A stretch of DNA of 62,999 nucleotides, counting the filler, from Collodictyon triciliatum (Eukaryota), in NCBI GenBank assembly GCA_043381765.1. It is 7 parts of 7 records of this genome, joined end to end, with 100 filler letters (N's around TTAATTAATTAA, not from the genome) between each part and the next. Parts side by side here need not be neighbours in the genome. Positions count along the whole stretch, not along the records: positions 56,724 to 62,999 come from JBHJMP010003065.1; 6 more parts are not named here. One strand, 5' to 3'. Position numbers and translations under genes: made by a program. Below are positions 1-62,999 of the stretch, piece after piece. The notes below the pieces were generated by a model, which searched no databases, was not told the origin of the DNA, and saw nothing but the letters and a program-made list of their open reading frames with translations. The first letter of the stretch is position 1. Each line of letters starts with the position of its first letter.

Positions 1-175
1 GAGTGAGTGAGTGAGTGAGTGAGTGAGTGAGAGAGTGAGAGAGTGAGTGAGTGAGTGAGTGAGTGAGTGAGTGAGTGAGTGAGTGAGTGAGTGAGTGAGT
101 GAGTGAGTGAGTGAGTGAGTGAGTGAGTGGGTGAGTGAGTGAGTGGGTGAGTGAGTGGGTGAGTGAGTGAGTGAG
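1..175. repeat. (GAGT)n microsatellite
   Basis: Near-perfect GAGT tandem array, ending a few bases from the stop codon of the minus-strand gene. Confidence 0.95.
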
Positions 176-180
176 GATTT

Positions 181-3100
181 TTAGAGATTAGGTGTTGCAC
201 CATCGGCGAAATTTTTCATCCTTTCTTCTTTTCTAAAATCCTGCCATTTCATCCCAGCATTCGTAACAATAGATGAACTTAAAACCTTTTCGATTATGTA
301 ATGTGCAAAGATATAGATCTTTTCATAGAATGATACAATAAATCCCGGTCCTGCTTTCATCAAGGATATAATAGCTATCATTCCGTTAAGTAAAACTACC
401 ATAACAATAAGAGCAATCTCAATGGAATAAGTCAATTCTACGTATCGGAATAGCAAACTGGCCATCAGTGTAAAATAAAGGACCGAAACAGACCAGATAT
501 GTGATTTTTTCAAAAGCTTCGACATTAATGGCTCAAAATACAATGATGATGCGATACTTAATATCAATATCCAAAGACCAAAGTAAATTTGTAGAGCTGG
601 GGAAAAGAATGAACTGATCAAAACAATTAGTAACTTTTGCATCATAGTCACGATTTCCCAATAATAGCATCGATTTGTATAGCCGTCAACCAAAAATCTT
701 AGCAAATTATAAGTTTTGGATTTGGAGTTAGCCAATGATGCCCTTTTGTAAAACATGTATCCACCAAGAATTAAAGGTCCACCAAAACAGTATAAAATGA
801 CATAAGACAGAGATATGTTTTTCCATGTGAGATAAGTTGTATCGTTGCAACTAATTGACATGTCAGATCTCAAGTAACTTTCATCTCCCAGCTCCTCACA
901 ACTAAATATGCTCGATATTGTTGAAGTGATAGTTGGATGGACAAAAAACAACATAACGAGCGTTGAGTATACAAATTCTTCTTTTAATTTAGAAACAGTA
1001 ATGTCAGCTTTTTTCATTTGATTTGTATACAATTTCCATAGGACTTTAATAAAAATGATGAAACACATTACTAAAACCAAAACGAGTGGCGTTATAATAG
1101 AATAAAACACTTTTTCGTAGATGGATATTTCGAACTGACATTCAGTTGTATAGCTATCTATTGAGAGTGTGAACGAAAACAAGGCCGGAATTTTCATTAT
1201 TGATATTAAATCAGAGCTCCAATTAACGTCCAGGTTGCCCAAATAGGACAAAATCTGAAAATGAGTCGCAAGAGTTTTGAGAATCTGAATACTCTCGGTT
1301 CTTGGTTGCCTCGATTGTTCCACCGTAAAAACAATGAAAGCAAGAGGAAGAATGATGCTTAAAAAGACCAAAAATCCATTCAACCCTTTTGGAGCACATT
1401 TAATACAAAAGAATTGGCCTGTTTTTCCATACCCTTTTTCACAAACGCCACACAAAACTCCTTTGTAACCCTCTGCGCAAGTGTTGTTTCCTCCGGTGCA
1501 AGCATCTTCATTGAGACATTCATAAGCAACATATACTGCATTGGAGCTTGGAGCTTGCCAGTATCCTGGTTGAACATTAAGATGACTGCTTCCATCACAA
1601 ACAAATCCATCAGGGCAGTCTTTGCACTGTCTAGAACTTGATTCTAAATACGTTGAACGAAGACACAAACAGTCACTTATTGTTGTCGACCCTAATATAT
1701 CTCCATTCCAACCACTTCCGCATGATATGCATTCTTTTTGACCTGCTGCAGGGTTGTACGTTCCGGATTTGCATAAAAAACATGAACTTTGGCCATTCAA
1801 TGGATTATAAGAGCCAGCTGTGCATAAAAGACAAGATTCTTGACCAGGTGATGGGTTGTATGTTCCCGCTGGACATGAAAGACAAGAACTAGAGTTTGTA
1901 GACCCAGTTGATGGGTTGTAATTTCCAGATGCGCATAAAATACAAGAACTAGGGCTTGTAGAGCCAGTCGACGGATTGTAAGTTCCAGCTGCGCATGGGA
2001 GACAAGTGCTGGAGTTTGAAGAACCACCTGATGGATTATAAGTCCCAGCTGCACATGAGATGCAAGCATCAGAGCTCGTAGAGCCAGTCGACGGATTGTA
2101 TGTTCCAGCTGTGCATGGGAGACAAGCACTTGAGCTCGTAGAGCCAGTCGACGGATTGTATGTTCCAGCTGCGCATGAGAGACAAGCGCTGGAGTTTGTA
2201 GAGCCAGTCGACGGATTGTATGTCCCAGCTGCGCATGAGAGACAAGAATCAGAGCTCGTAGAGCCAGTCGACGGATTGTATGTTCCAGCTGTACATGATA
2301 TACAAGAACTTGAGTTTGAAGACCCAGTTAATGGGTTGTAACTTCCAGCTGCGCATGAGAGACAAGCACTAGAGCTCGTAGAGCCAGTCGACGGGTTGTA
2401 TGTTCCAGCTGCACATGAAACACAAGCATTTGAGCTCGTAGAGCCAGTCGACGGGTTGTATGTTCCAGCTGCGCATGAGAGACAAGAATCAGAGCTCGTA
2501 GAGCCAGTCGATGGATTGAATGTTCCAGGTGCGCATGAGATACAATCACTTGAGCTCGTAGAGCCAGTCGACGGATTATATGTTCCAGCTGCACATGAGA
2601 GACAAGCACTTGAGCTCGTAGAGCCAGTAGACGGATTGTATGTTCCAGCTGTGCATGAGATACAAGCGCTGGAATCTGTAGAGCCAGTTGATGGGTTGTA
2701 TGTTCCAGCTGCGCATGAGAGACAAGCGCTGGAGTTTGTAGAGCCAGTCGACGGATTGTATGTTCCAGCTGCGCATGAGAGACAAGCGCTGGAGTTTGTA
2801 GAGCCAGTCAATATATTGTATGTTCCAGCTGCGCATGAGATACAAGAATCAGAGCTCGTAGAGCCAGTTGATGGGTTGTATGTTCCAGCTGAGCATGGGA
2901 TACAAGAATCAGAGTTCGTAGAGCCAGTTGATGGGTTGTATGTTCCAGCTGCGCATCGGAGGCAATTGCTAGAGTTTGTAGAGCCACTTGACGGATTATA
3001 TGTTCCAGCTGCGCATGAGAGACAAGCACTTGAGCTCGTAGAGCCAGTTGATGGGTTGTATGTTCCAGCTGCACATGGGAGACAAGCGCTGGAGTTTGTA

Positions 3101-6100
3101 GAGCCTACTGATGGGTTGTATGTTCCAGCTGCGCATGAGAGACAAGCACTTGAGCTCTCAGAGCCAGTCGACGGATTGTATGTTCCAGCTACGCATGGGA
3201 TACAAGAATCAGAGCTCGTAGAGCCAGTCGACGGATTGTATGTTCCAGTTGCACATGAGAGACAATCGCTTGAGCTCGTAGAGCCAATTAATGGGTTGTA
3301 TTTTCCAGCTGCGCATGAGAGACAAGCGCTAGAGTTTGTAGAGCCATTCATTGGGTTGTATGTTCCAGCTGCGCATGAGAGACAAGCATCAGAGCTCGTA
3401 GAGCCAGTCGACGGATTGTATGTTCCAGCTGCACATGAGATACAAGAATCAGAGCTCGTAGAGCCAGTTGATGGGTTGTATGTTCCAGCTGCACATGAGA
3501 GACAAGCACTTGAGCTCGTAGAGCCAGTTGATGGGTTGTATGTTCCAGCTACGCATGAGATACAAGCATTAGAGTTTGTAGAGCCAGTTGATGGGTTGTA
3601 TGTTCCAGCTGCGCATGAGAGACAAGCGCTGGAGTTTGTAGAGCCAGTCAACGGATTGTATGTTCCAGCTGAGCATGAGATACAAGAATCAGAGCTCGTA
3701 GAGCCAGTTAATGGGTTGTATGTTCCAGCCGCACATGATATACAAGAACTTGAGTTTGTAGACCCAGTTATTGGGTTGTATGTTCCAGCTGAGCATGAGA
3801 TACAAGAATCAGAGCTCGTAGAGCCAGTTGATGGGTTGTATGTTCCAGCTGCGCATGAGAGACAAGCACTTGAGCTCGTAGAGCCAGTTGATGGGTTGTA
3901 TGTTCCAGCTGCGCATGAGATACAAGCACTGGAGTTTGTAGAGCCTATTGATGGGTTGTATGTTCCAGCTGAGCATAGGATACAATCGCTGGAGTTTGTA
4001 GAGCCAGTAGATGGATTGTATGTTCCAGCTGAGCATAGGATACAAGCGCTGGAGTTTGTAGAGCCAGTAGATGGATTGAATGTTCCAGCTGAGCATAGGA
4101 TACAAGCGCTGGAGTTTGTAGAGCCAGTAGATGGATTGTATGTTCCAGCTGAGCATGGAGTACAATCGCTGGAGTTTATAGAGCCAGTTAATGGGTTGTA
4201 TGTTCCAGCTGAGCATGGAGTACAAGAACTTGAGTTTGTAGACCCAGTTGATGGGTTGTATGTTCCAGCTGCACATGAGATACAAGCGCTGGAGTTTGTA
4301 GAGCCAGTCGACGGATTGAATGTTCCAGCTGAGCATAGGATACAATCGCTGGAGTTTGTAGAGCCAGTAGATGGATTGTATGTTCCAGCTGAGCATGGAG
4401 TACAAGAATCAGAGCCCGTAGAGCCAGTTGATGGGTTGTATGTTCCAGCTGCGCATGAGATACAAGCATTAGAGTTTGTAGAGCCAGTTGATGGGTTGTA
4501 TGTTCCAGCTGCACATGAGATACAAGAACTTGAGCTCGTAGAGCCAGTTGATGGGTTGTATGTTCCAGCTGAGCATGAGATACAAGAATCAGAGCTCGTA
4601 GAGCCAGTTGATGGGTTGTATGTTCCAGCTGCGCATGAGAGACAAGCACTTGAGCTCGTAGAGCCAGTTGATGGGTTGTATGTTCCAGCTGCGCATGAGA
4701 GACAAGCACTTGAGCTCGTAGAGCCAGTTGATGGGTTGTATGTTCCAGCTGCGCATGAGATACAAGAACTTGAGTTTGTAGACCCAGTTGATGGGTTGTA
4801 TGTTCCAGCTGAGCATGGAGTACAAGAATCAGAGCTCGTAGAGCCATTTGATGGGTTGTACGTTCCTGAGGGGCATAATGAGCAAGAATCATAGCTCGTA
4901 GAGCCAGTTGATGGATTGTATGTTCCAGCTGCGCATGAAATACACGCACTGGAGCTTGTTGAGCCGATGGATGGGTTATATGTTCCAGCTGCGCATGATG
5001 TGCAACTTGCTTGTCCAGTTAATTGATTGTATGTTCCAGCTGCGCATGAGAGACAAGCGCTGGAGTTTGTAGAGCCAGTAGACGGATTGTATGTTCCAGC
5101 TGCACATGAGATACAAGCGCTGGAGTTTGTAGAGCCAGTAGACGGATTGTATGTTCCAGCTGCACATGAGATACAAGCGCTGGAGTTTGTAGAGCCAGTC
5201 GATGGATTGAATGTTCCAGCTGAGCATAGGATACAAGCGCTGGAGTTTGTAGAGCCAGTCGAAGGGTTGTATGTTCCAGCTGGGCATAGATTGCAATATC
5301 CACTTCCAATGCTACTATAGGTCCCAGGCGGGCATAATTGACAAGACTTCAAAATTGAATCATAAAAAAAACCAGCACGGCAAAATCCCAGAATTTTTAC
5401 TTCCCCATTGTAGTAATCACCACTTCCAGAAACGATTTTTGAGCCATCAGGAGTAACAGCAACACTAATAACCCAATTAGTATGACCAGCCAATGTGTCA
5501 ATCAAAGCTCCATCAGAAAGATTCCAAATTATGATTAAACTATCCCACCCTCCAGAAACAATTTTTGAGCCATCAGGAGTAACAGTAGCACTGCGAACAA
5601 TCGAAGTATGACCAGTCAGTGTGCGAATTAAAGCTCCATCAGAAAGGTTCCAAATCTTGATTGTATAATCACCACTTGCAGAAACAATTTTTGAACCATC
5701 AGGAGTAACAGCGACACTGTTAACACCACCAGTATGACCAGTCAGTGTGCGAATCAAAGCTCCATCAGAAATATTCCAAATCTTGATCGCCATATCACCA
5801 CTTCCATAATACTCAGCACTTCCAGAAACAATTTTTGAACAATCAGGAGTGACAGTTACGCTCATAACAAAGATTGTATGACCAGTTAGTACACGAATCA
5901 AAGAGCCATCAGATAGATTCCAAATTTTAATTGTATTATCATCACTATATAACCCACCACTTCCAGAAACAATTCTTGAATCGTCAGGAGCAACAGCAAC
6001 ACTGTTGACACAACCAGCACCATTCAATGTACGAATCAAGGCTCCATCGGTAATATTCCATACTTTAATTGTGCTATCACTACTTCCGGAAACAACTTTT

Positions 6101-6457
6101 GAGCCATCAGGAGCAACAGCCACACTATTAACGCTACTAGTATGACCAGTCAATGTATGAATTAAAAATCCATCAGAAAGATTCCAAATTTTAACCACTC
6201 TATCAGCACCTCCAGAAGCAATTTTCGAGCCGTCAGGAGTTACAGTAACACTGTACACACAACTAGTATGGCCAGTTAATGTGCGGATCAAGTATTCCTC
6301 CTGTCCGTTAACTTGAAACAACAAGAAGAATATATATCCTAAAATTTTATCTTTATTGAAAATGTAATTTTTGTCAATGGAATAAAAAAAATAAGATTTT
6401 CAGAATTAACTCACCAGAGAGTAAAAAAGTTATGGAATACTTTGAATTCGATTTCAT
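181..6457 (-). CDS. Large surface/receptor-like protein: signal peptide, 7 WD40 repeats, ~58-60 Cys-rich 20-aa repeats (GCC2/GCC3 / ephrin-receptor-like type), Cys-rich juxtamembrane domain, multi-pass TM domain
   Basis: 2047-aa ORF (181..6324) plus an upstream exon 6457..6415 (ATG...TCT G|GTGAGT; intron 6414..6339 ending TTTTAG). Splicing gives MKSNSKYSITFLLSGYIFFLLFQVNG-QEEY, a hydrophobic signal peptide. WD40 units read LIRTLTGHT..V.SV.VTPDGSKIVSGS.D..IKIW. Repeat consensus is CAAGTYNPSTGSTNSSACIS. The C-terminus has CxEGYxGxLCxxC and many hydrophobic helices. Confidence 0.9.
1700..5340 (-). repeat. Coding tandem repeat, 60-bp unit (20 aa), ~58-60 copies
   Basis: Successive 60-nt lines are almost identical (tgttccagct gcgcatgaga...gagccagttg atgggttgta). 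One shortened 51-bp unit near 4980-5030 shifts the register. Confidence 0.97.
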
Positions 6458-9219
6458 TCTACTGAAAGTCTGATCTATACAGAGGTAAAGAGAATGTTAT
6501 AATTAACTTAATTCATCATATTTTTTCTAATTTATTGATATCTTAAAAAAGTCTATTTTTATCACAACCTATTCGACTATAGGCCAAAAAATGATAAATC
6601 AAAAAAGCTCAACAAGGATAGGAAAACAATCAAGGATATAATACCATATCAAATTTATAAAATTCAAATTATTACATCTGGAATCATGATATTCGATTAC
6701 TATATAATAAATATGTATAAATCTTGAACACCAAATTTTCCATCAACTCAGTTATACATATCGAAATTCATATCTATTAAATAAAAGTTCACGAACACTA
6801 TGATACATACATATTTTTTCTTCAAAAATTGATTTCTTATTCGATTATTTTCAACTGCAATAGCATTTGTATGAAATTGATCAATATAGGATCATACATT
6901 ATCGAGTTTTTAATGAGATTGAAATGCTTTGAGCTTATTAATATTAAAATTTTAAAGAATCGTTTAATTAAAAATAATATCACTTAATCATTTATTAAGA
7001 TTTAAATAGATCAAAATATGAATATGAATTTTAACATGTTAAGTGGAATATTAAGTGATAATTAAAATTTTGGTTGTTATGAATCGAATAAAATGAAAAT
7101 TGGAAAATATTGTGGGTTGGATTTGACGGGAATAGAACCTTTTCATTTTATGGTAAGATTTAATATTAGTAATTCTTATATTGGCGCTATTAATAGAACA
7201 AAATATTAGGATTGAGGAGGGCGGATGGGCATGAGGTCATTTGCCTTCGGAGAGAAATTTGGCCTCAAATCTAATCCAAGCCCGAGTCCCTGGTATTTGC
7301 AGCTTTTAATAGCTGCAACTATTCTCGATTCTCTCGGGTGCATTGTGGTGACTCATGAATCCTGCCTTTGTGCCCTTATGGCCTACACTCTCAATTGATA
7401 TAATTCACTGATCTCAAACAATGTGTAATAATTCCATCGGACCGTAGAAAAAATCGGAACCCCCCTTCCTTTCCTTGAATTGAATAAAGCAGGAAAATAA
7501 TTCACCCTTAGTCAACAATAAATTATCTTAATAGTCGTAATTATGTATGATTAAAAATTTTATGGGGTCCTTTCAAGGAGACCCTAGAATTCCGCTTAAA
7601 TTTAATCACCCTTCATATTCTTTCTTCTTTCCTTTCGATTCATGCATCATACAATCGTATATGTCCCCTGTAGAGAGTAAATGTGGTAATTTATCATGAT
7701 TACAAATAATCATAGTCCATCGTTTTTTAGAATAAAAAATGTCATAATCGTGTGTATTAAGTCTTGCAAAGTGTATAATACTTGAAACCAGTCAATTAAT
7801 GGATGATTTCTTGTCATAGATATCAATTTGAACGAATAACAATCTTTAGACTATAGGGATTCATCATTGTTTTTCATTTTTTCCAAATTTAAATATATTG
7901 TTGTAACTTTAAAAAAATTGAATATATTATTGGAATTCTGTAATAAGTATCACAGCATTCCTTACGATTATATCAACTTTTTGTAGCTTAAGTTATCTGA
8001 TGTAATCTGTTGAATACTTAATGTATTAGTCAGTAAATTTGATTTTTGAAGTTTAATTAAGTGATTCATTTAAAATAATGATATAGTAAGTATCAAGAAA
8101 GGTAAAAAAAATTACATGATAAATGACCGTGCAGTTTTCATTAACATTTCTTTAGCGATACTAAATATTTGAGTGAACTATATAATGTTTTGATTCATAT
8201 CAATTTTAATTATTAATTGAATCCCATCCTATGCTATGCAATCAAGTTATCAGACTTTGATTCTTCAAATTGAGGCACGCTAATTGTTAGAAAATTTTTT
8301 ACTACCTATCTATTGCCGAATGAACGCCTTCGGTCTTACGGGATGCAGTAATTAAAGATTAATTTTCTTCTTTTTTGGCCACAGCTCAACCATTTCCTTA
8401 ACCCTTTATACAATATTAGTTTTGATGTATTGGTTTATTGACACATACATAAGAAAAGGTAAGTATCTATATGTAGCTTGATATGTTCCGTGGAAATATA
8501 ATTAAACAATTATGTTAAAAGTCATTCACTGGGGTTTGACTATTAGCCCTTACTCATCTACATTCCCTCAGACAGCAGACAATTTGGAGCTTTGTGAGTA
8601 ATCCTGTAAATTATCTTCCAGGCATGTTGTTTTGATACTTGGGTCACAAAATATAAAAATAATTAAAATATAAATGATAAAATACCACGTGTTGTTATAT
8701 TATGAGTGTAGGCATGAATTATTTTTCACCAACATTATAAAAATATCATGTAAAATGCTGATTCCAGAACCGAAAAGAATACAGATCAAATTAGGTACCC
8801 TGAAAGAAAAGACTTCATAGCTAGTAGACATGCTTATAGTCTACGTCTGTAGAATATCCATTGAAGTAGGTGTGATGTGAGCAAGAGAGCAACCAAAGAC
8901 CCTATGCCGTGACGCTCCATGGTTTGCGTCTAAATCTAAATCATACGGGATAAGAATCCACTTTAAAATATTAATGAAAATATAATGACAAATCAGATAT
9001 GGCTTCCGATGTAGAAAAGAATATTAAAAAAGACATGGGAAGAGCGAAAGTTCAGATAATGTGAATATGCGGCCAACAGTGCTCTGCAACGGGAGGATTG
9101 TATGACTTGGAAACCCCCAGCCCCCGTTGGCTAGCGAATAATTGTAAAAATAAGGTATTGTTAACCACCTTTACAGGACATTATTATATAATTGTTCAAT
9201 TAAAATTTTTTCTAAAAAC

Positions 9220-9341
9220 CTTAGCTGTTGAGCCCGTCTCAACAATCTTTCATTCAGCCATCAGGCAAGTAGTTCCAAAGTAGGTGGTGATGTGTGGGAG
9301 ATAGAAAAGAAAAACAGGGATAAAGATAAAAGAAAAAAGGG
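9220..9341 (+). repeat. ~122-bp interspersed repeat at end of contig 1 (copy A)
   Basis: Reverse complement of 9459-9580 with about 4 mismatches. Contains a small hairpin TGTTGAG-CCCGT-CTCAACA. Confidence 0.9.
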
Positions 9342-9358
9342 AAAAGAGAGGTCCTTGA

Positions 9359-9458
9359 NNNNNNNNNNNNNNNNNNNNNNNNNNNNNNNNNNNNNNNNNN
9401 NNTTAATTAATTAANNNNNNNNNNNNNNNNNNNNNNNNNNNNNNNNNNNNNNNNNNNN
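9359..9458. other. Artificial contig linker (44N + TTAATTAATTAA + 44N)
   Basis: Six-frame stop linker. The same structure recurs at 18789, 28284, 37733, 47178 and 56624. Confidence 0.97.
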
Positions 9459-9580
9459 CCCTTTTTTCTTTTATCTTTATCCCTGTTTTTCTTTTCTATC
9501 TCCCACACATCCCCACCTACTTTGGAACTACTTGCCTGATGGTTGAATGAAAGATTGTTGAGACGGGCTCGGCAGCTAAG
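9459..9580 (-). repeat. ~122-bp interspersed repeat at start of contig 2 (copy B)
   Basis: Reverse complement of 9220-9341. Confidence 0.9.
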
Positions 9581-9772
9581 AAATTCAGAATAAAAAAAAA
9601 CCCAGAGAAGCTCGTCTTCTTTTCTTTTTATCAGCATTTTCATCAGGGTCTAGCCACCTTTATTCCTATTCATACTTAAATACTAGGGACAAAAGAAAAA
9701 ATAAGTTAAGAAAAGAAAGAAAGAGAAAAAAAAGAAAAAAAAAAAAAGAGACAGACAGAAGAGAAGGCGGGG

Positions 9773-11278
9773 ATGGAACCGACGCGTTATGATCCCGCCC
9801 AGGACTTTTACGAGCTACTTGGAGTTGACCCAAAAGCTGACTCGGCCGAAGTTGGACGGTCCTTCCGACGCAAGGCTGTTCATCTTCACCCAGACAAGAC
9901 CGACGATCCCTCGGCTCATCGTTTGTTTATCCAGCTTTCCAATGCCTATGAGTGTCTAAGAGACGCAGAGTCCCGTCTAGTCTATGATGCAGCTCGTCTA
10001 CAATACTCGCAGAGGCCTTATTTCCCGTCGCTCGCCCGCCCAGCTTCTAAAGGACAAGCACAAGCACAAGCACAAAGTCAAAACCAAAGCCCAGCTCATT
10101 TCAAGCCTACCGGGACGACTTCGGCACAAGGCAAACAAGACGATCCGTTCTCTGTCGACAACTTGCGACTGCTCTTTCCAAACCCTCGTGCAGCTAACTT
10201 CTCTGACCCCAACTTTCAGTCCGAGTTGAATCGGTGTCGCAGATTATGGGCGCAGATGGAGGCTGAGAGAGATGCAAAGCAGAGGGAGTCATGGACCATG
10301 CTCCCTAACATGCGCCAGCCTGCAACTTCAGCATATTTGTCTGGTGGTTCTAAGTATGATGATTTGGGTGATTTCGAAAGATGATTAAAATAAACATAAG
10401 AATACAGAAAAGAAACGTTTAATATATAGCACGCTTTATTTTTATCGTATCGTACCATATCATATCATTTTATATCGTATCATATCTATCGCATAAACCT
10501 CTGCATTGTGCTGCAATAATGAAGAAAGACAAGTTATGGGGAAATGCTCAAAGAATACACCACTACTTCGTAGTTATTGATTTAATTTGTAGAATGTTAG
10601 CCACAGTATCATCAAGACCAGGCGATTCGAATATTCTCGACTCCTTGTCTGCTGGAGAGGCACAGAAACTGAGGATGGGCACGCTGTTTCGCATACCAAC
10701 TAAATCCAAAACAAAATCCGAATCTTACAGTGTATGGTGCAGTCATGACATGACAAAATTACAATGGAGAAAGAGCGGCGCAAAGGTAAGAGAAGAAACT
10801 CGTAGTATGACAGCACTACACTATTTTACTTATATGTGCTATTGAAGCATCATTTGGTTATATTTTCGGATGGTGATGGGATATTCTTAATTTTGTGCCT
10901 ACCAATTTTTTTATGGCATGGTTTGTAGAAGCTTGATTTGATTATGATGATTTTACGACAACCGAGATGATGATGGCGGGGTGATCTTTGAGTGAAGATA
11001 GAAGCTATTTACAACTGAAAAATGGAAAAATAATCTAAAACTTGATGTATTTTCTTCACTATGATACGCTACGACAGGACATCAAACCGGAAGGAGGATT
11101 GCTGATACCATCCGACTTTCTCCGCATTATGAGGAGAAAAGGACATCCGTTGTCTATACTAATTGACACACCAAACGGACGTATTGAGCTGGAAGCTTTG
11201 GACCCCGAAACAAGAGAGGCTTGGCACCATCTCCTACGGATTGTCGTCTTTGGTGTGAATGCATCGACACACTTTTGA
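9773..11278 (+). CDS. DnaJ (J-domain) protein with C-terminal PH-like domain, 3 exons
   Basis: J-domain DFYELLGV...HPDK...LSNAYECL. In-frame splicing of 9773..10353, 10593..10785 and 11078..11278 (AA|gtatga...tgtag|A; AAG|gtaaga...acag|GAC). The C-terminal part ends IELEALDPETREAWHHLL, a PH-like final helix with Trp. Confidence 0.8.
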
Positions 11279-11300
11279 TGCATATGTACACTTTCTGCCG

Positions 11301-11364
<64 letters not shown>

Positions 11365-11390
11365 TCATCATCATCATCATCACAATCATC
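11301..11390. repeat. (CAA)n(CAT)n microsatellite
   Basis: Directly visible. Confidence 0.95.
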
Positions 11391-11496
11391 ATGGAAGAAC
11401 CATCCGCTCTCAACCTACATTTCGTGTCATTTGGGTGGATAAATACCACTTGAATTGCTTGTTGTTGTCTTTCTTCTTGCAGAGCCGAGTATCGCC

Positions 11497-11633
11497 TTTT
11501 TTTTTCCCCTTTTTTTCCCTTTTTTCCCCTTTTTTTTCCTTTCTTTTCCTTTCTTTTCCTTTCTTTTCCTTTCTTTTCCTTTCTTTTCCTTTCTTTTCCT
11601 TTCTTTTCCTTTCTTTTCCTTTCTTTTCCTTTT
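11497..11633. repeat. (CCTTTCTTTT)n pyrimidine repeat
   Basis: Directly visible. Confidence 0.9.
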
Positions 11634-12210
11634 CTCGTAAAAATGACTGTTTTGCAGGCTATAAACGAGTGCTAGTGAAGATGCATATTTCATGCCCCAT
11701 ACTCTTCATTTAAGGAGCGCATGGGTGTTCTGATGCTGCCATCTCCCTAAGGCCCATCGCTCAAGGGACCGGATTTCATCAGCATCCAGCCCTTTGTTCT
11801 CCTCCGATGTCCTCACAGCCCTCTTGGGAGAAAAAAAGAAGCGGCGGAAGGCAACGCATGTCTTGTCCTTGGACGAATCCCTCTTCGTTTGGGTATCTTT
11901 CGCTGTTTCTCGTCGTTTTTGTGAGCATTGAGCTTAAGCCCCATATTATAACTACTCTTTTCTTTTTCCTTTTCTTTTTCTTTTTCTTTTTCTTTTTCTT
12001 TTTTTATTTTTCTTTTTATTTTTATTTTTATTGTTATTATTGTTATTCTCTGTCTCTATCTCTCTTTCATATTTGTATGAAACACCTACACGAAAGACGC
12101 GCGGCTCTGTCGGAGAAAAAAAAAACAAAGAAAAAAAAAAACTAAAGTAAACGGCACCAGGAATCGACTGAGGCTTTTTTTTTTTCTCACGCCCGATCAA
12201 AACCAGAGAT

Positions 12211-15315
<3,105 letters not shown>

Positions 15316-16648
15316 ACTTGCCGCTTCATGTTCACCACAAACCAATTGTTCAACATCTTATTCTACCGCTTCCAGTTCTTCATTTTAGGTTATTCTTTTC
15401 TCTTTTTTTTTTCAACTCCTTTTTTTACTCTTATTGTTGAACCCCTTTTTTTTTTAAAAAAAAAAATTCTACCATTTTTCTCACTATCATTTTCACTCTT
15501 TTCCCCACTTTTTTTACTTGAAGTAAGAATTAAATCTCCAGAGACCCCGAATCTGCTAAAATAAAATAATAAAATTCTATAGATCGTGAGCTTATTGTGA
15601 GTGTTGTCATTCTCTATTCATATTTAACCCTGTGTACTCACCAAAGCTAGCCGCATGTGTTTGTGTATCCGCTAAGTTACTAGTAAAGTGACACGACAGA
15701 TTAACTAGATTAAGGTTATATCTTTCAATCTCAAAACAATTCCTTGAAGCCAAAGTAGGTTTATTCTTGCTCTGGAATCCAATAAGCAACTGCAAGACCA
15801 ACTCGATTTCCTTGGAGCAGCGGACACGGCAATCCAGGTTCCAAGAAGACTCTCAAATAACTACAGGTATTGTCATGTCTCCCTGCCAAGTTTGTTTCCT
15901 CTCTCCTTTTTAAGAATGAGTGAATACGTAAATGAATACTTTTCTTAAAATAAATAAATAAAAAAACAAAAAACAAATGCAGGCGCCAGTATTCAATAAG
16001 GAATTAGCATTTCTTAGTTTGGCTGGGACAGTGCACAAACTTCCATCGAATACTCATCGATAAGGAGATTAAATAGATTGAGTATAGGATGGGTAGAAAA
16101 GACACGAGGTGGCAGAGTGAAGGAAGTTTGTAACGAAAAGGGTGCACGCTCTGTCCAGAATGATGACAAGATCTAGGAATCGGATGTGCAAAAAGCGGGC
16201 CTAGTATCGCCAAATTCAAGAAAAGAATATAACCGTGTAGCAGGTGCAAGGGCTCTCATCAAATGCAATCAATTCGGATCTTGAGAGCCATTGCATTAAT
16301 TTCAGCATATATTCCACATTTAATATTTTGAAATGCTCTTCCAGACTTGAACAGCTTATTCTGGAAAAAGCTGGAGCAGACGCAAACGCTTTCCAATAAT
16401 ACCGCCCAATTTGTAATTCTTTGCGCCATGCAAATTCCTTTTTGTCCAATATTTTTTTTTTCTCTTTCCCTTTCAGTTTTTTGCCCAGTTCAAAGTCGCA
16501 TTGTTGCATATGCATAATTCGCATGTGTGCGCGTTGACAGCGATGCGCATATCCCCACATACAACACAGAGGCCGTTCGGGTCGTGCTTATATTCTCTTT
16601 TCTTTTCTTTTCTTTTCTTTTCTTTTCATTCTTTTCGTTATTTTCTCT

Positions 16649-16729
<81 letters not shown>

Positions 16730-16813
16730 ATTGTGGGATATGGATGACGAGAATTGAATGTCTGGCCTGAGCCATAGTCACGCACGTCCAAAACAGCCCA
16801 TAGCTTCGTCCAC

Positions 16814-18588
16814 ATGGCCGATCTTTCTCCCAGCCAACTTGCCGATCTGCGCCTGACTTACTACATCGCCTGCGGACTGTCTTTGATCGGCTCCCAATAC
16901 ATTCTTTATCTATTGCGGGACTCAAATAGTCGAAAGGCGCTGACGACAAAGTTTGTGTTCTACCTGGCGATTTGTGACTGGCTGACTGCCCTCTCTGGCC
17001 TTTTTGGAGCCTTCGGACTGAGCTCGCTGGAGGAAGACACTGCGGAAATGGACGATACTCTGTGCAAAACGCAAGGTTTTCTAGACGACTCTCCTTTTTT
17101 TTTTTTTGCCAGATCACTCTGGAGCACGCGTACTCATTTATTGTTTGAATGACGCATATCGATTATTTTTATTAACATCATCATTCATAGCATTCATAAT
17201 TCACTTCTCCAACATGGCTGCCACCTTTTGGAGTGTTTCCATTGCTGTTGTTGTCTATCGGCAAACGGTCCTGCTTGACCTCAATGTACGTAATTATTGC
17301 ATTTATTCTTACGATTACTTATCCATCCAATATTTGGTAATTAACCACAACAACCAAAAAAAAAAAAAACTTCCCGTATTAAGAATAGCTAGACGATGAA
17401 TGTACCTCAAAAATTTCTTAATCACAATAAAATCCCTTCTCACATTCACGAAACATGTCTTGCTTTTTATTATAAACAGCGATATCTCAATAAATTGTTA
17501 TTTTCATTGAATTAAAATTTTCCATAGCTCCTTTTAATTAATTAATTAATATTTCAAAATAAGGTCAATAAGCTTGAGCCGTACTTTCATCTAGTTAGTT
17601 GGGGGTTTCCTTCGATATCTCTCATAATAATAATAGCACTTAAACGACTCGGTCCACAAAAACTATGGTGGGTATTAAGTAATGAATGGGTGGTACTAGA
17701 TGAAAAGAATGAAATCAAAGAACGATAATAACATCACTGAAATTCATATAAAATAACAGCGTAAATCGTCATCACTATCACAGAATACTTGAATGATGAT
17801 TGGTATGAGATTTAAAATAAACAAGCAAGTCGATTTGCTGAGTCACTCTTTATACTTCTCCTTTATTGTAGGTGCTGGGTATTAGAAGATGAATACAACT
17901 TGAAATATTATATATTTTACATCCCCGTTGCAATAACACTGATTGTCGGTATTGTGATTTACTTTAAAATTCAGAGATTTCTGTCCACACATATCAAAGT
18001 AATTTTACTTTCTTATATTTACACTTTTTTCAATTATGAGAAACATCATCTGGAACGAAAATATAATCTTTTGAAACAATTACACAATGATTTACGTTAG
18101 TATTATTATGGAAAATAAATAAATATAAATGCATTAACGGATACTAGGAAAGCGAATCGTATGGTTCAATCTTACCTGGCCATTTAATGCTCGAAAAGAG
18201 TGTCTCTGACCGGACTATTCAACTCTTTTTGGTGTTCTTTTTCTGCTGGTGCTGGACTTTAGTCAATCGAGTCTACCACGACATCCACAAAGACAAGATC
18301 CAAGTGAGAATTCAATGAAATGAAACGTATCATCATCTCATTAACAAAAACTTTTTAACCACAATCTTCCCGATATTATGTTAGATTCCCCAATAGATTC
18401 TATTTATTTATCTATATTCAATTATGCACTTATGGATACCCTCTAATGGCTTAATTTTTATAATATCTATCAATTTATCAATATTCACGTATGTAGATGT
18501 CTCTCATGTACTTAAACTTCTTCTTGACTCCATTGGAAGGGTTTTGTAATGCCGTCATCTATGGCCGCATTGTCTACCAGAAAAAAGA
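16814..18588 (+). CDS. cAMP-receptor-like / GCR1-like 7TM GPCR, at least 6 exons, probably 3'-truncated by contig end
   Basis: Spliced translation includes SLIGS, VFYLAICD, LCKTQ|AFIIHF...FWSVSIA, LEPYFHLVSWGFP, W|CWV, FYIP, FFFCW...VNR and PLEGFCNAVIYG. These are hallmark motifs of the Dictyostelium CAR/Crl and plant GCR1 class. Confidence 0.85.
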
Positions 18589-18609
18589 GTATAATTTTAT
18601 TCTTCTATT

Positions 18610-18788
18610 TCTGTATGTATGTATTTATGTATGTATGTATTTATGTATGTATGCATGTATGTGTATGCATGTATGTGTATGTATGTTTGTGTATGTATGT
18701 ATGTATGTATGTATGTATGTATGTATGTATGTATGTATGTATGTATGTATGTATGTATGTATGTATGTATGTATGTATGTATGTATGT
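18610..18788. repeat. (TATG)n microsatellite at contig end
   Basis: Directly visible. Confidence 0.95.
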
Positions 18789-18888
18789 NNNNNNNNNNNN
18801 NNNNNNNNNNNNNNNNNNNNNNNNNNNNNNNNTTAATTAATTAANNNNNNNNNNNNNNNNNNNNNNNNNNNNNNNNNNNNNNNNNNNN
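18789..18888. other. Artificial contig linker
   Basis: 44N + TTAATTAATTAA + 44N. Confidence 0.97.
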
Positions 18889-18986
18889 GGACAAAAGGAC
18901 AAAAGGACAAAAGGACAAAAGGACAAAAGGACAAAAGGACAAAAGGACAAAAGGACAAAAGGACAAAAGGACAAAAGGACAAAAGG
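18889..18986. repeat. (GGACAAAA)n 8-mer tandem repeat at contig start
   Basis: Directly visible, about 12 copies. Confidence 0.95.
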
Positions 18987-19111
18987 AAACACATTTTGGT
19001 CGCGAACCAGTAGTCCAATAAAGCAGTTCCTGCGGGAAGAAATGAAAGAGCAACCGTGGAGTAAAGTTGCGCAGAATGGAACATTAGAAACAGAGGTATT
19101 TTTAAGCTCAC

Positions 19112-19255
19112 TCTTTTCGATATCGCCACCTTCGGTCCCCTTGTGATGGTCAGAAAGACAAGACCTACTTCGGATGGCAGATCAAACACCTGTCCCACTT
19201 GAAACTCGAAGCGAAACTTAAACCCCTTCAGGCCGATGTTCTTGAGACGATTCAT
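19112..19255 (-). CDS. First exon of an NT-C2 (EEIG1/EHBP1-type N-terminal C2) domain protein, remainder off contig
   Basis: MNRLKNIGLKGFKFRFEFQVGQVFDLPSEVGLVFLTITRGPKVAISKR followed by a GTGAGC donor. The KFxF...P...xRG pattern is typical of NT-C2. Confidence 0.55.
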
Positions 19256-19462
19256 GTGGAGCCTCTCTGTGTTTCTGAACTGGACGGGAAGTCCTTACAA
19301 TTATCGAGCTCTGCAGGCTAGTGGGAGTTAGAGTTATAGTGTCTGGTATGGCGAAGCCATTCTTTGTGTTGAAGAACTTCAGACAGAGCGGGACACGATT
19401 TCAAGCGGGAGTAGAGGAGGCTGAAAAAACGGTAGAAGCGGAGATTGGGGGACACACGCCCA

Positions 19463-19744
19463 ATGAAGGGGAATGACGTGTGTATAATCCAGTACTTCAT
19501 CATCTTGGCCGTCATCTGCTTGTTTCTGCAGACTCTTTGGCTCACTGTCACTCGTCTCTCTCCTCTGCGTTTTATCGGCTGCGACTTTATTGTGCTGTTG
19601 CTTCTGCTGACGGCTGACGCATCACTAATCCCGCCCAACGAGCAAAACAGCGGGCGTGACATGCCATATTGGATAGCAATATGTGGAATATATGTGACGT
19701 TTCAAGTTTTGATGATAGACATGGCGATGATTAAGCTTTCTTAA
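19463..19744 (+). CDS. Possible small membrane protein (93 aa, three hydrophobic segments)
   Basis: ATG-initiated ORF divergent from the NT-C2 gene. Hydrophobic pattern only; no recognisable family. Confidence 0.25.
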   Translation: MKGNDVCIIQYFIILAVICLFLQTLWLTVTRLSPLRFIGCDFIVLLLLLTADASLIPPNEQNSGRDMPYWIAICGIYVTFQVLMIDMAMIKLS

Positions 19745-20025
19745 TCCCGGTTTCATCAGAATAATATCTAGTCATAGGTATGAGAGAAATCCACCAACAA
19801 AAATCACTAATTCGAAGATATAGAAAGCACGACGCATTCGGGGTAATATCTAAAAGTGTATAGTCTAGAGACCAACGTTTATTGAATCCTGGCATTCAAG
19901 AAGGAACGAGGAACGATAGGGTTGACCAGAGAAAGGAAAGGAGCTTATGACTTCATTAGCTGGGATGGAGATAGATAAACCGCATAGTTAGGGGAAAGTG
20001 AGTTGACGAGCGTCGATTTACTGAG

Positions 20026-21901
20026 TTATTCAAGCGCATCAACGTTCGATATGACCCTGTCGAAGCATTTCCAGGTGATTTCATCAGCATAAGGTGTTAG
20101 CTCGTGGTATACCCGACTGAATGTTCTGCCGCAGAAGCCAGTTCGATCAAGGAAAGCTACACCAGGTTAGAAAGATAGAGTAAGAATACATCCACTGATT
20201 GATATTGAACGTGCAGCGAGTAGGTTAATGGTTTAAGTAACAACAAAACAACAACAACAACAAAAGATTGGATTGAAGAAAAAGCGAGAAGAGTATTTAA
20301 AAAGAGTTACTTTGTCGAGTAACGCGCTCTTCGGGCATGCAAATTACATCTCCCCAAAACAAAAGGACGGCCATGATGGATTGGCCAGCCCTGCTGCCAC
20401 AGGGCATTTTCGGGTGACTTTTGATTTCGTCAACCATCTTGTTGAGTCGCAGGGCAACAGCTTCGTGGCACCAGGAGAATTTATTAATGATATCCTACAA
20501 ATGCAAATTGTGAAAATTAATTATCATTTTTTTTTTTGTGTGTGTGTGAAGAAATACGTTTCGCGGACCAAATATTCAGAGAAAATGAAGAAATAAGCAA
20601 AATGTACAGGGAGATGAAAGAAATAAAAAAATGATTAAAAACTACTCACCACAGTCAAGTAAGTGGTGTGCGGAATGGATATCTCTCCGGTTGGTTTTGG
20701 AAGTCTTTCAAGTAAGTGCTTCTTCATTCTGGATACCTCAGGTATTGGTGCGCCAAGAGTATTGCTGACATCTGTTTTATTTTAAGAGGAAATTTACTCG
20801 GGAAAATTCAGAAAGCAGACTGCAGAAGTCCCATGAGAATAAATATACATATCTCAGAGTGAATTCTTACCTCGTATTGTTCGGGGATTGTTCGTAGAGT
20901 CACATGCGATCAAAATGACGGCACCGATGAAAGCTATGTAGAGATTTTTGGTTAGTTAAAAAATTATCATCGTGCATAGCGTACATACGATTTTGGTCGG
21001 TTAAACGACACAGCAAACATTTAAATGTAATTAAGAATTACCATCGAGTTTCCCCTTGGCTTTAGTGATGTGTATGCAGGAATGGTACAGCATTTCAGCG
21101 ATAGATTCTGCATCGGATGTGGTGGATGTTGTTAGCTTCAACTGGTCGCAAGTATTCCGGATTGTTGACAATACCTGGTACATTTTCTAATAAAATGAAA
21201 TATTCAGCTACAGGCGAGAACCAATCAGAAAAAGCGAAATTTTCCTTATAGATATTCTGATAAATTACTCACACTAGTGGAAGACTTGCTGCTCTTGCTA
21301 CTGGTCGACTTAGGTGTTTGCAGCGCCGATGTGATATGCTGGTCCGGTGAAGAGTAAGTGCGGGCAATTTCGCCTTCACCAGGGACTAGCGGGACATCTG
21401 CAACATGCTTTGATGACACTGCCGCGTTCATCTTAAAATCCAGACCTTCGACCAGTTGAAAAGGTCCGTATCCGACGCTGCCATTGGAAACACCAAAGTC
21501 ATCCTTGAAAACCCGGGCCATACTCGTGCCATCGATGAGGCCCGTTTCTAATACGGTCCCACAGTTGCAGCAGGTTTTTTCGCCACGAAACATGTCTGCA
21601 TGACAACAAAAACAGAGAATGAGTAAATCGAGAAGTTGAAAATATGGATGCAAATGAAGTAATCTTACCTTCATCTATGTTTGTGCTGGAGCATTCTGGA
21701 CAGATGGCCGAGTCGGCTACCCTGCGTGGTCGAGCTACCTTTGACTGTGGTGAAAAAAATAAGAAAAAAGAGATTGGTTCTCTTATGTTCGAAGGCGTAG
21801 CCAACCACACGAAAAAATACCATGTTTTTCTACAGGATATGTAAAAAGTGCATTGTTTCTATGGTATGGCTTCATTAACTCACATTGTACTTGATGAACA
21901 T
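20026..21901 (-). CDS. Divergent TFIIB-family transcription factor (Zn ribbon + two cyclin-like folds), multi-exon, start uncertain
   Basis: Spliced CPECSSTNIDE|DMFRGEKTCCNCGTVLE is a TFIIB zinc ribbon. Later exons include AFIGAVILIACDSTNNPRTIR|DVSNTLG, GSRAGQSIMAVLLF and RTFSRVYHELTPYADEI, then TAA at 20028-20026. Confidence 0.78.
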
Positions 21902-22088
21902 CCCTTTGACACGGCAGCGAATCGTTTCTTTCTTGTGAGCCTATGATACTAACATAGATAAAAAAAAAAAGAGAAAAAAAGTTACAACGCAATGTAGCAA
22001 GGAAATAACCAGGCTGAGCGGTTGTAGCGTGCTCTTATTTACCACATGCGAGCACCATTAAAACCGCAACCCGACGCTCCTGGGTGAG

Positions 22089-22096
22089 CTTATATA
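22089..22096 (-). promoter_or_regulatory. Candidate TATA box (TATATAAG) upstream of the TFIIB-like gene
   Basis: GCCG-TATATAAG-CTC on the minus strand in a GC-richer context, about 190 nt upstream of the proposed ATG. Confidence 0.3.
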
Positions 22097-22388
22097 CGGC
22101 CGATAAAGCGGCGAATGCTGGATATTTCCTTATTCGGTTGGATTCGTTCCGAGAAAAGTTTCGGAGAAAGATACGATAAATATAGATATATAATAATATT
22201 TATATAGATATTAATATATAATGGAGTTTAATAGATATATATGTAAATAAATTTAATATAAATATTATAAAATCCAGAAATATTTTTCTATTTTTGGATG
22301 ATTTACTCAACTGGTTGATTGGTTGCGTGGGCAGCAGGGGTTGGATATGCTGTGAGAGATATATCACGACACATTCCCACATCTCTCT

Positions 22389-23130
22389 TCACTTGCAGTC
22401 AGAGTAGCGAAGTATGCGGGCGTGTTTCAGCAGGCTGTTCAGGAAGCTGTATTGCACGAGGCTTTCAAGCCTGGCTACATTGATTTCTCGTTCGGGTGAA
22501 TCATTAGAGCGGGAGAATGCACGCACACTCCATAAGGACCACAGCATATGTCCCCTTGTGACTGTCCAGAGTATTCTAGAGTCGTGGGTCATTTGGTATT
22601 GTGGGCCAAACAGGATGTCAGACGCGCTGAGTCGGTTGGGAGCATAATCCAGCTCAGAGAGCATCTTGTGGGTAGACTCTGTCACTTTTTGAGCAAGAGA
22701 GCACTTCACAAATGAGTGTTCGATAGAGTCATCTCCACTATGGCACATGGTGCATTCTGGAGAGGTCGTTGCTGCATGGACTACGCGCGCACCTATCCAC
22801 AGCTCTCTGTTGGAGATATTGAGTAGTAGGGCGCGGTGTTTCGGAAGTAATATTGGTATGCATTTGTTGGCGAGTGTGGCGCCTTCGGGAGACCGCAAGA
22901 TGAATGCTGTGTCGTCTGCATATTGAAGTAGCAGTTGGTTGCGCGCCTTGTTTTCGTTTCGGAAGTAGTTTGCGAGGCAGTCAGCGACGAAGTTGAAGAG
23001 CAGTGGTGCAAGTGGGCAGCCTTGATACAAGTCACTCTGTCTTTGGATTGCTTCTGTAGGTCCGTGTGCCGTGAGCATCGTCGCTGTTGCATTGCCGTGC
23101 AGTATCTTGATAAGGCTGGTGAATCCGGTA
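22389..23130 (-). mobile_element. Non-LTR retrotransposon (L1/Tx1-like) relic: RT motifs plus zf-RVT
   Basis: QGCPLAPLLFN and QYADDT RT motifs followed by CxxC...EH...C (CTMCHSGDDSIEHSFVKC) and LWSLW. 5'-truncated and internally deleted. Confidence 0.85.
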
Positions 23131-23905
23131 CATAAGCCTCTTTTCCGCCGATAACGAAAAAAGCAAATGACATATGCTACAACCGCATGTAGAATATAGT
23201 TTCTTTGAAATATGAGTTTGTTATTAATTTTCACATAAGCAAATTATATGCATTTATCAATGATAAGTTGTATTACGCATGTTCAGGGCCAGTACCCGGT
23301 ATGTTTTGCTTTTCGCTGGATGTATATGACATCATTTATGACACTCTCATTGACATCATTTCCTATGCGCCATCCTGGCAATAACGGCCAGCGTATCTTC
23401 TATCGCATAAGAAGTAACATATGGAGCAAGTGTATATATTCCGATCGAGAACAAGGTTCACATCGCTCGCATTCAAAGGATGAAATCCACCGGAAGAAGC
23501 CTGCCAGGGAAGGAATTTCTAGCGAGACAGAAATTGGAAGAAGGAAGCATTTCTAGTGATCGAAATTAGCAGCCGGGATGGCAACCTCACGCGTTGTGAA
23601 CTCTGCCATCGTTGCTGACCAACTAAACATGCTAAATCACAGGTCAGACTACGAGTCTCTGTAGAAATGCCGAACAGCCATTCTGAACTCCACCAGAGAC
23701 CAAAGAAAACAAAAACTGACACTTTTTGATACAATCGCCGAACCTGTGACAGATGAGGACTTCAGCGAGATTTGGAATCCTTTTTGGACAACCAAAACCT
23801 TTTCACGTTAGTCTGAAATCTGGCATGAAAAATGAGTGGCGGGGACGAGAAGACAATACACAAACCTGGCACATGAAGAATGACCACTAACACCCATTTC
23901 GAAAC

Positions 23906-25309
23906 ATGCAGGACAACAAAAACTCCAAAGACGTTCACTGTCGCGAGCTGACTGGCCTTTTCGACAACGAGTTCCTCGACTTTGGATACTGGCTTCGCAA
24001 GGAGATCGGCAAAAAGTACACACGCGCCGATTTCCAGCGCATCAATTAGTACGAGTCCATGGTCACATACTTTCAGTTTATCTTGCTGACTGTCTCGTAC
24101 ATCGCTCTCTACACATTTGCGGACGAGTACTGATTTATCTGGCGTGTCCCTCTCTCTGTGCTGGCCGTCATCATCTTCCAGAATGAACAGGTGGTCCCAG
24201 CAGAATGCACTGGGCTGGCGATATGACTGGCTGCAAGGCCTTTGATGTCTTTGTCGACTCTACCATTATGACGCTGACAGGGTTCTCCAAGGGAGCTTTC
24301 CGCCGCCACGTTGATGAGCATATGGCTGACATCAGCAACGTTGCCTGTCTGCTTGGTGAGGCATTGTTACTATCCTTGGACTTGCCAATAATCTGGTATC
24401 TGCATCCTTTCGACCTCGTTTACCTGCTGTTGGATGAAAAGCGTTGCAAGGAATTCGAGTTCGGCCGCAGCCAACTTGTCATCGAGGCCGTTGGACTCCA
24501 CACATATTTGATTTGCGTGGGGCTGGAGCTGTATATCGGGTCCAACTTCCTGCTGTGCTACCATATGCTCCTATGCTGCTCGTGATGACAGCGCGTTTGA
24601 TGGCTGGAATGTTCACACACTCTGGTGTTGGCCGTCGCAATAGCTTCAATGCGTGCGGGCTCTTCGACCAGCGTGACGCTAAGGGACTGTCCAAGGTGAC
24701 CATTTGGTGGATTAACCTGCTGCCCGACCGGGGCCTGAGCAACCACAGCACTCACCACGGCCACGCCCAATGCCCCGTTTCCATCGTCAACAAAAACATT
24801 CGTCAAATCAACAAGCACATTCTGGAAAACGACAAGGACATCCGCTACAACTGCGTCCTATCTCATGAAGTACATAAGGATATCCTGGAATCGCCTCCTG
24901 AGCTCAAGTGGTACCATACATCACCCAGTTCATCGTGACCAACCTGGCCAGGTTTTTTTGACGTTGCTGACCATCCTGGGAGTCGATATATCGCCCGTCA
25001 TCTTTGAGCTGGCCGTGGTCGACTACCGCGCATTTCTGACCTCGACAAAGGCGTAACGTTATGCAAACGGTGTTGCATCTTGGGACTCGATACACTTCAA
25101 TGAGCGCGCAATGGCCATTCCCAATCCTCGTTACAACATGATTTCTATCACATATTGGCATCGAAGATATGAAGAAGTACCTGCGGGCAAACCGTCGTCT
25201 CGTCAAGCCTGGAACCTATCCTCGTTACGCCCCCGACTGGGTCTACGATTCGAATGGCATCAGCCTTGCTCGCCTTGAAAACCGCGGAGGTTTTCAGTCT
25301 CACCTATAA
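23906..25309 (+). pseudogene. Intronless membrane fatty-acid-desaturase-like pseudogene
   Basis: Frame MQDNKN...FQRIN*YESMVTYFQFILL...DEY*FIWRVPLSVLAVIIF has in-frame TAG and TGA plus several frameshifts. His-box-like motifs: (H)SRMH (restored by a 1-nt insertion), RRHVDEH and GLSNHSTHHGHAQCP, separated by hydrophobic segments. Confidence 0.6.
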
Positions 25310-25696
25310 GCATCATGCGTTTCCTCTTGCAGCCACGTTATCCCACCGTATCTTTTGAGCTTTTCTCCTTGGGTTCACAAGCCAAAACCCTACTACTCAA
25401 TACCCCATCGTGTCAGTACCAATAAAAACAGCACGCACCGCCGTTAAAAGTGTTAAAAAAAAAGTGTAGAAAACCAGCACTTTAATTCTCAACTCACAAA
25501 ATAAACCGACAGAACTACATCAAGAAGCAAATAATATTGTGGGTTGGACGTGTGACATTGGTACACAATTCGGTCGCGCTATTGTCAACGCTCCACTACC
25601 TTGCGTTTTTTCCCATAATTTTCTTTCTTTGGTTAAGATGTGTTTTAATTGTGTGGAGTTGCCACGATGGAGGATAGAGCGAAGCAAAGGTGTGCC

Positions 25697-38067: not shown

Positions 38068-41000
38068 ATGCTTAATAGATACTCGAAGATCTCATCCTGT
38101 ATCGTCATTATTACTGTTTTGATATTCTCGAATATATCTGTCAGCTCATCAGAGAGGTTTGATATGTTTTTTCCCTAGATTTTTTTATTCTTTTTGCTTG
38201 CTATTGATAATGCACCTTTGATCCACAGAAATAGATGTCGTTTTTCCAAGGATACATTACTATCGATGAGAATTGAAGATGCGTTCCAAATTTTAATTAA
38301 TATGTATGAAGATATTTGCCCTTCAATACCCGAGACGCACAGCAATCACAAACAATCGGCATTAATTCGAGCTGATGATATATCAGAGTCAGTTTTCAAC
38401 GCGAATATCATTCAGGAAATGGGCGGAGATAAACATAACTACTCGGAAGAAGTTTATCACTACACAAAAGACTTTTTGGTCCATTCTAATAATGCAGATT
38501 TCAAGACATTAAACGAAAGGAGGCCACTCAAACTAAAAAACAACATCAAAATGTCAACGCAATATAATCTACTCATTCAATTATATGATATTCTTGGTGG
38601 AGACAATTGGATACGTAGAAATGGATGGAAAAGTACAACCACGCAAATTTGTTCTTGGTATGGAATAGAATGCTCAAGAAGTTGCTCAAGTGAGGAGTAT
38701 ACAGTACGTTTTTCTATGCTCTTTTTTGGAAAATTATTACCATTTAAAATCATATGACCTGCTCTCTTTCCTCTATTCGATTCAAAGAAAATCATACTAG
38801 CTACATAAATAATAGGCGAATACATGCCCCATTATTGGAATTTACCTGGCTAGTAATAATGTTATTGGTAATATCGAAGATGCGTCTGTGGTTTTCGAAC
38901 AATTGACTCTGCTAACGAAACTTCAGATCCAGATCAACTCACTTTATGGAAATCTTCCAGATTTTGACCTTCCCAACTTGTCTTTATTGAATCTGAGTAA
39001 TAATAAAATATTTGGGACAATACCAGATTTCAAAAAGATTCCATGCATTCAAAATCTTCGATTTGATATAAATCTACTGGAGGGTACAGTTCCTGATTTT
39101 TCTGGCATTCCCATGGCAACACAAATACGATTGGGAGCAAACAGTAAAATTTCAGGTTTGAATTAGATGCCCACTTATTTCTTTCAAAAAAAATATATTG
39201 TTCTTAATAGAAAGTATTGATGAAATGATAAATGAACCTAGGAACCCTCGCAGATTTTTCAGGAATACCAAATGTTGAACTGCTTTCGATAACTGAAAGC
39301 AATTTAAACGGTTTCTAACTGAATTCGATGTCTTGTTATAAGGATTACTGGTTTAATTCATAATTACTATAGGAACAATCCCGGATTTCCGTAACATCCC
39401 GAAACTCAAAGAATTGTGGCTCAGTAATAACAAAATAAGTGGTGAGTAGTCCTACACAAAAATTGAAAGGAATAATAATAAAAAAAAGTGGCGAGTAGTA
39501 TATATTTATTGATATTCATTTTTTAGAATTCACAATATAAAAAACACGGTTTAGGAGGAATCCCAAACTTCAGATATATAACTCTTGTCAAAAAGATTTC
39601 TGTTACAAATAATCAGCTCAGTGGTAAGTAATTTATGTGAAAATGTCATTCGATTTTCAAAAAATAAAATAAAATAAATTCTCATTGATCCAATTTTAGG
39701 TAGCATTCCAGACTTCAACAATGCATCGTTGATTGAGGCGATTTATTTTGACAACAATAATTTTTTTGGTGTGTTATGACCCATTTCAAAATTATAATAT
39801 AATCAGTTTACATTCAAAGAATACTATACCCAGGTATTGTACCTGATTTCAGTGGAATCCCCTTGATTGGTACTCTCGAAATGTACAACAATCAATTAAC
39901 TGGTGAGCTTGGTATTTATATATTGACTTAGGTATTAAATAAGTAACATAATGTCCAATGCAGGAACGATTCCAGATTTCAAAAACATGTCTAGAGTGCA
40001 AAAAATATCGATATCAAGCAATCTATTAACGGGCAAGTGTGTCACAAAATGTGTCCATATTGCGTGGATCGATCGAAAGTCTTCATTCTAAAAAAAAAAT
40101 TTGATCAAATTGTTAATATAGGGACAATACCAGATTTCAGTAATATTCCTAATGCCGTAGTCATTTATCTTTACAGCAACAGACTTAGTGGTTTGTGATA
40201 TAGTATGTCGAAATGAAAAGTTTACATATCTGAAATCTGTATTATTTCAGGAACAGTTCCATCCTTCAGTGGAATCCCTAAGGTTACCAACATATATGTC
40301 GGTAAAAACTATCTAAAAGGTGATTTTTTACAATTCAAAGTTTAGACAGTTTGATAAAAATTAATTTTAATACATCTTATCTCAGGAACGATACCGGACT
40401 TTGACAAAATCCCCAATCTCAAGAAGATTTCGTTTTCTAGTTGCCTTCTTAGTGGTGAAAAGAGACTTATTTTAATATGTATTTTGTGAAAATATTTACG
40501 CATGCTTTTATATATCAGGAACAATACCAAATTTCAAGAATATCATGAATATAGAGGATTTATACTTTGATGATAATAAATTGAATGGTGAGTTTTATCT
40601 TCTTTCTGTTTTGTTTTGTTTTGTTTTTGTTTTTGTTTGTTTGTTTTTTTTGTTTTTGTTTTTGTTTGTTTGTTTTTTTTGTTTTTGTTTTTGTTTTTGT
40701 TTTTGTTTTTGTTTTTGTTTTTGTTTGTTTGTTTGTTTGTTTGTTTGTTTGTTTGTTTGTTTGTTTGTTTGTTTGTTTGTTTGTTTGTTTGTTTGTTTGT
40801 TTGTTTGTTTTGTTTTGTTTTTATGTAAAAAAAAGCTGTGTTTTATTTCAATTAAAATTAAATGCCGATCAGGAACGATTCCCGAATTTAGTAAAATGCC
40901 GAAAATCAACCTCCTTTATTTTTCTACAAACCTTCTGGAGGGTAAGAGTTGCTCTATCCTGAAAGAATAATGCTTCTTGCACTAATACCGATGAAAAAAC

Positions 41001-44000
41001 AGGAACCATTCCGAATTTCAAAAGCATTCCAAACGTAAAAGAGATAAACTTTATGGGCAACAGACTCAATGGTGAATATTACTTTAAACTGATATAATGG
41101 TGGAGTTTTTTTTTTTTTGTGTGTGCGTGTGTGTGTGTATTATTTTAAATTACTTCAGGAACCTTGGCCGATTTTGAATCAATCCCGCTACTTGTAACAT
41201 TATCTTTGTCAAGCAATCAACTCATTGGTGAGTTTTTCCTCCTAATATTTTGTTCTGGTCTCGTCACACATATATGGCTGATTAATTTACATAACAAGTC
41301 TTTTGATCATCGATATTATTTTTGCTTTATTGTACAGGAACTATTCCAAACTTTTCCTACCTTGGAAAAATGGAATATTTTTCGGTGTATGATAATCGCA
41401 TTGAAGGGACTCTTCCAGCACTGGACAAATGCTACAATTTAAAGGAGCTTGTTCTATTCCGAAACAAATTAACAGGAACTTTTCCATCTTTCAAAATCTC
41501 AAAGCTAACAAAGCTCGATGCAGCTGAAAATCAGATAACTGGCTATTTACCCGTTGATTGGAATATTCCCTCGATACAGTATATCGACTTATCTAGAAAC
41601 AAAATGAGTGGAAATGTTCCATCAAACTTGGAAAACCTTATGCTCCTGAAGACCCTCATATTGTCACATAATCAATTCTTTGGTAGCATGCCAACGAAAT
41701 TTTGGATATTACCGAATCTTTTGTTGGTTGACTTAAGAAATAATAGTTTTTTTGAAGATGTTGGTTTGTTTATCGTTCCTTCTTCAGGAAATTTCGATAA
41801 TTACAGCTATGAAACTCTTCTTCTAGATGACAATAAACTCTATGGAGAATTGAACTGGAGAATTTTCAATTTTGTGGAAAACGTAAAGACGGTGAGCTTG
41901 AAAAACAATAATATTACTGCACTTGGTGATGTGACTAATGTATTAAAATGGACCTCTCTCGGGCTTTCAGGAAACCCAATCATCGGAACTATTCCTGAAT
42001 CATACAGCCAGTTATTAAAATTAGAGCAATTGGAATTGGCAGACACTTTTATGAATCGCGGAACTGCAAATTTCCTGCCTAATTTTATGACATACTCAAC
42101 GCCATACAATTTGAAGGATGAATCAAAGCTTTTTATATGCCCTTCCGTTTTTGCAAAGTTTGGCTTGATTGAATTAAATGTAGATTTGAATCCGACATAT
42201 TATGATTATGAGTTTTGCAAGTGCTTGCCTGGATATTTTGGATTTGGAGATAACTGTGTGCAGTGCCCTCGTGAATGCGAATGTCTCGATGGGACTCTAC
42301 TGAGCCACTGCCATGCTTCACCTACCATAGCTGGAGTGAAGTCAATCATCCAATGTCCACGACCAGAATCTTGCAAAACCGTGATTCCTCTTAAAAACTC
42401 GAAAACAAACGTGACGGTCGAGATATCTCAATTATGCGAGGAAGGATATGAAGGTCATGCCTGCTCAAAATGTCAATTTGGATACGGAAATCAAGGAAGG
42501 TCTTGTGTTAAATGCGACGAAGGAACGATTTATTCAACCTTGATTCTCAGTTCAACGGCTTTTTGTGTCTTTATAGCCTATCTTTACTTTTCGGAAACAT
42601 CAAAATCAGGTAATTAACAAAAAAAAAAAAAAAAAAAGGTTTGCCTAACTTTTGCTCTACGCTTAAGTAATTTTTTTAACATTTTTTTTTTTTTTTGCCG
42701 ATAGCTAAGCTCAGAATTACCATGTTCCACATGCAAACCCTATCGATCATATCCTCTGGAATCATTCAATCTGAAGATGCTGGCAGCTTTATCGAGTTTT
42801 CTTCGTCGATCGGTTCAATCCAATTTCCCAATGTGTCGTGTGTGCTTGGAATGGATGATCTTTTTGATTCGATGTTGTATAGTTTTTTGAGAATTCCTTG
42901 TTTTATTATTTTGGGAGTGGCGACATACTATTTCGGCCGTGGGCACTCTCGCAACAAGGTAATTTTCGGTAATTAATGCTGAATTGGCGATTAATTAGAG
43001 CTCTTAATGATACCCTTTCTCTTCTCTTCTCTTAGGCCATTTTTATTACATTGAATCTCTTGTTTTTCATCTACTATTCGGTTGCAAGAGAAGTCTTTGG
43101 GGTCTTGGGATGCACTGTTTACGATTATGGTGAGTATGCGTGGTACCTCAACTACGCCCCCTGGGTTAAGTGCAGTCCAGCATCGGATGAATATCATAGA
43201 CTCCTCGGAATATCCATTCCTATCTTTTTTCTTTTCATGATTGGCTTACCAGCATTTTTGTGGTGGAGGGTCAACATCATGTTTAAAAAGTCTGGTTATG
43301 AGCCGGAGGCCCGATATGGATTCCTATACTTGCCTTACAAGGAGGTCAGTATCTTTCTCTTAATCAATTGCTTCCTTTCCCCAAAACATTGGTTGTTGCC
43401 TTTCATATTTCCATAGCTATTGGTCAGTTTTTTATATTTCATTTTTGTCTTTTCGTACACATGAAAACATTTCTCATGTATGTCTGCACATGACGTCCAC
43501 TCATATTTTTTTATTTGTTCTGTAGAGCTTCAGGCATTGGGAATTTGTAATCATACTGAGGCGTCTTGCGTTTTCTTTCATTATCAGCGTGATTCCTTAT
43601 ACAAGCCCATCCGTTTTCTTTTTATCTCTTGTCGTAGTTATCCAGGTTGGTATTTCACGGTGGCAATTATTTTTTATATAAAAAAGTTGTTGGACTTGAA
43701 TCATAACCATTGTTTTATTTTAACAGAATGTTTAAATAATTGTAATGAATTCTTTTGTCGTACATAGGGCTCGATTTGGATGCAGAAAGAGTACAAGCCA
43801 TACAACACAAAGATTGAAAATCAAATGGAATTATCCAGCTTGTATGTCATTTTCGTTTCCTTTTTCTTGGCGCTTCTGTCTAGCTTTCTTGGGTCGCAGG
43901 GATGGATCACAGTGTTATTGATTGGGACGAATTCATTATGGCTGATGTACTTTATCAGCATCGCATTCTTGATTCCTATGTTTCAAAGTAACACAGTAAA

Positions 44001-44067
44001 AAGGAAGCTACATGAAATGAAGAGGCTGGCCCGAAGGAATCCTCCTTTCGACATATCCTCCAAATAA
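38068..44067 (+). CDS. LRR / Cys-rich / multi-pass TM receptor-like protein, paralogue A (~21 exons; 13 single-LRR exons)
   Basis: Signal peptide MLNRYSKISSCIVIITVLIFSNISVSS. LRR N-cap LLIQLYDILGGDNW...GW...ICSWYGIEC. Plant-RLK-type LRRs LxxNxLxGxIP. CEEGYEGHACSKC. TM region with YGFLYLPYK|ESFRHWEFVIILRR and KPY...NQME. Splice phases consistent where checked. Confidence 0.9.
40607..40820. repeat. (GTTTTT)n/(GTTT)n intronic microsatellite
   Basis: Directly visible between two LRR exons. Confidence 0.95.
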
Positions 44068-44639
44068 ACAATATTATTAATAATTTCAATTACATCACAA
44101 AACTAAGCCAGACTAGCGATGGAGAAAACTCGAGTTGCGCCGCTTGATTTAACCTTTGGCTGCAGCTGATGGGCGGATTGGATTCTGAAAAAAAGAAATA
44201 AATAAAAAAACCAACTCCATCCTGTCGCTGCTTTTGTAATGGGATTTAAGTAAATTACAGCACACATTCAAATTAGCAATAGTCACCCCTTTTTCTTTTT
44301 TCTTTCTTTCACTTTCATTCACTTTCACTTTCTTTCACTTTCATTCACTTTCATTCACTTTCTTTCACTTTCTTCCTCTTTCTTTCTCTTTTTTGACTTG
44401 TTGTGTAGTATTGCCATAATTCCTTATTGTGTTTAATCCCAAAGCTTCCGCAGTTCACAGCGAGAAAGTTTCCTGTGCGTTGTGTCGATCCACGGGCAAA
44501 GAAGCCTATTCTCACGAGTAAATCGTCACACAGCAGGGCAGACAAAGCAAGAGAGATCCACCAAAACCATAGCCGCAGCCTTTGCCAGCGCCACGGTTTC
44601 GTCTATATGGTTCGCAGCACTTGTTCTAATATTGTTTTG

Positions 44640-44640
<1 letters not shown>

Positions 44641-44732
<92 letters not shown>
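44641..44732. repeat. Poly-T tract
   Basis: About 90 T. A similar tract lies at 16653-16728. Confidence 0.9.
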
Positions 44733-44736
<4 letters not shown>

Positions 44737-45058
44737 TTTTTTGCTTTTTTTTTACTTATATGCTTTATTCTTTTTTTTTTTTACTCCGATTTACTTCAAT
44801 TTATTTTATATAATTTTTTTTATATAATTCAGTCTACTTTAACCCAGCCTACTCCATTTTACCTTATAATATCTTATTCGTGCATCCTACGAAACTTCTT
44901 GTTTGGAAGTGAACAAAATGAACATGTTGTACCCACACCCACACCCACACCCACACACATAACACATGTGTGCAACCAGATATTCACCCAAAGTCACACA
45001 CCCCCTGAACCACCAGAAAGAGAATCCGAAAGGATTGGCAGCGTCGCAAAACTCACAC

Positions 45059-46297
45059 ATGGCTCGATGTATGACTGCATTTATTGTACTGTGTTTGATT
45101 TGGGCGCTCAATCGCAGTGCACACGAATCAAGGTTGCCCGTCTCACCATCACAGGAATGCCACTTTGGCCAACTTATTCAACCACAGGAAAGCAGAGACC
45201 AGAAGAAGGATTCGATACACAGCCCCAACGCTAAAGAAAATAGCCAGATAAGCACACATCTTTTCCTTCACCATTTGCTTTGCCCAGATGGGCCGTGCAG
45301 CTCTGTCAAACTGACCAGTCTTGGGATTCAGCCACCCCTCTCGGCCCTGTTCCATTATCACCTTTTCCTCCACATCCCAAAGACTGGAGGCGCTTCGGTC
45401 AGGGAGTTTTTTCGGGTGAGCCGAAAAGAAAAAGAAAAAAATCAGGGGAAAAAATGAACAAATTGGATTATCATGATTAATCAACCCCCTTTTTTCCCCC
45501 ATTCGCCAATCATTCCCATCCACCTTTGAACTAACCATACGCCTTTGTTCTTTTACTCACAGGGTATCTGTGCATACCACAATATAACCACAGGTGTGAC
45601 ACTGAACGCTAGCCGCAAACTTGCTGTTCCTTTTTTCCGCACACCCCGACGAGTTAAAATAAGAGCTCTATTTGGCCATTATGGCTATGGGATGCACAGA
45701 ATACTTGGCCCACAGTCAATATACACATACTATGCAAGCTTCCGCGACCCGGTTGAGAGATGGATGTCTCACTTTGTATGGGCCAAGAAAAGAAGGTACG
45801 CATACATGAAGCCGCACAACCTCACGAGTTGGGTTGATGTTGGTTACGACTGCAATCTGCAATTCGCCGTCCTTTCTGGGTTGGTGCCAAACGACTTTAG
45901 TCTGCAGAACAAGATTCACACAAGTTGGCCGATACCGTGCGACCACTATGACCAGCACCATCTGGACCTGGCCCACAGAATAATGCAGACCATCGATTCT
46001 GAGTTCCAGTTAGTTGTGCTGCAAAGCCATTTCAAGCAATCTTTGGTTTTGTTGTGCGAACACTTTGGAGTGCCGGACGATATCTGCGTCAAGATAATGG
46101 AGAAGAACAACGACCAAATACACATCACAAACAGCTCGAATCGCTTGCGCGAATTGAACAGCAGACAGCTTGCTTCTGTGAAGAAGCAAAACTTTTTAGA
46201 CAATCTGATATACGAGCACCTACAGAGGCGGTTTCAGGAGAAATGGCAGGCATACAAATCCCGCCACCCGGGCTCTGGTTTTTCCAAGTTGGAGTGA
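45059..46297 (+). CDS. Golgi-type carbohydrate sulfotransferase (Sulfotransfer_2-like), 2 exons
   Basis: N-terminal anchor MARCMTAFIVLCLIWAL. 5'-PSB FLHIPKTGGAS and 3'-PB FRDPVERWMSHF. C-terminal NFLDNLIY. Intron 45416..45562 (GTGAGC...CACAG). Confidence 0.85.
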
Positions 46298-46478
46298 GCA
46301 CGAAAAGACAAAGCCTGTCTGTGCGAAGCAATCTCCGGCAAAACAGTGGCTGAACGAACAGTTTGTGCCGATTTATAAAAATGCATACTAATGGAATAAT
46401 CACGCTGCCGCGTCCACACAGAGCCGAAAAAGAACGCCTACGAAAGGCAATAAGATTGGAAAAGCAAAAATATCATAT

Positions 46479-46551
46479 CGCCCGGTGTGGGGGTCGAACC
46501 CACGACATTCAGGTTAAAAGCCTGACGCTCTACCGACTGAGCTAACCGGGC
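46479..46551 (-). tRNA. trnK-UUU: tRNA-Lys (anticodon UUU), intronless
   Basis: GCCCGGTTAGCTCAGTCGGTAGAGCGTCAGGC-T-TTT-AA-CCTGAATGTCGTGGGTTCGACCCCCACACCGGGCG folds as a full cloverleaf. A T5 Pol III terminator lies about 10 nt downstream. Confidence 0.97.
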
Positions 46552-46940
46552 TCCGTTGGGTTAGAAAAGTTGGAGAATAGCATATCAAATAATGTAAGTG
46601 AAGTTTCTTTCCTCGATTCTTCCTTGAAATTGTCCTGTTTCTTGCAGTGCGATGAAGCTTTACTAAAAACTATATATATGTATAAATAATATATAATTTA
46701 ATTCATATATGTATCTATTTTTGTCATATCTATTCAATAGACTATTTTTCCACATTTAGTGAACAGGTGTGCGCGTCATTTTGCGATCTTCGATCGGAAT
46801 CAGAGATCTCTGTTGCTTGTCGCGCGTTGTGATCGGCAAGTGAGAAGTATATCAAGCTTATTCCACGCGCTGGAAACTCTCGCAAGAAGGTCAGAACACG
46901 CAGCGTTGAAAGCTGCGTGCAGTTGATCACACCACCGCCA

Positions 46941-47015
46941 ATGTCTCACCGAATACATGTAGTGTTTGCGTCTCAGTTCCCGGAGGCTGCGATGGCACTG
47001 CGTTCAGCTCTTCAG
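46941..47015 (+). CDS. Possible first exon of a gene truncated by contig end
   Basis: ccgccaATG context, MSHRIHVVFASQFPEAAMALRSALQ, then CAG|GTTTGG donor. No homology recognised. Confidence 0.3.
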
Positions 47016-47177
47016 GTTTGGCGAGGCAAAAACAAATGCCCCCTTTTTTATTTTTCTTTTCATTTTGCTTTTTCACATTTGTGCGTGGACACACTTCTTG
47101 AATGCTAGAGAATAATATTTTTATGCTTCCTTTGAAATGAAAGAAAACCAAGAGACCACCCCAAACCCCCCCCCCCC

Positions 47178-47277
47178 NNNNNNNNNNNNNNNNNNNNNNN
47201 NNNNNNNNNNNNNNNNNNNNNTTAATTAATTAANNNNNNNNNNNNNNNNNNNNNNNNNNNNNNNNNNNNNNNNNNNN
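47178..47277. other. Artificial contig linker
   Basis: 44N + TTAATTAATTAA + 44N. Confidence 0.97.
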
Positions 47278-47480
47278 AGAGAAAAAAAGAGAAAAAAAGA
47301 GAAAAAAAAGAGAAAAAAAAGAGAAAAAAAAGAGAAAAAAAGAGAAAAAAAGAGAAAAAAAGAGAAAAAAAGAGAAAAAAGAGAAAAAAGAGAAAAAAAG
47401 AAAAAAAGAAAAAGAAAAAGAGAAAAAGAGAAAAAGAGAAAAAGAAAAAGAAAAAAAGAGAAAAAGAGAAAAAGAAAAAA
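47278..47480. repeat. Purine-rich (GAGAAAAAA)n repeat at contig start
   Basis: Directly visible. Confidence 0.9.
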
Positions 47481-47491
47481 GATATCAATAC

Positions 47492-48940
47492 CTTCAGATA
47501 AATTGCTATCAGCGCCATAAGATTTAGAGAGATTTTGCTCCCCGTCTTCTCCATAAGACCTGCTCCACTTTAGAAATAGGATTGATTGATTGATTGATTG
47601 ATTGCCGTTTTTATGTCTAATATGACCAAATATGAGTTCTTTTCATTTTCAGAAAAAAAAGGCTGAAGTAATCACCACTAAAAAGAAAAAAACTGCAGCA
47701 ACAGATAAGTCGGTTTCTGCCGATACTGACATCAGGTATGTTATTGAAAAACCTTGTTCCGTCTTGGCAAAAAGTCATCCCTATCATCCCCTACATAGGA
47801 TCCTATATCTTCTCCAAATGTCATTGCTATAATGCTAGAACTTGACCTAGTCCCCCTGTTCTCATTATAATAAAAAAATACTTGATTGGTAGATGCAGAT
47901 AATTAATTCATGCAAAATTTGAAGTTATATTTAAGTACTGACAAGAATTCATCAGTTGATATGTCAAGGTTGAGATTAACCTCCTTAGATAATACGCGCT
48001 TGAATCCAAACTGCTCATGGACTCAGAATCAGAGTCAGATTCATCAGAAGAGTCAGAATCGTAGTTGCTCGCTTTATCTTTCTTGGGCTTCAAAGCCTAA
48101 ATTTGGTGACATTAGTTGATTATAATGATAAATAAAACAAAACAAAACGCGAATACTTCTTCTTTCGACCCATAAGATGAAAGGATATCAACAAGTGACT
48201 CAAGTTTTGCGCTGCTTTCTGTTTGCTCCGCTTTTGCTAAAAATACCAGAATGAATAAAGTTTATCTCCTAATCCTCTGAGATAAAGCATGTTTGGAAAT
48301 AATTTATGGCTTAAAAGAGAGGGGATTGTATAGTTGATACTTTTCTAAATAAAAAGGAAACGCTACACTCTTCAATGGAAAGTTGGGTTGTTTCGTACGA
48401 AGACAATATGTCTTCAAGAAATTTTGTATGATTCTCTTCGCATTTCTGTCAATTCATCAACGCGACATTGGAATTTAGTAAGGCATATGAAACGGAAAGT
48501 GATCTGAATTCTAAACAAGGAAGCAGGCCGCAGCTATCGGTTATAATCAAAATCTTGAAAAACCTCTGTTGTTTCAGTTTGAGACTCGAGAATCATATCC
48601 AATAGTGAAACTTCTTCGTGACCAGAGGGAATGTAGAGGTCCTAGAACAATAATAAAGATGAATACCTCAGGAGTCGATAAATAATACTTCCATCAAAAT
48701 ACAGCCTTTAGATCTCTGTAATAAGTAAATGACACAAACACATCCAGTATCTGTTCTTATTCACCATCCAATCAGTAGGGTAGATTTATTAAATATATAA
48801 TAAAAATAGAAATAAAAATAAAAATAAAAATAAAAATAAAAATAATAATAATAATAATCAAATGCAGGACAAACGTCAGGAAGCTCCTCATCATCTTCGC
48901 CCGTCACGTATTGCTGAAGAATTTCATCCAGGCTAGGCAT
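47492..48940 (-). CDS. 5' part of a multi-exon hypothetical protein with acidic N-terminus (weakly reminiscent of Vps8 N-termini)
   Basis: Short exon-like blocks MPSLDEILQQYVTGEDDEELPD, DLYIPSGHEEVSLLDMILESQ, FLEDILSSYE and YDSDSSDESDSDSES bounded by GT/AG. Runs off the contig. Identity is not established. Confidence 0.45.
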
Positions 48941-49404
48941 CGGACGAGGACTCAAACTGACCAGATAATGAAGCTTGATTACTTTTCAGAAAGAGAAGGA
49001 TTTCGATGTGAAATGGAAATAAAAATAGAAAAGAGATACAAGCGAAGAAAAAAGTGAAGAAAAAAGTAGTTAAATATTAATTAAAAACCAATCATTTCTG
49101 GCTACCTGACAATGCTAGCAGACGGGCGTCGGGCGCGATGGACAGAAAAGGAACGACATCGATTTGCATCAGATCTGGGGGTCCCTGTCCCACTACCCGC
49201 ACTAAATCAATTTGTATTATTCTTCATAACATTTAACAAAATTTGACAGCTTCGATTTAATAGCAAGAGGCATACGAGGTATATTTCACTTGTGCGTTGT
49301 AAAGGAAGAAAGAAAGAAAACAAGAACAACAATAATGACGATAATAGTTGAGGCACAAAACCAGATAGATATCAGTTAAGTTCAATGTCAGTCATACTCA
49401 GTCA

Positions 49405-50284
49405 GTTTAGTTGACGGAAGTATAAGTGGTTCAGGTGGAAATTTCCCAAAAGAATCAGAATCCATCATCAGTGGCATAGAATCGGATGAGATGGGCTTCA
49501 TTCACATTAAGGGGACAAGTGAGCGAAACAAGAAAAGGAAGGATTGAAGAGCAAGCATATAGATATTTGTCGAACATTTTGCATCCATCCAATTATGTTA
49601 TGAAAATAGAAATCATATCATCGACCCACGATGCCCAGAATTGTGTTGAGTTTGTCCATGATTCGGTTGGTGATTTCCTTTGCAGAGCCAACAGCTTTTG
49701 AAAATTCAGTTTCGCTTGCTATCGACGAAGCGGATACCATTCTAAAAGGCGGATGTTTTTTTTTTTTAAAAAAAATGTATATCTTTGGAATTGTGGGGTT
49801 CGGTCGGGCTGGTGTTTTGTATAAGGTCATTGTTTAGGCGGGTTGAATCGCATATGATTGATTGTGGCCTTCTTACTTCAACTTAGTTATCTGATCGGTC
49901 GCCAGAGATATGATTGTTTGCGCCTCATTCAGCGATATTTGCTGCAAATCAACATGAATATCTGATTCTTCATCAATTGAGCCGATGCATTTTAAATTTG
50001 TCACCTGAACAGCGCCATGTAAAGCATATTTATGGTTTCTAGTTGGAAGCTCTGGGCATGGGAAAACACTAATATATCAAATTACATGATTCCTCATGGA
50101 TAAGCCCTGATAATCACGATACAAAGTAGCGTTATAACGAAAGACAAGTAAACCCACCAGTTTCTGAAGGGATGAGAGCAAAGGCTTCACTGTGGACAGA
50201 GGCGGGTTTCCTGGCCCGTGGCGAAGGATATCCAGGTACTGAGAGTGTATATCGCGCTGGCCTTCGAGTGCCTCGGTGGCGTTT
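49405..50284 (-). CDS. Multi-exon hypothetical helical protein, 5' part in or beyond the N gap
   Basis: Exon-like blocks ALEGQRDIHSQYLDILRHG..LLSSLQKL|VTNLKCIGSIDEESDIHVDLQQISLNEAQ..|MVSASSIASETEFSKAV.. with GT/AG borders. Confidence 0.4.
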
Positions 50285-50696
50285 NNNNNNNNNNNNNNNN
50301 NNNNNNNNNNNNNNNNNNNNNNNNNNNNNNNNNNNNNNNNNNNNNNNNNNNNNNNNNNNNNNNNNNNNNNNNNNNNNNNNNNNNNNNNNNNNNNNNNNNN
50401 NNNNNNNNNNNNNNNNNNNNNNNNNNNNNNNNNNNNNNNNNNNNNNNNNNNNNNNNNNNNNNNNNNNNNNNNNNNNNNNNNNNNNNNNNNNNNNNNNNNN
50501 NNNNNNNNNNNNNNNNNNNNNNNNNNNNNNNNNNNNNNNNNNNNNNNNNNNNNNNNNNNNNNNNNNNNNNNNNNNNNNNNNNNNNNNNNNNNNNNNNNNN
50601 NNNNNNNNNNNNNNNNNNNNNNNNNNNNNNNNNNNNNNNNNNNNNNNNNNNNNNNNNNNNNNNNNNNNNNNNNNNNNNNNNNNNNNNNNNNNNNNN
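50285..50696. other. Sized scaffold gap (~412 N, no stop linker)
   Basis: N run lacking TTAATTAATTAA, followed by (GTTT)n. Confidence 0.9.
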
Positions 50697-51089
50697 GTTT
50701 TTTTGTTTGTTTGTTTGTTTGTTTGTTTGTTTGTTTGTTTGTTTGTTTGTTTGTTTGTTTGTTTGTTTGTTTGTTTGTTTGTTTGTTTTTTCTAGCCCAT
50801 TTTCGATTCTAACTCACTTGCGATGCGCCACGGAATCAACGGCGCGCTCGTAGGCAAAAGCCCACCACAGCAAACCGAGTCACGCTTTCAATTGGTCGTG
50901 CGGCCGCGAGTGAATTCAAATTTCCTATCTCGGCTCCTTTTACAAACATTCACTGCATTTCCTCCATTATGGAAAAGATCATCTGTGCCCTATTTGGGAT
51001 GTTCGGATTTGGAGGAGGGTGCTGCCTGCGCGTGTTTATCTGCTTGTCGGCTTTGAACCCAGCAGAGTCCCAAGAGCCTCGCTGTGGGC

Positions 51090-54000
51090 TCAAAACAAAC
51101 TGGTGAAGATGTCCGGGTCATATCCGTCATCCAGAAACAGCGTGGTGAAGATGTAATTCATAAACTGGGGGTTGTAGGTGCAGGCGCGAGTGCAGTCGGG
51201 CATGAAGGTGAACTCTAGGATTTGCGGTGTCATGTCCTGCGCGATATTGTTGTGAGTCTTTACGAATATTTGGATGTCTAGGAACGTTGAGTGGACGTTT
51301 GGTTATTGATGTTGGTGGTGATGATGATGATGATGATGATGAGACTACTTTAAACATGCTTATTTAAGTGTATGTGCATATGTGCATATAATTCAGATCA
51401 GTTCCTTGTTCGAGATTATTCGGCACAGATACCAGCGTTTGAGTTGTAACTTCGCACAACAGAATGTACTCACGTGCGTAATCATGCAATCAACCCCATA
51501 CATAGCCCTACCGTTTGGATATATGGGAATGTGGTCGGCAGCCTTTTGGTTGGTTGCCGCTTCGATGGCATCGCGTATAGCAAGGTTGATTTTTGTCTGT
51601 GGTGGGCGATATGATAAACATTCTATATCAAAATATCTCGCCAAAGGCATCAAATAAAAACTTTCACGGACTGAAAGGCCCAACTTCGATGAAGTGAATC
51701 ATACTCGAACATCCTTCCATTTGAGATGAGGAAATTGAGCCTCAAATCCTGGAATAAAGTCGGTGTACAAAAGTTTCTCAAGCGATCTGCCGTAATTCAT
51801 CACCTAAATCGCGCAAAATCATATCCATGTGATTTTCTTCAGGATTAAAATATTTACAACGAGAAGGAAAGATATATTTAGCAGGCCAAAGAAAGAACTA
51901 CTAATAACCAAAATATTTACCGTAAAGTGCTTCTCGTACTCATCGACTTTAGAAAAATAGTCAACTCAGTCAGAGACCCATTCAAGGATACACAAATTAA
52001 GCAACAGTATTGTAATTCAGATAGTTTCCCCGGCATAAAATTCTATTTTCTTTAAATGCTTTCCCGTGTTCTGAAATATATTAATTTATAACTCACACGT
52101 GTCCAAAGAAAATTGTGAGTTTGCTAGGCGAAGCCAAAATTCGTTATAAATGTAAGCCTCCAGAGGCTCTATTCTCTTAAGCAGGACGATGAAGCGCATA
52201 TCAAACTTTCTCCCTTTCCATAGCGCTGGCTGCTCGATATCTACACCAACAAGAGGGGAAAAAAATAAAGAATATTTGGAGTTCATTTCATGAAAAGCAA
52301 TTGAGAACATACACATGAAAAAGAATTGAGAATATAGTCATAAAAAATCCAGTAATTTTGCAATTTATTTTAGTGTAATGTTGTTCTTACATTTACAAGC
52401 GACCCGACTTCCGCTTTGTGTTTGTCGTGCAATCTCTAGAAGGTCGTCACTTACTGTCGTGTCCATGGACCTAGCCAAACTCCACGGCTTTACAATCCCT
52501 GCAAATGGACGGATAAAGTGAGTATAGTCAATGTGCAAAACGCATAATTAAAAATCTTGAAGAAAAAAAAAAGATAGAATAGGTCGCTAGTCAAAACGAG
52601 CACATATATTCCGCTGTTTCGTTTCTTTGCGCTCGGTGTACTCGGCGACAAATTCATCAAACTCTGTTTGCAAGTTGAACGCCATAGGCAGAAATTCCGG
52701 ATTTCCAAAATGGACTTGGTTGACACGAGCCAAATGCTGTTTGGAGATCAAGCACGCCTCAAAGGGAAATTGGTTGACAAGGATATCACTCGAGACCTGA
52801 TTTAAGAAATATTCAAACATACACGGACGAAATATACAGAAATGATTTGAGGAAAGTGTTATTTCGTAAAACTCTGCGTAAGGTCAAGTACCTCAGTAAA
52901 ATCAATAGAATTATTTAGCCAGATGATTTTAGCTTTATGTGACTCTTCAGGGCCAACAATCTGAAACTCTGGGACTCTTACAAAATCGCGTACGAAGGAC
53001 GAGTTTGTAAAAACAAAGATAGGTTCCTGGAATGGACAGGCTCAGGATATTGGTATGATTAAATGAATAGAATACGGAAATATATTGAATTTAACAAGAA
53101 AATTACTTTTGTCAAGAGCAAACCTTAATTTTGATTGGTCGTTCCAGGAACCTAAACGTTCGGTGTGGGTCAATAGCAGATAAAGAGCGGTTATGAGCTG
53201 CCGAAGTTTTAAATAGTGCAGCAGCTGCTTTGCTTCGGCGGGATTCCAACTTAGCCTTTTGTTTTTTATTTCATGGATTTAAAAAAGAAGAAATATTTCC
53301 CTATTTCTTGATGGCAAATAAAATTTTATAAAAAGCATTAAAAAAAATCATGTAACAAATCTCAGAATTAAGACAATAGAAACCTTGCACTTTTCAAGGT
53401 AGCCCAATGGATTTTCGTGAAGCCCCCATGAGAAGCTGAGAAAGTCTTTTCGATCATCTTGTCCGTATAGAAAGTCTCGGGTGCATGCTTCCATGTGCGG
53501 AATATCCCTTTTAAATATATTTGAGGCAAATATGTAAAACTCGCACAATCAAACGAAACAACGACACTGGAAGAGTTCTTACGCAACATGATTATGATAA
53601 GTTTCCACTTTGAAATGTTTAGCAATCTTAGGTACTTAGATGTATGCAGTGCTTATATAAACATACATCACAGGCCAGAAGATGCTATAAGCTGAGTTGC
53701 GCATAGAGTCAAAAAAAGGCACTAAAATGCAATTTGGAGAGGCATGGTGCGAAATACTGGAGCCCACTTCATCCATTAAATACCATGTGGGTGTCATCTC
53801 GTAAAAGTCTAGAAATTCATCGTATCAAAAGGATTTATAAAAGATTTGGTGTGAATTTGATTTATAATCTACAACTTTAGCAGCGGTAGTGGAAAGTTGG
53901 GAATGTACAAATCAACAGATAAAATATTGACAAATTGGAAGCCATGCATATATTTTTCATTTTTTAAAAAAAAATTTCATCGTAACAAGAGAAAATAAAA

Positions 54001-56445
54001 GAGATGAAGAGATATTCGAGTTGATTGCATATAGCAAAATCATTTTTCAAAAATAAGAAATAAGAAACAAAAAAGTAACAAAAAAGTAACAAAAAAGTAA
54101 CAAAAAAGTAACAAAAAAGTAACAAAAAAGTAACAAAAAAGTAACAAAAAAGTAACAAAAGGAAACAGAGCGCAAGCTCTCAAACAATAGGTAATTTGTA
54201 AGCAATAGCCAAACTGTCATGCAGGAGGCAAGCTTTTACCAGATCCAGTGATGCGATAGGTTTGGCTATAGATCCACGAATGAAACAGCACGCGGTCGAT
54301 TTGAGCGTCAGTATCGGTAGAGGAAGTCACACCAAACCTACGGTCGATGTTGTTCAAAACCTGTAATTAAGTCGGTGCGTGTTAAAATCAGCTGTCATTA
54401 ATAAAATAATTATAATCATAGTGTTCATGACAGATGCTAATATCCGTTTTTAAAGCTAGCAGAATTGTGTTGCACCTGAATACTTTTTAACTGGTCCAGT
54501 ATTCGCGCTCTAGTGAGTCCATTATTGTAATCAATTTGTAGTCTTTCGAGATTGGGAAGTGTCTACAACAAGGGTGCAGATGCGGATTTCAGACAAAAAG
54601 CATTTAGAATAAAAAAAAGCTTAAAAAAGAAAAGAAGGATGGTTCATCTAATAGTCACCTTTAAGATTTCTAAGACTCCGTCGTCCAAGGGATTTCCTTT
54701 TAGATTAAGGGACACAAGATTGTTGAGCTGGTCAAACAGGTCACGTTTTAGGAATTTGATGTTTCGGTCAGACAAATCCAGTTCAAACAGCGTTGAGATA
54801 TCTTCGGTGTCTGTGATGGTTCTGATGGCCCATGAATGATAACTGCATGAAAATACAGAATAGGCTTAAATATTTGACTGTATGAACTTTTGTAGCAAAC
54901 AAACACTCTCGTTTATGGTATTTTTTTTTTCATTTTACAGTTGACCACAAATTGTTTTCTGTTAGGAACAAAAACATAGGTATGCTATTCATATGAAATA
55001 TTTTATTCCGACATTCTCAACAGATGAGAATAATACTTATCAGTAAACTTCCTATCAATGATTTGCAGTCCCTTTATTTGTTCTAACAGGATTTTCGTGT
55101 ACGTGGCCCGAGATTCCTTTGATAAAGAGTTTGCCGACTTAATAAATATTATAAATAAGGAATAAAAAAATGTCAATTTATTTAATTTTATTTTTTTGCA
55201 CAAAAGGAGAATAAGCGTAGTAGCGTTGAGAAAGTGAAAACAAACTATGAAACGGAACATTCGTCCGTTGGAACGAAATTTATGGCTTAATTGGTATTGG
55301 ACACCACATATTTATTCACATATTTTATCCTTACAAAAATCAAAAGTCAAGAGCGACCATGGGGATAGTAAAGATACCTCATTTTCATATAGCATCGTTC
55401 CAGAGAGCCATATGCCTTTGAGATTCTGAAGTTTGCATATTATTTTGCACGTTTCTTCGAGTTCTTCCAGCGGAAGAGGATTATCATTCAAGGACAAAGA
55501 CTCGACAAAAGGAAACGATTCTTCGATGCCCAATCCATTTAATGTGGCGATATGCTTTCCGTCTAGGTCGATGGACAATACAGACCCATCGATGCTGCTC
55601 AAGTAATCCTGAAATATGATAGGAAAAGATGAAGCATATTTCAGAGACACTAAATCATTTGATTAAGTGCCACCCAACGCTGAATTCATGGCTAAGTTCG
55701 CTCATCTGACTTAGCAAAAGGCATATGCACATATACATCGGGGTACCTTTGCTGATGCTTCGTTACTTTCACCCTCATTTTCACTCTCACTATACTCCTC
55801 ACCGACTCTGTTCTCATCGGCATCAGGGGTAGAATCACCTTCGTTAAGACCCATCATTCGCTCCATTCTCGCCAAGAGAGCAGGAGTTTCCACAAGTTGC
55901 TTTCGAGCGCCCGCAATGTCCGGGAAAGTCCAGGCATGGTCGACAAGATAGATGTCCGACTCTGCTTTCAACCCGCCTGCAGTTGCGAACAAAATAATGA
56001 TGAACAAACTTACTTCGGTTTTCTTTTATGAACAACTGCCTCTAATTTAATGAAATGCGATATAAATACAGAAACATAGAAAAAAGCAAAATAAAAATAA
56101 AAATAAAAACAAAAAACAAAATGCTGTAAGTCAACACACTATATACAGACCGACAATCTACAAACCTTCGGAGCTAACTTTAAGCTGAAACCTGGGTAGT
56201 GTGCGTTGGATGTAATTTGCAGAATAGCTCGAAGATGGTTGGAGGCCGTCTTCGTCTGGAAGGGCAAGGCAAAAAGTGCTGCCAGCATCAAATACCTCGT
56301 GCTGCAGTTTCTTTGCCAGGACAGGCCAAAGTTGTTGCGGTACTTTCAATATCTCGAGCTGGCCGCGGTGCTTTTGCAGAAACAAGCTCTCGTAGTCGCT
56401 GTCTGTGCCCATGTCGGTCAGGCTTGAGGCAGACACCCCTTCCAT
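51090..56445 (-). CDS. TTLL12: Tubulin-tyrosine ligase-like 12 with LRR insertion, multi-exon
   Basis: KLQHEVFDAG, IYLVDHAWT, WYLMDEVGSSISHH, VNQFPFEACLISKQHLA, WIVKPWSLARSMDT, KFDMRFIVLL, FWLRLAN, DEYEKHFT|VMNY, RAMYGVD and PQILEFTFMPDCTRAC, then TGA at 51092-51090. Confidence 0.93.
54067..54160. repeat. (AAAAAAGTAAC)n intronic tandem repeat
   Basis: Directly visible, about 8 copies. Confidence 0.9.
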
Positions 56446-56526
56446 TCTTTTAACCTGTGTTGGACTTATCAGCTTTGTCTTTGTCTCTTCTGTCTCTTCT
56501 GTCTCTTCTGTCTCTTTTGGCTTTTT

Positions 56527-56623
56527 TGTTTGTTTGTTTGTTTGCTTGTTTGTTTGTTTGTTTGTTTGTTTGTTTGTTTGTTTGTTTGTTTGTTTGTTTG
56601 TTTGTTTGTTTGTTTGTTTGTTT
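56527..56623. repeat. (GTTT)n microsatellite at contig end
   Basis: Directly visible. Confidence 0.95.
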
Positions 56624-56723
56624 NNNNNNNNNNNNNNNNNNNNNNNNNNNNNNNNNNNNNNNNNNNNTTAATTAATTAANNNNNNNNNNNNNNNNNNNNN
56701 NNNNNNNNNNNNNNNNNNNNNNN
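56624..56723. other. Artificial contig linker
   Basis: 44N + TTAATTAATTAA + 44N. Confidence 0.97.
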
Positions 56724-56774
56724 TTTTTTTTAAAATTTTTTCTTTTTTTAGTTTTTATGTTTTTTAAATTTTTT

Positions 56775-56816
<42 letters not shown>

Positions 56817-58680
56817 AAATATTCATATAAGAGGATTCAATTTGTCTGTATTGATAGAAATGCAAAGTCCGTTATTAACTAAATTTTCAGTTCTATAATA
56901 TCTCTTGAAATGATTGTGGTTGCGAATTGAATATTATCAATACGGTTTTATTTTTACATCATATATAGTTTTAGTTTCAGCTCAGTGTAAAATAATATTA
57001 TCTTGGGTTCTATAGAAACTTAAAAATCACACAGTTTAGAAATCCTCAATCAAATATAGGATTTATATACGACGGATGACGAACAATGGTCAAAAGAATT
57101 TAATTTCAAAATTTTATCGATTGTAGTGATTTATGAATATGCTTTGTTTTTATTCGGCACAGCTGGTTTCGATTTAATCAATAATACTAATATGACTTTG
57201 ACATACGATTGGAATTTGAAGATATGTGTTTATTTGACTTCACTTCGAATCATCATTACAGAAAATGAGATGGTCGTTGTTATGAATCATATAAATACAA
57301 TCGAACTAATACTGAAATTGATTGCGAATTGTTAACCTATTAGGGATGATACCCAACACTCACAAAACATCCTTTGGTATTTAAATCAGTATTTAATGAA
57401 ATTTACCGAATAATAGGATTTGATTCATCGCTTGGGTCCGCTTTCTTTACACAAATGATTGTACTTCAAGCATATTTAACAACAATCACTGATACAGTTA
57501 ACTGAAATAAATCGACATTCACTCAATATAAGAATTTTTAATTTAAAACATATTTACCGAAAGACCGGTTCTAGGGCAAGATCACTTTTCTTTTTTCTCA
57601 ATTATTATCATATAGTTAAGACAAACATAAGAGTTTCCTGAATAATTGAATCAATATTATTTATCTGATAATATGACTGTTTTAACAGCTCTGATTTTTT
57701 TTTTATTAATTATAATGTATAATTATATTGTAAACTCCAAGACAATTCAATAACGGAATTTCTTATTTTTGCAAAAACATCATTATGATAATTAATAAAA
57801 TTTTATACGAATGCAACAACCAAGAACATTTGAATGCATGGAACTGACATGAATATTTTTAGGAATGACTTAAGTTCTAGCCGTCAAAATAATGTGATCC
57901 AAATTTTATTTCAATTATCTTTTAATTAATTTTAGTCATTAATCAATCCCACATAAAGCAAAAAATTATAATATACATGTCGAAAATTCATTTGTATGTG
58001 CAATCTTATACATTGTAGCTTATTTATGACTATATCGAGATGTTCAATTTATGGATTATTTTTGGTTTATTTTTTAATTAAAGATAAGAGGATTATTAAT
58101 ACTCATTAATGATGTATGAGTGTACGAAAAGACAAGTGGTTTATGAATTTGAGAGTGATCTTTTACAAGAAAAGTTGAAAATAAAAGAAGGAAAATAAAT
58201 TAATAAATCATGAAATCAAATGACGAATTTAAAAGTGTACCCTATAAAATTCATTCATTTTTTCCTAAGCAATCTATTTTTCTTGTTAATTTTCTAATGA
58301 AATATATATTTCATTCCATCAAATATATATATCATGAAAAATTAATAGTATATGATATATTGATACATAATTAACCTTCAAATAGAGAACTCCTTTATTT
58401 AATACTGAATGTTCTTAAAATCAAATTTGCTAAATTCTCCTATGTTTGGTGAATATAATATCTACAGAACAAACACTATTCAATTTTATACTGAGAAATT
58501 TATTGCAATAGGGTAGTAATGTACTCATCAAATGAAAATATAGCTGTTTTCCAACGCAGTTATGCCTTCGAATGGAGAAGGGCACCTCCCAAAAATCCTG
58601 CGATTTGCGTTTCATATTTCTTTCTCAAATAAATGCATAAGGTGAAATAGTCTTAATTTTTATATATGTACAGAAATTCG

Positions 58681-61600
58681 ATGATGTTAGTTACGTTTGT
58701 TGCCGTCGTTTTCATTGTTTCATCGGCGTCCTCAATTCATACTCGGCAAAGGTATGCTTCGATTTATGATGATTTATAAAAAAAAAATACTTTCGATTAA
58801 TATTGCAAATACAGATGCCAGTATTCAAGAGATGAGTTGCTTTCCATGAATGTCGAAAATGCATTCCAAATTCTGTTGAGCCACTATGATGAGGCGTGTC
58901 CTTTGTCAAATGAGAGTGAGGAGAATTTTTCAGAATTGGTGAATAGCTGCAAAGACGAAGAATACTCCCATGAAAATGGACATGATGCTGAATGGAATTA
59001 TGAAAGGAAATTAACATCTAGTAAGGTCGACTACTATGAAGAAATTCATTCTCCAAAACGAAGTGGAAACAGAGAACGGGTGTTGGGGATTGAAGAGAAC
59101 CGAAGTGTGGCCGATGGAAATAATGGGACCCAATACGAACTCCTTGTCCAACTTTACGATTTACTTGGCGGCTATAATTGGTTTTGGAACACTGGATGGA
59201 ATAATGAAAGTATTCCAATTTGTGATTGGTATGGAATTTCCTGCCATCAGAGTTGCTCGGATGAGGATTATAAGGTGATCTCTTGAAATGATAATAATCT
59301 CTTTTGATTTCATTTTTAACAATTTTTCTTTATGTCTATAGAGCAATACATGCCCCATATTCAGAGTCAGGATGTCAGGAAATAATCTTAAGGGTGATAT
59401 TGAAGCCGCCTCTGCGATTTTTGAGAGGTTCCAATTATTGGATTACTTGGACATGAGCTACAACTTCATTAATGGAAATCTCCCAGACCTGAATCTTCCA
59501 AGTATTACATATTTGAACCTTTATGGAAATCGAATTACTGGAACGATTCCAGACTTTCAAGGAATACCGAATATCCAACATATTGAGATTCATGGAAATG
59601 AATTGGAAGGAACAATACCAGATTTTTCTGGAATTCAGTCGCTGAAGACACTGTGGATTGGTGAAAGTGAAAAAATCACAGGTATAAACTAATTTTTAAT
59701 ATGATTTCTTCTGGGTTCTAATGATTTTTTCATTTCAGGAATTCTGCCTGATTTCTCGGGGTTGCCATATCTTCAGAACCTTCAGATTTATGGCTGCGAT
59801 ATTCATGGTTTGTTTTTTTATTCAAAAAAAAAGTGATAGCAAGAAAGTCCAACTTTATATTACAGGAACGGTTCCAAACTTTACGTGGATTCCAAAGGTT
59901 TTAGAAATATGTCTTCACAGCAATCAATTGACCGGTTAGTTTATATTATTCCATATATATTTTTGAATCATTACTTACTTTTTTATTATAGGGACAGTTC
60001 CAAACTTCAGTGGAATTCTGAATATTTTAAGAGTTTACCTTAACAACAATCAATTGGATGGTAATTATGATTGTTATTTCATTTATTATTGATAATACTA
60101 ACTTTGCATTATAGGAACCGTTCCAAATTTCAGTGAAATTCTGAGTGTTGAAAGAATTTATCTAAACGACAATCAATTAACTGGTAAGTTTTATGATTAT
60201 ATTATGAATTTTTTTGTAAAAAAAGCTGATCAAATTTTTATTACAGGAACCGTTCCAAACTTCAGTGAAATTCTGAGTGTCATAGATATTTCTCTTCTCA
60301 ATAACCAATTGACCGGTAATTTTTATTATACTTTCATGTATTATTGATGTAAAACCAACTTTATACCACAGGAACAGTTCCAAACTTCAGTGAAATTCCA
60401 CAAGTTGAAAGAATTTATCTTTCCAGTAATCGAATGACGGGTATTTTTATGATTCATCGTGTGTTTTCGATAACAGAGACTAACTTTAAAACAACAGGAA
60501 CCGTTCCAAACTTTCGTGAAATTCCAAATGTTTTAAGGATATATCTTTACAGCAACCAATTGACTGGTACATTTTTATAATTTTTTCATGCATCATTTAT
60601 AGAAAAAGCTGACTTTATATTACAGGTACTATTCCAGCCTTCAATATGATTCCACATGTCGAAAGAATTTATCTTTACAACAACCAGTTGGATGGTAAGT
60701 TTCTATTATTATTTTACTTATTATTGATAGAAAAAGCTGACTAACTTTATACTATAGGAACGGTTCCAAACTTTAGTGAGATGCCCAGTGTCGAAAGAAT
60801 TTACTTTGACAGAAACAGATTGAATGGTGATTTCTAATTATTTTCCCTTCCTTAGATTTTCATATTTCCTTAAACATTAATGATTAATTTTAGGCACAAT
60901 ACCAGACCTTTCAAATATGCGTGAACTGGAGATTTTTTCTGTCTATGATAATCAACTGGAGGGAGAGATTCCAGATTTCAAAGATTGCAAAAACATCAAG
61001 GAAATCGTTTTGTTTCGTAACAAGTTGTCAGGCACACTACCGATGTTCAATCTAAATAATCTGACAAGACTGGATGTGAGCGAAAACCAAATCAGTGGCT
61101 CTATTCCCAATTACTGGTCATTGCCATCAATTAAATACATTGACTTGTCTTGGAACACGATGAACGGCACAGTCCCAACCTATTTTCAGGAATTAACAGA
61201 ACTGAAATCACTCGTTTTGTCTCACAATAAATTTTCTGGAAGCATGCCTGATTTATTTTGGAATCTGCCTAATATAGTCACTATTGATTTGAGAAATAAT
61301 TCTTTTTCAGGAGACGTTAGTGTTTTTGTTGTTCCAGAAGCAGGCAAATTTGATTATTTTTATGAAAACCTTTTTCTTGATGATAATGGACTCCATGGAG
61401 AATTAAATTTTAGGATATTTGAATTTGTTATCAACGTAAAAACATTAAGTCTTAAGAACAACAAGATCACCAAGCTTGATGACCTTACAAATCTCTTGAG
61501 CTGGGCTTCCCTTGACCTCACTGGAAATCCGATTGTTGGAAGCATTCCCGAATCATACATCGGATTTTCAAAGCTTGAGTATCTGGGATTAAATAAAACA

Positions 61601-62999
61601 TCGATGAATCACGGAACAGCCAATTTTCTTCCTGATTTCATGAATTTTATGACACCTTTCAATCTTCAAGATGCATCGAAACGCTACCTGTGCCCTTCTA
61701 TAATTTCAAAATCTGGTCTGATTGAGTCAGATGTTGACTTGAATCCAGAATACTATGACTTTGAACTTTGTAAATGCTTACCTGGATATTTCGGCTTTGG
61801 AAACAATTGTGTTCAATGCCCAAGAGGATGTGATTGCCTTGATGGAACGTCCTTGAAATTCTGTCATGCTTCACCAAGTATTGCCTCTGTGAAATCAATA
61901 CTGCCGTGTCCACGTCGAGAGTCATGTGATGTGTCGATTCCAGAGAAAATTTCAATTTCAAATACTACAGTCGAAATGACAGATCTGTGTCAGGAAGGCT
62001 ATGAAGGTTATGCCTGTTCAAAATGTCAAAATGGATACGGAAATCAAGGCAGGTCGTGTGTGAAATGTAATAAAGGAATGATTTATTCAACCCTGATTCT
62101 TGGTTCGATTGGATTTTTTATGTTCATTTGCTATCTGTATTTCACAGAGACATCAAAATCAGGTAAATGTTACTAAATTATTTCACTTTTATGATTCCTA
62201 TACTGATCAGAATATTTTTGTAGCGAAACTCAGGATAATAATGTTCCACATGCAAACACTGTCGATTTTGTCCAGTGGAATCGTTAACTCAGAAGATGCA
62301 AACAGTTTTATCGATGTCTCGTCTTCCATCGGCTCAATCCAATTTCCCAACCTTTCTTGTGTCCTTGGAGTAGACGATGTTTTTGCTTCTCTGATGTTCA
62401 GTTTTGCAAGAATACCAATCTTTATCATTGTTGGCTCAGCTACGTACTATTTCGGATATGGATACAAACAGAACAAAGTGAGGATGAAAAAACACATTCA
62501 ATTTTAAATCTTTATATTTGATCCAGTTTCATCTTTAGTAATTCTAATTTTTTCGGCAGGCCGTTTTCATCGCATTGAATCTTCTGTTTTTTATATACTA
62601 TTCGGTCGCAAGAGAGGTGTTTGGTGTTTTTGGATGCACCGTTTATGACGAAGGTGTGAATAAATGGTATTTGAATTTCAAGCCCTGGATTCAATGCAGC
62701 CCAGCCTCGGATGAATATCAAAACCTGCTTGCAATATCTGTCCCGGTTTTCATTCTTTTCTTGGTCGGTCTGCCTGCTTTTGTATGGTGGAAAGTGAAAA
62801 TCATGACAGAAAGACCTGGATACGAACCAGGAGCGCGATATGATTTCCTTTACTCGCCATACAAAGAGGTAATTGATTCAATACTCTTTCTTTTTGCATT
62901 ATAAATTGTGAATTAATATGAGACTAATGCTATTTAGACCTTCAAGTATTGGGAATTTGTCATAATCGCACGCCGCATCTCTTTTTCGTTTGTGCTTAG
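58681..62999 (+). CDS. LRR / Cys-rich / multi-pass TM receptor-like protein, paralogue B (9 single-LRR exons; 3' end beyond window)
   Basis: Signal peptide MMLVTFVAVVFIVSSASSI. Same exon scaffold as paralogue A. The large exon is co-linear with A (CKCLPGYFGFG.NCVQCPR.C.CLDGT, EGYEG.ACSKCQ.GYGNQGRSCVKC, KLRI.MFHMQTLSI, NLLFFIYYSVAREVFGV). Confidence 0.9.

Follow-up and report, generated by a model that had tools for sequence, protein, structure and literature searches.

The LRR domain of gene B is encoded in part by nine short exons of equal length, and the question raised by this locus is where these repeat units came from and what keeps them alike. A preliminary description had proposed recent duplication of whole exon and intron units within B. 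We consider it likely that germline intergenic recombination, combined with diversifying selection, has acted on LRR exon units throughout a subfamily, and that B is an ordinary, somewhat diverged member of that young subfamily of ~25-30 cell-surface protein genes. The window, meaning the whole 62,999-nt stretch of DNA that was analysed, consists of contigs of ~9.3-9.4 kb joined by N44-TTAATTAATTAA-N44 spacers, and adjacency across a spacer is uninformative on linkage. Physical linkage of B with its paralogue A was considered and set aside as unshown, as the two lie on separate contigs joined by spacers.

The layout of B runs from a signal-like start through a spacer with N-cap, fixed LRRs, nine cassette LRRs and a long exon to the tail exons (Table 1). 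The intron after exon 1 was found spliced out in a cDNA-like contig of a B paralogue, and the last intron is conserved by position across genes. The Cys-rich region of the long exon gave a weak match to DUF7630 (Pfam). The exon 2 region is one that we take to be an N-cap; Pfam LRRNT_2 was matched in 6 of 21 relatives.

Table 1. Coordinates of gene B and paralogue A in the window.
Feature	Position	Strand	Basis
B exon 1, signal-peptide-like hydrophobic start	58681..58751	+	ATG, GT donor, hydropathy peak at residues 1-19
B exon 2, spacer and Trp/Cys-containing LRR N-cap region (presumed)	58815..59274	+	open frame, AG/GT ends
B exon 3, fixed LRRs without internal introns	59342..59681	+	Pfam LRR_4, LRR_1, LRR_8
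Anchor intron 0 and first cassette, distinct type, position-conserved	59682..59807	+	unit-1 matches, tree clade
Seven internal 69-nt cassettes with homologous 54-63-nt introns, putative exchanged pool	59866..60694	+	identity, linkage, tree
Internal cassette starts	59866, 59992, 60115, 60247, 60372, 60498, 60626	+	
Last cassette (DRNRLN type) and anchor last intron	60758..60893	+	groups with last units elsewhere
B long exon: fixed LRRs, Cys-rich region, first membrane helix	60894..62162	+	Pfam
B membrane-tail exons 62224-62477, 62560-62868, 62938 onward	62224..62999	+	gene exceeds window end
Paralogue A, on another contig	38179..44067	+	13 old, diverged cassettes at 39242-41227, tail complete to stop codon

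Most of the structural account in the preliminary description was reproduced. Each of the nine exons was 69 nt long, bounded by AG and GT, of phase 1/1 and in one open frame, at periods of 127, 126, 123, 132, 125, 126, 128 and 132 bp (claimed as ~123-132 bp). The eight exposed peptides and four intron 3' ends that it quoted were exact; its 5' intron motif, GTAA(G/T)TTT, was true of only 3 of the 8 internal introns. Cassette number does differ between the paralogues (nine in B and 13 in A), no 1:1 orthology was found between B units and A units, and the rest of the two genes is co-linear, with agreeing flanking exon sizes (340/340, 1272/1269, 254/254 and 309/309). B cassettes are also more like one another than like A cassettes, as had been claimed: mean identity was 0.71 among B exons 2-9 (maximum 0.78), compared with 0.52 among A cassettes and 0.54 between A and B. 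The first cassette of B is of a different type, with an identity of 0.35-0.49 to the other B cassettes. The claimed mutual similarity of the B introns was also seen, since introns 1-8 had a mean identity of 0.635, above 200 shuffles (0.551 ± 0.010, maximum 0.580) and above 300 draws from 154 cassette introns of 44 distant paralogues, which are not random introns of the genome (0.525 ± 0.013, maximum 0.566); part of this likeness is branch-point and acceptor sequence. The 5' exon of A was not located, and its tail contains 8 hydrophobic segments. A is a poor comparison for B because it is too distant (64% amino acid identity in the long exon), and the comparison of B with A alone was dropped as a test once ~25 closer paralogues were found.

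A genome search with part of the long exon returned 305 candidates, of which 131 were scored and all 131 matched; a few of these are split pieces of one gene. B is one of more than 100 LRR, Cys-rich, multi-pass-membrane genes in the genome. In addition to A and B, 100 loci were modelled. The cassette zone was taken as complete when both anchors were present without a gap (n = 68), and the number of cassettes per complete zone ranged from 3 to 18, with 4-17 in close paralogues of B. Nearly all called cassettes (903 of 906) were 69 nt, as called with a profile itself trained on 69-nt units, and none of the 906 contained a stop codon. The first cassette of locus L035 is 70 nt, which is either a frameshift or an assembly error, and the frame is kept if it is skipped. 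A TAT microsatellite expansion was seen in L036, in the cassette intron before unit 7. Five distant paralogues (among L135-L139 and L141) have long intronless LRR runs, in frames of 727-951 aa, followed by the same Cys-rich region; therefore the one-repeat-per-exon state is limited to part of the family. The single genome holds three states of this family: intronless LRR arrays, old and diverged one-exon arrays as in A, and the young exchanging pool to which B belongs. In two distant members, L113 and L116, the arrays look locally homogenised (maximum within-gene identity 0.96 in L113), suggesting independent recent expansions outside the B subfamily.

Unit identity was compared in a core set of 24 genes with a median identity of at least 0.78 to the consensus of six of them, a choice that favours homogeneity; L021 was added for later counts. 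Among the 157 internal units, identity was 0.800 within genes (525 pairs) and 0.794 between genes (11,721 pairs), and B, at 0.71, had the lowest within-gene identity of the 24. Of the 37 unit pairs that were at least 94% alike, 32 were in different genes. Local duplication also happens, as a minor component: 19.8 of 157 units had their nearest neighbour within their own gene, where 6.7 would be expected, and an association with gene at p ≤ 0.01 was seen for 5 of 19 markers. Within the cassette zone of B there was no exact 30-nt match of B to itself; B did have exact tracts of 30-44 nt in common with other genes (longest 44 nt).

The unit tree was built from 88 units of nine genes. B1 grouped with first units of other genes (support 95), and its best matches were unit 1 of other genes (0.81-0.87); B9 grouped with the last units of five other genes (support 92). 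Unit comparisons of this best-match kind, which set the best of many genes against the best of one, are biased. B4 grouped with L027 unit 4 (support 96), and B6 with L027 unit 5 and L016 unit 9 (support 99). The monophyly of B2-9 was rejected (AU p = 1.3e-6), in a test with 5000 replicates whose constrained tree came from a fast search, so that the gap is overstated. The first and last units are positional anchors, and the internal units behave as a shared pool. Recent duplication within B was thus not upheld, as B2-9 form no clade and share tracts with other genes rather than with each other. The related proposal that the cassette zone is a hotspot of expansion and homogenisation stands for the gain and loss of whole exon and intron units, and does not stand for an origin private to B. 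The likeness of B units is subfamily-wide and is kept up by intergenic exchange.

Exchange between genes was followed with linkage among 126 units from 24 genes. The r2 fell from 0.068 at 3-10 nt to 0.011 beyond 20 nt, and linkage between variants was gone beyond ~15-20 nt. Marker pairs were associated at p < 0.01 in 4 of 11 cases within 6 nt, 2 of 26 at 7-15 nt and 1 of 134 beyond 15 nt. Restricted to exons, the distance test at 3-10 nt gave no significant result (p = 0.12), and therefore the distance signal leans on the aligned introns. Three sets of genes record exchange directly, independent of these statistics. Units 7-11 of L057 match units 3-7 of L066 at 588 of 614 nt, out of register, while exon 3 of the two genes is just 80% alike. 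L046 and L052 have 1087 of 1129 nt of the long exon in common, as well as the first and last units, but no internal 1:1 units, the best internal match being at most 54 of 69 nt. L053, L055 and L056 carry a B-type ectodomain up to long-exon alignment column ~640-680 and then a second tail type, which is also found in L054, L057 and L059 and whose tail exon is 41-46% identical to that of B. Short-range linkage is no proof of short tracts: the same pattern builds up over time from many long events, and one tract of five units is present.

These observations would be accounted for as follows. Each internal LRR corresponds to a symmetric phase-1 exon with a homologous intron, a symmetry that would allow units from any gene to pair out of register. 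Unequal crossover or gene conversion, between as well as within genes, could then add, remove and remix units with the frame intact; this choice of recombination type is our inference. Repeated exchange would leave the units as mosaics whose variants are no longer linked across distances above ~15-20 nt. Under selection, the framework would stay constant and many alternatives would be kept at five exposed strand positions, so that every gene has its own series of binding faces.

The x positions of the LRR segment xxLxLxxN are exposed, and in the cassettes these are codons 13, 14, 16, 18 and 19, as assigned from the LRR consensus rather than from a cassette model. The suggestion that diversification is concentrated on the binding face was borne out for this predicted exposed strand: exposed codons had a pN of 0.43 and a pS of 0.21, against 0.09 and 0.31 in framework codons, as pairwise counts on non-independent, recombining sequences that are descriptive and involve no formal codon model. 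The p-distance of the intron core was 0.26. The corresponding positions of the fixed LRRs in the long exon gave a pN of 0.028 (15 genes). The contrast between exposed cassette positions and fixed LRRs is strong, if descriptive, and selection is its probable cause. The fixed LRRs of the same proteins serve as an internal control, being conserved at the positions that vary in cassettes. The variable faces may serve to recognise external ligands, for example prey, parasites or viruses.

The 119 distinct five-residue faces found in 161 units, the very fine patchwork, the confinement of variation to cassette exons and the whole replacement of internal arrays between genes with 96%-identical flanks would also fit a targeted, still-active diversifier, remixing faces within clones or populations by VLR-like, templated short-tract conversion. 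We regard this as unlikely. A contig from the metagenome run X2 matched 60368-60623, covering units 6-7 with their introns, with 2 differences in 256 nt, which as a single piece speaks weakly against very fast ongoing change in B. The 44-nt limit on exact tracts shared with other genes and the absence of stop codons from called cassettes count against such a diversifier as well, as does the absence of antisense donor cassettes from the 89 introns of at least 140 nt; a cassette-like stretch was found in 7 of these, all on the sense strand, some of them probably 72-nt exons that the calling had missed. The same short-range linkage would moreover be expected from many ordinary long tracts accumulated over time. 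It is similarly improbable that a unicell akin to Diphylleia has a dedicated templated diversifier for one receptor subfamily, in which very short conversion tracts would reshuffle a fixed vocabulary of strand residues among interchangeable LRR exons lying between conserved anchor units, at a rate high enough for clones to differ. If true, surface recognition would draw on a combinatorial repertoire, and ectodomains could be reused on two membrane tails.

Somewhat more doubtful is one ancestral burst from a single unit, after which genes duplicated, units were lost and hot sites underwent recurrent point mutation, with little intergenic exchange. The unit tree is star-like, with internal branches making up 20% of its length, cassette pS (0.31) is close to long-exon LRR pS between genes (0.28-0.32), and long-exon linkage beyond 10 nt is likewise at the equilibrium level (17 genes), all of which a burst would explain. 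Simulations on the fitted tree alone (n = 60) gave an r2 of 0.039 (maximum 0.059) at 3-10 nt and 0.041 (minimum 0.027) beyond 20 nt, missing both linkage statistics in 60 of 60 runs, and the near/far ratio was at most 1.35, compared with 6.2 observed. Codon 13 was TTA in 67 of 161 units and GAA in another 67, with no one-step intermediates; this two-base dimorphism was present within 19 of 25 genes, and the codon was associated with its two neighbouring codons only. The out-of-register tract of 96% and the tail chimeras, for their part, require exchange. The history of the units is not tree-like.

Chimeras of assembly or amplification are a very improbable source of the mosaic and of the spread in copy number. 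With 14,576 contigs the assembly is fragmented, the zone is repetitive and there is the 70-nt cassette of L035, but the units differ at about one base in five, and the mosaic is finer than the exact overlaps that assemblers usually need. The three tail chimeras differ mutually (84-88% upstream, 87-94% downstream), and two database proteins match L100 and L084 at 99%. Runs X1 and X2 both contain pieces of B at ~99%, and the X2 match speaks against artefact. In contigs of run X1, successive cassettes are joined directly with a period of 69 nt and the intron at 62478-62559 is missing; pieces of this run differed from the 3' part of B at 1 of 299 nt and at 1 of 188 nt. None of the runs was labelled as RNA; X1 was taken as cDNA from the spliced joints and an adapter-like end, which we presume to be an adapter. 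Splicing thus occurs in the family, and a close relative probably transcribes B or a near copy of it. Skipping of cassettes would keep the frame but was not seen. Runs X3 and X10 gave no piece informative on copy number. A metagenome scan gave no confirmed relatives among 234 pattern matches, and a word-seeded protein search gave 1 match among 295 candidates.

The least credible account is that the array arose by recent, private tandem duplication of units in B: tandem duplicates do occur in other members (L055 units 7 and 8, at 0.99), B units are more alike than A units and the B introns are homologous, but the B-B maximum of 0.78, the lack of exact self matches, the grouping of B4 and B6 with units of L027 and L016, and the AU test of B2-9 all oppose it.

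Proteins of the subfamily are predicted to have a signal peptide, 23-residue plant-type LRRs, a Cys-rich region and a multi-pass membrane tail. Their LRR sequences matched the plant receptor kinases GSO1, MIK2, FLS2 and TDR (E to 1e-74), and the best PDB sequence matches of the B long exon were plant LRR receptor ectodomains. A single-sequence fold of that exon was discarded (pLDDT 43). With the model of a spliced relative, P0139 (pLDDT 85), fold searches covering the LRR part only gave plant LRR ectodomains as best matches (Z 21-22, rmsd 2.2-2.7, ~225 aligned). In the tail of this model, long helices form a bundle. We considered calling the family "7TM GPCR" and decided against it; no GPCR Pfam families were listed for the 21 relatives. 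The Atlas lead for the tail was PF06011 TRP, at a 12-13% member share.

Nine of the ten full-length or near-full-length matches that were looked up were Diphylleia rotans transcript proteins (EukProt). Their identity to B was 34-53% in a tail exon and 31-42% in the long exon, the latter indicating kinship and not the same species. The D. rotans LRR, Cys-rich, multi-TM transcript proteins have the same domain order as B; unlike B, none of the 21 relatives checked had the B-type cassette motif. Three Diphylleia-type relatives (alignment A2 rows 9, 18 and 20) have a NIDO domain beside the LRRs.

Exchange of LRR exons is known from ciliates and brown algae, and the present case differs in unit length, phase, fixed anchors, receptor type and lineage. 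Tetrahymena LRR-exon arrays resemble B in that one LRR occupies one symmetric exon of exact length, exon number varies among inparalogues, and exons are often closest to those of other genes, for which ectopic recombination or conversion has been proposed. The Tetrahymena units are 90 bp and of phase 2, whereas those of B are 69 nt and of phase 1. REP retrotransposons lie beside young units in Tetrahymena, while the B introns, at 54-67 nt, have no room for a LINE-like element, and the B array, unlike those of Tetrahymena, stands between fixed anchors in a multi-pass membrane protein.

In the part of the Ectocarpus ROCO account that we draw on, the type I LRR exon starts at the Gly of GxxP, the same boundary as in B, recombination is intra- and intergenic, near-identical paralogues differ in the LRR zone, and selection falls on the concave face (PMC3341825). 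According to the same portion, the Ectocarpus units are 72 nt with a ROCO GTPase, in contrast to 69 nt with a signal peptide and membrane tail in B, and inverted intronic LRR exons are common there, while the 89 long introns contained none (PMC3341825). No Pfam ROC family was found in the exons scanned or in the 21 relatives. For plant Type I R-genes, the excerpt used describes paralogues as patchworks formed by frequent sequence exchange, beside slow-evolving relatives, whose counterpart here would be the A-like genes; these are NB-LRR intracellular receptors, and a one-repeat-per-exon array is absent from the descriptions in that excerpt (PMC4619397). Plant LRR-RK/RLP proteins share the plant-type LRR ectodomain with the B family (by sequence, and by fold via P0139), although the LRR-RK have a single helix and a kinase, and the B family has a 23-residue repeat, a Cys-rich region and a multi-pass tail. 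Somatic assembly of VLRs starts from an incomplete germline gene and flanking donors, in contrast to the complete in-frame arrays here (with wider flanks covered at four loci). A literature search, with most subscription journals outside its reach, found no paper on this Collodictyon/Diphylleia LRR-exon family.

Germline exchange with selection would make this an independent case of LRR exon-array shuffling, from a lineage that has received little study and on an extracellular domain belonging to a multi-pass membrane protein. The family offers a tractable system in which to learn whether unicellular eukaryotes maintain diversified recognition repertoires, and what these recognise.

Several further features were observed. 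A shared, partly broken ORF region follows three second-tail genes, at ~3670-4900 in L121, ~3690-4700 in L123 and ~3870-5110 in L125 (oriented), and we take it to be reminiscent of LINE ORF1. A fragment at 22389-23243 (-) of the window resembles a non-LTR reverse transcriptase, presumably on account of a YADD motif. At 25697-28327 (-) a long frame in a stretch of 60-70% GC, with a C-terminal hydrophobic segment and a composition unlike the rest of the window, contains several motifs that we assume to be Cu/Zn-superoxide-dismutase-like. An intronless 2072-aa frame at 181-6399 (-) has ~58 copies of a 20-aa Cys-rich repeat, DUF7630, a multi-pass tail and repeats presumed to be WD40-like. Its tail is weakly similar to a B tail exon (27% over 71 aa, pairwise E 3e-4), and it is possibly the same membrane module under another ectodomain.
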